Source of the DNA: Cladosporium halotolerans | Taxonomy: Eukaryota | Assembly (NCBI RefSeq): GCF_011745625.1 | Contig: NW_027191455.1 | Coordinates: forward strand, 868,001-932,000 | Length of the DNA: 64,000 nucleotides | Direction of reading: 5' to 3' | Part shown: piece by piece, positions 1 to 64,000 of the stretch | How the letters are laid out: each line of letters opens with the position of its first letter | How positions within the stretch are numbered: position 1 is the first letter of the stretch | Program-made: the position numbers and the translations under genes | Notes under the pieces: model-generated | The model's database searches: none | The model's input: only the letters and a program-made list of their open reading frames with translations | Told to the model about the DNA's origin: nothing

Positions 1-27
1 TGCTAGCTCTGACAAACAAAGCGCTCT

Positions 28-1347
28 TTACTTGCTTTCCGCAGCAAGTGCTTTGCAGCCATCGACAATGTCCCTCTTCAGATCCTCCCAGTTCTCAATA
101 CCGACGCTGACCCGCACCAACGTATCCGCAACCGTGTTGTCGCTCATTCTTCTCCACTCGATCAAACTCTCCACACCACCCAAGCTAGTAGCATGGTGAA
201 ACAGATGCAACTTGCTCGGCAGCCTCTTCGCATACTCGCCCGTCTTCAAGTGCATCGCAAACACCGGCCCAAACCCGTTCGGCATCTGCTCCTTCAGCCA
301 TCCGATCTTCCCATCCTTTCCACGCGCCATATCCTCCTCCTGCAAACTCGCGTGCTCCACGCTCCCCACCACTGCCCTAACCGCCTTACCATCTTCACTC
401 TCATCCTCTCCCGTCACCGCCCTCTGCAAAAACCACACCAAGCGCCCCGCACTCTCACTCTGCCTCAGCACCCTCAGCTCCAGCGTCCGCAGACTCCGCA
501 CCCCCAACCACCCCTCCATACTCCCCATCACCGCGCCCAAATGCAGCCTCTCGCCAAACATCGTCCAGTAATCCTTCTCCCACCCCTCCCGCGCCTTGCT
601 AATCCCCACAACACCACACAGCATATCCGAGTGGCCGCCAAAATACTTCGTCCCCGAATGCATCACGAAGTCCGCCCCCAGCCTCAACGGATCCTGCAGC
701 GGCGGCGGCGCAAACGTCGCGTCGACCGTCAGCGCCGCGCCGCGCGCGCGCGCCTTCGCCGCAAAGTACCGGATATCGTACGCCCGGCCCGTCGGGTTCA
801 CGGGCGTCTCGACGTGCACGACGTCTCCCGCGCCCAGGCTCCAGCCCTCGGCGCCGTTGTCCCAGCTGCTTTCGTCGAAGAGGTCGACGATCTTGCACTT
901 GGTCAGTTTCTGGTAGATCTGCAGCACGCCGTGGCAGCCGTGGTAGCCGGCGCCGATGGCGACGACGCGCGGGTTGAGGTAGACGAGGAGGGCGTGGAAG
1001 GCGGCGAGGCCGGAGGCGTAGGTTAGGCAGGGCGCGCCGAGGAGTTGCGCGAGGATGGACTCGAGGCGGGTGGTGTTGGGCGCTGTGAGGCGGGAGTAGA
1101 TGTGGGAGTCGGCGGGGGCGGGGGCGGCGGGGTCGCGGGCGGGGATGTCGAGGTCGTCGGTGGGGTGGAGTTTGGAGGGGTCGGAGGGGTAGCGGAAGGT
1201 GGTGGAGACGTGGAGGGCGGGGGCGACGTCGGTGGAGGCGTTGACGGGGTCGTCGCCGTGGATCGCGAGGGTGGCGAGGGAGTAGGGGGTGGAGGTGGAG
1301 GGGGGCTGTCGGGAGGGGATGTTGGGGTTGGTTGTTGGGTCGGCCAT
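28..1347 (-). CDS. Cys/Met metabolism PLP-dependent enzyme (cystathionine gamma-synthase/lyase family, YHR112C-like)
   Basis: Intronless 439-aa ORF. Motifs YSRLTAPN, ETPVNP, VDATFAPP, HSGTKYFGGHSD (PLP lysine), ATSLGGVESL and RVSVGIE. Confidence 0.93.
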   Translation of the reverse strand: MADPTTNPNIPSRQPPSTSTPYSLATLAIHGDDPVNASTDVAPALHVSTTFRYPSDPSKLHPTDDLDIPARDPAAPAPADSHIYSRLTAPNTTRLESILAQLLGAPCLTYASGLAAFHALLVYLNPRVVAIGAGYHGCHGVLQIYQKLTKCKIVDLFDESSWDNGAEGWSLGAGDVVHVETPVNPTGRAYDIRYFAAKARARGAALTVDATFAPPPLQDPLRLGADFVMHSGTKYFGGHSDMLCGVVGISKAREGWEKDYWTMFGERLHLGAVMGSMEGWLGVRSLRTLELRVLRQSESAGRLVWFLQRAVTGEDESEDGKAVRAVVGSVEHASLQEEDMARGKDGKIGWLKEQMPNGFGPVFAMHLKTGEYAKRLPSKLHLFHHATSLGGVESLIEWRRMSDNTVADTLVRVSVGIENWEDLKRDIVDGCKALAAESK

Positions 1348-1801
1348 TGTGTTGGATGTCTAGTTCTGGCTAAAGGAAATGATACAAGCTGGGTATGAGC
1401 GTCTATATGTAAGGAGAAAATGCAGTCTTCCGAACCAAAGAAATGCCAGAAAGTCAATGGCGAGTGAGTAACGGGAAAATGTAGAGTGAGGTAATAATCA
1501 GGACAGCACGCAAGCCGACCCCGCCAAAGTCAAGGTGGGGCCCAAACGCCGATATCCGATAAGACAGTCCATCAACAAACGCCTTGCGAGCATGCGGAAC
1601 GCTGATGCTTTGCCTAATCCAGTTGAGAATGGCGAGCCGTTTTGAACTCCTGCTCGAATGTCTTGTACAAAATGTGCTTGCTCGCTGTCATACGCCCTAC
1701 AAATGTCAATAGAGGGCGCGTTTTCACGGATGGGGCTTTCTAGGCGCTAGGCCGAAAGTAGCAGGCCACTGCGAGCAGCATTCACCACCTCTGCCGCTCG
1801 C

Positions 1802-4800
1802 TCAGATGCGTCTCTTCAACGTAATCATACGCCCTACAGTTGTCGCTGCGGGCAGGGCTTTGGCGAAATGGTCGCGGGCTGTGTGTCATGTCAGTGTCTG
1901 TTCAAGATCTCGAAGCGATCATGCAGAGAAACATACCTTCTTCCGAGTCAAAGCCCACAGTAATGTCATCGTGCTCCTGTGCATAATCGAGTCCTTCAAG
2001 GTTGACGAAGCGTCTCCTCGCCTTTTCCTCCACGCTGGGCTCGTCGCCCTTGGAGATCGCAGCCGGCAGCGAGAACTTCGCATCCACCATCTTCACCGCC
2101 CACTTCTTGTTCTTCCCATCGCCCTTGACGGTCTCAAAAACGTCCGTCGACTTGATCTGGAAGCAAAGCATCTCCGCGTGTGCGAAGTCTTCCATGAAAG
2201 CCAGAAGTTGGGTAACGGTGTTCTGCGCGTTAGCAACGATCTGCAGGCGAACATTGGTCGCGGTCCACTTGTGGTAGATTGGGACGACCATCCTCCGGCG
2301 TGAGATGGCGAGGGCGCTCGCGAGCCCGTCGTAGCGGACCGTGAAGCCCGTGATGGCGGTCTGGAAGGCGTGCAAGTCGTTTGGCGTGGCGAAGGTGAAA
2401 GTGCGGACCGTGGGCATCCTCTGCGCGACGTTGTAGACGTCGGTTTCGGCGTCCGCGACGTTGTGGGGCGTGTTCCGCGTGTCAATAGACATTGTCAAGT
2501 CTATCTGCGGTTGGCGGAGGATTTGCACGGCTGGGGTCTCTGTGCAAGGAAGACGGAAGAGGAGCTCGCCTTTGTCTAGATTGAGGCGGTCGGTGATGCA
2601 TCCGTGGTCGTGTCTTGCGATGATACGCAGATTCTCTGACTCGATGGTGCTCGGGAGACGCGACACTGTATCCTCGGTGAAAGTATTCGTGACTCCCAGC
2701 CTTTGCCACTGCATACCAGATAGCTCGCCTTGTCCAGGAGACGATCCATTCAGAGCATCGGCCATGGCCACGATGCTCAGACCGGTCAAGGCCATCTTGC
2801 CAACGATAGTCTCGTCCTGCCTCACATCTATTCCGTTCAGAGTATTGTGAAAGGTCTGTCGGCTCTCCATGTCTTCGAATACAAGCAGCATGCGGCACTG
2901 TTTGCGTTCCTCTCGTGTCCTGATGACCATAGCTGTCGTCCCATGAGCCGCAGCGTCCGTGATGAACTCGAAGAACAAGGGAGTCCCAACACAAAGCTCC
3001 TGGCTAAAGTTGTTCAGAGACTTGTGTCCAGACTCAGTGGCAACAGCGAGGCGGAACCCCCGGTGCTTTCTACGCACAGTGCCGCCATGCTGAGTCTCCT
3101 CAAGTCGTTCCCAGACCAGCGCACGACAATGCTTCACTTTGTCCTGCGGGAATGCATTAGGGTTCGAGGAATCCGCGTACTGCACTTCCACAAGCTTGAC
3201 CTCGTGAACCTGCACCTCGCCCCTATCAGGGCGCATGCTATGATCGATCCGACGCGAATACTCGACGAGGTTCCACAGTGAGCGGAAATCTTGTTCGAAG
3301 AAGCGCACCGTCACGTGGATGCCTCTGGGCAGGCTCACGGAAACGGCAAGTGAGCTGGCCTTCCACGATACGTCTCCCCAAGTCAGATGGCTGATGTTGC
3401 TTTGTCTAGGGGCAATTTTGAGATAGACGAGCTCATTTTGGCTTGCGATGACCACCGTACTCTGGTAGTCGCGTTTGCCTCGTAGGACTGTCAAAGTACA
3501 AGGAATCGATACGCGGTCCGTGTTCACGTCGTCGGTATTGAGGGATAGGTTGACCGTGGATCGGGTGTAATAGTGAAAATCTGCCGAATCACCAAGTGGC
3601 AGTGCTTCAGAAGGTGAAGCACTGCGCCCAGGCGAGTCGACTATCAAAGACCGTTGATCATCGGCTCCACCAAGGACGGCCGCGGCGTCCGGTGTGAATC
3701 GAGGATACTCCAGCCATATCTGAGTGTCTTGTCCTTGAATAAGCGACTGCGGTGGCGGCATGATATTGTTGCGCTGCATCGAATAGCTGAGCGACGTAAG
3801 ATGGTCCTTGAGAGTTTTATAGTCCTGCCTTAGCAATGTCTCCGCCGCGGACGGATTGCGCGCATCCGGCGGAGTTGCCTCGTCGTATCTCTCTAGAGGA
3901 TCAGTGAGCATCCAGGAAGTCTTCGCAAGGTCGACGTGCGGCTGCAACAATAATTCGCGGTGCTCAGTTTCCCTTGATCTGGCCCGTTGCTGGAGCGCTG
4001 ACTCGAGACCGATCTTGCCTCTAAGGTACCACCAATACGCAGCTCGCAGCCACATGGGTGGCGTACACCTCTCAGCTGGCTGTTCCTTCTCCGCAGTCAG
4101 TCTGAAGACGCCTTTCATGTGTGCTACGCGGCCTGCGAAATCTTCAAACGCAGCTTCCGCGGCTACATGACTGGAAGATGGAGTTTGAGCTGGTGGGGTC
4201 GGTCGGATGAAGGAGTTATTAGAGTGAGCAGAGCCAGGTCGAGAAGGCTCAGGGGGAACGAGGCTACCAGCTCGAGATCTTGACGACTGCGTCGGCGGCT
4301 GCCGCTGCACGTTGAAGTAGTCGTTCGGGCTTGGCCCACGCGCATAAGGCGACACCATAGGGACGCCAAGCTGAGATTGCGAGGAGCCGCTGTGTGCAGA
4401 GTCGTTGGGGTGGGCGGTCAGGTGAGTTGCGGTCTTGGTGGGAGCCACGGCCTGCGGCGGAGAAGATGGCGAGGTCGTTCTTGAAGGTGTCAAGTGCGGT
4501 GGTGGGGGTGGCCCCATGTCAACTGATCCCCTCTGCATGGGCTGGGGAACTATTCGATCATAGGAATGGTTGCGTGAATGTCCTCCTGTCGGCGGCGCAA
4601 ACCTGTTCAAGCTGACATTAGATCCGTTAGGTTCTCCCGCACCGCCGATTGCTGTTGGATAGCCATTGGCGTATCGAAGAGCCGATCACGGAGTGGAGAT
4701 GGGTCACGGCTGTCAGTTGCACCGCGTGATTCAGCCACCGCACGAGACGCTGGCAAAGGCCTAGCAGTGGATGGTGATAAATTCTCGCTGTCTGCCGAAT

Positions 4801-6295
4801 ATGGTGCCCTCATGTAGCTGGGTTGCTCGAGTGAATGACCGGAGCGCTGCGGCTCATCCGAATGCCACGCTGTATTGTGACTTTGGGGTGCTTGTCTGGG
4901 CCCTTGTGGAGCGGTATAGCTCGTCTTGTTGTCCTGAGGCCTTGTTATCGCGGTTGCGTCTTCGAGTGGTGCTGAAACCGTGACTCTCTCGGCTTGGTCG
5001 GGTTCGAGGTAATTTTGACTTGGCTCGCGAAGTCTCTGTATCACAGATTCCACACTGCTTTTCTCTTCCATTTTCAGTGGCCTCGAAGGAGATGCTTCTC
5101 TTGAACGCGAGTTGAGATACTTCGGATCGGCGAACGGAGACTTCGCACCTTGCCTAGGTGCCGATATCAGAGGAACCTGCTGAACCTGACTTTGTGCGGA
5201 ATCAACAGGCACCTCCCTTGAATGCCGCTTGATGTACTTAACATCGGCAAAGGGAGATGGGCTGTCAAGTGATGTATCCGACTTCGGGGAAGGAAAATCT
5301 ACAGATGGTAATGTAGGCTCAAGGTTTAAAGCATTTACTGGGGGGGTTGCCGCGGCTTCAGCGCGATCAGTCGCTGTCGCAGCGGCGTGGACACCAAGGG
5401 CAAGATCGTCGCTATCCTGAAAATCGAAAGGCTCAATCATTGCGCTAGCTCTTCGTAGTGCCATGCCCTCGCCTTCCCTCATGTCGTGTTGTTTTTTTGC
5501 GACCAGAGTGTGAGGATCTCGAGGGGTTGGCGAAACCCTCAATTGGCCGGTCGCGCCTGGATTCTGCGGTTGCGGATCAAGTGTAGAAGTCATCATTTGT
5601 GGTAACGACGGCAATGCTGGGGGACTGTCGCTGTCACTTATGGGGCTCCAAGCCTCATCTTCATGGCTAAATCCTGTAGGCGCCCGGCTTATTCCTATCC
5701 TTGGAGGCGGCGGCTCTTGTTCGTTTACGCCGAAGCGATTGTGGTCCGAAGATGGCGGCAAGGCGCTCTGTGGGGATGTAGTTGTCCCTACTATCGGCGG
5801 CAGCCTGGGTGCATCTGACGATTGCTGTGTCGGCATAGGCGGTCTACCTCCTGGGATAACCGAGCGGTTCGACGCAGCACTCGACTTCCGCGCAGCGACG
5901 TCGCTCGGCGGATCCATCGTCTCATCTCCTCCGCGTCCAATGATCTCCGGCACCGTCTTCGCAAACCCCACCGTCAATCCTTCCTTTCTCCTCCTTTTCC
6001 TCCACCCGTTGACATTGTGCGAGTCGTCCGGGGGCAACGCACCCGCTTGCCGCACATCGTTCGGATCCGGCCAGCGCTGTGCGATCGAGACGTCGAGCCT
6101 GGGCTTATTGGCAGCAGCCCGGTCGACAGAAGGCTTCAGGAAGGCGTCGACGTCCTCCTGCGAGTTCGCGTGCTTGTTCTTCTTGCCGGTGACGGCGTCC
6201 GCAACCCCCTTCACATCGTCCGAGTGCTTTAGGATTTTTCCCCACTTGCTCTTGAATCGCGACCGGCCGCTCCCTTTGCTGTCATCCTCGGCCAT
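1802..6295 (-). CDS. Large (~1,450-1,500 aa) conserved fungal protein: Pro/Ser-rich N-terminal half plus C-terminal globular (probably PH-like) domains; frame discontinuity near 4605-4690
   Basis: ORF 4607-6295 (ATG start) overlaps ORF 1902-4610, which opens at TTG rather than ATG. Terminal intron 1879-1936 (GTATGT..CTGAC..CAG) gives C-terminus ARDHFAKALPAATTVGRMITLKRRI*. Domain identity is from recall, not a search. Confidence 0.7.
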
Positions 6296-7336
6296 GCTCG
6301 TCCACGTGCGGGACGGTCGCGGTCAGTCAGCGCACCTCAGCTGAGCGCGTCGGGGATTGGGGAAGTCTGCAGCTTTCACAGGGTCACGCGAGGCAGGGGC
6401 GGCGTGCGTTCCACGGGCGTTTGTCGTGGGATGTTGGAATTCGCAAGGCGGGCTCAGCGCCTTCGTGCAGGCGCTGGATGCTCGCTCCGGGCCTTCACAG
6501 GTGCATGGGCGGGCGGCGTGCGTGTCCGTGAAACACGTCGGATGCAGCCGTTCGCATGCTAAAGCCGCCGATTAGGGTTTGGGGAGGGTCCAGGGTGAAA
6601 CGCTGGGTCTGACGCGGGGTGCGGTGTGTGGATGGTGGGGGAGAGCGGCGGATTTGAGGAAACAGCTGTCTTCAGGCTACGGCGGAGACGCGCCCGAAAT
6701 AGCACCTGCGACCCGTATTGGTGATTTCGGCCTTCGTATTTGCGGAGAGTGTGCCATATCGCCTATGATGGCATCGGCATGTTGCTGCAGGCTATGTTAG
6801 GAGCGTGATCGACGTTTACACACAAACCGGTCAAGCTCTCCAGCCCAGCATGATTTACGTTGAGGCGTGCGTGGACTCGCACCCACCATTGACCAGGGTC
6901 TGACCTCTACTCGAGGATACATGCATGTTATAAACGACTCGAGGATTACCATGAGGACGATAATAGCTCTACATGGCCGCGAAAGCCGTACATCGGTGGA
7001 ACGGCAGAGCATCGAATATTCAGCTGCAGGCGGGTCGCTGGTGGCGGGGGTTGCTCAAGCTCGAGGTTGCGTTTCCCCGTTCACAGCTCAACCATTGCAT
7101 CCATGCCATGTGAATGTTGATATCACGAGTCTAGATGTCTGGCACAGCACGCGATGGAAGACATAAATATCACACGAATCCAAGAACCAATAGTCCGAAA
7201 TGAAAAATCTGCATTAGGCTGCGTGCATTCTAAGGACTCAGTACCAGTCGGCCAGCTATAGGCTCTCAGCACACTTCGCTATCAAATGCAAAGACAAGCA
7301 GCTTTTCTCTCGAATCGTGTCTCGTTCTTTTTGCGC

Positions 7337-8262
7337 TTAAGCCTGGCCGGCAGAGGCGATGGTGGGGACACCCTCGCGGTACTTGATGGCACCGCTGGAG
7401 GAGCCGCAAGCCTCGATGGACTTGACGACGCCAACGGAGGCCTCGTCAGAGACCTGGCCGAAGACGACGTGGCGGCCGTCGAGCCAAGAGGTGACGACGG
7501 TGGTGATGAAGAACTGGGAGCCGTTGCTATGGAGGTGTCAGTAATGATGTCGTTTAAAGTGGGGCCGACGTGGCAGTTCGACATACGTGTTGGGGCCGGC
7601 GTTGGCCATGGAGAGGAGGAAGGGCTTGTTGTGGGTGAGCTTGAAGTTCTCGTCGGCGAACTTCTCGCCGTAGATGGACTTGCCACCGGTGCCCTGTGGC
7701 AGAATGGTCAGTACTCTGACCGCTCGCAGCTGATGGTATAGGATCCGCTCTTACGTTGCCACGGGTGAAGTCACCACCCTGGAGCATGAACTCGGGGATG
7801 ACACGGTGGAACTTGGAGCCGGCGTAGCCGAAGCCCTTCTCGTTGGTGCAGAGGGCACGGAAGTTCTCAACGGTCTTGGGGACGACGTCGTCGAAGAGCT
7901 CGAAGTTGATGCGGCCGCTGCGGGCTGTGAGAGAATGCGAGTCAGCTTTGGGTTCGTTGGCAGACGAGCTTGCATCTCCGGCTCGCGGACGATGCTCGTG
8001 ATGGCTGGGTAGATGGCGCAGTCTGGGCAGACGATGCGGTTGATGAAGGTGATGGTGGGGTGTACTCACGGGCAACGGTGTCGTCCCTGGAGGTGACCTT
8101 GCCGCTCATGTCGGCCTTGAGCTCAGGGCCAGTCCACTGGCAGTCGAAGTAGGTCTTGATAGTCATGGCGGCGGAGGATGCGTGGAAGTTGCGGGTGAAG
8201 GTCTGTTGGAATGGAGTGGTGGTGCGGAGGGAGGATTTGGTGAGAGCAGCTCTGGTGAACAT
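7337..8262 (-). CDS. Cyclophilin-type peptidyl-prolyl cis-trans isomerase with mitochondrial presequence
   Basis: Exons 8262-8070, 7924-7755, 7693-7587, 7526-7337 with canonical introns. Motifs [44 protein letters not shown] and [10 protein letters not shown]. Confidence 0.95.
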
Positions 8263-8995
8263 TTTCAAATGGAGGGGCGAAGGAAAGGTACCCCGCCGTC
8301 TGCCCCACCACATAACAAACGTCAGTTCTCGGGCTTTCCTTGCTGCGTCGGGCCAGCCAGCCAGCTCCGAAGCTGGCCGAAGGTGGCTTGGCGGGCGAGA
8401 GGGCGCGCAGCTGCGTGTGCGCGGTGGTGCTGCATGGCCGGCCTGCAGGAAGCCATTGGGCTGGCCGCCTCGGGCTCGCTGCGGTGCGCACACGGCTGAT
8501 GGCCAGCTGGGACGGGGGAGGGTGTTGGGGACGCCGATGGGATGCAATGGCCGGGTGCGCGGGCGGTACTCACGTGCTATATGCTACAGATGGAAGGTAG
8601 TTTCTGCGCGCAAGGGGCGGTCAGCGAGGGCCGAGCTGGTGGCTATGCCTGCGCGCGCGTGTGCGCTCAGGAGGGAATACGTACATTAATACAATGGACA
8701 ACTGGCGAGTCCGATGGGCAAATCGATGGAAAGACTGGACGTGGCGATGCTGAGGCGTGATATCAAGAGAATCGGGCTCTGCTGCTCTTGAAGCACTGCG
8801 CTGTTCAGGGTCCGGACCACGTACGGCTTCAGCCGCCCTGTCGTCCAGGAGAACGCTCGCTCCAGGCGCCGTGGATTCCCCAAGCTACATCACCATCACC
8901 GACATCACGCCGGCCGCTGGCTCCCGCCTGGCGACGCAGAACGGCTTCGATACTTGTACCTTGCAACAGCTTTACCACTTGGCACAGTCGCAAAC

Positions 8996-10679
8996 ATGGA
9001 TTGGAACGACATCCGCAATCAGATGAGCAATCTCACCGTCTACGACCTCAAGGCCGGGGTTCGTAAGGTGCAGAATGGTAAGTTGGAATGTCTCGCGCGC
9101 TCTAGAGCCGATCCTGATCAAGCAACCAGCCGTCATGAACTACACGGAGATGGAGGCCAAGGTGCGAGAGGCGACCAACAATGAGCCTTGGGGAGCGTCA
9201 TCCAGCATGATGCAAGAAATCGCAAACGGCACACACAACTAGTACGTCCCCGCGCGGCGCAAATGTTATGGTATTCGGCTGACACATGGCAGCCAACTGC
9301 TTAACGAAATCATGCCCATGATCTACAAACGCTTCACCGAGAAGTCCGCAGAGGAATGGCGCCAAATCTACAAAGCCCTCCAGCTCATGGAGTTCCTGGT
9401 CAAGAACGGATCGGAACGAGTGATCGACGACGCCCGCTCGCACTTGTCGCTCCTCAAAATGCTCAGGCAATTCCACTACATCGATCAGAACGGCAAGGAC
9501 CAAGGCATCAACGTGCGCAACCGCAGCAAGGAGCTTACGGATCTTCTGAGTGATGTGGACAAGATTCGCCAGGAGAGAAAGAAGGCAAAGGCGACCAAGC
9601 ACAAGTACGGTGGTGTAGAGGGCGGTGTTGGCTTGGGCGGATCCGGCTTTTCCAGCACCGGGTCCGGCAGATATGGCGGTTTTGGCAGCGAGAGCGCGGC
9701 TGCGTACTCAGGAGGATACGGCGGCTCGACTCGGGGTGTATACGGTGACGGAGGTGGCTTCGGCGGTGAAAGCCACGAGGAATACGATGAGTCGGGTCGC
9801 AGGGGAGGCGCAGAGCGTTTTGACGAGTACGACGAGTATGACGACGGCGGAGCTCAGGCTGCACCCGGCAGAAGGCGGGGAGATGCTTCCTCGTCGAGGC
9901 CCAAGCCCACACCAAAGAAAGCCGAAGCTCCCAAGCCTAAAGAGCCTGAGGTGGATCTGTTCGACTTCGGCGGCGACGAGCCCGCTGCGGCTCCCGCTCC
10001 TGTGATGGCCGCAACCTCCTCAACTGCCGCACTTCAGCCTCCTGCAGCAGCGCCCGCGCCAGCAGATGATGATGATTTCGACGACTTCCAATCTGCTGCT
10101 CCTGCGGCTGCGCCAGCCGCAGCCGCTCCCACTTCTACCATCCCTAAGCCAAACTACTCGTCCTTCAGCATGGCTGCTCCAACAGCGTCCCCGAGCGCTT
10201 CCACTCAGTTCGCGCAGCCGGCGCCCCAGCAAGGGACTCAGAAAGCAGACTTCAGCAACCTCTTCGCCACTCGCTCACCAGCAGGTTCATCAGCTTTCGC
10301 TCCACCTCAGCAGCAACAACAGGCCCAGCAGGGTACTGGCTACCAACCTTCCGGACCGAACTACTTCACATCCGTGCAGACTGCGCCAGCTGCTTCGCCC
10401 GCAGCTAGTACACCGGCCTCAGGTATTACCTCGCCTCAGATTGGCGCGCAGCCCGCGAAGAAACCAGCTGGTGGTGACGCCTTTGCCAGCCTGCTCTCTG
10501 GATCTGGCATGAAGAAGAGCGCCACGCCCGCCAAGGGCTTGACGATGGCAGATATGGCGAAGCAGAAGAGTCAAGCCGGCCTTTACGGTGCCAACGCTGC
10601 TCCGGCGGGTAACTCAGCGCCCGCCAACGGCAGCGCGAAGCCCAAGACCGGAAGCGCGATGGATGACTTGCTGGGTTGA
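8996..10679 (+). CDS. ENT3: Epsin-like ENTH-domain protein (Ent3 type)
   Basis: Introns 9078-9129 and 9242-9292. ENTH motifs YTEMEAKVREATNNEPWG, EWRQIYKAL and DQGINVR. DLFDF/DDFDDF motifs and DDLLG C-terminus. Confidence 0.9.
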
Positions 10680-11026
10680 AAGTGTACTCTTACATGCGAG
10701 GCGTTAGGGCTTGTTAGAACCCAAAACATCTGGAGCATATTAGAAATTTAAGCACATCCCTTTTCCGAAATTACGCGGTGGCTCTCAGAGTGAGGTCTTG
10801 ATGTCTCGTGTGGAATATCACGTGAGAGCGCTGAGCTCGGACCAACCTAAAGCGCGGACGTTCCCGCGACCGCGAGTCTTGGCTAAGCCAGGCACGACCC
10901 GCACACGAAATTGACGAAGCGGGCAGCGCGGCAGTACGACTTCGAACTTTCTGCGACGACCTCCTACGACGGCGACGAAGCCCCCGAAAACGATCCTCCG
11001 ATACCACCAACCGCCGATCAGACAAA

Positions 11027-11808
11027 ATGGGTAACGCGTAAGCCTCTCTCTGAGCCGCTCGCAGCAGCGCGACGAACCACGCCCCGGGATTTGAAGAGAA
11101 CGGAAATGCTGATGGGATATCTTCTTACAGACGTGGTGGTGTTTCCGGCACCAAGCTGAAGATGACTCTGGGTCTGCCTGTGTACGTTCCGCCCACGATA
11201 TCAACCGCCCCGAGAGAAAGATAGGATGGACGACGCGAGGAGGAGCGAGCCGATTGCGATGGGGGGGCTTTTCGAGGATTGAAGGAAATATCGCAAAGCA
11301 AGGAACATGTCTGACAAATGTGCTACAGCGGTGCGGTCATGAACTGCTGCGACAACTCCGGCGCCCGTAACCTCTACATCATCTCCGTTAAGGGCATTGG
11401 TGCGCGCCTCAACCGTCTCCCGGCCGCCGGTGCCGGTGACATGGTCATGGCCACCGTCAAGAAGGGAAAGCCTGAGCTCAGGAAGAAGGTCATGCCCGCC
11501 GTCGTCGTCCGCCAGAGCAAGCCCTGGAGGAGAGCGGACGGTATCTACCTTTACTTCGAGGACAACGCTGGTGTGGTGAGTAGCGCTTGGAAATTGTTGA
11601 CTTGCGACAGGGTGAGCAACAATGCTGACTGAATGTGCGCAGATCGTCAACCCCAAGGGTGAGATGAAGGGTTCTGCCATTACTGGCCCCGTCGCCAAGG
11701 AGGCTGCTGAGCTTTGGCCCGTAAGCTATCATTCTTATCTCCAATCGGGTGCGCAAATGCTGACATGCTATCTAGCGTATTGCCTCCAACTCCGGTGTTG
11801 TCATGTAA
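11027..11808 (+). CDS. RPL23: 60S ribosomal protein L23 (uL14)
   Basis: Five exons (11027-11037, 11131-11181, 11329-~11575, ~11643-11720, ~11776-11808). Spliced product reads [36 protein letters not shown]...[28 protein letters not shown]. Confidence 0.95.
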
Positions 11809-14558
11809 GCGGTTGTCTTCTTCGGGAAACGGTGCATATGGGAGGAGTAAGAGCGGCTTTTTACGCGCAGGCTAGCTCAATGATACCGTGTCAGAAGGCA
11901 CTTCCTTCCAGTCAATTTCTTCTCCACCGGCTGTCAACAAATCTCGAATGGTCTCTGGTGTTTTCTGGAAATGGCAGGAATACTATCAGGCTTTGGAATG
12001 ATTGTACACGCTGCGATATATATCCGCCTCTTTGGCTCGCCCAGCTTCAATCACCATGTGGATCAAAACGGCCGGGACTGTAGTCACAGCGAAATGTCGG
12101 GTTGTCCACACGATGGTGATCAATTAGATCTGCCGTACCAGAATACTAGATCTGATTCAATCGAATTGCCTGATTGCCTTCCACCATCGCTTTTGTTCAA
12201 TGTCAAGACCGCGCAGTTACTCACAGACTTGGTGATAATTGTCTCCTGTCTAGCTTCTCAGTCTGCTATCTGACATGTCACCCTCCAAACAAAGTCTTTC
12301 AAAGCCTTCCCGCCAATGCATACACTCGCCGATTATTACTGGACTAACTCATTTGCTGCGCCAAGCTCAGTCGATGGTGATCAAGATTCCGTATCCGAGC
12401 CATTAATTGTATTGCATTCATGCCAATGAGAAGGAAGTCTATTCTCAAAAGTGGTGTAGCCGAAACATCGATGTGCTAACCTAATCCGACTGGCGAGGAA
12501 AATTGCAATCCTATCCCGCTTCGCGACTGCGAGAATAGGCCAGGAGTGATCTAGCAGAAGGCAGTGATATGTGATCATTGACCGCTTTGCCAACGACAAA
12601 CACCACGAGGCTTCGTATCTCCAGGACAGACTACTGCCCGCACACATCGTCCTAGATTTCCGCAAAGTCATTCCGCACGATCATTTACTCGTTTCAATCA
12701 CTGCTGAGGCTCGACTGTAATCGCATTTATCAATCACCGTTCAGCAACAGCGCTCCTACCTCCCGGAATTCTGTGCCTTCGTATAAAATTCTCAAATCTT
12801 CCCATGAGCGCCATAGACATAACAGCTCAGAATCGAGCAGATGTCCTGTCTGCGTTCAATGAAACGACGACACTGGAGTGTGTGGATTCTGTTGGGCTGT
12901 CGCTGATATATACAGTCAGCATCAGAAGGCGGCGCTACACCGTAGGCGTTGTTCTATTTGCTACCTGCGGTGTCTGAATCAGTATCAGACCGACGTCCAG
13001 ATTTACTTGGTCGATGGGTTTCATGCTCCCTTTCCATCCAAATCTTGACGGTCGAACGGGTTGATTGAAACGCGATGCAATAGAGGAGGAGACACAAACC
13101 ATGGATACATCACGTGCGCTCGTGCTGATTTAGCAGCTCGCCATAACAACGAGGCGAGTCGGTGCTGTATGGCGCAGGCGGTGTGCCAACGGTCTAAGCA
13201 AAGCATCGCAGGGCTGGTGCGACATGACAGGAATCGTAGGCAAACTTGTTCCAGACATGTACATCCTGGTTGATTGTTGGCATTACTAACATGCTGACAG
13301 GATGCATCGATCGCTGCTTTAAGGTAAATCGCGTGCTGCCTGATGGCGTGCTGCAGAAGACTTGCAAGGAGCCCGGCCCCTGCAACTTGTTCATGATCCT
13401 GACAGAACAACATCATACCAAGAACTGAGGCATTTCACCAAGGCCAGCTCCACGTCCATACGTTAGCCCTACGCGCTGTTATCACAACGATCATTGTTTT
13501 AGCGCCCATCGCGTCGGACCCGGCGTGCCAGCATTCCGCCCTACCCGAACAGCCCAACGACAAGCTTTGTCCAAGCCCTTCGAGCGGGTGACGCAGCCAC
13601 TGCCAGGCACCGGAAGTCGCGTGCTCACTTGCCGTTTTCCGAATTTGCCCCCAGCCCTGCTGCGGATGGCTTCCAACGTCTGTGACACCTTGCAAATTAT
13701 CGCGCTCGAGGAATGGCGCACACAAACACGTCAGGCGGTTGGATGGCGGTTCATGACATTTGTGAGGCATGCGCCGTAAGCACAGGCAAAACACGACGTC
13801 TTGCGCTTCATTTTGCGGCCGTGAGGCATGCTGCAGAACCCGTCGGATTTCCTAGTCGTGTTTGGGGCCAAAGCGCAACGATTCAGGCCGGGGTTGGCTA
13901 CGCGTCATATTGGTCTGCAGTTCCTTATTCCTAGCCCGAAGTCTTTCCATGCTGCGATGCCGTTGGAGTCCGTCTCATATGGTCTGTGGCCCGAGTCTTT
14001 GTTTTCCCTTCATGTAGCATTTTCACCATCTCGTTCGTGCAAGAAGCGTGTTGATTTTGGCCGCGTTTTTAAACTTTCCAAGCCCCAAGCCCAATCTAAC
14101 CGCCACGTCCCGTCATATTTCATACTACCTTCCCCTCGCCAGCGGCTGCGCGGCGCCTCTGCACCTAGTCCACGCGGCCTTGGATTGCGCGAGGACTGCC
14201 TAGCTGAAAGGCCCAGTGGGGCAAGGTGGTGCGTTGTTGATCCGCCGATATATCTACAGCGCGGATCCCCGGCCTCGGTTGCTCGTCAAAACCTGGAAGC
14301 AAGTGGTCACGCGACACCGCTATATCTTGAGTGCCGATCATCTGGCTGCCATTGGTGTCGTCTCTAGTCGCCCGTAACACCATTGAAGACTCGAGATCTG
14401 AGGCAACCAACTAAACCTCAGGACGTTGTTGGATACGACCACCTTCTCGTGGCACCACCCCAGCTCGACGCTCTCTGGAGGTCTACGATTTTTTAATCGA
14501 TACTGGCCCAAGGAAGACGGCACGCTCTGGAAGCACATAGCCGACTATAACCAGCGCA

Positions 14559-15401
14559 ATGTCTTTGCTGAGCGTGCTGTTGCACTTCTTTCTGGCCCTG
14601 CAGCCCGCCGTCGGCGCACCGACATTAGCAAAACGCGATGCCGACTTTGAGAGTGTCAACACACATCTGGACAAGAACTACAACAAGAAAAGCGCCAAGC
14701 AAGTCGACAAGTACTTCCACGAGTCCACCTTCAACCAGCACTACGACGGCCGGTTTGGTTCCGCGTCACTCAACGACGAAGACCGCCGTAGCCACCTCAG
14801 AGCCTTGATCCAGACTTGGTTATCATCTATGCATGACATCGGCATGGAGACATGGCTCGCACACGGCACACTGCTCGGCTGGTACTGGAATCGCAAGATC
14901 ATGCCGTGGGATGCGGACCTTGACGTGCAAATATCCGAGAAGTCCATGTCGCATCTGGCCGACTACTACAACATGACCGTGCACCACTACAAGCTGCCAG
15001 GCGTGGACGACGGCCGCGACTTCCTACTGGAGATCAATCCGCGCTGGCTGAATGCAAGCACAGCCGACCGCACGAACCGCATCGACGGCCGCTGGGTCGA
15101 CACGTCGAGCGGGCTGTACATCGACATCACGACGCTGCGGCACAATGAAACCGCCGAGGCCGAGGGCATCGAGGATGCCATGATGTGCAAGGACCTTCAC
15201 AGCTACATGTACGAGCAGATATTCCCTCTACGCGAGACGACGTTTGAGGGCGCGGCGGCGCGTGTTCCGTTCGCGTATGCGGATGTCTTGACGGAAGAGT
15301 ATGGTTCTGAATCCTTGAGCAAGACGGAGTACCACAATCATGTATTCGACCCGGACGCGATGGAGTGGCTGCCTGTTCACAAGGATGAGAACGAAACCTG
15401 A
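14559..15401 (+). CDS. LicD/fukutin-family phosphotransferase (Mnn4-related), secretory
   Basis: Signal peptide plus KR site. LicD motifs HYDGRF, HGTLLGWYWN..MPWDxDLDVQ, IDGRWVD..GLYIDI and IFPLRETTFEG. Confidence 0.9.
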   Translation: MSLLSVLLHFFLALQPAVGAPTLAKRDADFESVNTHLDKNYNKKSAKQVDKYFHESTFNQHYDGRFGSASLNDEDRRSHLRALIQTWLSSMHDIGMETWLAHGTLLGWYWNRKIMPWDADLDVQISEKSMSHLADYYNMTVHHYKLPGVDDGRDFLLEINPRWLNASTADRTNRIDGRWVDTSSGLYIDITTLRHNETAEAEGIEDAMMCKDLHSYMYEQIFPLRETTFEGAAARVPFAYADVLTEEYGSESLSKTEYHNHVFDPDAMEWLPVHKDENET

Positions 15402-16004
15402 AGCTGGCACCATATGATAGGCGTCTTACTGCGGAATCGAATGTTGCCTATGTGCGGCCCCCACAGACTTCGTCGCCCGTGCATCAAGAGCTGTGACAAG
15501 AAGTATGACGGCCAGACGAACTGGAGGAGCACGTGCTCCTGAACAGGCGTCACAAACTTCCAGGTCCCTTCATTGCCAAATCTTGAAGGGGTATCTGAGG
15601 TGTGCGCTTTTCCGGACTGTATGACCCACTGAGAAGGGTCCGACCAGCCGGGTCCGGAGTGGATGGCGGTAAAATCAAGGAGAGGGTGGAGATACGGGAG
15701 CCTATGAGGGGAGGACACGCCATGTTAATCACAAGCTATCCTTGTTGGGTTCTCATGCCGTCTTATCGAGAGACCCAGGAAGTGCCGAAAAATAGCAAAA
15801 TGCGCACATCCAGCTCGGAAACAGGCGGCACTGTCAGCAAAAGCTGCAAGGTACACTGCATGCGTGTCTTAGTTTACCAAGATGTAACTTGATTCTTCCA
15901 TGCCCGGGTCGAGCGTGAAGCTACCGTTGGAGGCAAACTCGTTATGTAGACGTAGAGCCTAAATTCAATCGATGAGCGGAGAAGATTTGCACGTTACTTC
16001 ACGC

Positions 16005-16608
16005 CTAGGCAATCCCTTCGAATTCTCTCGTCGTTGTTGGGATACTCCACTCGATTCGATGTTTGTCTCCTCTTGGCCCATTATCATGACCCCAGTTCAC
16101 GACTATTTCGAAGGAGTAGAAGAGTTCCAGTCTGAATGCCGTCGCCAGCCAGACGAGCACCTCAGTCCAGGCTTTGCACGCCAGCCTCATACGCTGCAGC
16201 CCTATCTCGCGAACGCTCCCTAGAATCATTCGCAGAACGACTTCAAAGCCTTCCAATGTGAAGTGACACCTGAGCAGAACAAACATTCTAGGCGAAGACC
16301 GGCCAGCCACCCGAAGGAATTCAAGGACGTCAAGGTCGGCGTTGCAGTACTATGGCTGAACCCGTCTTCTGCGAGGTCCAGATTGAGAATCTTCAAGGCT
16401 TGTAACTCCCTCGCGAACTTGGTATCCAATGGCCGCATTCGCACGAAGTTCACGCTTATCGAAAGGGACACTAAGCCAGCTAAAATGGACGGCGGCCCCA
16501 TGGAATACAGTTTATAATTGACTGGGTGAATGACAGAAGATCACTGGTCGAAAGGTTGCTGATCACGATGTCCACCATCTCTGGCGGGAGTGAAAGAAGA
16601 GGCGCCAT
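16005..16608 (-). pseudogene. Fragmented F-box protein remnant
   Basis: F-box-like start MAPLLSLPPEMVDIVISNLSTSDLLSF (ATG 16608) stops at 16480. Leu-rich sequence continues in two other frames (16226-16501, 16005-16310). One extra base near 16235 would join LKSF|LRMILGSVRE. Confidence 0.55.
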
Positions 16609-16951
16609 CGAGCAAAGTGGCAAGTGCCATATGGCGTACTCGACGGTATCAGGTTCAGTATAATCGGAAAGCAAGCTACAGCATGCTGACTTGCATGGTG
16701 CTCGTGGCCGCGGTGTCGTAAACAAGACTGAGGCCCTGCTCCTCATGCAAAGCGATGTCCAGCTGCATTGGCAGGTGGATTCCTGAAGCTGTGCATGCCT
16801 GAGGCGCGAAACGTGGGGGCTGTCCCTGCTGCTTCAGGCAATGCGTCAGAACGCGAACTTCTCGCTGCGAGTCACTCGGAATTATAGAAATCGGGCCCGG
16901 CTTGATAGGACGTCCGCACGCCTTCACGAATCACATATCCACACAATCAAA

Positions 16952-18682
16952 ATGCCTGGACAACGAGGTCCCGTTCCAGTGCCGCTGCACAATGGCTCGC
17001 GCGACCTTACACTCGATATCCTCGAGACCCTAGAGCACACCGACCCCATCCAAAGCTCTACGACGTTCCCAGATGTGTCTCAGGCCGATATTAAGGCCGC
17101 ACTTGATCGGTTAAAGAGCAGGTCCATGGTCGAATACGATACAGCAGACAGCGAAGTTGTTGTTCTCACCGGTGAGGGCAAGCAGATCGCAGACGAGGGC
17201 AGCCATGAGTACAAGGTGTGGAAGGTTGTGAAGGACAGCGGCAAAGTGTCTCTGAAAGAGCTTCCGGTATGGATACGATCGCATCGATATGCGTGCATGC
17301 AAAGGATATGGTTTAGCTGACCCACAGCTGGAATAGTCGAAAGTCGCACCTGAATCGGCAAAGGTTGGCCAGGGTAACGCTTTCAAATTAAAATGGATCA
17401 AGAAGGAGGGCGACGATCTTGTGCCGGTCGCGGATACGGTCACAGACAGCACACAGGAGATTCTCCAGCATGTTCAGACACACAACGCTGCTTCCGACCC
17501 GAAGCAACTTAAGGATCTCCTCAAGCGCAAACTGGTCACCACCCAAAAGAAGATCGCATACACGGTGCGCAAGGGACCAAAGTGGGCGAAGGAGATTCCA
17601 GTGGAGGTGACCGATCTGACCGCTGAGATGTTGGAAGATGGAAGCTGGAAGACCGCCAACTTCAAGCCCTACAACTTCAACGCTCTGGGCGCCTCACAGA
17701 ACGCGGGCGCTCTGCACCCGCTGAACAAGGTGAGGGAAGAGTTCAGGAAGATCTTCTTCAACTGGGATTTTGTTGAGATGCCTACGGCAAGGTGCGTCCA
17801 AGATATCGATCAATACGCCATACCGGTTCCTTACTAACTTTACTTAGATTCGTTGACACCGGCTTCTGGAATTTCGATGCACTTTTCGTTCCTCAACAAC
17901 ACCCGGCTCGCGACCTCCAGGACACCTTCTACGTGTCAGATCCTCCCTCTGCCGGCCGACCAGGCCCCGACCCTGCGGCCGACAAAGCACTTGACGAGAT
18001 GGAGGCAGACAGCAAGACCTTCTCGGCCGACAGCTCTAAGGGCTCGAAATTGGACTATGAGCAGTACTACAAGAACGTTCGTGCTGTCCACCAAGACGGC
18101 GCTTTCGGCTCGATCGGCTACCGCTACCCGTTCAACGATTCGGAAACTGAGCGCCTTGTCCTTCGCACCCACACCACCGCTGTTTCGACCTACTGCTTGC
18201 ACCGTCTTGCCGCAAACCCGCGCCCCGCACGTTATTTCTCCATTGACCGTGTCTTCCGTAACGAGACTGTTGACGCGACCCACTTGGCTGAATTCCACCA
18301 GATCGAGGGTGTCATCGCCGACTACGGCCTGACCCTGGGTGGTCTGATGGATTTCCTGGCATCTTTCTTCCGCAAGCTGGGCATCACCAACCTCCGCTTC
18401 AAGCCTGCATACAACCCCTACACCGAGCCCTCCATGGAGGTCTTCGGCTTCCACACTGGCCTCGACAAGTGGGTCGAGATCGGCAACTCCGGTATGTTCA
18501 GGCCGGAGATGCTGTTGGCAATGGGTCTGCCTGAGGATCTCAGAGTCTACGGATTCGGTCTCAGTCTGGAGCGTCCTACCATGATCAAGTACGGTGTGAG
18601 CAACATCCGCGAGTTGCTCGGTCACAAGGTGGATCTGGGATTCATCGAGTCCAACGCCGCCGTCCGTCTCGACAAGGACTAG
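16952..18682 (+). CDS. FRS2: Cytoplasmic phenylalanyl-tRNA synthetase alpha subunit
   Basis: Introns 17267-17336 and 17792-17847. Motifs [63 protein letters not shown] and GLSLERP. Confidence 0.96.
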
Positions 18683-19139
18683 TTGCACTCTGTCATCGCC
18701 AGGATTGCCGAGGCTGTCGATTTGGGCTGGTCAGCTCGCCATTCCTGGGGAAGATTAAGATATTGAGATGTGCAATGAATTAGATAAAATGTAGACGAGA
18801 AACACGCCTGATTCATACATTTCTGTTTCTTAGCACACAGCTTCTCCGATTAAGTCTCGCGTTTTTATCTAAGATTCCTTGCTCACATATGGAGCCAGAT
18901 CACAATTATGAAGAGCAGAGCAGATGGCGTACATTTCCGGACGAGATATAGACGTCATGTGACCCCGCGTTGCGATCTACGCGGGCGTTTCTGCCTAGCA
19001 CGCGCTCATCTTGCGATAAGATAAGATCGGTCTGCTTCCTTCCAGTCGCAAGACCCTTGTTTCGTCGCAACCCATCGCAAAGGTTTCTTGCTCAGTGTGT
19101 ATTTCTGTCAGCGCCCTTTCACCCAGTCTGTACGCCACA

Positions 19140-21067
19140 ATGACCGGCCGGAGGTCTGGTAACCGCATCCGCGGCCCTCAGTCGGCCCTCACAGACTTTC
19201 TGGCTGTGAGTATCACGAGGTCGATTGTGCTTTTGCGAGGAACCGCCACTGACCCTGACAGGCGAACAACATCTCAGCCGCTCAGATTCGCGATGATTAC
19301 GAGCGCCGTCGCCGCGATGCAGAAGTGAACGGAGAGGGGCCCTCGAATGCCGCTGCAGAGGTGGGCGCGGCGGAAGAAGAGGAGGTGGCGAGCGAGCAAC
19401 CGGAGTCGGAAGCGAACAAAAAGAAGCGCAAGCGCGAGGAGAGAAAGGCCATCGATGAGATCAAGAACAAGAAACAAGCAGAAAAGAAGGGCAAGGGTAA
19501 GGCAAAGAAGAAGCAGAAGAAGAAGCACGGGTCCGACGACGACGATTCCGAGTATGAGAACGAGCTTGGAAACGAGATGTATAAGAAGGCGCGGCCGGCT
19601 CCTGGACAATTCGAGCATTGCGAAATCTGCAGCAAGCGCTTCACTGTCACGCCGTACAGCAAGACAGGTCCTGAGGGCGGTCTGCTGTGCACGCTTTGCG
19701 GTAAGGAGCTGGCCAAGGACGAGAAGGCGGCTAAGAAGCCCGCGAACAAGCCCGCTGGTCGCAAGCGCCGCAAGTTGGAGAGTGATCGGCTGGACGGTTT
19801 CGCAGTTGGAGGCGCAAAGTCGCTCCAGCAGATCTGCATCGAGACAGTTGCGAAATACCACGACGATATCGAAGAGCTTGGAGACATGCCGGCGCCGATT
19901 GTCGAGCGACTCAGCGAGATCTTTTCCAAGAAGCGTATGCTCAAGCCGAAGACCTTGCCTCTCTTCCTTCGCCCGGATCTTGAGGAGGTCATCTTACACG
20001 ATGCTGCATATCTCGAGGTTGAAGACTATAAGCAAATCTTCGCGGTTGTGCCAAACGTCCGAACGCTCGTTTTAGGTAACGCATGCCAGATGAAGGATGA
20101 GGCCATGGCATATATGCTAGACAAGTGTCACAATCTGCAGCATCTGCAGATGTACGCTCCAAACCTGGTGACCAATGCTATGTGGCAGCGGTATTTCGAA
20201 GCCGCTGGAGGAAAGCTGCAGACAGTGAAGCTGAAATGGCTGGACGCAGCTTTCGAGGACGATACCGTGCAGACCATGGCCACTCATTGCCCGGATCTCA
20301 GGCGGCTCAAATTGAAACTCTGTCGACGCATTGGCGAGCAAGCAGTCAATGCCATTGCCACGATGCCTCGACTTGAGCATCTGTCCCTTCAGATTGGCCG
20401 AGATATCTCTGCTGAGATCATCGTCAACCTTGTCAAACAACGCGGAGACAATCTGCGTACGCTGTCTCTTGAGAAGTTCTTGGATGCTGACGATACTGTG
20501 TTGGAAACTATCCACGACCACTGTCATCGCCTTTCAAAATTGCGGTTCTCGGAGAACGACACTGCATCCAACGCTGGTTACACAAAGCTTTTCACCGAAT
20601 GGAAGAACCCGCCTCTGTCCTTTGTGGATGTCAATGGCACCCGCGACGTCGATAATAACAATCCCGACGGTCCTGAGGAAGCCATTGGCGTGTCCAGCTC
20701 GGCTTTCAAGGCATTGATGAAGCATTCGGGCTCAAACCTCAAGCATCTCGACATCTCATCCTGCCGTCACATCGAGCTCAGTGCGTTCATCGATGTCTTC
20801 AATGGTGCCGAGTCATATCCTATGCTCGAGCACATCAATCTCAGTTTCTGTAGCCGGGTTGACACGACCGTCGTCGCCGGCATCTTCAAGAGCTGTCCTT
20901 CATTGAAAAAGCTAGTCGCTTTTGGTTGTTTCGACGTGGCAGACGTGGTGGTGCCGCGCAACATTGCGCTCATTGGCGTGCCAAGAGCACAGGATGCCAT
21001 TGAACAGTTCGGTGTGGGCATTGATGTCGATGAAGCTTTGGGTCGAATGATCGAAGTTGGAGCTTGA
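19140..21067 (+). CDS. RAD7: Nucleotide-excision-repair LRR protein Rad7
   Basis: N-terminus RIRGPQSALTDFLA|ANNISA (intron 19206-19261), CxxC..RFTVTPY..LLCxxC zinc motif, SLQQIC elongin-box-like segment and leucine-rich repeats. Confidence 0.88.
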
Positions 21068-21245
21068 AGAACCGAGCTCTTACGCCGTTGCCTTTTTGTT
21101 TTCTTTGGTCCTGAAAGGCGTTCGGAGGATCCAGATACCCAAGTGGCTCAGCGTCAAGATAATATTGGGTTCCCGATGCAGGTGATAACAGACACCTCGA
21201 TGAAAGTTCTTTGAATCAAGTTCACTTCTAATCTCATGATCTTCT

Positions 21246-21766
21246 TTATTTCCCTACTCCTCTGCCCGCCACCTCGGCTGCTGCCGCTTCAGCCATGCTC
21301 TTAAGCATATGCACCACAGTCATCTCTTTCCCTTCAGGAACAAATCTTTTCAAGATGCATCAGTGAATCACTCCCCTACCATCACTCTCTTTCACGCGTC
21401 AACTCACAGATGATCATGGTAAAATCCGCTCACAGGATTAATCCCCATCCCCGCCTCCGCCAACCGCGTCGTCACCGCCGCCGTGAACCCCACCGCATCT
21501 AGACTCGACTGCACACCCAGCGTCACTTTCCGGCATGGGAACACCGCTTCTAACCCTAGCGCTGCGGCAGTCGATGGCTCGGCGATCAAGGTCCAGCCTT
21601 CGCTCTCGCGGAAGAGCATTTCGAAGGGATGCGAGCCGAGCTGTGAGGGGATTGAGGTGGTGGAATTTGGGATTGTGGCGAAGACGTAGCTGCCGGGTTG
21701 GAGGATGGGGGCCATCGATGCGATTAGGGAGGGGAGAGAGGTCGTTCCTGGGGCTTGGGCTGCCAT
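21246..21766 (-). CDS. ACT-domain protein (DUF2241-like)
   Basis: Motifs SMAPILQPGSYVF, FRESEGWTLI, SSLDAVGF and NPVSGFYHDHL|FVP, with intron 21346-21407 (GTGAGT..CTGAT..AAG). Confidence 0.85.
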
Positions 21767-23047
21767 GTCGTGCGATTCGCTGGAAGTTTGGTGGGCGGTT
21801 TTATTGGAAAGGTTGAATGATTTGTGAAAAGATCGAAGAAGAGTTATGTTGGCTTCAAAGCGCCCGTTGCAAAGGGCGTACCGTTGTAGTTGCGGTGGCC
21901 GCGGAGCCCGAGTGCTTCCACAGCTGGTTTGATAGCTTGCTGGCTGTGTCGGACTTTGCTCCACAGTACTAAGAGTACTTCGGGCAACCGTAAATCGATA
22001 TCATCTTCATGTATCGAGATTTAGGCGTTGCTGTGCATCGGTAACCCCGCTGTTGTTCGGAGGGTGCTGCTGCATTGGTTGATGAACAACCCTCTTCTAA
22101 AGCGCTGCCCTCAGGCCTACCTTCGGTTTGCCCGTTGAAGGCTGGGAAGAGATCGCTCGCTCCAGGGAATTGAGATCATGCGTTGCAGCGCGCAGTTTGG
22201 TCCTTGCGATCATGGATTCCACCGACTTCGCATTGAGATCTAGATGTTCGGCTATCTTCTTCAGCTTCACCCCCTGTTGAGAAGAGGATGCGATCGCGAC
22301 GTGGCGTTTCTAAAAAGGGATGTGAACGCCTCTTGCCATTTTGAAACTTAGCAGCTGGGTTCGATTTTGATGTGTGTCTATTCCGAAATCAAAAGAGAAC
22401 GAATACCTTATATTGCTTCCGGTTTATTGAAGAACTGGCATGACTTTGTAACCTTATGGTGACGTTGTTGGTCCCTGCTGGGCTGGTGGGAGCTCTCCGC
22501 AAACTGCACAGTCGCGTCCTTTACGATTCTTACAATGCATCGCCAACGAATCGGCACCATTACAACAGCCTTGACACGGCAGGCATCTGCAGCACAGGTG
22601 CCGACCATTTCTACTACCGCATCAGGCACCTCGGCTGGCACCCGAGGGTTTCTCGAGCATCGTGCGAGGAAGAAGCTTGAATCATTCCAAGCCCCTCGTG
22701 AACCCCTCACTGTCAGCCAAAAGATCTCCCCGCTCTCTCCGCAATGCTCCAACTCCACCACAGCTCCAACTCGCCTCGGCTCAACGACAGGCCCTCCTTG
22801 CGGCGACGCGGATGGCAGTTCGTTCCGAGATCCATACGAGGAGATGGTAGGGTTGGCAGCAATCAATAGATAAGTGGCGCTCCGCGTATCGTACTTCTTT
22901 CCTTCAGACCTGCAGATTCCCCCTGCACGCATCCTACAATACCTACGTGTCAAAGAAGCAGCCCGGTTGTTTGTTTCAGCCCCAGCTCTTTCTGTTTCTG
23001 CATTCCCAATCTCATATTCACAACTCAATTGCAGCTTATAACCAACA

Positions 23048-24254
23048 ATGACCGAGCTACCAAGGACCTACAAGGCGTGCGTGTACGATGAGCCGGGCAA
23101 GATTTCGACAAAGGTCGTCGACCTCGACATGCCAGAGCCGGGTCCTGGCGAGGTTCTAATCAACCTGTCAGTCAATCCAATCGCACTGTCCACACTCACC
23201 CCGGACCAAGCTCACATGTAAAACTCCCAGCACCCACTCCGGCGTCTGCCACTCCGACCTAGGCATCATGACCAACCGCTGGGTCTCGCTCCCCGCCCCC
23301 ACACAGCCCGGACAAGTCGGCGGCCACGAAGGCATTGGCCACATCGTCAAGATGGGCGCCGCGACCGAGTCCAGCGCAGTCAAAGTCGGCGACCGGGTTG
23401 GAATCAAGTGGCTCAGCGGCATCTGCGGCAGCTGCCCGCCCTGCCTGTCCGGCCACGACGGGCAATGCTTCGGCCAGAAGATCAGCGGATATTATACCCC
23501 TGGCACGTTCCAGCAGTATGTCGTCGGACCGGCCAATTACGTGACTCCTGTTCCAGAGGGTCTGGATAGCGCAGCTGTTGCCCCCATGCTCTGCGCTGGT
23601 GTTACGGTTTACAGCGCGCTGAGGAAGTCGGGTGCGAAGAGCGGCGACTGGATCGCGCTTCTCGGCGCGGGCGGAGGGGTAAGTGGTCTTCAAACGCCTT
23701 TAGAGACGCCACAGCACAGACGCAAAGACTGATCGACTCGTCTCTAGCTGGGCCATCTCGCCGTGCAAATCGCCGCCCGCGGCATGGGCATGCGAGTCAT
23801 CGGCATCGACGCCGGCAACAAGAAAGACCTCGTGCTCGAATGCGGCGCCGAAGTCTTCATCGACCACACGCAGGGCCAGGCCGAAGAGGAAGTCAAGAAA
23901 GCGACCGGCGGGCTAGGCGCGCAGGCCGTGCTGGTCCTGACGGCCGCGAACGCGGCCTACGCGTCCGGCATGGGCCTGCTGCGGTACGGTGGCACGCTGG
24001 TCGTCGTCGGCCTGCCGGAGGGCGAGATGAAGCCGATCGCGACGGCGTTCCCGTCGATTATTGTTGCGAAGGCGCTGAATATTGTTGGTGTGGCGGTGGG
24101 TGATCGCAGGGATGCGATTGAGACGCTGGCTTTCGCTGAGAGGGGCGTGGTGAAGACGCACTTCCGCACGGCGAAGATGGAGGAGCTGACGGCGGTGTTT
24201 GAGGAGATGGAGAGTCAGAAGCTGCAGGGTAGGGTTGTGCTAGATTTGAGGTAG
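23048..24254 (+). CDS. Zinc-dependent alcohol dehydrogenase (Adh1/AlcA-like MDR)
   Basis: Introns 23167-23230 and 23679-23747. Motifs SGVCHSD, GHEGIG, CGSCPPC...C, APMLCAGVTVY, GAGGGLG and GRVVLDL. Confidence 0.93.
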
Positions 24255-24497
24255 GTGGGGTTGCGGGTATGTAGGATCAGGACCTTGATGAACAGAAGCA
24301 CTTGGAGCTTGACGCAAACGTAAGACGACGCAGGCGCAAGGAGGGATCGTGGTCTGTCAGTCTATGATGAGAAACAATAACTGCCTTGTGGTTACGAAGT
24401 ACCTGTCGCTTTTCTCAGCTATTCTTTAACCCTTTTCCATCCTATTCTTTTCTGGACTGCGCGAGCGCCTCCAATTCGCAAGCACTTGCCATTGGTA

Positions 24498-24527
24498 TCA
24501 CGTGACTCTATGTATACACCACGTGAC
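24498..24527. promoter_or_regulatory. Paired CACGTG E-boxes (bHLH site candidates)
   Basis: TCACGTGAC at 24498-24506 and CCACGTGAC at 24519-24527, 21 bp apart, upstream of the GH63 gene. Confidence 0.3.
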
Positions 24528-25904
24528 GTACGTGGGGCCGGATGGATACTACTGAGAGGATACTAGCAAGAGCCGAAAAAACCACATATCCAAGTTCGTG
24601 AAGATGCGACGGTCGCTTATTATTAGATCAACTGTACCTGTCTTTACATCTAGTAGCTTTTGAAAAGAACTTTGAAAACCTGCATACATGTCCAGAGTTT
24701 TCGCTCACTTCATGAACTCTCATAAATCATGAATAGGCCTCATTGCGCGACTCGGAAACCCAGCGCTTCCAAGACCTCGACGCTCAAGGCATCGGACGAT
24801 GTAGCAGCAAACCCATGCACGGTCCTCGGAGGAATCACTCTAGACCAGGTGAAATGACGTCCACGGTCGGGTGTCATCGCGGCCGCCCGCATGTTCGCGC
24901 CGAGCAAGGCGCATCCTGCGTCACGTGCTTTGGGGCGTGGAGGAGAGGTGGTTCGGTTTGGAGACTCCGCAGTCTCTCTCAACGAAGAGTGGAGCCCGGC
25001 GTCTGCCACCAGCCGTGGGGGCGTTGTGGGCGCTGGTGCGGTCTGGCCTGCTGTAGCGAGGCATCACTACGTAGCTAGACATCTAGTTGGGTGGTAAGTA
25101 CCTCACCTTGTTACTATTACGACGTGTTGCTGTAGGCTTAGCCGTGGTACGGCGTGCGTTGGCGTGTGCATGTCCGCCAGCCATGCACGTGTGTTGCCGG
25201 GATGCATGCAGAGGCGGGTGCGGCTCAAGCGAAGTCACGCCCGCCCGCGTCGTCAACATTCAGTGCGAAGGGATGGTCTGATGGCGGTTTGAGAAATGGA
25301 TGCGCGCCCACGTCGAAATTCGTGGGAGCAGGCAGGGCGTTCACGCGAGGTGGCGGACTCGTTGGTGGCAGCGTTGCTCCGATGGGAAAGTGAGCGGGCG
25401 ATCTGGAGGGGCGGTTGAGGCTGCGTCGGCGGCGATAAGCCTGCGCTACTGCCGCCAAACCACCACCACGCCCATCGCCCGCCGGCCTGCACGGGTGGAT
25501 TTTCAGGCACGTCAGATACCTGGCGGCGGAGGGCAAGAGCTGCGGCGCGTGCTGAAGAAAGACACACCCGTCGCCTGCCTGCTTGACTCTTCCTGTCGTC
25601 TCGTAAACACCGTCTCTCCACCTCTTCCACCATCCCGCTTCACCGCCGCATCACCACAACTCGCATCCGGCATTGCGCCTCAGCAGTCTTACTCACCAGC
25701 CTCTCGCGTGCGCTGTCGATCTGCAGCGTCGCGAGCTACCCACCTGCCTGCATTTTCTTCTCTCGTACCGCGCATTGCTTCGCTCGTTGCCATCTTGCAT
25801 CTAATCGGCTTCTGATCCTACCGCACCGTCAAAAGCGTGCCATTGTGCACCATTGAACCACCTAGCTAGAGTATACTCGTCCCGGAAGCGGCTACTCTGC
25901 CACC

Positions 25905-28900
25905 ATGGTAGTCGTCGACAAGCAGAACGTCCAGAGCGTCGAAGAGCGCAGGCTTAAGGAGGACCGCGATCGGACCAAGTACTGGAAGAAATTTGGCCCA
26001 TACGTTGCCGAGAGGCAGTGGGCCACTGTCCGTGAGGACTACTCGTGAGTCGCCATTGGTTTTCCCCAACATCACCAAACCTATCTAACGACACCACAGC
26101 GACAATGGAGACGCCTGGAGCCACTTCACCTACGACATGGCTCGCTCGAGGGCTTTTCGCTGGGGAGAAGATGGCATTGCTGGTGTGTCTGACACTCATG
26201 GCCGGATGAACATCGCCTTTTCTTTCTGGAACGAGAAGGAGTGAGTTGCTATCTGTCCCAAGGAACGCGAACACCTGGCTAACATACCTACAGCGGTCAC
26301 ATCAAGGAGCGTCTCTTCGGTCTGTCAAATCCCCAGGGAAACCACGGCGAGAGCATCAAGGAAGCCCACTTCCACACCGACAACACCCCCACTCACTCGT
26401 ACATGAAATACCTCTACAAGTTGCCGCAGAAGGAGTTCCCTTACGAGAAGCTGGTCGAAGAGAACGCGAAGCGATCGCGGAAAGAGCACGAATACAACCT
26501 CATCGACACCGGTATTTTCGATGAGAGCCGGTACTGGGACTGCAACATCGAGACTGCGAAGGAGGCCGACGACCCCGAGGAGCTGCTTTTCCGCGTGACT
26601 TGCTACAACCGTGGTCCTGAGGCTGCGAAATTGCACGTCATCCCCCAGGTCTGGTTCCGCAACACCTGGGCGTGGGGCTACGACTCGTACAAGCCAAACA
26701 TCAAGCAGGTGAACAACCTGACCTCGCACATCAGCCACAAAGACCTCGGTGAGCGCTACTTCCAGTGCTCGCCTTCTCCCAACAGCTGCGGTCGTGACGA
26801 GGATATCGAGCCCGAATTCCTTTTCACCGACAACGACACAAACTTCCAAGAGCTCTGGGGCACCAAGAACCAGACTCCGTACGTCAAAGATGCTTTCCAC
26901 AAGCGTATAGTCAATGGCGACAAGAAGGCCTGCAACCCTCAAAAGACGGGAACAAAGAGCTGTGCGTGGTACGCTTTCAACCAGGACGAGGGTGTTCCCC
27001 CCGGCGGCTGCGCCGTTGTGCGTTTCCGCATCTCCAAGAAGCAGGTCGAGGGATACCTTGACGAGGAGGAGTTTGACGACATCATGGACCAGCGTCTCGC
27101 TGAGGCCGACGAGTTTTACTGGAAGCTCAACCCTATGCCCATGGCTGACGACTTGCGTAACATTCAGCGCCAGGCACTGTCTGGTATGATGTGGTGCAAG
27201 CAGTACTACAACTTTGTGTGGGAGGAGTGGGCGAACGGTGACCCCGGCATGCCGCCGCCTCCACCGGGTAGGAAAGCTATCCGCAACACGCAGTGGAAGC
27301 ACATGCATTTGGACGATATCCTCTCAATGCCTGACTCCTGGGAGTACCCCTTCTTCGCTGCCTGGGACACCGCCTTCCACTGCATTCCTCTGGCAATCAT
27401 CGATCCCGCTTTCGCAAAGAAGCAGCTTGACCTCTTCACCCGCGAGTGGTGCATGCACCCCAATGGACAAGTCGCCGCCTACGAATGGAACTTTGGCGAC
27501 GTCAACCCGCCCGTCCACGCTTGGGCGACTTTCCGCACATTCAAGATCGAACGCAAGATGTACGGAACTGAGGATCTGGACTTCCTCGAGCGTGTCTTCC
27601 AGAAGCTCCTGCTCAACTTCACATGGTGGTGCAACCGCAAGGACTCCGAGGGAAAGAACGTCTTCGAGGGTGGCTTCTTGGGCCTGGACAACATTGGTCT
27701 TTTCAACCGTTCCGACCCTCTGCCTACCGGCGGCACTCTGGAGCAGGCTGACGCAACTGGCTGGATGGGTTTCTACTGTCTCAGTATGCTGAACATCTGC
27801 TTGGAGCTGGCCAAGCACCGTCGCATTTACGAGGACATGGCATCGAAGTTCTTCGAGCACTTCATCCTCATTTCCGATGCCATGACCTACCGTAAAGGTA
27901 GTGAGGCGAAGTCCCTTTGGAACGAGGAGGACGGCTTCTACTACGACGCTATTTCTTGGGGAGGCCCTTGGACTCACCAAATGAAATGCCGTTCTTTGGT
28001 CGGCTTGATCCCCCTGTTTGCGACGCTCACCCTTGAGCCGGAGATCGTTAACAGGCTTCCCGACTTCAAGAAACGCCTGGACTGGTTCCTTGAGAACCGT
28101 CACGACATGGCTTCTCGCAACATTGCCAACATGAAGGTCCGCGGCAAGGACGATCGTCTCCTGCTTTCTCTGGTTGACAAGCGTCGCCTGGAGTCCATCC
28201 TCCACTACATGCTCAGTGAGGACGAGTTCCTTGCTCCCAACGGTATCCGCTCCCTTTCCAAGTACCACAAAGACCACCCTGTCGAGATGGACGTCAATGG
28301 CCAAAATTACAAGGTCGAGTACCTGCCTGGTGACTCTGACAGTGGTCTTTTCGGTGGCAACAGCAACTGGCGCGGCCCGATCTGGATGGCACCCAACTTC
28401 CTTCTGGTCGAGTCCCTGCTTCGTTGCTATATGTTCTACGGCAACACCTTCAAGGTCGAATGCCCGACAGGCTCTGGCGACTTCATGCACTTGGGCCACG
28501 TTGCAGAGGAAGTCCAGCATCGCCTGACCCACCTCATGGCCAGGGACGAGCACGGCCGTAGGGCAATCAACAACGGCAACGACATGCTTGACTTTGACGA
28601 GCACTGGAAGGACCACCCGTTCTTCTACGAGTTCTTCGACGGCGACACTGGCCGCGGCCTCGGCGCTTCCCACCAGTGCGGTTGGACGGGTCTGATCGCC
28701 AAGATCATCCACGACACAGGGTATGCAGTCTCCGTTGCTTCTATAATGTCAATTCACGCCTGCTAATAATCCAACCAGTATGAACTGCCGCCTCCCGCAA
28801 ACCCCCCGCTCGCCCGCGGCCGCCGCCTCGCACTACTTCGACGACGTCTTCACGCGCCAGCGCCGCGCCTCCCTCTCCGGCACCCGCCGCAACAGCATCG

Positions 28901-29205
28901 CGCGCAGCATGACCCGCACGCGCTCCATCGGCGCCCGCAGCGACTGGACCAACGGCGGCGCCGCGTCGGGCGCGCCCTCGAACGCCGGCGGTGACGACGA
29001 CGACGAGAACGCCGACGGCGCCCGCAGCCGCCAGTGGAGCATTTACAAGGAGGACCCCGCCGAGGCGAAGGTCGACAAGGACGACCCCATCAACAAGTAC
29101 GTCCAGGACCAGCTGCAGCGCCTCAAGACCGACGACAGGAATGAGTTCAGCGAGGAGATCTCTGCTTCGGGCGACGGGGCGGAGGAGAAGAGGGGGTTCA
29201 AGTAG
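25905..29205 (+). CDS. Glycoside hydrolase family 63-like protein (yeast YMR196W orthologue type)
   Basis: Introns 26045-26099, 26241-26293 and 28721-28778. Motifs [54 protein letters not shown] and [11 protein letters not shown]. Confidence 0.93.
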
Positions 29206-29760
29206 GAGATCGGAGGGTGAGACTTGGTGGACCTAGAGCTGTCCTATAGGTTTTTGCGTGGTGAGGTGAGAGTGGGGTTCCTGCGAGCGATACATATGTG
29301 GGTGACCTAGAGAGCAGAGCATACATGCATAAGGTAGAGATGGGTTTGGGTTTCTGGTTTTCGCTTGACGTACTTTTTTTTTTTTTCGTTGATTAGCCTA
29401 CGAGATCATGAAGCAGGGAGTTCTTGTTCGGTTTTTTTGCTGTCCATTGTTCAAATTCGATCTTTTTTCGTGGCTGTCGTGAGTTCGTGCCTCCGCTGTT
29501 CGGGGCGGTATAAGTGGATGGTCGATATCCTCTGCGCGTGGGCTGGAGAGTCGGTAAATTGTGGCCTGATTGATTGATTGATCGAGTGATCGGTTGATGC
29601 AGGACCGGCTGATGGGATAGACTCCTCATCCTCCTTGCAAACGCGCCCACACCCTGTCCTGTGCTTGGCGCCGCTTGGAAATACACTTGGTCGTTGCGTA
29701 TGCCATGGTGGCCATTACCTTTACCATAACGGAAGGCGAAGATGACAATGCATCCGTGGA

Positions 29761-29823
29761 ACAAACAATCAATCAACCAATCGATCAATCATCCCACCAA
29801 TCAATCAATTCACCGACCAAACA

Positions 29824-29868
<45 letters not shown>
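29761..29868. repeat. (AATC)n microsatellite with degenerate 5' extension
   Basis: Ten perfect AATC units at 29827-29866, preceded by imperfect units from ~29761. Confidence 0.9.
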
Positions 29869-31229
29869 GACAAGCAGCAGCCGCGCTAGCGCCGACCCCT
29901 CACCAGTCAATCAGCTCATTCATTCACGTACTTAGCAACAAGTGAACCGCGAGCTCAACAGTTTATTTTCTAAATAACTCAGAAAGACTCGAATGCACCC
30001 TGTCTGCAGACATCCACTAGCGCCCGCGCTACGGTGCCCAATCGTTCGTCGCCCGCACACCTTCAAGTGAATGAATGCAAGGATGCCCCACCCGACGATC
30101 CAACAGCCTCCAGCGTATCGCACACTCCAGCCGCCGCCGCCTACTTCAAGCCCATTAATACCTCAGTCATGGTCTGAAACAAGCGCCACAAAGTCAGCCA
30201 GTTCACCAATTCAGCTCGACTTTGCAGATCTGACGAGCGAATCGGCTTGCCCGCGAGCGATGAAACAGCTACTATACAGGTCGGTACTAGATACCCAGCC
30301 AATAGCGAACCAAGGAGCTAGGCAAAGCAGCTCGGTCGTACCTATCTCACGCTGATCGTCAGAGAATCTACGTCCCGCGCCTGATCATACATACATACAG
30401 CACAGCTCATGTACCCATCCATCCATCAGCACGTCTTGGCACGTGCTCCGTTCCCTTCGCACCTACTACTCGCATACGTTTTATGCAGCCACCACGCATG
30501 CACGCCGTTTTCGTCTATGCACAGCCGTGCATGTACTATGACCCGGGCCAGGGCGGCTATGGGTCGGACGGCTCGCCTTACGAGCTGAGTGGGAAGAGGC
30601 CGCGCGTCGCTGGGAAGTGGCAGAGGGTTGTCTTTCGCACGTGATTCCTGAACGGATCTTGCGTTGGGAAAAGGCGATGCTTCACGTTCGTTCTGTGCAG
30701 AACGGGTATTTCGATTGTTAGTCGATCGATTGCATCGATCCAAAACACCGAGCAACAGAAGGAAGAGGGAGTGAGAAGACGAGTGTTTCTGATCGAAATA
30801 GTTTCAGAGAATGCTACCTATTCCATAATGGTTCCCGATTCCTTGTCCGTACCAAGGAAGGCGCCCCGCCGTCCGTCGTCGTGTGATGATCCGTCGTGAT
30901 GCCTCGTTCGTGTGCCATGTGAATTAAAACCCCCTGTTGCGTCCACCGGATTACCTTCTTCCGCCCCCCTCGAGGACGGATTTCCCGCCCTGAGGCGGCG
31001 GGGACCATTTGAAACATTACCCCTGTTCCTCCGCGCGGGTGTTTCAATAGTGAAGAAAGGACACGGACTGCCAGAAAAAAAGTCGAACTTATGTCCATTA
31101 AGAGAAGAAGAAAGAGATGTGGAAAAGCAAGAACCCAGAACGCCGCGTGCTGTGCTGTCAAGGAGTGCGAGCCGCCCGCTGTTGGTTAGGCGACACTGCT
31201 GCTTACTCACTCACTCATGGGCCTGAGGC

Positions 31230-32153
31230 TTAGAGGAGGGCGGCGACGAGGCCGAAGAGGGCGACGACGGCGGTGGAGCCGGAGACGAGCTGGTTGCCAG
31301 CGCCCTCGAAAGGAGCGGGGGACTGAGGGCTGCCGGTGCCGGAGGGGGCGGCGGCAGTGGCGTTGTTGGCAGGGTAGGGAGCCTGGATCTGGCCGTCGGG
31401 GATCTGGGAGACGGCGCCAGTGGGGGCCTGGATCTGACCGTCGGGGATCTGAGAGACGGGGCTGGCGGTGGCAGCGGCGGTCGGGGCGGCCTGGATCTGA
31501 CCGTCGGAGATCTGGGAGACGGCGGCGCCGGTGCTGGCCTGGATCTGGCCATCGGAGATCTGAGTGACGGGGGCGCCGCTGGTAGAGGCCTGAATCTGGC
31601 CGTCACCAATCTGGCTGACGGGAGCAGGAGTCTCCTGGGGCTGGCCGTCAGGGAGCTGAGAGGCAGCGCCAGAAGAACCACCGCCGACAACGTTGATGTA
31701 GACCTCGTTGCACTGCTCGCCAGTGGTCTCATCGTAGAGGTTGTAGAAGTTGCCGCTCAGGCACTGGTGGAAGGTGGTCTCGCCGCCGAGGGCGAGGGTG
31801 CCGTTGGAGCAGACGCTCCAGCCAGCAGTGTAGATGGCGCCGGTCTGAGCAGGGCCGTCGAACTGGAACTGGTGGTTGGCGGCGATGTAGCCGGTACGGT
31901 TCTGGGCGTCGGTGAGGACACCGTCCTGAAGCTTGATGTTCAGCTCACCGGCACCCTCCTGCTGCCTCCTCTCGAGGGAGCGCTTGGCGCTGGAGGTGAC
32001 GTTGGTGACCTGGATCATGAACTCGCCATCGTAGTTCGGGGAGCAACCGGAGGGAGCCGAGGTGTCGGGCTTGATCTGCTCGGTGACGCCCTGGGCGACC
32101 GGGGAGGCGACAGCAGCGGCCGCGAAGGCAGCGGTAGCGACGGTGTAGCGCAT
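31230..32153 (-). CDS. PIR-repeat covalently linked cell-wall protein with probable GPI signal
   Basis: Signal peptide MRYTVATAAFAAAAVA. Cis3/Pir-like domain (RTGYIAANHQFQFDGP, FHQCLSGNFYNLY), 5-6 QI(S/P/G)DGQIQA repeats and hydrophobic C-terminus. Confidence 0.92.
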   Translation of the reverse strand: MRYTVATAAFAAAAVASPVAQGVTEQIKPDTSAPSGCSPNYDGEFMIQVTNVTSSAKRSLERRQQEGAGELNIKLQDGVLTDAQNRTGYIAANHQFQFDGPAQTGAIYTAGWSVCSNGTLALGGETTFHQCLSGNFYNLYDETTGEQCNEVYINVVGGGSSGAASQLPDGQPQETPAPVSQIGDGQIQASTSGAPVTQISDGQIQASTGAAVSQISDGQIQAAPTAAATASPVSQIPDGQIQAPTGAVSQIPDGQIQAPYPANNATAAAPSGTGSPQSPAPFEGAGNQLVSGSTAVVALFGLVAALL

Positions 32154-35100
32154 ATTGATTATTGATCGATTGGGATTGATAGGTCGATTAGGTATGACGG
32201 TTGAGTGATCGATATGCAGTGCGAGCGATGGACTCGGATAGCGACAGTGAAGTGCTGCTGTGCGATACACAAACGATGGTAGAGTTGATAGATGAGGGTT
32301 GAGAGGATTGATGGAGGATAGCAGCGGGTGAGTTTGGTATGCGGATCGAAAGGCAAGGTAGCGAGGACAGTCAGAGGTCTTTATATCAAGGTGCCTCACA
32401 GCTCAGTGACCGCGCGGGAGGGGCATCATGGCAGCGCAGGGGCCAGGCGATGTCACCCGGCAACGCAGCAGCGCCTACAATTGTCATGCAGAGCGACGGG
32501 TCAGTGGCTGGGCGGGCGCCGTGCCGCTCAGCAGCAGTGGTGGTGAATGGGCGAGGAGGTACGCAACGTTGCGTTGCCGGCAGCAGCGTGGCCCGGCGAG
32601 TGAACGGATGCGGTCGGTGAAGGGCGTTGCTCCCGCTCGCAGCGCCGCGCTAGCCTCCCGCCGGGGCCCTGCCAACCAACTGAGCCAGCCGACCGCGCCA
32701 GCATCCCACCGCGCTACGACTGTACGGGCACGACGGGCCCTCGCATGCGCCCTCGATCGCCCATCGCCGCCTCGCGCGCCGCCAATTGCGGAGCCTCGCG
32801 CTGGCGATATGCCCCTCGACGGCACACGCCTCCGCCGCGGCTGGGAGGAAGGGCGCCGGGCAACGCGTACGCCCGCCGGCCTGACTGCTGCCAACAAGAA
32901 AGCACCTGGCGTGATCGGCGCCGGGCAACGGCATGTCTCTCGTCCTGTCCTACCACCCGCGACACCGCGCGTGGCGCGCGATCGCCGCAAGACATCCTCG
33001 ACGCTTCACGACGCAGCCGTGTATCGCGAGATCCGGGGTAGCGTTCTGCAACGAGACATCCACCCCGGAGACACATGAAACCCACGAAACCGTGCGTGCT
33101 TGGACAGACGGCGTGACATGGCATGCGGCCTGCTGCGCACTGCAGCCCACATGCGGCTCCTGGCGAAGCCAAGCACCCCAAGAGGCGGCTGTGGCACCTG
33201 TGGTGTAGGCTATCCAGATCGGCCGTCTGCGTCTGCGTAACCACCTGCGTTGAGCGAGGCAGAGTGGCGACGAGCCTTCCCAAACTCAATGGGCAGACCG
33301 CATTTCCAAAAATAACGACGTCGCCCGCTACTCTTTACCTCGCACGAGCGACGATGATTCATGAGTCCCGCTCGACCGCGCCGACCTCACCTCTACCCTA
33401 ACATCATGACATCTTGCCATCCACAAGCCCAGCCATTGCGCCTCGTATCGCGTGCCCACAGCGCAACAGCCGACAAAGCGATCAGTGATGGCGGGAGAGT
33501 TGGAAGCCCTGCTGCAAGCTGCATGCACGGGGTACGAGCAGTGCTGCTCTGCTCGCCAGTAGCGTGCCGCCGTCCGCGGCCGACCTGCGTCTGCAGATGC
33601 ACGACTGCTAGGTAGCTTACTATCTCGCGCGGCCAGCTATAAGCGCCAGAGACCAAGCAACAAAGAGGCGCGAGATTTACCACTAGCGCAGAGATCCCCG
33701 GTCTGAGCTTTGCAGAGGCGCCATCCTGTTCGCGGGGGCGGCCGTTGTGCTTTGTCCTGGTCTCGCACACCATTATTGACCGGCCAACCCGTGTCTGAAT
33801 CGTCCCTCTAGTCTTCTGACAACCAGGGATCGCCGGAACGTTGCCAGCGAAATCATCATCACCACACCGTATCCTGCTTTGAGATCTGCCTGCGGCGTCA
33901 GTGCTTGCTCACGAGACTTAAATAATGTCCGGGTTGGCCTGTGATGCTTTTCGCCACAGCGCCCACGCCAACTAAGTCTACCCCACCACAGGAGCGCCGA
34001 AAACTGATCTAGATCTGCATTATTGCTCGCTTGTATTCGCGCATCCACACTTCGACATGACAAGCCGGGTCAGCAAGTCACGGAATGTCATACCCATGAC
34101 TGATTCAACCATTGCGCCGCCGCGGCGGATGGAGGAATCCCGCAGATGGCAGAGAAGGTAGAGATCGTGGATGGTTGTGGCTGTCCAAGCACGGCTTCCA
34201 GGAACTCCGCCAGAAATGCTCCGTAATGACGACGCCGCGAGGCCCCCGACAACGTGGCCTTCTCCACTCTCCCACCCTCAACAGAGGAACCCGCACTGCC
34301 ACCTGCCCCGAGAGAACGACCGCCCACCGCTATACACACACAGACTCACATAACACCCCTGCTCGCGCTCGTGCTCGCGGCCGGCACTCCGCGACTGTCG
34401 ATCGCGTTCGGCGGAGCAATCGAGCCGTTTTGCTCGTCAGGCGCGGCTCGCTCGGCTGAGACAATCCTCATCATCCATCGAAGCCCATCCCGTGACCTTC
34501 GTCCCGAAAGCACTTCTTCAGAAAATGAGGACTTGCGGTAAGAAATGCGGTAAGAAATAATCGAGGAGGCTGGCGACACCACGCCTCTAGACGCAGGGCA
34601 AGCGAGCTCTACCACAGCTAAGGTAGCTCTTCACCCAAAGCTCCGTCGTCTTGCGCAAGAACCGCAAAACCCAAAAGCCCTGCATCACAAGCCCGAACGC
34701 GAACAGGAACCCCCCACCATCAAGCTTTCCCCTTTCCGTGCTGTCAAACCCAACAACCTCATCATCGAAGAGGCAAGGACGAGGGCAGATCTGCGCTCAA
34801 GCGCCTCCAGCAAGGAAACTCTCTTTTCCGCCGGAGTATTCCAAGGTCAAGCCCAATTAGCCTTTCGTCGCACACGCACGCTCGCAAGCACCTCGTATGC
34901 ACCGTGCCGACGACTGACTTGCCTACCGCTGGAACTTGTTCTTCCGCCGCACGTCGCAAAAACCCACCTTCCCAAACCGCTCGCTCCCCAAACTCTAACT
35001 CCCCAACTCCCTCCTCGTCCCTCCATCCCCAATCCAGCTTCCAGCCGGCTAGCCCGGCACTTTTTTCGCGCTGCTGCGCGCGGCTTCCGCCCGGTCCTCG

Positions 35101-36609
35101 AGTGGGATTAGAGCGCTTTTCAGCAAAGCGAGCGAGCGAGCGACCCAAGTCCCAGCGCAGCGCAGCCGGCCGGGCCGAGGGAGACGTCTGCCAGGCGGGG
35201 AAACGCTCGAAGGCGAATGCGTTGTGAGGTGTGCGAGGTGTGGTGGAGGTCGCATGCGTCCGTGGCGGTTTAGCCGCGTGCGCCGCGGGGTGGAGGAGCA
35301 GTAGTATGCGCAGTAGAGCATCGATATCACGGGCGCGCATACATACATGGTCGTGTGTAGACCGGCTGTATGTACAAGGTACGAGATCCTGCGCCGAGGC
35401 TTTTACACTATTCTGTAGGATGAGGATGCGGCGCGGGCGTGGGGGAGGCAGGCAGGCAGGCAGGGAACGACGGAGGGGATCGCGCGATCAAGGGACCGCT
35501 TGGAGATGGAGGGTCCGCTGTGCTGTGCTGCACCCTTGCTATTCGTTCTCTCCCGCTCTCTTCTCGCACGAATGGACGTCTCCAGCTCGGGGTTCCGCCA
35601 TGGCTACCTTACCCCGTCTTCGCTCTCGTTGTGCTATTCGCTACGCGAGCTAAGGTATTTACTGCAGCTCGCGGCTGCGGCGTGCAAGCCAAGATAAGGG
35701 CGGCGGAGGGAGCGCCGCGGTCGAATCGTTGGAGGAGGGGTTTGCGGTTAGTACATGTACTGTAAGCGACGCCTCGACGGAGCTGTCCAGGCAGGCGGGT
35801 GAGCTTTCGCGACCTCACTTGTCCTGTTGCATCGTCTTGTATCGTCGCTTGAAACACCGGATGAGAAGACCGCCTTGCTTTCATTCATTCAATTCTTGTT
35901 TTTTTTTTTTGGTTTTCTGTTTTTTACTCTCGTGCTAAACAGTCCGTTCGTCCCTCTGCCTGGTACAGAACCGTCCACCCGCCCAACGGAAAAAGACACC
36001 CATCGCTCGCATACCGCAACCCCGACAACATCGCAAAGAGTACGCAAACATGTAGAAAAATCAAGCTCCATCCCTGCTCCGTTCGCGTCGGAAACAAAGC
36101 ACGCAAGAACGCAAGTACGCAAGCAAGCAAGCAAAAAGATACAACAGAAAATCCCTTGCCTCCTCCTCCTCCCAAGCGCCACGCCGTGCGACCGTTCCGA
36201 CCGCTCATGCAGTGCGGGAAAAGCAAGCGCCCTCGTCTGTTGTACAAATCGACCCCAGCGACGCGCGCGGAACTCGCTTGCGCGCGAGCGTGGAAGAGGA
36301 CGCAGTGCAGGGAACCAGCCAGCGTTGCATCGGAAAGGAAAGAAGAACAAGAGCCCAAACTCCGTTGGTGCGAATAAAATCATCGAAAAAGAGAAAAGCC
36401 ACGCTCGCTTGAAACGCAGCAAAGCAGAAAAGGTGTAATTGCAGAGCGAGCGGTGGAGGATGAGGCGTGGGCGGCCGGTGCCCTCCTTGCCTCTCGTCCT
36501 CTGCCTTCTCTGCGGCCGTCAAAGGTTCGTTAGTCTCGTGTTGTGTTGTTTCGTTGTTGCTTTCTCCTTCTCTTCTCCTTTCCTCTCGTTCGTCCCTCTC
36601 GCATGGGGC

Positions 36610-36636
36610 TCCATCCATCCATCCATCCATCCATCC
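36610..36636. repeat. (CCAT)n microsatellite
   Basis: About six CCAT units downstream of the choline sulfatase stop codon. Confidence 0.8.
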
Positions 36637-36705
36637 AGCCACCCGGCTGAAAAAAAAAACGGACGGAACACCTCACGCGGACGGACCGGCGACGCCATCA
36701 GACCT

Positions 36706-38415
36706 CTACTGGCCCAGCGCGCCCGCCTGGTGCGGCACATGCAGCGTGCCCGCCTTGCCGACGGCGCCGAGCACCTTCTCGTTGCCGTGGGCGTCGACGA
36801 TCGGGAACCGCGCGCGGCGCTCGAGGTCGTCGAGGTCCATGTGGCTGCGGATGTACTTGTTGCGCGAGTCGTCGTCGACCTTGTAGTCCCAGCTGGTCCA
36901 GAGGCCCTGCTTGAGCGCCGCGTGGCAGAAGCGGCGCTGGCGCTGCCGCTTCAGCACGTCCGCCGTGATGGCCGGCATGTCCCACTTGGCGGCGGCCTCG
37001 GCCTGGAAGGCGCGCAGCACGGCTTGCGCTTCCGGGTCGGCGCTCTTGGTCAGGTCGACGAGCTCCTTCGGGTCTGTCGCGAGGTTGTAGAGGAGGTCCG
37101 GGTCCGCGGGGCAGGTGATGTACTTCCAGGCGCCGCGGCGGATCATCATCATCGGCGCGATGGTGCCCTCGCCCATGTACTCGGCGAAGACGGTGTCGTG
37201 GGTGTCTTTGCCTTTGAGGTGGGGCACGATGCTGACGCCGTCCATGGGCAGGCCGGGGACGAGCTTGGAGCCGACGATGTCGACGAGGGTGGGCAGGATG
37301 TCGAGGGTGCTGACGTTCTGCGGCACGCGGTGCGGCGCCCACTGCTTGGGGTAGCTGAAGAGCATGGGCACGCGGACGGAGGACTCGTAGTAGGACATCT
37401 TGTACCACAGGCCGCGCTCGCCGAGCATGTCGCCGTGGTCGCCGGAGAAGATGATGATGGTGTTGTCGTCGAGGCCACAGTGCTTGAGCGTCTCCAGGAG
37501 CTTGCCGATGTTGTCGTCGACGTAGCTGACCGAGCCGTAGTACGCCCGCTTGGCCTTCTTGATCTGCTCCGGAGTGAACTCGTGGTCCTCGAGGTCGACG
37601 ACGTGCTGCAGCCGCTTGCTGTGCGGGTCCTGCTGGTCCTTGGGAATGTCCACCTCCGGCATGTCGATGTCCACGCCCTCGTACATGTCCCAGTACTTGT
37701 GCTCGATGGTGTACGGGTCGTGCGGGTGCGTGAGCGAGACGGTCAAGCAGAAGGGACGCTTGTCGGCCGGCTGGCGCACGTAGTCGTACAGGTACTGCTT
37801 CGCCTTGTACATGACCTCCTCGTCATAATCGAGCTGGTTGCTCCGCACACACGGTCCGGCCTGGAGGATCGACGAGCTGTTGTGGTACCACTCGAGCTTG
37901 GTGTCGGGGTCGTCCCAGTTCACCGACCAGCCCATGTCGCCCGGGTAGATGTCCGCCGTCAACCTACGCTCGTAGCCGTGGAGTTGCTCGCCGATGAAGT
38001 GCATCTTGCCGCCGAGGATGCACTCGTAGCCCTCATTGCGGAGGTAGTGGGCGTACGTGGGAGTGTCCTCGGGGATGGGAGAGGCATTGTCGTAGGCGCC
38101 GATCTTGGACGGAAGCTGGCCAGTGATCATGGCCATGCGGCTAGGGGCACACAGCGGGGCGTTGCAGTAGGCGGAGTCGAAGACGACGGACTGCTCGGCC
38201 AGCTTGTCGAGGTTGGGCGTCTTGATCTGGGACTTCTCGTTGTACATCTTGAGCTGGGGCGCGGCCAGCTGGTCGGCCATGATGTACAGGATGTTGGGCT
38301 TGGAGGGGGGGAAGAGAGGGGTGCTGAAGCCATTCTGGCCGGCGAAGCCCACGGGAGGAGACTCTGGCGGGGTGGCCGGAATCTGCTTGCGGACACGGTC
38401 GATGTGGTCGGCCAT
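36706..38415 (-). CDS. betC: Choline sulfatase
   Basis: Sulfatase motifs PNILYIMADQ, LCAPSR (formylglycine site), GKMHF, HPHDPY and DHGDMLGERGLWYKM, plus BetC-type C-terminus WDY...KYIRSHMDLDDLE. First ATG is at 38415; the track start at 38448 is TTG. Confidence 0.92.
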   Translation of the reverse strand: MADHIDRVRKQIPATPPESPPVGFAGQNGFSTPLFPPSKPNILYIMADQLAAPQLKMYNEKSQIKTPNLDKLAEQSVVFDSAYCNAPLCAPSRMAMITGQLPSKIGAYDNASPIPEDTPTYAHYLRNEGYECILGGKMHFIGEQLHGYERRLTADIYPGDMGWSVNWDDPDTKLEWYHNSSSILQAGPCVRSNQLDYDEEVMYKAKQYLYDYVRQPADKRPFCLTVSLTHPHDPYTIEHKYWDMYEGVDIDMPEVDIPKDQQDPHSKRLQHVVDLEDHEFTPEQIKKAKRAYYGSVSYVDDNIGKLLETLKHCGLDDNTIIIFSGDHGDMLGERGLWYKMSYYESSVRVPMLFSYPKQWAPHRVPQNVSTLDILPTLVDIVGSKLVPGLPMDGVSIVPHLKGKDTHDTVFAEYMGEGTIAPMMMIRRGAWKYITCPADPDLLYNLATDPKELVDLTKSADPEAQAVLRAFQAEAAAKWDMPAITADVLKRQRQRRFCHAALKQGLWTSWDYKVDDDSRNKYIRSHMDLDDLERRARFPIVDAHGNEKVLGAVGKAGTLHVPHQAGALGQ

Positions 38416-39250
38416 GTCTGCGGCGGGGTGGGAGTGAGAGGGGTGCAAGGAGAGAGAGGGTGAGAGGGAAAAAAGTTAAGGAGTCTGAGAGTGACGCTGA
38501 TTGTTATGGTATAGACAGGCTTGTACAGACGGCCTGGAGGATGGTACTGAGGGTGGTTGGTGAAGAGGAAGAGGATTCGCAGACGAAGAGAAGAGGTATA
38601 AGGCCGGCGCGCCCTTGCCGTCGCCGCCACTCGCGGGCGGTGCTGGTAGAAGGCCCAATTTGCAGGCTGACCGACGTTCTTTCACCATCCGCGAGACTGA
38701 GCACGCGATATTGCCTGCACGGGCCGTCCACGCCAGCTTCTGCTGCAGCACTAGCGCCGCCGGCCCCTGCGGGGAGACGCAGGTGCACTTGCGACTTCGA
38801 CGTCTTGTTCTGCCGCGTCATTGGCTATGCGCACAAATTTCAAACTCAGACGACATCACCGCTGACACAGTGCCGAGTGAAAAAGTTGCGTGCTTCTAAG
38901 GCGCCGTTCGCGTGCGCTGCGGTTTGCTTTGTCCGGCGTGTGGCAAATCTGCGACAGCACACGACGCTGGGTCGGCATCTGGGGGCGGCGCTTGCTAATC
39001 TTCATGCATCCGTGCTGCCTCCGTGCTGCCAAATCCCATCACGTGCCCCCGCGCATGCTCTGCGCGCTGCGGGCCAGCCCACGGCTTGACCACCTCGCCC
39101 CATCCAATTTTCACCCCAATCGCCCTCGGACACCAATCTGCGCCTCCCGATAGGCTGGCACCACGCCGTCCCGCTGCTGCTGCGCTCCTCACACGATTCT
39201 CCCCTCGACACCGTCCCTCGTCAGGCTCGCAGCACACCGCCTAGCCGATC

Positions 39251-40071
39251 ATGGCCCACGTCCAGGACCGCGGTCCACCCTCTGCCGCCGCGATAGCGAT
39301 AGGCACCGCCATCGTCGCCGGCCTCACCGGCTACTTCCTGGGCCAGGCGAGCTCCATTGGACTATTCGGGAAGAGCAGCACGCGAGCCCCTGCCGCTCGT
39401 CTCAGTCGCGGCCATCACAGCCAAGCCAAGCCTGACGAAGCTGAAACAGAGTCTGAGGACGACGACGACGCCGACGACGACGACAGCGACGTGCAGGACC
39501 TGGGCGAGCTGCAGACCTTCCCAGGCAACAGCGAGGAGTGCAAGCTCGTGCTGGTGGTCCGGAGCGATCTTGGCATGACCAAGGGTAGGTTTGCCTGTTC
39601 CTATCTATCTTTTCCGCCTCGGGTAGGGAGTCGTCCAATATCAATTACGTTTTCTGCAATCTTTTCCCCTCTTCCCGAGCCAGCTCTCATGTGGTGCAGC
39701 CGCTGCTCTAATCACACGACCTCTCTGTTCTGCATGTACGTCTCGTGTGCTGACCCTCAACAGGCAAAATCGCTGCGCAGTGCTCCCACGCCACCCTCGC
39801 TTGCTACAAGATGCTCGTCCGCGCCGACCCATCACACCCCGTGCTGAAGCGCTGGGAGCGGCTGGGTCAGGCCAAGGTCGCGCTCAAGATCGACAGCGAG
39901 GAGGACATGCTGATGCTGCAGGCGCAGGCCATCAGCTTGGGCCTCTGCGCGCAGGTCATCCACGACGCCGGCCGCACGCAGATCGCCAGCGGCTCTGCTA
40001 CGGTTCTGGGCATCGGACCCGCTCCGAAGAGCAAAATCAACGAGGTCACCGGGCATCTTAAGCTGCTTTGA
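39251..40071 (+). CDS. PTH2: Peptidyl-tRNA hydrolase 2
   Basis: N-terminal membrane anchor, then KLVLVVRSDLGMTKG|KIAAQCSHA (intron 39585-39763), GQAKVALK, DAGRTQIA and VTGHLKLL. Confidence 0.94.
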
Positions 40072-42756
40072 GGTAATGCCGGTGCGGCTTTAGACGAGCG
40101 CGGTCGTCGATTTGGCAGGGCTGCCAGCAGACGCTCCGCGAAAGCCTGATTGATCCCCGCCCAAGGAGCTGTGTGTCGACAGATAAACTCGCGATAGCGA
40201 AATGCTGCCCAATCGAGTCATGGAGTTCTGAGCGAGACGAGGTCTGGTGACCTCTTCTGGTCACTGATTCGGCTTGAACGGCGATACACCAGGCGCGCGG
40301 TTCTTGGTCCTCGAATCCATGTTCGCCTCAGATACGCCTGACGGGCTACCGTCCGATCGAATCGAATCCGCTGGCAAACACATACTAAAGCCCAGTGTCG
40401 TTCGAGACCTGACCAGGTCCATCCCGATAAGGCATCGAACATCTCCCATACAAACCACTTAGATTACACACGAACGAAACGATTCACTAGCTAGCATATC
40501 AAGCATTTCAAACCGAACATTGAGCAACACATTTCTCAAATGCCCAGTCTCGCATGAGTGTGCACGCATCCTGATTATTCCAATCCAGAACGCCCGTTTT
40601 CACATCCTCCAAGATAGCCGTAGCTCGCAACAACAAGTGACGTTTCCAAGCCCTCAAACCCCAAGCTCCGGCTCGTCATGTATACCCACTCCAGCCGCCC
40701 AATCACCAGTCGACACGGATGAATACAGCCAAGGACGAGATCGTCCGGAGCAGTGGCCGGTCTATTGGCAGCTCGCCGAAAGGGTCAACCCGTTCTTCGC
40801 GGGATCAGCTTACATGCGGGCGAATGTCTTCGGTTCCTCGGCTCACTTCTGTAATATGCTTGGTGGTGAGGACGGGAGCTGATGATGCAGTGGGCTGTCA
40901 TATGGGATCATGCGTCCGGAGGTGAGAGTGCTGCAAGAAAGTTGCGATGCTAGTACCGTCATGCGCGTGCAGGTTGAGGCAATGGACGTCGTTTGCTGTG
41001 TACTGCGAAAGGAAGCAAACCACTACGGACTCACCAGACCTTTGTTGCGCGATCTTCAAGCGCAGTATCTACTTCCAGCGGCGGGGTGCTAGAACGATCG
41101 CCTCGAATGGAGAAGAGCATCCACGTATGTATCAAACAACAGATTACACGGTCCAGAAGACCCCGAATCCCATCCGCAAAGGGAGAACACACATCAGCAG
41201 GCAGGTCCATTCGACGAAACGCCTCCAACGCTCAAAGACTCCGACAAGCACACTACTTTCCCTCACCCACGTGCCCGCCACAACAATCCACCCGTCCACT
41301 TTCCCCCGTCAAGCGTCAAACCCCTCCTCCACATCCCACCCCCCTCCGAACAAAACCTCACCAACCCGCCCCCAACTCAAAGAAGAAGACAAGGCAAGTT
41401 CCAGAACACCCAACCCACGCACGACCCTCGCCCAAAGGCCACGCACGCGAAGACAAAGCGTAGGGTACCGCCCGGCAACTTCCCAGCCAGCACCACCCTC
41501 GTCAAAGCAGCCAACACCAAAAACAAAAAATCGGGTACTTCAATCGCCCGGCCGGCCGGTAACCTTCGCCGAGCTGCGCGGCAGGCTTCTTCCGCCTCGG
41601 CTATCGCTACCACCCTGCAGGGAAGGAAAGGGAAAGGGAAAGGGAAGAAGAAAAAAAAAGTTTCGCGACCTCGGCTGTTCTTCGCTCTCGACGCCCAGAA
41701 ATTTGAATTTTGGAGGGTAATAAGGTAAAGTGGAAAAGTGAAATGTTGGCCGGGGGTGTGGTGGGATTTGCGATCGCGGAGCGAGGAGGGCTGCGCGGTC
41801 GGTGGGGCTTTTCGCACGCGCGCGCGCGTACGTGTATAGAGTGCTTGTTTTTTTTTATTTTGTGAGGTTCTACATGGAAAGCGAAGACGATGGCTGATGG
41901 CTGATGGCTGCGTCGTCACAGACGAGCATGAGTATGAGATTTGAGACGAAAGAAGTTCCGCAAAGCAAACCGCGCGCCCCGCCCCCATCCCCATCCCATC
42001 CCATAGCCGCAAGGCGCAAAGATGAGGGGGGGAAAGAAGCGTCGCGCGCGAGTCGTGCTTGATTGTGTTGCTCTATCTAGAATCGTAACAACGAGAGTAG
42101 TCATCCAAAGCGAAGAACTGAAAAAGATAAAAAATCAATGAATATAAAAGACAATCCCAAATTCCCAAAGTCCTCCGTATATTGCACCGATGAACCCCCC
42201 CTGGTGTTTGTTGGTAGGTGACGCTCCGCCCGGGTATTTTGTGTGATGGTCGTCGTGGCAGTCGTTAATCTCGTGATCAATGCTGCCCCTGGCAAAGACA
42301 GAGCAGCGACAAAAGGCGATAAAGGAGCGGGAACCGAGAGATTTTTTTCGATGGTCCAGTGAACCCGAAGGGAGCGAGCAAGCGGCACAGACGCGCTCTG
42401 CCCCCCGCTGGGAGTTAGGTCTGGACCTCTCAGGGTGTGAGCCTTTGTTGCGGTTTGTTTGCCAGGGGTTGGTTTGAGTCGACGTTGAAGAGAGATTCGT
42501 GAGAAGGAACGATCCAGCGCTGCGCTTTTGTTTTTGTTGCTTTTGTTTTCTTTTTTGGGGTCGTTTCGAGAAAGAGATGGAAAAACGGTGGTTTCAAGCT
42601 GGTTCCGTCCCGGCAAACGACCGGGGGTCTATGCTGGGAGCGGAGACCAGGAGCCTCGAGCTCGCCTGCCACACTTCAGTTGGGTGAAAGTGCGGCGGCG
42701 TCGCAGGAGGAACGAATGGTCCAAAAGAAAAGGACGGGAGCGCGGGGCGGACACGC

Positions 42757-43560
42757 TTAAGCGCGGTGGCCGTGAGCGTGACGGCGGTGGACGTGCTCGG
42801 TGGGAGCAGCCTCGCGGGCGTACACGGTCTCGTACTGGGTGATGGTGACGACGTTGCCGGAGGGCTGGGCGGAGGCGCGGGTCGCGAGCGTGGTGGGCTG
42901 CACGGCAGCCTTGACCTTGGTCCAGCCACCAAGGTTGTTGAGGCTAGCCTCGGTGGAGGTGGAGGTAGCGTAGGAGGCAGGCGCGGAGGTGGCAGAGCCG
43001 CCGCTGAGGGGAGTCCAGGAGACGGTGTTGGCTTGGCTGGCGGCGGCGATAGACTGAGAGGCGGAGGCGTACAGGTCGTCGTTGAACTCCTCACCGGAGC
43101 AGAGGGTGACCATGATGTCGGAGTCGTCAGGGCAGGACTGCATGCCGTAGGCGTCGTCGTTGGCGTAGCGGTAGGCCTGCTGCTTGGGATTGCAGTCGCC
43201 GGACTCGGCGGTGATCTCCCAGTTGCCGTACCAGGGGTTGCCGTCGACCTGGCTCAGGTCGTACCAGATGATGCCGTCCTCGTGAGTGGTGTACTCGTAC
43301 TGGAGGATGTGGTCGAGGGACTCAGTGTCGGAGAGCTTGATGGACCAGCCGTTGTCGTTGGAGAGCGGGGTGTACTGCTGGGAGTAGGTCTCGTTGGGCT
43401 GGAGCCACTTGTCGATCTGCTCGTATCCACCGCCGGAGGCGGGGACGTTGCACATCTTGACCTCGTACTTGCAGGCGTTCCTGACGATGGCCTTGCCCAT
43501 GGCATTGGCGAGAGAGGCGCTGGCCAGGAGGGCCGTGGCGGTGATCATGTTGGCAACCAT
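42757..43560 (-). CDS. Secreted BYS1/thaumatin-like domain protein with Ser/Thr tail
   Basis: Signal peptide. Motifs GKAIVRNAC, GWSIKL, LQYEYT, IWYDLSQVDGNP and IMVTLC, with a His/Arg-rich end (HVHRRHAHGHRA). Confidence 0.8.
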   Translation of the reverse strand: MVANMITATALLASASLANAMGKAIVRNACKYEVKMCNVPASGGGYEQIDKWLQPNETYSQQYTPLSNDNGWSIKLSDTESLDHILQYEYTTHEDGIIWYDLSQVDGNPWYGNWEITAESGDCNPKQQAYRYANDDAYGMQSCPDDSDIMVTLCSGEEFNDDLYASASQSIAAASQANTVSWTPLSGGSATSAPASYATSTSTEASLNNLGGWTKVKAAVQPTTLATRASAQPSGNVVTITQYETVYAREAAPTEHVHRRHAHGHRA

Positions 43561-45229
43561 TTTTGCTGATTGATTGGGATCAAAGGGGTTGGATGAAGTT
43601 GGTTTGCAAGTGTCGTTGCGGCGTTGTCAAATTCAAAGTCCAAGAGAGTGAGGACTTGTTTGTTGGCGGGTGTAGAGAGTGAATGCGAGCAGCAAAAGAG
43701 TGAACTGCACAGCAGCGATGCTTTCCAGAGCAGAGATACGATTGAGAGAGCGTGACGACCAAAACAGAGAACACGCGGGACGACGAGACGGGCGCCCTAC
43801 TTATTGTCTGCACCCTTTGCGACCTCCACAGGACGTACCCTCAGCCGGCCGACACACCTCCAGGAGCGGACCCGCTCTCAGCGACTGAACCTACGTGCTG
43901 TCGTGTGCCTGGCCGCCAGACCGTCCGCGGCTTAGCCCCAGGAACCTGCCGCTCAATCACCGCAGCCTTACACCGGCCGTTGAAAAATCGACCAGGGGGG
44001 CCAGCCAGACGTTCGGCGATGCGAGCGGGTTCCTGGCGCCGTCTGCCGTCAGCGGCCGCGGCGGCGCAGGAACATGCTGCCGGGCGGCTGTGAGTGGCCA
44101 CGCAGGCGGCTGACGGGAATGTTTTTTCTGCAGGGGATCGAGCTCTTCGAACTCTCGGCCCCAACCTCGAGCCTTCTCCGCCGGCACGCCGTTTCGAACG
44201 CCTACCGCTTTTGGGCGGCCACGCACGGCCACGCACGGCCTGCCACGTTGGCAGCGCGCGCGGCCCACCGGTGCGGTAGAGGCTGCATGGCCGGCGCAGA
44301 TTCTGAGAGGGCCGGAGGAGACGCTGGCGCAGCACACCGGGTTTTCCTTCACGCGCCTGGAACGTTTGCGGGCCAAGACGCCCAAGAGCGCGGGCTCCAC
44401 GTGCGAGATGATAGCGCCGGGCGAGGGAGGGTGTCACTGCGAGGTTATTCGACTGCGCGGCGTGCCGTCCGAGGAAGAGTAAGGTAAGTTATGGAGACGC
44501 GCAAGCATGCTGGCGGCAGACAGCAGGCGGGCCGGCGACGTCGACGGCACAGATCGAGCGATTGACGGGTGCCTCAGTGCGCGAGGATCGCCGCGCCCAC
44601 GGAGCAACTTCCAGCAGTTCGGCGCGGCCCCCTGCCTGCCTGTTGGGTCTGCCGCAGGCTTGGACGCGCGCTGATTGGAGCGCATTCGGCACACATGCAA
44701 CAGGTGGCTTTGGCGAGCACATGTGAGAAAAGTGAGAAAAAAGCCCCCCCTGCAGTGCATGAAGCGCAGGGGGCCTCTTTCTCACACTGCATGAAGCGTA
44801 GGGGCGCCATGGGCGACAGCTGCTGCGCGGTGGCTTGGTTGAGCTTTCCACTCGGCAGTCCACGTCGCAGCCGGGTGGCGGTCGCGCAGCCCACACGCAT
44901 CGCGCACCGCGGCCGAAGTGCTCGCATGGTGCAGCGCGTCGCACGACAGATGGGCCGGCAGCCGGCGAGCGGTGGAGCGGGTGCCTCGCGATACGAAGTG
45001 TGTGCCTGCGATCCCGTTGAGGGCGGGCCTGGCAGGCTCAGTCGGGCATACGTAGGCGCGGCTCAGCCCAGAGTCCAGACCTCGCCCTCTGCTTGACTCG
45101 CTCGCTCGCGTGCGGACAATGACGACGTTGTGCTCTAGTGCATGGCGCGCCGTTCGCCGTTGGACATGTGCACGGCGCCGAAAAGTCGACAACGCCCAAG
45201 GGCTCGGCGGGTGTGGTTCGGTTGACGAT

Positions 45230-46750
45230 GCGACGCTGTGACGCCGAAGCAGTCGCGAGCGTTTCCGTCGCACGACGAGCGCCGTCAGATGGGATGTCGA
45301 ATTTGTGTGCGACGAGAAAACTCGGCACAGAACTGTCGATGACAGATGAAGGATCCCCACCCCGTGCGGATCACCGTTGCACGGGAGCTGATCATCGCTG
45401 CTCGATCGGGCAGCCGTCCGCAAGGCATATCCTGAAAGCACACCCTGCTCTCGCGTGTGTTGCAGGGAGCGCCGCCGCAAGAGGTTCTCTCATGGGTAAG
45501 CTTATTTGTGCGACTTTCGAGCTGAGCGCAAATACATTATCGCATTCGTGTTATCGGCCTTGCGCTCGACGGCCCGCGGCGAAGATTGGGTTGACGTGCC
45601 GAGTTTGCCCGCAATAATCAAATGCCCTCCGCGACGGCAGCCCTGTGTACGCTCCCACCAACCTCACCTGTCGTTGCCTCGGTTTCAATGAGACATACAT
45701 GCACGCTAGCGAGTCCAGACCTCTGTCCTGTCGGTCTGCGCTCTGCGTTGTGTGGGCTGTGTTCTTGGGCGCCGCCTTGCGCCCGACGACCACTAGGATC
45801 ATTCCCTTTGGCGGGGCCACGGTCGGCGCAAACAACGCATAGGAACGTCAATAGTCTCCTGCGAAATTGCGAAGGTCTGTGGGAGCGAAGAAGGTATTTC
45901 GAATCATCAGTATTCGTTCAGACGGTGTGAGTCACGACGCACGACGGCCTTTCACCGCAATGCTGCCGTCTCCCTCAGACATGACGATCTGGTGTTCGTC
46001 GTGCTCGACGAGTGCCTCAGTCGGTAATTGTTACCCTCGATTCGTTGATTGGTCTCAATTTGTGTCTGGCCGTCATGTCTTGTAAAAATGGCGCCTATTG
46101 TTTCGTTCGTGTAGCATGTCGCTCAACGATTCCACACGGCGTCCCGTGATCGAACTCAAAGAAACGATCGTTTCAATCGTCGTGTTGACCAAACAACCAT
46201 TCGGAGGGTGAATCCTGTGCCAACGCCAGTCGATGAAAATGGAATTTCCATGATGTTTGAATATGACTTCGTCTTGTGTGCGATTTTTTTGGTTGGCATT
46301 GTTTGTGGCATTCACCTGAGTGGTCAACATCCATGTTTCGAATTGCTTGACTAGTGACAACCCCCGATCCACCTTTCAAAAGCTGTCCTCGTCTCCTACC
46401 TATTGCATACATAACACGCCAACCAAGGGTTGTCGAAAGCCATCGTGACCTTAAATTTATAGTCACCACAGGGACGAAAGGGGCAGTAAAAAGACCTTCA
46501 AAACGAAGCGCTTTCACTGGGCGGAAATCGCGCCGGGGTTGTCAGGGTTAGGATTGGGGTAGCACACCTCGCGCATCGACTCCCACAAATCGCTACCTAT
46601 CGTTACACAATCAAAACCCGATCGTTTCCAACACGATACGTACAAAACAGCGCAGAGACAATCCGGTAGAACAGAACAGGCAACTCCGAACCGCCAGCCC
46701 CGTCTGCGCCGCAGGGTCTTCCATTCATCGCGGAGCCGAACAGCACATGT
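45230..46750 (-). ncRNA. Candidate long structured ncRNA, possibly telomerase RNA (ends uncertain)
   Basis: No credible ORF. At least ten 7-11 bp inverted-repeat helices, several nested. G-U-compatible extensions favour the minus strand. CCTAACCCT(GA) at 46552-46544 lies directly 3' of a hairpin. Confidence 0.45.
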
Positions 46751-47679
46751 CAACGTGACGAGCCACGAACTCATCTGACCTCGCCTCTCATCCACCCACA
46801 ACTCATCCCAGCCACTCCGAATACCGATAGCCCTACAGCAGCACGCCCACCTGATGTCAACTTTACGCCGCCATAATCCCTGCCCTCGCTCGCATCACCC
46901 TTCAGTCATCTGACCCAACCCGCCAAACCCCGCCAAGCAGTCGCAGTCGCAGTCGCAGTCGCCCGCGCGGCTTGCCCGCCCGACTCCCCAAGCGACGCCA
47001 GAAGCAAGAAACCCATGCCATGCCATGCCATGCCCTGTCCTACCCAGTGCTATCATCCCGATAGCAACGAATCCCTAGCACCCGGTACAGTACATACAGT
47101 AAGACGCGCCAGCTCCCCCAGCGCGCCGGCCGGATTCCTCTTCCCCCGCATTTCCCCATGCCAGACCAAAAGCAAATCCCACGAGGAGCCCGCAAACCTT
47201 CCCTTCCCTTCCCTTTTCCCTTCCCTTGGCTCACCCCCGCTTCGCGAACCAGTCCTGTCCCTGCTACGCCGCGATCCTTCGACTTCCGTTCCGCGTGGCA
47301 GGGCAGGGTCAGCTCGCATGACCTGTTGTAGACATCCGGCCCAGAAGACGGGCGAGGCGAGGCCGGGAGGCGCGGGAGGGCAGGGCGTTGCGGCCGTGAA
47401 AGGTTCGGGGATTGGGGGAGGGAGTGAGGGGTATTGCGGCGTAAGAGGTAGGTAGGTAGATAGGTACCTGGCCGGCGGACGGGCTATTTATGAGGGAGTG
47501 AGGGGACGAGGAGGGGAATGAGGGTGGTTTCGTTTCCTTTGTCTAGTTACTTTGTCGTTGGTCCTCTATCTTTGCTGTGAGATTGTGCCTGTGCTGGGAC
47601 ATTGATGTTGTGATATTTACGCTTGAGCGGAGCTTCCTATCAATCAGAGAATACGCGAGCCACGGCGAAACGAACAGCT

Positions 47680-48996
47680 ATGGCTTCGGAGAAGATGATG
47701 AACGCCGTGCGCTTCCACGGCCGCGAGGACCTGCGCTTCGAGCGCGTGCCGGAGCCCGAGTGTGGGAAGGGCCAGGTCAAGGTCCGGCCTGCGTGGTGCG
47801 GGATTTGTGGAAGGGTAAGCTCGGCGCCTTTGGGTTGAGATGACAGTGTGTCAGAAACTAATCTAAGCACGCAGTTGGTCTAGAGCCCTGGTACAGATGA
47901 AACGACGCAACATGCTAACTCCCCTCCGGCGACCTGCACGAGTTCCTAGGCGGACCTTCGCTCTGTCCGACCACGCCGCACCCGGTTACGGGAGAGACTA
48001 TTCCGTTGACGTTCGGACATGAGTTCAGCGGTACGATTGAGGAGGTGGGCGAGGGCGTGTCGGAGAGCGTTGCGGTTGGAGACAGGGTGTGCGTACAGCC
48101 GATCATATACGATGGGACGTGCGGATCTTGCGAGGAGGGACTGATCAACTGCTGTGATAACAATGGATTTGTGGGGTTGAGTGGTAAGTGATGTCGTGTG
48201 CGACAGACTGAGCTTTGCTGACACTGGGTAGGCTGGGGCGGAGGGCTTTCTGAGAAGGTCGTCGTGCCGGAGTATTGCATTGTCAAGATCCCAGACAACG
48301 TGCCTCTGGACGTTGCAGGTGAGCTCTTCGACATAACCCATCACTTACCTAGTCGACTCTAACCTGACTCCTTCAGCGCTCGTCGAACCGCTCTCAGTCG
48401 GCTGGCACGCAGTCAGCATCTCCCCCTTCCAGGTCGGCGACTCAGCACTTGTTCTAGGAGGCGGCCCCATCGGCCTCTCTGTCATCCAAGCGCTCAAGGC
48501 GCGCGGCTGCGACAAGATCATCGTGTCCGAGGTATCATCCATGCGCAAGCAGTACGCGGCAGACTTCGGCGCACACCACGTGCTGGACCCGACGAAAGAC
48601 GATATCGTAGCCAAGTGCCGCGAGCTGTGTGACGGCAAAGGCGCACACGTCTGCTTCGACGCCGCGGGCGTGCAGGCTGCTCTCGACCAGGCCGTCAAAG
48701 CCGTGCGAGCTCGCGGCACGGTCGTGAACATCGCGATCTGGGAGAAGCCGTTCACGCTCCAGCCAAACGACATGATCTTCCGCGAGCGCAAGTGGGTGGC
48801 TACTGCAACGTACCAGAAGGGCGACTTTCAGGAGGTGCTGGCTGCCATCTCCTCGGGCGGCATGGAGAATGTGGAGAACATGATCACCAAGAAGATCGGC
48901 CTTGACGAGGTCGTCGAGCAGGGATTCAGGGCGCTGGTCAAGGACAAGGACAGGCAGGTCAAGATCCTGGTGCGCGCAGGGTCTGGAGAGACGTGA
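47680..48996 (+). CDS. Zinc-dependent MDR dehydrogenase, (2R,3R)-butanediol dehydrogenase-like
   Basis: Motifs WCGICG(S)DLHEF, GHEFSG, ALVEPLSVGWHAV, GGGPIG, FDAAG and VKILV. Complex first intron 47814-47929; further introns 48184-48231 and 48319-48376. Confidence 0.88.
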
Positions 48997-49821
48997 GGGT
49001 GTTTGGCCCCAAGGATGCTAGTGTAGCTACTGCGACTTTCGATGGGTAGGCAGGCACGTGTATGCCATTACGGATCAGAAGAACAGAGCAGATCTGGTGG
49101 CCGTGTCCACGATTAAGATGTCTTCCATGAGGCCGATTCGAGCTATTGTCTAACAGAGTTGGCGCGATGATGTCGATGTAAACACGCGAATGCACAGAGA
49201 GGAAGGTGGTGATGGCACTGTACCAGTGGGCTCTGGGTTGCTACAAAGTCAATTGTCCAAGTTTCGTGGGGCCTAGCCAAAACGAGCCGTGCGGTTTCGT
49301 CGTCATCGCGGTGCGTATACCAGGCAGGGGGCGATCACGGGCACGCAGGCGGCTATCGGGTCGCCCAAAAGGTGCAACGCTTCTCGCGATAGACGCGCTC
49401 GATGGGGGTGTGGCTGAGGCCGTCACAACCTTGCGCCGTCTACGTACCGCATAGCGCGTTGGGTGAAATGAGGATTCTCGGCGGCGCAGGCGTGCGGGAG
49501 AAGTCTGGCAGTGGTGGCAGTGGCCGTGCTGTGCTGGCCGTGGCCGTGACTGGCGCTCCGCCTTGTTCGCCCAGTCCCTGGCCCGCCTGGCGCGAGCGAC
49601 GTCATCGGTCTGTGACCCAAAAGGCCTGCTGCGCAAGCGCACGCTCGCACGCGCCTCGTTATTAAACTGCGCCGTTTCACCCCAACAGCCTTGCAACACC
49701 CGCATCCTGCACTTACTCTCGTCGACCTGCGAAAAAGGTCCCATACATTGGTTTTGACCTCACCTCCTGCGACAGCACTCTTGCCACACGCCACGCACAC
49801 CCTTACACTACACCTTCCACC

Positions 49822-50827
49822 ATGGGTCTCATCAAGGGTGGTTTCTTGCGCCTGCTGCAGACCGCGCTCTACGCCCTCTGCTTCTGCTGCGCCGGCATCG
49901 TGCTCGGTATGTTGACCATTCGCGCGAGCGCAAAAGTTCACGCCAGCTGACAATCCGCCAGGCATCTACTCCTACTTCCTGAGCGTGCGCGCCGACCGCA
50001 ACCAGGGCATCCCCACCTGGCAAAAGGCCGTCGAGGGCATCTCGGGTGTTGCTGTCCTGTACACCATCGCCGCCACTGTCCTCACCTGCTGCCTTGGCGG
50101 CATCAGCTTCTTCGCCTTCACTGCCATTGTTCTCGACATCCTTTTCGTCGGCGGCTTCATCGCCCTCGCCGTTCTGACCCGCGATGGCGCCAGCTCTTGC
50201 ACTGGAACCGTCGACACCCCTCTTGGCACCGGCAACGCCAACGCCAACCGCTCTGATGGCTTCGGTTCTGGTGGTATCGGAACTGGCTCTGGCGAGAACC
50301 TGACCTACTCGGTTTCTCCTCGTACTGCCTGCCGCCTGAACACCGCCGCCTTCGCCGTGAGCATCATTGCTGCTTTCCTGTTCGTCATCACCGCTCTCAT
50401 GCAGATTGCTCTTGTCCGCAAGCACAAGAAGGAGAAGCGTTTCGGCCCCAGCCCCGCCAACAACTACACCTCTGGCCCTGGCAAGAAGCGCGCATTCTGG
50501 AACCGCAAGAAGAACACCACTGCGGACAGGGACACTGAGCTTGGCGCCACTGGCACTGCGGTTGGCGCTGGTGGTCTCGCCGCTGGCCACCCTGACACTC
50601 GTCCTTCTCACGAGACCGGCTACACTGGTAGCACCGTCGCCGCTTCCAACGGCAATGCGTATGACAAGGTTGATGGCGCCAACGGTTACAACACCACGCA
50701 CCAGAACCACGCGCCGCACGGCGCTCACGGAGGCTACTACACTCAGCCCCAGGGCACCGGTGTCAACCCGTATGGTTACGACAACACCCAACCTACCTAC
50801 ACCACCGGCACTGCCACCAACTACTAG
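49822..50827 (+). CDS. MARVEL-domain membrane protein with Gly/Asn/Tyr-rich cytosolic tail
   Basis: Intron 49907-49961. Four hydrophobic helices, with motifs AVEGISG, DILFVGGFIA and KRFGPSPANNYTSG. Confidence 0.82.
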
Positions 50828-51866
50828 GCTCTCGAGCCCTCACGCAGTTAGTCTAATGACACTGGCCAGCTGCTTTTCCTTTCCGTTTGTTTCTATGCAC
50901 ATATTTACGAGCGAGATACCACTATAATGCCACCTGTAATGATGGGACTAGCTGCCGAAGCAGCAAGGAGTCGGGAAAAGGAGGTGGATTGAAAGCGCAC
51001 GCGTTTCCAAGACTGTTTGGATGCAGATTCGTTACACTACGGCAGTACGCCACTAATAATACCAACGAAATTCTTCTAAAACATCGCCTGTGATTTTTGA
51101 AGTCCCATTTGAATACTACATTATCTCTAAGAGAGGGTTACAGTATGAATTCACTCCTATCATGTGTACCGGGTTCAAAGCTGGTGCTCTTCCGCGCGCC
51201 TCCCTTTGTCCGGCCGCCTGACGCATCACACCATCACTGCTTTGTTGCCGACGGTCAGCCACATACGTTCCCCGCTATCACGTGCCTTCTTTCCCTGTGA
51301 TATTGGCCTGCAAGGATATGGGATGCAGTGGACGTGTTGAGCACATCGAGACGCGCATGTCAATATTATTGCATGACTGCGCAAGTCATGTATGGGTCTG
51401 CGCGCGGTTTATGCCACATCTCAAATCACACTGCACATATGCCCACCCTTGCATGTTCTCATGAAAGTTTGCGCATTGGCAAGGATGGCTTGTCGAACGC
51501 GTTAAAAGTCTGCCGACGTGAGATGACCTCTGCCCGAAGCCGTGGCTGCTTGGTGAACTGCTGCTAGCAACCGGCAGGGACGTCATTGTTGATGTCTTGG
51601 CGTGGAGGGCAGCAGCGAGACCATGGCAAGTGGCCGATGGAGACACTGCTGAGAGAACATCACCTGCACCACCTTTACTTCTTTCGCTCTTTCAATCCCA
51701 ATTTCAACGAGCAAGATATCGCCAGTTGACCCGATACACAGAGTACGATTCGTCTGCCCCGTCCCTGCATTCCCGTCGCCCTGCTGACCGCCCGGAATGT
51801 TCACAGGTCAACCCCTCCAACCACACACCTCCATATACGGCCCGCCCACGCGAGAAGGTCGTCGCG

Positions 51867-52925
51867 ATGACTTCTTTCATTCAGACAATGTTCGTACAGT
51901 CTTCTCCACCGCAATACCCCGCCTCGCCTAAGCCCCTGCCCGCCATTCAGAGCAACGTGCTCGTCGAGTCCGAGTCGCACTCCCACCTCCAGCTGCCCAG
52001 CAGCCCGGACTCAACCTACCAGAGTCCCTTGCACCGGCAGCTGCAGACGTTCTTCTCGGACACATCGACCAGCAGCCTGGGCTCGCAGTACCCGTCTCCG
52101 ACACGACGGCAGGAGCAACGGCTCCACGAGGCGCAGCGGGGCTTGGGATACGGGCTGGCGCAAATAGCGAAGCAGGCTGACCTTTTCACGCACAACAGCA
52201 ACTCCAATGCCCGCAACAGGCAGACCTTCCAGAGCCAGAAGCGCGCTAAGGGCACGAGCACATGGCAGCTGAAGCAGTTCGCCGACGCGACGCTCGGCGG
52301 CAACAGCCTGCGCAAATGCGTGCAGCTGCCCGAAGGCGAGGATAGGAACGAGTGGCTCGCCGTCAATGGTAACCTAGCCCCCCACCCGAGAGTGATCCCT
52401 CCCAGCCCACCAACTAACCCCTCGCTCTCCCCAACAGTCGTCGACTTCTACAACCAAATCAACCTCCTCTACGGCAGCATCACCGAGTTCTGCTCCCCGA
52501 CCTCCTGCCCCGAAATGAAGGCGACCGACGAGTTCGAGTACCTCTGGCACGACCCGCCCGCCTTCCCCAAGCCCACGCGCCTGCCCGCCCCGACCTACAT
52601 CTCGCACCTCCTGACCTGGACCTCGGCGCACCTGTCCAACGCGAACCTCTTCCCCACCGCCCCCGGCGTCCCCTTCCCCGCGGATTTCGAGAGGAACGTC
52701 CGCCAGATCTTCAAGCGCCTGTACCGCGTCTACGCGCACATCTACTGCCACCATTACACGGTCGTGAGGGGCTTGGGCCTCGAGCCGCATTTGAACACGG
52801 GGTTTAAGCACTATGTGCTGTTTGTGGAGGAGTTTGGGCTCGCGGAGGAGGGGAGGGGTGGGAAGAGGAGCGAGTGGTATGGGCCTTTGGGGGAGTTGGT
52901 GGAGAGTATGTTGAGGAGTGATTGA
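51867..52925 (+). CDS. MOB1: Mob1 kinase co-activator
   Basis: Motifs [53 protein letters not shown] and [15 protein letters not shown]. Predicted introns 51890-52198 and 52369-52437. Confidence 0.93.
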
Positions 52926-54017
52926 GGAGTGTGTGAGATGGGACGGACGGGAGGGGGGTGGGCATGGAGTAAGGTGTGGTTTTTGGGACTGCTTGTGGCA
53001 GCCGAGTTTGTTTCTTTCATGTCGAGCATAGGGCGGTACGGGCTGCGGGACTACTGCAGTGTTTTGGTTTCGGCGTTACGGGAGGGACTTTGCACAGCAG
53101 CGCGACAATCCGGGCTGAATTTCCGGGGGCAGTAATGAATGACAGAGTGGCATATCTAGCTACAAACGAACACTGAAACGGAGTCTTGCTCTGATTTGCT
53201 TGTGCGATCCGTCCCAAAGTCTCGTCCGATGTCTCGCTGTGTAATTCTATCTGCTGTGCGTGCATTGTTGTTGTTGTTGTTGTCGTCGTCGCACTGTCGG
53301 GCTTTGATGAGACACGGCCGGCTTCGAGCCCGGATCGGCGCTGTTTGTTTGGCTTGGAAGTTGACCGCAGGTGCACGAGCCCTCAGCGCTGGCGGCCAGC
53401 GCACGACATCAGCGCATCGATGAAAGTCAGGTGTTGCACTTCACACGGCAGACAACGGTTGGGAGGCATGGAAACGTAGTACTTGAACTTTTGCTTCGAT
53501 TTCTTTCTCTATACGTATAACGAAATAACACACCAAAAACGACAGCAAATGCCTAAAAGAGGTCTCGCACTGGTAGCGACTGTGGTAGAAGCGAATGAAA
53601 AATGGAGGATCGATTCGAAAAGAAAATCGATTCCCGAAGAAGTGAAGTGTTTCTTGAATCTCCAATGATGTGTTCCCCAAGAATGCCCTCGTAAAATTCG
53701 TAGTCCCGATGAGTCGGGGAAGGCGCAGAAGAGCTCGCTTCGCTGCCTAACCCATGCTTTTGGTATTTTGTCGTGATATGTCGTATGGCTGGTTCGTTCG
53801 TGATCTGGGAATGATGTGCGGACTGCGCGCTCCCGTTTCGCAAAGACTAGCTCGCTGAAACAAGGAGTGGCGCGCGTCGCGGTTCGATTCCTGCTGTTGT
53901 CGGTGGCGTCGGGCCATAGTTTTGTGCTTGTTCTCAGGATCCTGCCGAGTTCGGAGGCGCGTTTGCTTTTGTGTATGTATGGTTCAAAGGAGTGTGGGGC
54001 AGTGAGATTCGACGAAT

Positions 54018-54686
54018 CTACTGCAGGGCCTTGACGGTCTTGCCGGTGCCGTAGGAAATGTCCTGGACGGCCTCGCCCTCCATCGGGGTCTGGATGCCGA
54101 GCTGGTGAGGGCAGGTGGGCTGGTTGCCCTTGCTGAGGTCGGGGTACTCGCACCTCTCATCCTCGCCCAGGGTGCAGGCGGAGTTGGCGATGTTGAAGAG
54201 GGAGAAGTTGTTGCCGACCCAGGAGTCGGAGGCCTTGCAGCTGGAGACGAAGTTCATCGCGTTGGCGGCGGTGAAGGCGAGGGACTTGTCGTCGGTCTTG
54301 AGGAGGTCCTCGCACTCGCTCATGTCAACGTCCTCGTAGGTGGCGGGGATGCCGCCGCCCATGGTCGGGTTCTCCTCGGCGCCCTCGCCAGTGTTAAGGT
54401 AGTTCCAGGCGTCGTAGGAGATGTCGTAGGCACCGCCGGAGGTGTCGATCTTGAGGAGGTTGACGCTGCGGCCATTGGCGCTGACCTTGACGCAGACCTT
54501 GTCGCAGTCGACGGAGCTGGGCCAGTAGGCGACGCGGTTGGTGTCGATCTTGCAACCGAGCACACCGACGGAGGAAGAGTACTTGTCGTGCGGAGTGATA
54601 GAAATACCGCTGTCGCGCTTGGCCGGGATGGCGTAGGCGGCGGTGCTGGCTGCGAAGGCAGCGACGGTGGCGGCAGAGAAGTACAT
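54018..54686 (-). CDS. Secreted cysteine-rich cerato-platanin/barwin-like protein
   Basis: Signal peptide plus KR site. Motifs TPHDKYSSSVGVLGCK, CDKVCVKV and IDTSGGAYDISYDAWNYL; 8 Cys. Confidence 0.78.
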   Translation of the reverse strand: MYFSAATVAAFAASTAAYAIPAKRDSGISITPHDKYSSSVGVLGCKIDTNRVAYWPSSVDCDKVCVKVSANGRSVNLLKIDTSGGAYDISYDAWNYLNTGEGAEENPTMGGGIPATYEDVDMSECEDLLKTDDKSLAFTAANAMNFVSSCKASDSWVGNNFSLFNIANSACTLGEDERCEYPDLSKGNQPTCPHQLGIQTPMEGEAVQDISYGTGKTVKALQ

Positions 54687-55681
54687 TTTGAAGGAGTGTT
54701 TCCTATTGAATGATTCGTGCTCTTGAAGGGACTGTGGTGCTGCTGCTAGAGCGCAAGGGAAAGAATGTCAGGGAATTGAGTGAAGAGACAGACGGTCGCG
54801 TGCTGCGAAAGTGAGGGAAGGACTGATGGTGATTCTCCTGGAACCCAAGGGCACGAATGTTCAATATAAAGATGGTGGAGAGGGGGAAACGCGTTCACGT
54901 GGGTGAGAGAAAAACTTAAGTACATGTGCGCAGAGCGTGCGCAACATGTGCGTCGGTCAATTGAGATCGCCGCCGCGCTCAACCGACCACTGTTGCACGG
55001 CGGCGCAATCCGCGACATCGGGCGTGTACACGAAAGGCTCATCGAATGGGAGCGAATGGGGTGTGGAGTGTGACCAGCGCTTGACGGCCGCCATGCGGTG
55101 ACTGCGAGCGCGAGCGAGTGCCGCATGTGCGAGCGAGGCCCGCCGTGCGTTCCAGAATCGCAAAACGGATCGGTGCCTGCATTGTACCGTTCCACTCGCA
55201 AGACATGAAGCGTCGTGAATGGACAGCTGCAGGTACGCGGATCCTAGGGCGCCGACGTTCGCAAAAAGGCTGTTTGGCGGATCGGGCCAGCAACGTGTGA
55301 TTCGCCAGGGGTCGGTGCTGGCGCCGGCAGTACCTGCGCGAGCCGCGCGGATGGCCGTTGAGGCAGCCTCGGCAGCCCGCGCGGGCCAGCGTGCGTTTCG
55401 ATTTTTTTGCCTCGACTGACGCCAGTGGCCGCCTCCGCCTGCGGCCATTCGACGCACCGTCGACGGGCGCGCTACTGCACAACGGTGGCCCTGGTCGACG
55501 GCCTGCCCACAACGCCGCACCCGCTGGTTCGCCCTTCGCCCACGACGTCGCCGCGGCTCCACACGGGGCTCGCAAACCGCCCTCCCGAGTGCGGCCGAAC
55601 AGCTGCTGGGGTGGGCGAAGACGAGCGGGTGGGCTCGAGACACACGAGCCGGTGGGTTCGCGCCCGGGTCGAGACGCGGTG

Positions 55682-55713
55682 AACGCTGGACGCTGGACGC
55701 TGGACGCTGGACG
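55682..55713. repeat. Heptamer tandem repeat (ACGCTGG)x4
   Basis: Sequence aacgctggacgctggacgctggacgctggacg. Confidence 0.85.
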
Positions 55714-56684
55714 CCCCTCCACCCTCCACGGACGTCGCCCGGGAATTGTCACGCTCGACTCGGGCGTCCATGCAGCAGCCTTGGCCGTGCCCGCAGTAGT
55801 GACCGAGAGACATCGAGGCTCGACCTGCCGTACCTCGCAGTCGCTGTGTGGTAGCGCAGGTAGCGCATCCCACCGCACGCCGCATCTCAACGAGTCCATC
55901 CGCATGGCTGCGTTGCTGAGGCCGAGGGACGAGCGTGCCCAAGCCAGCAGTGCGCGGACTCCAGTGCGGAGGCGCAGCGGAGCGTGTCGACGGCGACACA
56001 TGTTGGCAGCGTCATCCGTTCCAGGAGGCATAAGCCGGCGACCGCGAAGTCACATGTCAGCCCGCGAGCTGTCCTTCCAACAACGCCGCAGACCGCCTGT
56101 GTGTGGTGCTCCCGTCAGACGGTGGAAATTAGTCAAGCAGGCTGCCCAGGTGAGACCGGCGTGGCACAGCAGGAGCCGGATTTTCGGTGTCTGTTCTGCA
56201 GTGTTGCCTTGTGCCTGAGGCTGCCATGCAACGCCCAGCGGAAGCTCGGAAACACGAATGCCGACCCTAGCTGTTTTGGGCTAACGACGCGAGCACGTGA
56301 CTTCGGACTTCGTTCACTCGCTTCAGCTCTGAGCTCAGCCTCAGCCGTTCATCGCAGGACGCCGTCGTGCAGCACTCACTTCGTCGGATAGCAATTTGCC
56401 CTTCCCGCCGACAGCCTCTAGGTAGGGAAACACCGTATGCCCGACAGTTTCTTGTCGCTTCAGTATAAACACCGACGCAAATCACCCGTCTTGACGTACT
56501 TCATTCCCCGAGCCAAGTGCCAATACACGCCTTCGGACATTTCCAAACGCGAGCAGCCGAATACCTCAGCAATCGAACATCTGCTTGCGCAACTCGCGTC
56601 TTAGTCTGTCAATTGTACCCCTGTTTCTGAAATCTTCTTCCTCTCGTACACGTACATACCACCTAGCTCCAGCAATCATCAACA

Positions 56685-57668
56685 ATGGCCGCCATATTTG
56701 CTCGACAACGCATCGTCACAACCGCCGCCGCTACGGCGGTGGTAGGCACAGCACTGTACGTGTCGCGCCCAGCACCGCTTCGTCTGGACTCGGCATTCAA
56801 GGAGCCCTCAAAGACGCTCACGTTCCCACGCACAATGCTCTTCTCCCGCGAGCTCAAAGTCAAGCAAGTTGAGCAGGTCAACCACGACACTAAGCGCATT
56901 ACCTTCGACCTTCCCGGTGGAGAAAGCGAAATCAGCGGCGTGCCAGCTTCATGTAATACAACCACTACAGAAACAGCATAAGTCCCCCAACTGACTCCCC
57001 TTGTAGCCGCCATCCTAACCCAACACACCGCCCAAGGCGCCTGGTTCCCCACTCTCCGCCCCTACACGCCCATATCACCACCCCACCAACTAGGCATCCT
57101 CACCCTCCTTGTGAAACAATACCCCAACGGCCGCGCCTCAACCCACATGCACAGCCTGCAGCCCGGCGACAGCCTGACCGTCCGCGGCCCCATCCCCGGC
57201 TACACCTACAAGCCCTCGCCGCAGCAACCGCGCAGCGTCATCCTCATCGCCGGCGGCGCCGGCATCACGCCCATCTACTCGCTCGCACGCGAGATCCTGA
57301 CCGCTGACTCCCGCGACCAGACGGCCGTGCAGCTGCTCTGGGGCGTCAACGGGCCGCGGGATATTGTGCTGCGCCAAGAGCTGGAGGCGCTGCGGGCGGA
57401 GTTCCCGGAGCGGTTTAGTGTCACTTATGCGGTTTCCGGCAAGGAGACGGATGTTGCTGCGCTGGGGAGTGCGGAGATGTTCAAGAAGGGGTATGTGAAT
57501 CGGGGGTTGGTGGAAGAGGCGATTGCGCGGTGTGGTGGGGCTTTCGGGGACGAGAAGGGCACGAAGGTGTTTCTGTGCGGGCCGCCGGCGATGGAGGAGG
57601 CGGTTGCGGGGAAGAAGGGAGTTCTGGCGGAGTTGGGGTTGGCCAAGAAGGAGATTCATCGGTTTTGA
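56685..57668 (+). CDS. NADH-cytochrome b5 reductase (Mcr1-like, mitochondrial-type N-terminus)
   Basis: Intron 56953-57006. Motifs NHDTKRI, RPYTPIS, KQYPNG, IAGGAGITP and FLCGPPAM. Confidence 0.9.
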
Positions 57669-57778
57669 GAGGCGAGGCTGTTGTCGTTTTGCAAGGCGTT
57701 TTGCGATCCTCCCTAATTCAGGTCTCCCAGCGCCTGCTAATAGTATAGTTCAGCCCATCCACAGCCCAATGAGCCCGA

Positions 57779-59257
57779 TCAAACCCCTCCCATCCTCTCA
57801 TAAACCCCCTCCAACCTCTCCACCCAAACCGGCAAACAAAGCGGCGTGAAAATCTCGTCCAGCTCCCCCCTCATCCCCGGCGTCCACAAATCCAGCACCT
57901 CCAGCTCCCGCACCCGCACGCCCGCCATCCTCGTATCCCAACCCACGTCCCCGCCCTCCAACCCCCCCACCCCCACCCTCCGCACCGACGCCAGCGCCCC
58001 CGCCAGCCCCGCGTACGCCGCCGCCAGCTCCGTCCAGCAGTCCGCGAGGTCCGCCTTGCCCAGCCGCGCGCGCTCGTGCAGGATCGTGCTCTCGCGGCGC
58101 GGCGCGAGCTGCAGGCTCAGCTTCCCGATCCGCGGCAGCAGGGCGGCGAAGTCCGCGTGCGTCGCGAAGGGGAAGATCGCGGTGTAGGACAGCGAGGCCA
58201 GCGCGGGCAGGCGGGAGGCCGGGTGCAGGGTGCTCTGCTTGATGGAGGCGATGAGCGAGGGCGGGCCGCGCTCGAAGAACTCGTAGGTCCCGTAGGCTTT
58301 GAGGAAGGAGCCTTCGTTGAGGCTGAGGTGGGTCCAGGGGCGGAGGGCGAGGATGCTGGAGGGGGAGGCGGAGGGGTAGGTTGGCGGGATGGGGTGGAGG
58401 GTGGAGTAGCTTGGTGGTTGACTGGGGCTGGTGCGGGGGGGTTGGTTGGAGGTGGGTTTTGGTTGGGTGAGGGAGAGGATGTGGTATTCCATGTCGGTGA
58501 AGGCCCAGTCGCCGAAGGTGTCGATTGCGCAGTTGGCGAGGCAGGCGAGGTCTGTGGGTGGTGCGAGGATGGTGATGGTGGATGGGTCGATGATGGATAA
58601 GAGATGGGCCCAGAAAGCTGCGCTCGCTGCGTACCGCCAGTCTCGGTCGGCGGCTTCGTGGGGAAAACGACGGAGTTTCTGTTCGAGCATTGGGCCAGTG
58701 TAGAGCACGAAGCTGTCGACTACAGAGGTGAGCTCGTGCTGAATTAGGTATTGAATGAAGTCTTGTAGACCATGGTAGAAGCGTGGGATCCACGAGAGGG
58801 CCGTTGAGGGCTGTATGCGTTCTTTGAGTGCGAATGCCATCTCACCCATCTGCTGCGCTTCGTCATCTAGCAAGCCGGCCTTCAGATTGACATTGCACCG
58901 TGCCAATGCCGCTCTCACCATGTCAACATGGTACTGGTCGACTCCATCAACTTCAGGCTCCAGGTCAATGACGCTCGTCGGGTTGGAGATTGCCCTCGTA
59001 TTGCATGCTTTACATGTAGTCCATTCATATTTCGGAGAGGCATCAAGACGAAGCCGGGCATACTTGAACAGAACCGGCAACACTAGCCTTCGCCAGCATT
59101 TTGACAGTAAGGAAACGTTCTTCAAAGTTTGATCATCGCTCTTTGTCAGCTCGAGAGCGGGTTCCTGCCGTAGCTTTTGCGAGGAGGGAGATTGCACGTC
59201 TAAGAAGTCGATGATAAGCAGCTGTAATTCTTCCGGCAATGCATTGAGTGTTGCCAT
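57779..59257 (-). CDS. F-box domain protein
   Basis: Long intronless ORF beginning MATLNALPEELQLLIIDFL...LKNVSLLSKCWR. Conserved-looking segment WTHLSLNEGSFLKAYGTYEFF. Confidence 0.8.
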   Translation of the reverse strand: MATLNALPEELQLLIIDFLDVQSPSSQKLRQEPALELTKSDDQTLKNVSLLSKCWRRLVLPVLFKYARLRLDASPKYEWTTCKACNTRAISNPTSVIDLEPEVDGVDQYHVDMVRAALARCNVNLKAGLLDDEAQQMGEMAFALKERIQPSTALSWIPRFYHGLQDFIQYLIQHELTSVVDSFVLYTGPMLEQKLRRFPHEAADRDWRYAASAAFWAHLLSIIDPSTITILAPPTDLACLANCAIDTFGDWAFTDMEYHILSLTQPKPTSNQPPRTSPSQPPSYSTLHPIPPTYPSASPSSILALRPWTHLSLNEGSFLKAYGTYEFFERGPPSLIASIKQSTLHPASRLPALASLSYTAIFPFATHADFAALLPRIGKLSLQLAPRRESTILHERARLGKADLADCWTELAAAYAGLAGALASVRRVGVGGLEGGDVGWDTRMAGVRVRELEVLDLWTPGMRGELDEIFTPLCLPVWVERLEGVYERMGGV

Positions 59258-59753
59258 CCTGGCAAGTCGGGCGTTTCCTGGATTCAAAGCGACCAAGGTT
59301 GACTACCTCAAACAGACTAGCACGTGGTGGACCGAGTGTGAGAGGATAGTTGAGACGAGGCTTGGCGACTGTTATTATTAGGTAGACATTTGATCCGAAT
59401 GGTCCGTCGCTATTCATCAGGATTGAGAATGCCACCCGCTGCTATCTCGCTTGGAGTCTGAAGCTGAAGAGGTGGGTACGCGTGGCGTCATCTAGGCGGC
59501 TCGCCGCCCCAGGTGCGAGCTTTCGGTTGCTGAAAGGTGGGGCCCCAGGCACTCGTTTAGGTGGATATGTGAAGAACACCTCGGCATCTCTCTTTGCTAT
59601 TCTCTAATTCCTTTGCGCGTCTGGACAGGCTGGTATCCGCAGTCATTTGTCAGTAGTCTCAATCGTCACCCGGGCCCGCATATAATTACTCTCTATCGGC
59701 ACTTTCTTTGAGCTGCACACGGCTATAGCCAATTGGAACATCCGACCAATACA

Positions 59754-60940
59754 ATGGCCACTCAGAATGTCACTCTAGTTGAGAAGCTCACTCTGCTACC
59801 GCATGTTGCTGTTGGATTGTCTCTCGGATTCCTCCGTCTGGCGACTCGACCATTGACCAGCGATGTCAAACCACCGACCGCCTTCCAGGACTTCGCGTAT
59901 GCAGTGGCCCGCTATGTCCTCTCAAACGTGACCATTCCTCATGAGAAGTGGCTGGCGCCTCCGACCGAGACTAACTATCTCGACTTCGCTCGCGCAAAGA
60001 ACTTCCAGCCCGACACAGCCGTCCTTCCTAGTGGTGTCAAAGTTCACTGGATCGGCAACAAGAGCGCCGAGAAGGTGTTCCTCTACTTTCACGGCGGCGG
60101 ATATGTGAACTCCATTTCGCCCGCGCATCTGGCGTGGCTCTTTGACCTCGAGGCTGAGCTATCCAAGACGAAGAAGATTGCTGTCGCAGTCCTCGGATAT
60201 ACCTGTGCCCCGGAGGGTCAATATCCTCTGCAGCTCAAGCAAGCCGCTGAAAGCCTTGTTTGGATGTTGCAGACGGAGGGCAAGAAGCCCGAAGATGTTG
60301 GTGGCATTTGGACACCTCATTCAGGATCCTTGACAGCTAACATGCTACCCTATAGATCTTCATCGGCGGCGATTCAGCGGGTGGCAATCTAGCGCTGGCT
60401 CTATTCTCCCACATCCTGCACCCTCATCCTAGCCTTGGAGAGGACCTTCGTATCAAGCTGCCCGGACCCCTGGCAGGAGCGGTCATCACGTCGCCATGGG
60501 TGAAATTTGCCACAGACGACGATTCCGTCAAACGCAACGAAGGAAGCGATTTTGTCTGTGAGACGGCCGCCAACCGGTGGTCTTCTGCTTTCATGGGTAG
60601 GTTGATTTTTTTTCTTGCGTACAGAATATTCTATTGACAACTACAAATAGGATCAGCACCCGACGACAACTACAACCAGCCGATCCTGGCGCCTGCAGAT
60701 TGGTTTTCCGGCCTCGACAAGGTGATCAAGGGCATGTTTGTCTGGGGTGGCGAGTCGGAGGTTCTCATCGACAGCATCGATGCCATCGTCAAGAAGCTCA
60801 AGGCCAGCTACCCTCAGACTGAGTACGTCAAGACCAAGGGTGGCGCTCACGTGGGCTGGCTTGCTCATAAGATGTTCGGCTACAAGGGCAAGGAAGAGAG
60901 CACGGAAGCTATTGAGAGCTGGATGACTGCACGGCTCTGA
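59754..60940 (+). CDS. Alpha/beta hydrolase, hormone-sensitive-lipase/Say1-like esterase
   Basis: HGGG oxyanion motif and GDSAG nucleophile elbow, with WGGESE and GAH. Introns 60297-60355 and 60597-60650. Ends in -ARL. Confidence 0.9.
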
Positions 60941-61329
60941 GCTTGCAGGTGAGGTTGCGGGTGACTCTTGTCCGAAGTTTCCTGAAATTGGAATCTAGCC
61001 TGTCACTACCCTAATATTCTTGTTTGGAAGTAGCGCTACTGTAATCACACATACAAGCGGATTACACCATGTTCAATCCACTCGGAGTGTCAACTTGGAG
61101 TGGCGACAATTGAAAGCTCGAAAGTACTTTAGCCGTCACTCTTCGAGCACCCGCAGTGCGGTCATCTTGTTGAATTTCCACCAGTCAGGGGGTTCAATCT
61201 CTCATAGTCACGACTTGAGGGGCCTGTCCTCTATTGAAAAGTAAGCGGCAGAATGTCTTCACATGGGCGTAGGTCATTCAACACATGGCTTGTCTTTCCC
61301 AGACGTACCGAAACTGCCGAAATACTCGA

Positions 61330-63660
61330 CTAATGGCATCTTCTCCTCTCAGCAACCATCATCTCATCAAACTTCTTCGCAAGCACATCCCCAACAGCCG
61401 AATCATGATTCTCCGTCGCCAAATCCTGATCAACGACAAACCCCGTCTCCGCGCGCGTTCCACGCCCGTTCTCCTCGCCCTTGACCCTGAAGTGGCTGTA
61501 ACGCTCCACCGCCTCCGCCGAACTGAAGACCTCCGCCGCAACCGCCATGCCGAACAGCGCCCGAACGAACCCGTCCAAAACCGGATGCGATTCGACCAGG
61601 CCGGTACACGTCTGCATGCAGCGGAGGAAGCTCTCGCGCCGGGTCTCGGGCTTCTCGTAGCGCAGGATGGCTGGCGCGACGTAGAGGGGTCCGTGGACCC
61701 AGGAGACGGTGTAGGCTTCTGCCGTGCCTTTGAAGGTTTCGTAGTAGTATTGTGTGAGATCTCTGAGGTGGCTGAGAGACAGCGCGAAGATCGTTTCCGG
61801 TCGGCGAGGGTTTGATGAGATGGTGGAGATGAGCTGTCTTTGGGAAATGAAAGGGCGAAAGATGTCCATGATCATTGCGTGGAAGCAAATGCTGATCACC
61901 AGTCAGATCATGTATACCGAGTGGGATGGTCAGCGCACTTACTGCATCTCAGCGACGTTGTGCGGCATCGATTCGGACCTTGCGAGGTGTGCTGGCAGGT
62001 TTTCTGACCATTGCAGCAGACGGCGGAACTTAGATTCGGCATATGCCAGCGGTACATGAAGATAAAGAGGGCCTGGGCTCGAGTAATAGAATGCGCCTAT
62101 CTCGTGTGCGATCTGCCAGAATTCACAGAAGTACGGAAAGGTAGCGGCTCTGGTGAGCGTGGGTGAACCTGCCAGAGAGCCATCTCGTCCCGGGATTGGG
62201 AGAAGAGGTGGAAAGGTCGTAAAGGCGCCAGAGATCATATCATGGAAATGTACGAGACGGACCCTGCTTCATTAGTGGACGTAACATCGTCTCTCAGGCG
62301 GGCCACTTACGTGGAACAGTTGAAGGCACCCCAGGCGACGAATGTTGCCATTGCGACCTCGTCTCGCGATAAAGACCCCATTTGCTCAACACTGTCACGA
62401 TTTTCCCCGAGAAGATGCAAGCGCTCTGCCATTCTGAGACCATCGGCCATGTATTTTGTTGCGAGCCTATTTTTACCGAAGCAGATCGAGCCGAGCGAGA
62501 GTATCATCAGAGATGCGGTGTTCAGAAGAGTATCGGATGATATTTCAGCCATCAAGAGCCGCTGTGATGCACTAAGGAATGCCCCTATAAAATCAGAAGC
62601 CGCATGGTAGATTGGACGGAAGGTACACTGGCCATGTTAATGATTTGTGAGATTTCCTGATAACAGAAACTTGACGGACTTACACATGCCCAGAAGAGGA
62701 TAGCACTCACTAAGAGAGGCGAACAAAATTGTACGTTTTGGGATAACAAGTCTTTGACAAAGAGATGCTCATCGAAGAATCCGTAGACGGGGTGTTCCAC
62801 TCTGAAATACGATGAGAGAAGTTCTGCTGCGAGTGCGTCTGTGATCGGAACCTGTGTCCAGAAATGGATACTCAAGTTGGCCAAGCGACTGCCAGGGACC
62901 GTCAAGGAGCTCTCGCGGTCATCAGGAGAGGTGCCATGGCTATCGCTACTTTGGAAACCTTGGAGCACCGCAGGAGACTCGCTGTTCATATGAGCACTGA
63001 GAGCCGATATGCAAAAGGTTGGGCTACGGACCTTGTTGACGTGCTTTGCTCGAACGTATACCTATCGGGCTGCGCAGGTGTTTCTTCTGATGAGGACAGG
63101 CCTTCCTTGAGCAACCAAGGAAATGCGACAGGGTGAGAAAATGTGAGTTCTACATCGAGCATACTGTGCAGTGATGGCGACATCTCCGTGTATATGTTGT
63201 TCGAGCTCATTTGGGCAGGGATAAGCTGCGCACGCTCGGCTGAGGCAATTGAACATAATTCGCTAATTGAGTCTTCAGATTGCCTCATTCTCTCCAGACA
63301 GGACAGGGCAGTATTTGCGTCTTGACATTGCAGCCAATTGAGACTGTCTCTGAACAAGCCATGCAGGGACTGGAGATCGCCGTGTTGGCGTTTAATGGCT
63401 TTCGATCTACTCTCGCTGGGAGCATCAGTGTCGTACTCGCAAGCAACATTTGCTCGACGACAATTGCCGCACTCAGGGCGCTCGCTGTCACACTGGGCTT
63501 GTCAACGCTGGTCGCAATCTCTTCGCTTTCTCTGCGAGGCACTCACCCGTCGTTTGACCCGCCTGCAGCGGTGGCATGCCGCGAGAGAAGGTTTCCCAGA
63601 GCTCTTGCGCTTCCTGCTCGTCAAGCTTTGGCCAGTCTGAAACTCACCAAACCTGTCCAT
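61330..63660 (-). CDS. Zn(II)2Cys6 fungal transcription factor (NirA-like middle homology region)
   Basis: ACHRCRRVKRR|CDSERPECGNCRRANVACEY joined across intron 63493-63546. Further introns near 62983-63061, ~62610-62683, ~62250-62310 and ~61884-61942. Middle-region motifs FCSPLLVSAIL, AERLHL and AWGAFN. Confidence 0.85.
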
Positions 63661-64000
63661 GTCCGTCACTCGCGCACAGGAGGCATGCGAGATGCTAGCC
63701 ACGAGTCTGAACGTCGACTGCGTGGGCCCGGCCGTCTTGACGAGAGGGCGATCTGCGGGTTGCCGAATGAAACTCACGCGAACTCAAGCCGTGCTCCAAA
63801 GGCTCCCTCCAAGCTTCCACAGCACGCCTGGCCAGCACGCTGCGGGGCTTGGCGCAACCGGAGAGCGCCAACTCTCACGGTCAGCCACTCCGAGGCCGAC
63901 GCAGCGTTGGAAGGCCAAGGCAAGCGTACTGTGAAATACCACGCAGCATCCTATACCGATGACATAACCATTTTTATCTTCCCTCGAACCACATGTTCGC

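Follow-up and report, generated by a model that had tools for sequence, protein, structure and literature searches.

On the minus strand of the window (by which we mean the whole 64-kb stretch of DNA that was analysed), the sequence from ~47.2 kb to 45.0-43.8 kb probably encodes an ascomycete telomerase RNA (TER), with positions 46552-46544 as its template. We regard this as a probable TER gene because a template-like run is kept at the same spot in relatives whose flanking sequences have diverged beyond alignment, and because the run lies in a transcribed, gene-free gap. The location of the motif in transcribed, ORF-free DNA is a direct observation, and comparison among the relatives shows that selection maintains it as an uninterrupted telomeric stretch. 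The features of the locus are collected in Table 1.

Table 1. Features of the candidate TER locus and its neighbours, in window coordinates.
Feature	Positions	Strand	Basis and remarks
Bys1-family gene, flanking	42757..43742	-	ORF 42757-43626; mRNA 5' end 43742; Pfam PF04681, E = 4.9e-21
Invariant AUAAGU, block AUAAGUAGG	43799..43804	-	Only ATAAGT after the template in the window, L066, L008 and L009, at a homologous place
Candidate TER transcription unit, largest extent	43805..47179	-	RNA contigs; no conserved ORF; both ends uncertain
Conserved non-coding domain	43805..44647	-	64-67% identical to relatives, with invariant blocks of at least 10 nt
P6.1-like hairpin CGGU-GUAAG-GCUG	43963..43975	-	Relatives have CGGC-RUAGG-GCUG, fitting a 4-bp stem and NUNGN loop
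Block GCCUACGUAUGCC	45045..45057	-	Core CCUACGUAUGC invariant in all four full-length lineages
Conserved island 4, hairpin UCGCAC...CCAUCUGAC...GUGCGA	45258..45312	-	Contains a 4-bp mini-stem that varies by lineage (C-G / U-A / U-G)
Hypervariable arm just 3' of the template	46130..46385	-	X2 contig: 256 letters replaced by 259 unalignable ones; both flanks 89-93%
Candidate template 5'-CCUAACCCU-3', 1.5 repeats	46544..46552	-	Sequence; telomeric runs at the syntenic place in relatives; predicted openness
Two-part hairpin GAUUG/CAAUC around GGUAGC/GCUACC, abutting the template; possible template-boundary element	46552..46612	-	In MFE, z = +0.18
Zinc-dependent ADH gene, flanking, synteny anchor	47529..48996	+	Pfam PF00107, E = 4.1e-32; spliced X3 contigs; 80 related loci

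Locus and read sets

The window consists of ascomycete DNA. The candidate motif sits in an ORF-free gap of ~3.8 kb, measured between the transcript ends of a Bys1-family gene on one side and a zinc alcohol dehydrogenase (ADH) gene on the other. This is the right size for a TER, with a hypervariable arm beside the template as in N. crassa TER. Between the motif and the lowest ADH mRNA contig end (47529) there are ~980 nt, and the Bys1 start is 2.8 kb away. Distances of 0.77-1.5 kb to ADH exon 1 and of more than 2.2 kb to the Bys1 start were obtained for the site.

Read set X3 was identified as an RNA run because its ADH contig lacks the introns, one of which has GT..AG ends, and because the depth in the intron-1 bin corresponds to exon cover only. 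Its Bys1 contig has a depth of 571 and an adapter-tagged end at 43742. X2 and X21 are apparently DNA or mixed and were used for variation calls only. Stretches of 43400-49100 that carry neither X3 nor X12 contigs (e.g. 46074-46455 and 45501-45691) were treated as uninformative.

The motif within the window

The original prediction, made from the window alone, paired a telomere-like 9-mer with nearby helices, and the letters on the minus strand are as it described them: GAUUG (46612-46608), GGUAGC (46597-46592), GCUACC (46563-46558), CAAUC (46556-46552) and CCUAACCCU (46552-46544), with CGUAUCGUGUUG at 46640-46629 able to pair with 45553-45541 over 12 bp with one bulge (-13.2 kcal/mol). On the RNA strand the run amounts to more than one (about 1.5) repeat complementary to TTAGGG, the telomere repeat that the available text of PMC4993307 gives for most filamentous fungi. 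Copied 3' to 5', it yields AGGGTTAGG, and copying must end at C46552 or C46551 because U46553, the next base 5', would encode a non-telomeric A. By itself such a run does not exceed chance: CCTAACCCT occurs once in the window against 0.18 expected, and at least once in 17 of 100 shuffles. Telomeric nine-mers in all six permutations number 2, the other (21550, plus strand) lying within an ORF and clearly being due to chance, and telomeric eight-mers number 10, against ~12 computed for random sequence. Telomeric arrays were found neither in the window nor in the related loci. The window's copy of the motif contains no complete CCCUAA/TTAGGG hexamer, and so does not offer the intact core hexamer close to a transcription start that a protein-binding promoter element would have.

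The folds surrounding the motif are equally unexceptional. The MFE structure of 46530-46660 includes the two-part hairpin, and at -36.5 kcal/mol (shuffle mean -37.15, z = +0.18) it is matched or bettered by 112 of 200 shuffles. As a template boundary, the hairpin is therefore no better than chance in the window, and it has no conserved or covarying counterpart in the relatives. The long-range pairing, which had been likened to a core-enclosing helix, fares no better: for 66 twelve-mers sampled from 46760-46553 the median best long-range partner reaches -15.0 kcal/mol, stronger than the proposed pairing, and the 12-mer 46640-46629 has a better partner elsewhere (-14.7, near 44914). The region is not alignable among relatives. 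Motif, local fold and long-range pairing within the window alone are not beyond chance. The structural context, which had been expected to carry the argument, does not do so; conservation in relatives carries it instead.

A telomeric run is retained at the syntenic position in relatives

Relatives were represented by metagenome loci anchored on ADH (80 related loci, 525 kb), and the ADH-anchored loci retain the Bys1 ... ADH gene order. Seven loci combined an ADH identity of at least 88% with enough upstream flank to be judged (L002, L004, L008, L009, L010, L019 and L066, comprising 5 distinct sequences); L001, L003, L005, L006, L007, L011 and L012 are also close and were excluded because their upstream flanks are too short. 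In all seven judged loci a (CCCTAA)n run of 10-18 nt is present on the same strand, and it lies upstream of the ADH match at a distance of 1.5-2.2 kb. Telomeric sites of at least 13 nt occur nowhere else in the 525 kb, where telomere-like 9-mers overall number 25, against ~24 computed for random sequence.

The sequence flanking this run is no longer alignable. Aligned to the relatives by blastn, the window gave no match between 44290 and 47680, and L008 and L009 are 39-47% identical from -600 to -1, which is the noise level, and 68-95% identical further downstream. Within the 1.6 kb from -700 to +900, AACCCTAACC is the only 10-mer common to at least 4 of the 5 lineages, the motif contains the only telomeric-type 7-mer common to all 5, and no neighbouring conserved sites were found. 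A global MAFFT alignment of 8 sequences was too poor for use.

The run is trimmed differently by lineage, being CCUAACCCU in the window, AACCCUAACC in L066 and 13-18 nt long in the others, always with at least 9 contiguous nt. The expectation that CUAACCCU would be invariant among relatives thus fails literally, since one lineage has AACCCUAACC followed by GC, but holds in the form that a template needs, at least 9 contiguous telomeric nt in every lineage. These differing trims, the kept contiguity and the lack of a full hexamer in the window fit a template, which may be in any register, better than a fixed-register binding site. The ancestral element resembles nearly three repeats (2.5-3), ACCC[C/U]AACCCUAACCCUA. 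The claim of a selected telomerase-template-like element therefore stands, on position and strand kept in 7/7 judged relatives, on the most conserved word in 1.6 kb of unalignable non-coding sequence, and on its place in transcribed DNA. The template is also predicted to be unusually open: in the window it ranks in the top 0.3% for openness when set against the 9-nt stretches up to 500 nt away on either side, and in 4 of the 5 lineages that were scored at the template proper it falls in the top 0.3-3.8% (top 20% in L066).

The synteny is confined to a close group, since the two more distant loci with long upstream flanks, L041 (ADH 81%) and L030 (ADH 60%), show no Bys1-side homology and carry no telomeric 8-mer and no telomeric 9-mer, respectively. 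The conserved 3' domain has no match in the other 73 loci.

The gap is transcribed and lacks conserved coding sequence

X3 RNA contigs cover 46502-47179 (over the motif), 45696-46070 and 43750-44448 at depths of 5.5-9, and X12, an RNA library from another study, gave a contig over 45296-45449 with no difference from the window. RNA contigs from two studies thus lie on the motif or its downstream body, and low-level transcription spans the entire gap as far as the Bys1 start. No conserved ORF was detected: the 64 ORFs of at least 40 aa gave only weak tblastn matches, in multiple frames and on both strands, in the conserved DNA block, and no Pfam family was found on the one ORF tried within the candidate unit. 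The RNA is accordingly a long non-coding transcript, whose strand and ends are not given by the contigs. For the unit's largest extent we took as the upper limit the end of an RNA contig beside a skipped repeat, and as the lower limit the conserved AUAAGU.

Downstream conserved elements and a candidate 3' end

Conservation downstream of the template increases towards Bys1, as it would for a promoter, and several of the conserved elements can be read in two ways. The domain adjoining Bys1 is either a TER 3' domain or the Bys1 promoter; it contains CACGTGGAG and ACGT-core words typical of promoters, and promoter-type palindromes occur at 44392 (CACGTG) and 45050 (TACGTA). The block GCCUACGUAUGCC is a near-palindrome and could therefore equally be a DNA-level bZIP-type site.

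The hexamer AUAAGU, about 2.7 kb downstream of the template, is unique and invariant after the template in 4/4 full-length lineages. It is a possible non-canonical 5' splice site for cleavage of the TER 3' end; it also lies 62 nt upstream of the Bys1 mRNA 5' end (43742), so that a TATA-like box is an equal reading, and ATAAGTAGG in the Bys1 upstream region may be a candidate TATA-like box of that gene. No conserved branch site was found after AUAAGU, the YURAY-type UUGAC/UUGAU of the relatives being mutated to UUGGU in the window. If the locus is a TER, we place its 3' end at this AUAAGU only tentatively, at somewhat below an even chance. Among other splice-site candidates, AUAAGC at 45505 is not conserved (L066 has AUCAGA), and GUAUGC in the invariant block at 45050, considered as an S. 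pombe-type 5' splice site with a CUCAAC branch, was rejected because the two words are only ~5 nt apart in L008 and L009, too close for an intron; the contigs show no splice joint at GUAUGC.

Search for canonical TER structure

Rfam includes an ascomycete TER model. Searched against Rfam, the window gave no match at gathering score, and neither 43600-47900 nor five relatives matched a telomerase family at E <= 10. The matches at E <= 10 were at chance level only (mir-2058, E = 2.2, on a hairpin at 44790-44726, and a viral pseudoknot, E = 2.7), and no snoRNA or other Rfam RNA lies near the motif. Longer Aspergillus TER words (13-22 nt; CS4, TWJ/P6.1, template flank and others), allowed up to 20% mismatch, gave only two isolated single-sequence matches: a core-enclosing word of 13 nt that matched the window at +270, within the hypervariable arm, and a template-flank word that matched L002 at its own template. 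The three shortest words (8-10 nt) matched several sequences in scattered, non-homologous places. Similarity to curated TER models or sequences was, in sum, not found.

Structural searches, too, established no canonical TER element. From a listing of U and A runs, no pseudoknot arrangement (U-rich loop, U-A.U triples, PK1/PK2) is common to all lineages; L008 and L009 could form U:A-rich helices around +920..+1030, and such helices are also possible in the 45312-45258 island. The P6.1-like CGGC-RUAGG-GCUG of L066, L008 and L009 lies ~165-190 nt upstream of AUAAGU. The window's loop, GUAAG, departs from the NUNGN consensus by an A in place of the G, and only in L008 and L009 is a P6 hairpin seen next to the element. 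A P6.1 candidate seen only in the window (GAUC-CUAGU-GGUC then GUC, ~45800) is not conserved. RNAalifold on the 3' domain returned an unfavourable covariation term of +4.8 with 7 of 122 pairs compensatory, an RNAz-like windowed SCI/z scan of L008 against L009 gave no structural signal on either strand, and P6.1 descriptor scans together with RNAalifold on the 3' domain and island 4 revealed no convincing conserved structure. Upstream of the template, where a template-boundary helix would be expected, nothing is alignable across clades. L004 has a 6-bp hairpin 4 nt upstream of the template which, as read from the alignment, weakens rather than covaries in L002; the alifold covariation term for this pair of loci is favourable, at -6.25 (3 compensatory pairs, 0 broken), but we do not count this value, which comes from only two sequences without shuffle control.

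Proposed mechanism and alternative explanations

As a TER, the locus would produce a minus-strand, TERT-binding transcript. The telomeric 3' end (...AGG) would pair with the template's 3' CCU, TERT would copy C-A-A-U-C-C and so add GTTAGG, copying would stop at C46552 or C46551, at a boundary element, and the product would realign for the next round. The 3' end of the RNA might be made at the conserved AUAAGU, 2.75 kb downstream. A more specific and rather unlikely version of this model is a giant TER of ~2.9-3.4 kb whose body extends up to the highly expressed Bys1, with an AUAAGU cleavage site 62 nt upstream of the Bys1 mRNA start. TER 3' signals and the Bys1 core promoter would then share the same ~100 bp, and the window species would have a minimal 8-9-nt template where its relatives have 13-18 nt.

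The main rival, which we consider improbable, is that the motif is not an RNA template and instead acts at the DNA level, as a conserved binding site of a Tbf1/Teb1-like factor of the Myb type that recognises telomere repeats, in an ADH-Bys1 regulatory region or in the promoter of an unrelated lncRNA. In ascomycetes, Tbf1/Teb1-like factors act through promoter sites similar to TTAGGG, the ancestral element is similar to 2.5-3 tandem repeats, the conserved DNA downstream is rich in promoter-type palindromes, and the searches for TER structure found none. An ancestral element of nearly three repeats is, moreover, long for a template, which counts against a TER. A binding site of this kind is nevertheless difficult to reconcile with a motif so far from ADH exon 1 and from the Bys1 start, inside a transcribed stretch, with no neighbouring conserved sites and no snoRNA or other Rfam RNA nearby. 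Telomere-like words are not enriched overall (9-mers 25 vs ~24, eight-mers 10 vs ~12), and the window copy has lost the full TTAGGG/CCCTAA hexamer yet retains 9 contiguous nt.

We give still less weight to the possibility that the motif is under selection as part of an lncRNA, or of a regulatory transcript made at the Bys1 or ADH locus, whose function is unrelated to telomerase. An example would be an interstitial telomeric tract in decay that is kept because it regulates at the level of RNA or chromatin. Low-level transcription over the whole gap to the Bys1 start, conservation that is strongest beside Bys1 and the lack of TER hallmarks would all suit such a transcript. A neutral relic is excluded, since the run has persisted between flanks that are saturated with changes, and no lncRNA function is known to depend on an uninterrupted telomeric C-strand stretch of 9 nt or more in whatever register. 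TER genes, in the accounts available from PMC3592445 and PMC3603654, look like this locus, with the motif on the same strand and a long non-coding body downstream of it. That the 9-mer is a chance intergenic word beside chance hairpins is barely credible. Nothing in the window alone exceeds chance, and its other telomere-like 9-mer is clearly a chance one, but in five independent sequences 10-18 nt of this repeat persist at a homologous place and strand in unalignable surroundings, which refutes this explanation unless the loci are mis-assembled or non-orthologous.

Significance

Telomerase RNAs evolve so fast that annotation usually misses them, and this candidate is invisible both to Rfam and to Aspergillus motif comparison. 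A syntenic, selection-marked template provides a concrete, testable TER locus in a fungal group with none annotated in the data at hand, and the five orthologues form a basis for working out the still-unrecognised pseudoknot and CR4/5. Should the 3' end lie at AUAAGU beside Bys1, the RNA would exceed every known TER in size, and the locus would show an unusual overlap of an ncRNA processing site with a strong promoter; if the giant TER proved real, telomerase RNA biogenesis would be coupled to a protein-coding unit in a different manner from the Ustilago 3'-UTR arrangement. The lesson for method is that a 9-mer with plausible hairpins was worthless alone, and that synteny with the neighbouring protein gene decided.

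Comparison with known systems

The locus is probably a further TER of a known RNA class, previously unannotated in the data at hand. Its closest parallels are with N. crassa TER (NcrTER), described in the available text as a 2049-nt, Pol II-type RNA with a 9-nt, 1.5-repeat template for TTAGGG, in which the minimal T-PK fragment comprises nt 225-1515 and deletion of nt 463-1288 is tolerated (Qi et al. 2012, PMC3592445). Judged by that description, both have a 9-nt, 1.5-repeat template hundreds of nt from the 5' end of a very long non-coding RNA, a large dispensable arm after the template, and no canonical Sm site. They differ in register, the template being 5'-UAACCCUAA-3' in NcrTER and 5'-CCUAACCCU-3' in the window. 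With a 3' end at AUAAGU the candidate would be at least 2.8 kb long, longer than the largest TER given in the same text (2425 nt; PMC3592445).

The Aspergillus TERs, as portrayed in the sections available (Kuprys et al. 2013, PMC3603654; Kannan et al. 2015, PMC4299874), are likewise encoded in intergenic DNA that is transcribed, and their template, of vertebrate type, was also recognised because related species conserve it. They share with the candidate an AUAAGU near the 3' end, which is the TER 5' splice site of Aspergilli (PMC3603654; PMC4299874). Their templates, as reported there, all hold CCCUAA, which the window's template lacks and those of its relatives contain. For their boundary helix, which has 8 bp and is separated from the template by 2 nt, there is no conserved equivalent here, and the U-rich tract before AUAAGU and the GCUAACU branch site after it are both absent here. 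A 2015 study by Qi et al. is said to have found AUAAGU to be general in Pezizomycotina.

A shortened template has a precedent in mouse TER, whose template sequence is CUAACCCU. With its minimal alignment region, it indicates that 8-9 nt can suffice, although mouse TER, an H/ACA RNA only a few hundred nt long and from a vertebrate, is no relative of the candidate. According to the available text, the shortened template is what makes mouse telomerase non-processive (Qi et al. 2012, PMC3592445). Physical coupling to a protein-coding unit is seen in Ustilago maydis TER (UmTER), which the text at hand describes as processed from the Emi1 mRNA, in whose 3' UTR it lies (Logeswaran et al. 2022, PMC9564094). 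Here, RNA contigs reach within 8 nt of the Bys1 mRNA start; unlike UmTER, the candidate sits on the upstream side of Bys1, a gene with a sharp 5' end of its own, and the contigs show no transcript common to both. Telobox and Tbf1-Teb1 promoter elements are usually found no more than a few hundred bp from the start site and need a fixed core (TTAGGG/CCCTAA). They too are short interstitial TTAGGG-like runs conserved in non-coding DNA, whereas the motif described here is far from coding starts and transcribed, and it is contiguity rather than register that has been kept.

Conservation of a telomeric motif among relatives

The telomeric C-strand motif on the minus strand lies in a gap without a convincing ORF, between a Bys1-family gene and a zinc alcohol dehydrogenase (ADH) gene, and is probably the template of a telomerase RNA (TER). 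The window is ascomycete DNA; the nearest Atlas clusters of its DUF7611-7614 protein are from Ascomycota, and its Pfam domains include ENTH, Mob1, Rhp7-type and GH63-type. The original prediction had reached the same central idea by another route, holding that structural context, namely a template-boundary hairpin abutting the motif and a core-enclosing helix, carries the argument. The minus strand indeed reads GGUAGC (46597-46592) ... GCUACC (46563-46558), C, CAAUC (46556-46552), CUAACCCU, GA, and the hairpin belongs to the MFE structure of 46530-46660, but this fold does not exceed shuffled controls (z = +0.18; 112 of 200 shuffles equally or more stable). Likewise, the pairing of 46640-46629 with 45553-45541 exists (12 bp, one bulge, -13.2 kcal/mol), but the median best long-range downstream partner of 66 sampled 5'-flank 12-mers is stronger (-15.0 kcal/mol), and 46640-46629 pairs better with another partner elsewhere. 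The structural context therefore carries no weight, and support for a template rests on grounds outside the original prediction, chiefly conservation in relatives.

Judged inside the window alone, the motif's single occurrence is unremarkable: CCTAACCCT is found once in 64 kb against 0.18 expected, and at least once in 17 of 100 shuffles, and the six permutations of the repeat taken together give two 9-mers. The second telomere-like 9-mer, CTAACCCTA (21550-21558, plus strand), was rejected as a chance match inside a coding-looking ORF (21404-22000, minus strand).

With the largest ADH exon serving as anchor, we retrieved 80 related metagenome loci with their flanks. The Bys1 ... ADH order is retained in a close group (ADH 88-90% identical), for which blastn matched the window only in Bys1-proximal 43600-44290 and ADH exon 1 (47680-47820), with no match across 44290-47680. 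A minus-strand run of telomeric C-strand is present 1.5-2.2 kb upstream from the ADH match in all seven close loci with enough upstream flank; these represent five distinct sequences (L009 and L010 differ very little, L019 and L066 not at all), and seven more close loci were left out because their upstream flank was too short to judge. The more distant L041 and L030, both with long flanks, have neither the telomeric motif nor Bys1-side homology. Across the 525 kb of retrieved loci, telomeric runs of at least 13 nt are confined to the syntenic place, and sites of at least 9 nt number 25 against about 24 computed for random sequence, so telomere-like words are not generally enriched.

Between -700 and +900 around the motif (1.6 kb), three 7-mers are common to all five lineages, and one of these, CCTAACC, is the sole one extending into longer shared words; AACCCTAACC is the only 10-mer common to at least four of the five. 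L008 and L009 are 39-47% identical over 600 nt on the upstream side of the motif, which is noise level, and 68-95% identical on its downstream side. Given these comparisons, the motif is an island under purifying selection, neither a chance match nor a neutrally decaying relic.

In L041 (3743-4726, ADH 81% identity), the first intron is absent where the window has one, and the 3.7 kb upstream are free of any telomeric motif; the missing intron may be explained by intron loss, by a cDNA-like contig or by this locus being a paralogue.

Features of the window and telomeric runs of the related metagenome loci
Feature	Positions	Strand	Detail
Bys1-family gene ORF	42757-43626	-	Pfam PF04681, E = 4.9e-21
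ADH gene	about 47529-49000	+	Pfam PF00107, E = 4.1e-32
Candidate template	46552-46544	-	telomeric C-strand 9-mer
X3 contig	46502-47179		spans motif, depth 6.2
X3 contig	45696-46070		depth 5.5
X3 contigs	43750-44129, 44113-44448		depth 7.9-9.0
Telomeric run, L002		-	ACCCTAACCCTAACCCTA, 18 nt
Telomeric run, L004		-	AACCCTAACCCTA, 13 nt
Telomeric run, L008		-	AACCCTAACCCTA, 13 nt
Telomeric run, L009 / L010		-	AACCCTAACCCTA, 13 nt
Telomeric run, L019 / L066		-	AACCCTAACC, 10 nt

The gap is transcribed and non-coding

Sequencing run X3 is RNA. Its ADH contig omits 47813-47928 and has a second joint, 48315/48374, with GT..AG ends, and the depth of the bin around intron 1 (mean 7.66) is just what exon cover would give, which leaves no detectable genomic DNA in this run. 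Contigs from the gap carry neither strand nor transcript ends; for comparison with their depths, ADH reaches 20-36 and Bys1, by far the deepest feature, 571. A soil metatranscriptome from another study (X12) holds 45296-45449 without a difference, though it was chosen for containing this stretch and is thus informative on presence only. The gap is non-coding, as tblastn with its 64 ORFs of at least 40 aa gave just weak matches, in several frames and on both strands, in a conserved DNA block. In a contig of run X2, 46130-46385 is swapped for 259 unalignable letters between well aligned flanks, making this stretch a hypervariable arm directly after the candidate template.

The putative 5' part of the transcript contains microsatellites at 46937-46960, (GACTGC)4, which is length-variable in run X21, and at 47013-47032, (CATGG)4, as well as a GGGAAG-rich tract (47190-47231). 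The contig end at 47179 is unreliable as a 5' limit because this adjacent tract was skipped as a repeat in read placement. ADH intron 1 (47813-47929, plus strand, 116 nt as skipped in X3) lacks GT..AG ends in the window: the sequence from 47815 reads GTAAGC, 47914-47919 is a GCTAAC branch word, and no AG precedes the acceptor (...CTCCGG/CGACC), which may reflect an error in the assembly, a difference between strains or an unusual intron.

Template or protein-binding site

The main rival to a template is a conserved telomere-repeat protein-binding site, which we consider unlikely. The ancestral element resembles nearly three repeats, more than the usual length of a template, and telomere-repeat promoter sites occur in ascomycetes. 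However, a Myb-type site requires a fixed core, whereas for a template contiguity in any register suffices, and the run is trimmed differently by lineage (AAU-CCUAACCCU-GA in the window, CCCC-AACCCUAACC-GC in L066, 13-18 nt in the others): a full CCCUAA/TTAGGG hexamer is missing from the window's copy, yet no lineage keeps fewer than 9 contiguous telomeric nt. Also against a binding site are the distances to ADH exon 1 (0.77-1.5 kb) and the Bys1 start (more than 2.2 kb), the lack of neighbouring conserved words in the five-lineage comparison from -700 to +900, and the position of the motif within transcribed DNA. Finally, for four of the five lineages scored at the template itself, the motif is predicted to rank with the most open local stretches (top 0.3% for the window), the fifth, L066, being in the top 20%; base composition partly accounts for this effect. 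L002, scored on a stretch offset by a few bases, ranks in the top 5.5%.

An element of an lncRNA unrelated to telomerase is in our estimate quite improbable. Chance, for which the window alone would leave room, is an extremely remote explanation alongside the island conserved among relatives.

Two options for the 3' boundary

Aspergillus TERs undergo spliceosomal 3'-end cleavage at the 5' splice site AUAAGU (PMC3603654, PMC4299874). Exactly one AUAAGU follows the candidate template, at a homologous place, in all four full-length lineages (the window, L066, L008 and L009), at a distance of 2748 nt in the window and of 2278-2403 nt in relatives, within the invariant AUAAGUAGG that closes a conserved domain. 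These nine bases precede the start of the Bys1 mRNA by 62 nt, the place expected for a TATA-like box; the X3 Bys1 contig stops at 43742 against adapter sequence, a hard, sharply defined mRNA 5' end. In addition, the branch-like UUGAC/UUGAU of relatives is UUGGU in the window, and the domain upstream of AUAAGU has CACGTG- and TACGTA-type palindromes, with conservation climbing towards Bys1. We therefore keep two options for the 3' boundary of the candidate TER, one at 43805, which would make the TER about 2.9-3.4 kb long, the other at an unrecognised site lying further upstream. The boldest reading, a giant TER with a cleavage site overlapping the Bys1 core promoter, is tentative and somewhat unlikely. 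Two other candidate 5' splice sites were discarded, AUAAGC at 45505 for lack of conservation and GUAUGC at 45050 because in L008 and L009 its putative branch site is too close.

Upstream of Bys1, some 850 nt of non-coding sequence (43805-44647, minus strand) are 64-67% identical to L066, L008 and L009, with invariant blocks of at least 10 nt that include CACGTGGAG (about 44392) and CTCTACCGCA. Their counterparts in L008 and L009 are 58-94% identical to each other, the Bys1-proximal 700 nt being conserved about as well as the Bys1 coding region. This stretch could be a promoter/enhancer, a TER 3' domain, or both. Nearby, 44726-44790 (minus strand) forms a long near-perfect hairpin, GUGAGAAAGAGGCCCCCUGC...GCAGGGGGGGCUUUUUUCUCAC, whose mir-2058 match is at chance level (E = 2.2). 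X2 contigs have this hairpin in rearranged form (joints 44725 to 44789 and 44749 to 44788), so it is unstable among close strains.

Comparison with known telomerase RNAs

TER features described by Qi et al. 2012 include a template, a boundary element, two core-enclosing helices, PK1/PK2/PK2.1, and a P6/P6.1 element, situated about 190 nt from the 3' end, whose 4-bp stem carries a NUNGN loop (PMC3592445), while Kuprys et al. 2013 and Kannan et al. 2015 describe an 8-bp boundary helix, a U-rich CS3, an A-rich CS4, a compact TWJ, and a U-rich tract, AUAAGU and GCUAACU (PMC3603654, PMC4299874). Some upstream hairpin is possible in each of our lineages, none alignable or covarying as a boundary helix, and no U-run/A-run arrangement of a pseudoknot is common to all. 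Rfam gave no match in the window at gathering score or in five relatives, and nothing telomerase-like at E <= 10 in 43600-47900. Longer Aspergillus TER words are absent apart from two single-sequence matches, and those of 8-10 nt give scattered matches only.

A P6.1-like CGGC-RUAGG-GCUG, which fits NUNGN, is common to L066, L008 and L009 and has the right geometry, about 165-190 nt ahead of the conserved AUAAGU; in the window's copy (43975-43963) the loop reads GUAAG, and a P6 hairpin precedes the element in L008 and L009 only. RNAalifold gave the 3' domain an unfavourable covariation term (+4.8; compensatory changes in 7 of 122 pairs), no signal came from either strand when L008 and L009 were compared in an SCI/z scan, and the island 45312-45258 contains one small hairpin with C-G / U-A / U-G variants. 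A nested hairpin of repeated CAUUGU/ACAAUG words (CACGGC...GCACAAUGGGCAUUGUACAAUG...GCCGUG) is kept in both relative clades (about +366 to +419 after the template in L009, about +671 to +723 in L066, also in L008) and not recognisable in the window; its middle helix is apparently altered on both sides in L066 (UUAAC/GUUAA).

Overall, the candidate TER is probably of a divergent Pezizomycotina type. The hypervariable arm after the candidate template recalls nt 463-1288 of the N. crassa TER, which are deletable (PMC3592445).

Follow-up and report, generated by a model that had tools for sequence, protein, structure and literature searches.

A probable spliceosomal twin intron with a non-AG external 3' end in a dehydrogenase gene of a Cladosporiaceae-like Dothideomycete

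A gene for an (R,R)-butanediol/sorbitol-type dehydrogenase, set in a Dothideomycete close to Cladosporiaceae, probably carries a [D1,2]-type spliceosomal twin intron (stwintron) whose external 3' end is not AG. The nested intron would occupy positions 47814-47929 of the window, that is, of the whole stretch of 64,000 nucleotides that was analyzed. The dehydrogenase gene itself extends over 47680-48996 on the + strand and has four exons. Its predicted features, including those of the nested intron, are as follows:

47680..47813, + strand: exon 1, with the ATG at 47680 and ..TGT GGA AG at its end, where AG is bases 1-2 of a Ser codon
47814, + strand: external-donor G, base 1 of the donor once the internal intron is gone and the G by which a [D1,2] twin intron is recognized
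47815..47874, + strand: internal intron, 60 nt, with donor GTAAGC at 47815-47820, ACTAAT at 47857-47862 and CAG at 47872-47874
47875..47929, + strand: remainder of the external intron (56 nt including G47814), with donor remainder TTGGT at 47875-47879 and GCTAAC at 47914-47919
47930..48183, + strand: exon 2, whose initial C completes the Ser codon (AG|C), followed by Asp-Leu-His-Glu-Phe-Leu-Gly-Gly; ADH_N domain
47941..47942, + strand: first AG past the outer branch A, within the His-Glu codons; acceptor of an all-canonical 128-nt intron, 47815-47942
48184..48231, + strand: intron 2, 48 nt, canonical GTAAGT..CTGAC..TAG
48232..48318, + strand: exon 3
48319..48376, + strand: intron 3, 58 nt, canonical GTGAGC..CAG
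48377..48996, + strand: exon 4, with the stop TGA at 48994-48996; ADH_zinc_N domain

As judged from its sequence, the gene product is a zinc-dependent medium-chain dehydrogenase of the butanediol/sorbitol/threonine dehydrogenase group. Pfam places ADH_N (PF08240, E 6e-15) in exon 2 and ADH_zinc_N (PF00107, E 3e-32) in exon 4, and the translation of the window contains Cys/His zinc-ligand motifs, namely GHE and a four-Cys cluster. The full 364-aa model shares 88% protein identity with the transcript-derived proteins P0221 and P0123 and with P0213, a public model from Cladosporium inversicolor, and exon 4 shares 83% identity with models labeled at source as Rachicladosporium sp. and Oleoguttula sp.; the protein collection searched did not contain the window's own protein. 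The best solved relative of P0221 is the (R,R)-butanediol dehydrogenase 6ie0 (E 1e-90), which has an identical WCGICGSDLHE stretch and is a bacterial enzyme, the assignment of the fungal protein being one of sequence likeness.

Within the nested intron, the internal branch A is 47861, 13 nt before the end of the internal intron. Once the internal intron is excised, G47814 would abut TTGGT and the two would form the donor GTTGGT. The external intron that begins there has its branch A at 47918 and a pyrimidine tract at 47920-47927, and it ends in CGG (47927-47929), after which exon 2 resumes with C GAC CTG CAC GAG from 47930. Between the outer branch site and the Asp codon the window contains no AG. 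Thus, the window has the G before the donor, the complete internal U2 intron, and the new canonical donor (GTTGGT) of a [D1,2] stwintron, but at the external end, where a canonical AG (HAG) is expected, it has CGG. The original prediction of a stwintron at this place gave coordinates, motifs, and lengths (60 nt for the inner and 56 nt for the outer intron) that all match the sequence. Its outer intron of 56 nt with GCTAAC stands, yet it overlooked that this intron ends in CGG rather than AG. The [D1,2] classification likewise holds for the layout, which recurs in 13 related loci, and, in a relative, for the type of junction, which is found in the contig L001 (below), whereas the external intron is non-canonical.

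Four splice models were compared on the window sequence, and only the removal of 47814-47929 gives a protein, of 364 aa, with the full Ser-Asp-Leu-His-Glu motif. Removing 47815-47942, with every signal canonical, stays in frame and gives 360 aa, although the product reads CGICGR|FLGG and Ser-Asp-Leu-His-Glu is gone; the prediction that single-step splicing from GTAAGC would not restore the motif is borne out. Joining the outer donor to AG47942 causes a frameshift with a stop at residue 47, and removing the inner intron alone causes a frameshift with a stop at residue 48. All-canonical nested schemes, including one with an inner intron of the [A2,3] type placed at the acceptor, were also rejected. 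No nested scheme makes the 3' end canonical, because the bases preceding the last G are never AG: they are CG in the window, CT or TT in related loci that end in TG, and AA or GA in those that end in AG. Other forms of splicing do not fit either. Introns of the U12 type, handled by the minor spliceosome, have donors of the (A/G)TATCCTT type, which neither GTAAGC nor GTTGGT resembles, and unconventional splicing of the Ire1/HAC1 type was rejected on a mismatch of the 5' side to its consensus.

The mature junction is seen in one relative, represented by the genomic locus L018, whose intron ends in TG. The assembled contig L001 (1773 nt) is intron-less and transcript-like, and it equals L018 minus three introns, in four blocks. 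Exons 1-3 are 100% identical between the two and exon 4 is 99.7% identical (3 mismatches in 1129 nt), and introns 2 and 3 of L018, both removed in L001, are plain GT..AG introns. At the first junction, GGAAG-G-GTGCGT....CCTG-TGATC in L018 becomes GGAAG|TGATC in L001. This junction implies that the extra G is removed and that a non-AG 3' end (..CCTG) is used in nature. The excised piece starts with G-GT and ends with ..CTG or, shifted by one base, starts with GG-GT and ends with ..CT. Whichever L001 is, an assembled transcript or a processed copy, splicing produced its junctions. The restored motif CGICGSDLHE also occurs in full-length contiguous proteins encoded on short contigs, namely P0221 (6 contigs, none longer than 1562 nt, with 100% identity to exon 1 of L018), P0219 (9 contigs), and P0123 (4 contigs). 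The cluster of P0123 further includes proteins of a neighboring gene that is unrelated (P0210, P0214-P0218, and P0220), an oddity of the collection's clustering and not of biology.

Public gene models at this junction agree with the earlier remark that stwintrons are usually mis-annotated. The Cladosporium inversicolor model P0213 reads CGICGR|FLGG, i.e., it follows the all-canonical path, and at the first-intron junction the models from Rachicladosporium and Oleoguttula are garbled. One Rachicladosporium sp. model, P0003, reads ..CGICGR-CVEPLRG-NFYE-GTIPT-ICPTT, with NFYE in place of DLHE. The changes of D to N, L to F, and H to Y are each consistent with one first-position transition, and P0003 could represent a copy that has been damaged, or its model could have taken in the wrong stretch of sequence. 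A contiguous ORF in a relative, P0224 (86 aa on an 877-nt contig), passes from CGICGR directly to DRVVVQPIIYDG, a stretch about 50 residues downstream, and then into intron 2; this may reflect an aberrant splice or a deletion. Eight public or automatic orthologue models (P0019, P0025, P0027, P0034, P0039, P0054, P0067, and P0042) from other Dothideomycetes and lichen fungi, lineages that apparently have only a plain phase-1 intron, retain or skip sequence at the same junction. Annotation thus runs into trouble at the CGICG(S/T)|DLHE junction quite generally.

To place the intron in a wider context, metagenome contigs were scanned with exon 2, and the 80 loci returned were sorted by their structure at the intron site. 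Of the 80, 44 carry a plain phase-1 intron within the Asp codon (Ser/Thr codon, G|GT..YAG|AY), 21 have no intron there, and 12 have the complete layout of the window. Of the remaining loci, L004 has the 3' part only, its contig being cut on the 5' side, the intron of L028 lies further downstream, and L029 is without the 5' side. Inspection of the same position in orthologues, as had been proposed, thus yields 13 loci that share the architecture GGAAG | G | GTxxGx..branch..YAG | TNNGY..CTRAC + 10 nt ..NG | Y-GAY-CTN-CAY-GAG. Ten more ORF fragments on genomic contigs read CGICGR-V.. (AGG-GTN) and have the same 5' layout. A contig of the intermediate that lacks the inner intron only was not among the 80 loci.

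Signals were measured in 12 loci and the window (13 sequences), with L004 added for the 3' end only (14 sequences). In the 12 loci and the window, the internal intron has the donor GTxxG(T/C), and CTRAY lies 8-15 nt ahead of its YAG. The newly formed donor is G+T(T/A)(T/C/G)G(T/C) in 13 of 13, occurring as GTTTGT, GTTCGT, GTATGC, or GTTGGT; that of L002 was scored at the homologous AACAG|TTTGT site of the alignment and not at the later site picked by the script. From the A of the outer CTRAC branch site to the final base removed, the distance is exactly 11 nt in all 13, and all 14 sequences have G as the last base of the intron. The penultimate base is A in three loci (AAG in L002 and L004, GAG in L003), T in ten (CTG or TTG ends in L005, L018, L006, and L008-L014), and G in the window alone (1 of 14). 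Where the end is not AG, the nearest AG downstream ends 24 nt past the branch A.

An alignment of 12 related regions (A1) has, as invariant intron columns, G|GT..G at the 5' end, the inner branch CT.A, the inner AG, the T and G of the new donor, the outer branch CT.AC, and the last G. Five further intron positions are invariant and the remaining intron is poorly conserved. The hallmark G (47814 in the window) is present in 12 of 12 regions. By sequence comparison, this conserved pattern exceeds chance. In the same regions every difference in the Asp-Leu-His-Glu codons is synonymous and at the third position, and the base ahead of them is always C or T, matching the Ser codon AGY. Given that these codons vary only synonymously across the clade, they are therefore translated. 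An origin of the nested intron by tandem duplication was considered and rejected, the similarity between inner and outer introns being inconsistent (z -2.2 to +2.4 over 11 loci).

In a 24-row tree of coding sequences, a single clade with support of 99/99 unites the window with the 14 stwintron-type rows, namely L001 and the 13 genomic loci; within it, the window is sister to the others (84/82). The nearest outgroups (L025, L007, L015, and L017) have no intron at the site. Because the three AG loci (L002, L003, and L004) form one nested group (97/94), the tree rows favor a non-AG end as the more parsimonious ancestor. Against this weighs P0225, a read-through ORF from a relative not placed on the tree, which implies ..CAR|C-GAC; therefore, canonical ends exist in the clade. 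The GG end of the window could be a decayed state. The plain phase-1 intron of the 44 loci is in the same gene and motif as the stwintron, and it differs in lying 2 nt downstream of the stwintron site and in being single and fully canonical. The two may be related by descent through a shift, or by loss and regain (compare PMC5587772). In L022, L023, L028, and L033, a second short intron is found a few codons downstream, after His-Glu-Tyr or Leu-Gly, and intron positions within that 30-nt stretch vary among Dothideomycetes.

Elsewhere in the window, the hexamer GTTGGT recurs as a plausible donor at 60297, as the original prediction had pointed out: 60297-60302 opens an interval of 59 nt (60297-60355) of the form GTTGGT..GCTAAC..TAG, which joins two open frames in phase (..KKPED | IFIGGDSAGGNLA..). 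It resembles an ordinary intron, here within a gene for a GDSAGG-type alpha/beta-hydrolase, with the same unusual donor hexamer as the external donor described above. Downstream of the dehydrogenase gene, at about 49830-50830 (+), is a gene for a membrane-like protein that starts with MGLIKGGFLRLLQ. The same gene is in the same place in L018 and L005 (4551-5239), where P0214, P0218, and P0220 match at 98-100%; thus, the neighborhood is syntenic across these fungi.

Several other explanations of the region have to be weighed against the stwintron. It is very unlikely that the ordinary 128-nt intron GT47815..CTAAC..AG47942, with the protein CGICGR|FLGG, is the real or main splice. Its signals are all canonical, AG47942 is the first AG past the branch site, the reading frame stays open, and the public Cladosporium inversicolor model was built in this way. 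Such a splice would nevertheless delete invariant residues: the pattern W[CV]GICG[ST]DLHE is found in 88 of 232 fetched sequences, and also in the bacterial 6ie0. The synonymous variation of the Asp-Leu-His-Glu codons and the presence of the motif in transcript-like contigs and proteins of relatives also argue against it, and the conserved inner YAG|TNNGY island would be left unexplained. Known [D1,2] stwintrons can be misspliced in one step from the internal donor, as the relevant part of PMC12403724 describes, and so the 128-nt splice may occur as a by-product. We also regard it as quite unlikely that the window copy is broken, with an unspliceable GG end in a young pseudogene or in a gene that yields aberrant mRNA only. 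The GG end is unique to the window, and non-AG sites are normally poor substrates, according to the account of them in PMC10711555. Against this, the gene is otherwise intact, being free of stops, 88% identical to relatives, and canonical in introns 2 and 3, and relatives with an equally non-canonical TG end yield correct mRNA.

That all 116 nt are excised in a single non-canonical GG..GG reaction, with no nested intron, is highly improbable. The mature junction alone would look the same after one step or two, and the 80 loci included no contig of the intermediate; yet both ends would be non-canonical in a single reaction, and the conserved internal branch motif, YAG, and T..G(T/C) would be left without a role. 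Since the matter hinges on one base, and a G at 47928 is found in the window record only, an assembly or sequencing error that conceals a true AG or TG end might be suspected. This is hardly to be expected in a gene with no other apparent error, and a non-AG end is in any case the rule of the clade, with TG in 10 of the 13 related loci.

If the region is indeed a stwintron, the internal 60-nt intron (GTAAGC..ACTAAT..CAG) would be excised first, and the G47814 and TTGGT thereby joined would form the donor GTTGGT. The external 56-nt intron would then be excised through A47918 at a 3' site 11 nt downstream that is CGG and not YAG. The resulting junction, GGAAG|CGACC, would restore Cys-Gly-Ser-Asp-Leu-His-Glu. 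In every member of the clade this two-step order is suggested by conserved signals alone, and the GG end of the window would presumably work like the TG end of its relatives. The 3' site is probably set by the fixed short distance from the branch point together with the pyrimidine tract and the conserved last G, with AG not required. With its fixed 11-nt spacing from the branch A, the pyrimidine tract ahead of it, and its apparent role as the productive site across the clade, it differs from non-AG sites in yeast and humans.

A possible contribution of base pairing to the choice of this site comes from GGAAGGGT (47809-47816), which comprises the end of exon 1 and the 5' splice site and faces the pyrimidine tract at 47920-47927. 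The complementarity of GGAAGGGT to the eight bases that precede the final two of the intron is 8/8 in L018, an exact reverse complement, and 6/8 in the window. Across 12 rows there are 5-8 Watson-Crick pairs, plus G-U pairs, and 85% of cells pair in register compared with 50-69% when the strands are slid. Covariation is not possible in this helix because its 5' side never varies, and the helix is a lead only. Strong RNA structure was not found: shuffled versions fold as well as the 116 nt of the window (z +1.38), and the consensus structure has a weak energy of -3.4 kcal/mol. We raise, as a tentative and rather unlikely proposal, an AG-independent ligation of the external intron in this clade, in which the fixed 11-nt distance from the branch A, the last G, and the helix between GGAAGGGT and the tract would define the 3' site. 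The helix would then hold the odd 3' site beside the exon end, in a manner that can be likened to the exon-binding sites of group II introns and to the near-terminal stems that PMC12403724 describes in [D1,2] stwintrons of Xylariales. If true, the major spliceosome would here join exons independently of AG, in a case that is natural and conserved.

The window shares with the known [D1,2] stwintrons of Pezizomycotina, as portrayed in the stwintron passages of PMC5587772, PMC9024468, and PMC12403724, a G before a canonical donor and an internal U2 intron with its own branch site and acceptor. Both also have a donor newly made by internal removal and a second branch site, and both are mishandled by gene predictors. 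The differences are the external intron, which ends in GG here and in TG in most relatives as opposed to HAG in the known cases, and the host gene, here a dehydrogenase of a Cladosporiaceae-like Dothideomycete. The stwintron definition given in PMC5587772 has a canonical external intron, and the window, whose external intron ends in GG, thus departs from it. Genome searches for stwintrons, as outlined in PMC9024468, demanded 5'-GGY..AG-3' and so could not have found a non-AG type. In the stwintron papers searched, neither Cladosporium nor, in the passages considered, a non-AG external acceptor was found, and among the matches listed no paper paired stwintrons with Cladosporium, Rachicladosporium, or butanediol dehydrogenase. 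Against these papers, what is new is a non-AG external 3' end on an already known intron type, the [D1,2] twin intron.

Non-AG 3' sites have precedents outside stwintrons. Spliceosomes of Saccharomyces cerevisiae can ligate CG, GG, and UG ("BG") 3' sites, which, in the portion of PMC10711555 concerned with them, mostly lie near the branch point, ahead of the normal AG and after U-rich tracts, and are used chiefly without Prp18. The site in the window is likewise near the branch point and upstream of a normal AG, keeps the last G, and is preceded by a pyrimidine tract. The yeast sites are minor and mainly unmasked by loss of Prp18, whereas here the non-AG site apparently predominates, within the gene of a conserved enzyme and across a clade. 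In humans, TG alternative 3' splice sites of U2 introns have been verified in 36 genes, by the summary in PMC2374985. Both there and in the TG relatives described here, the major spliceosome uses TG as a 3' splice site; the human sites are alternative, whereas here no AG is available at the productive junction.

The finding corrects a gene model, in that the automatic models of relatives delete or garble five catalytic-site residues, and it would extend [D1,2] twin introns to a Cladosporiaceae-like lineage. It also indicates that motif searches demanding a terminal AG miss some twin introns. Ultimately, these fungi would provide a natural, evolutionarily kept non-AG (TG/GG) 3' splice site of the major spliceosome, located at a fixed distance from the branch point, and this may bear on how the second splicing step picks its site.
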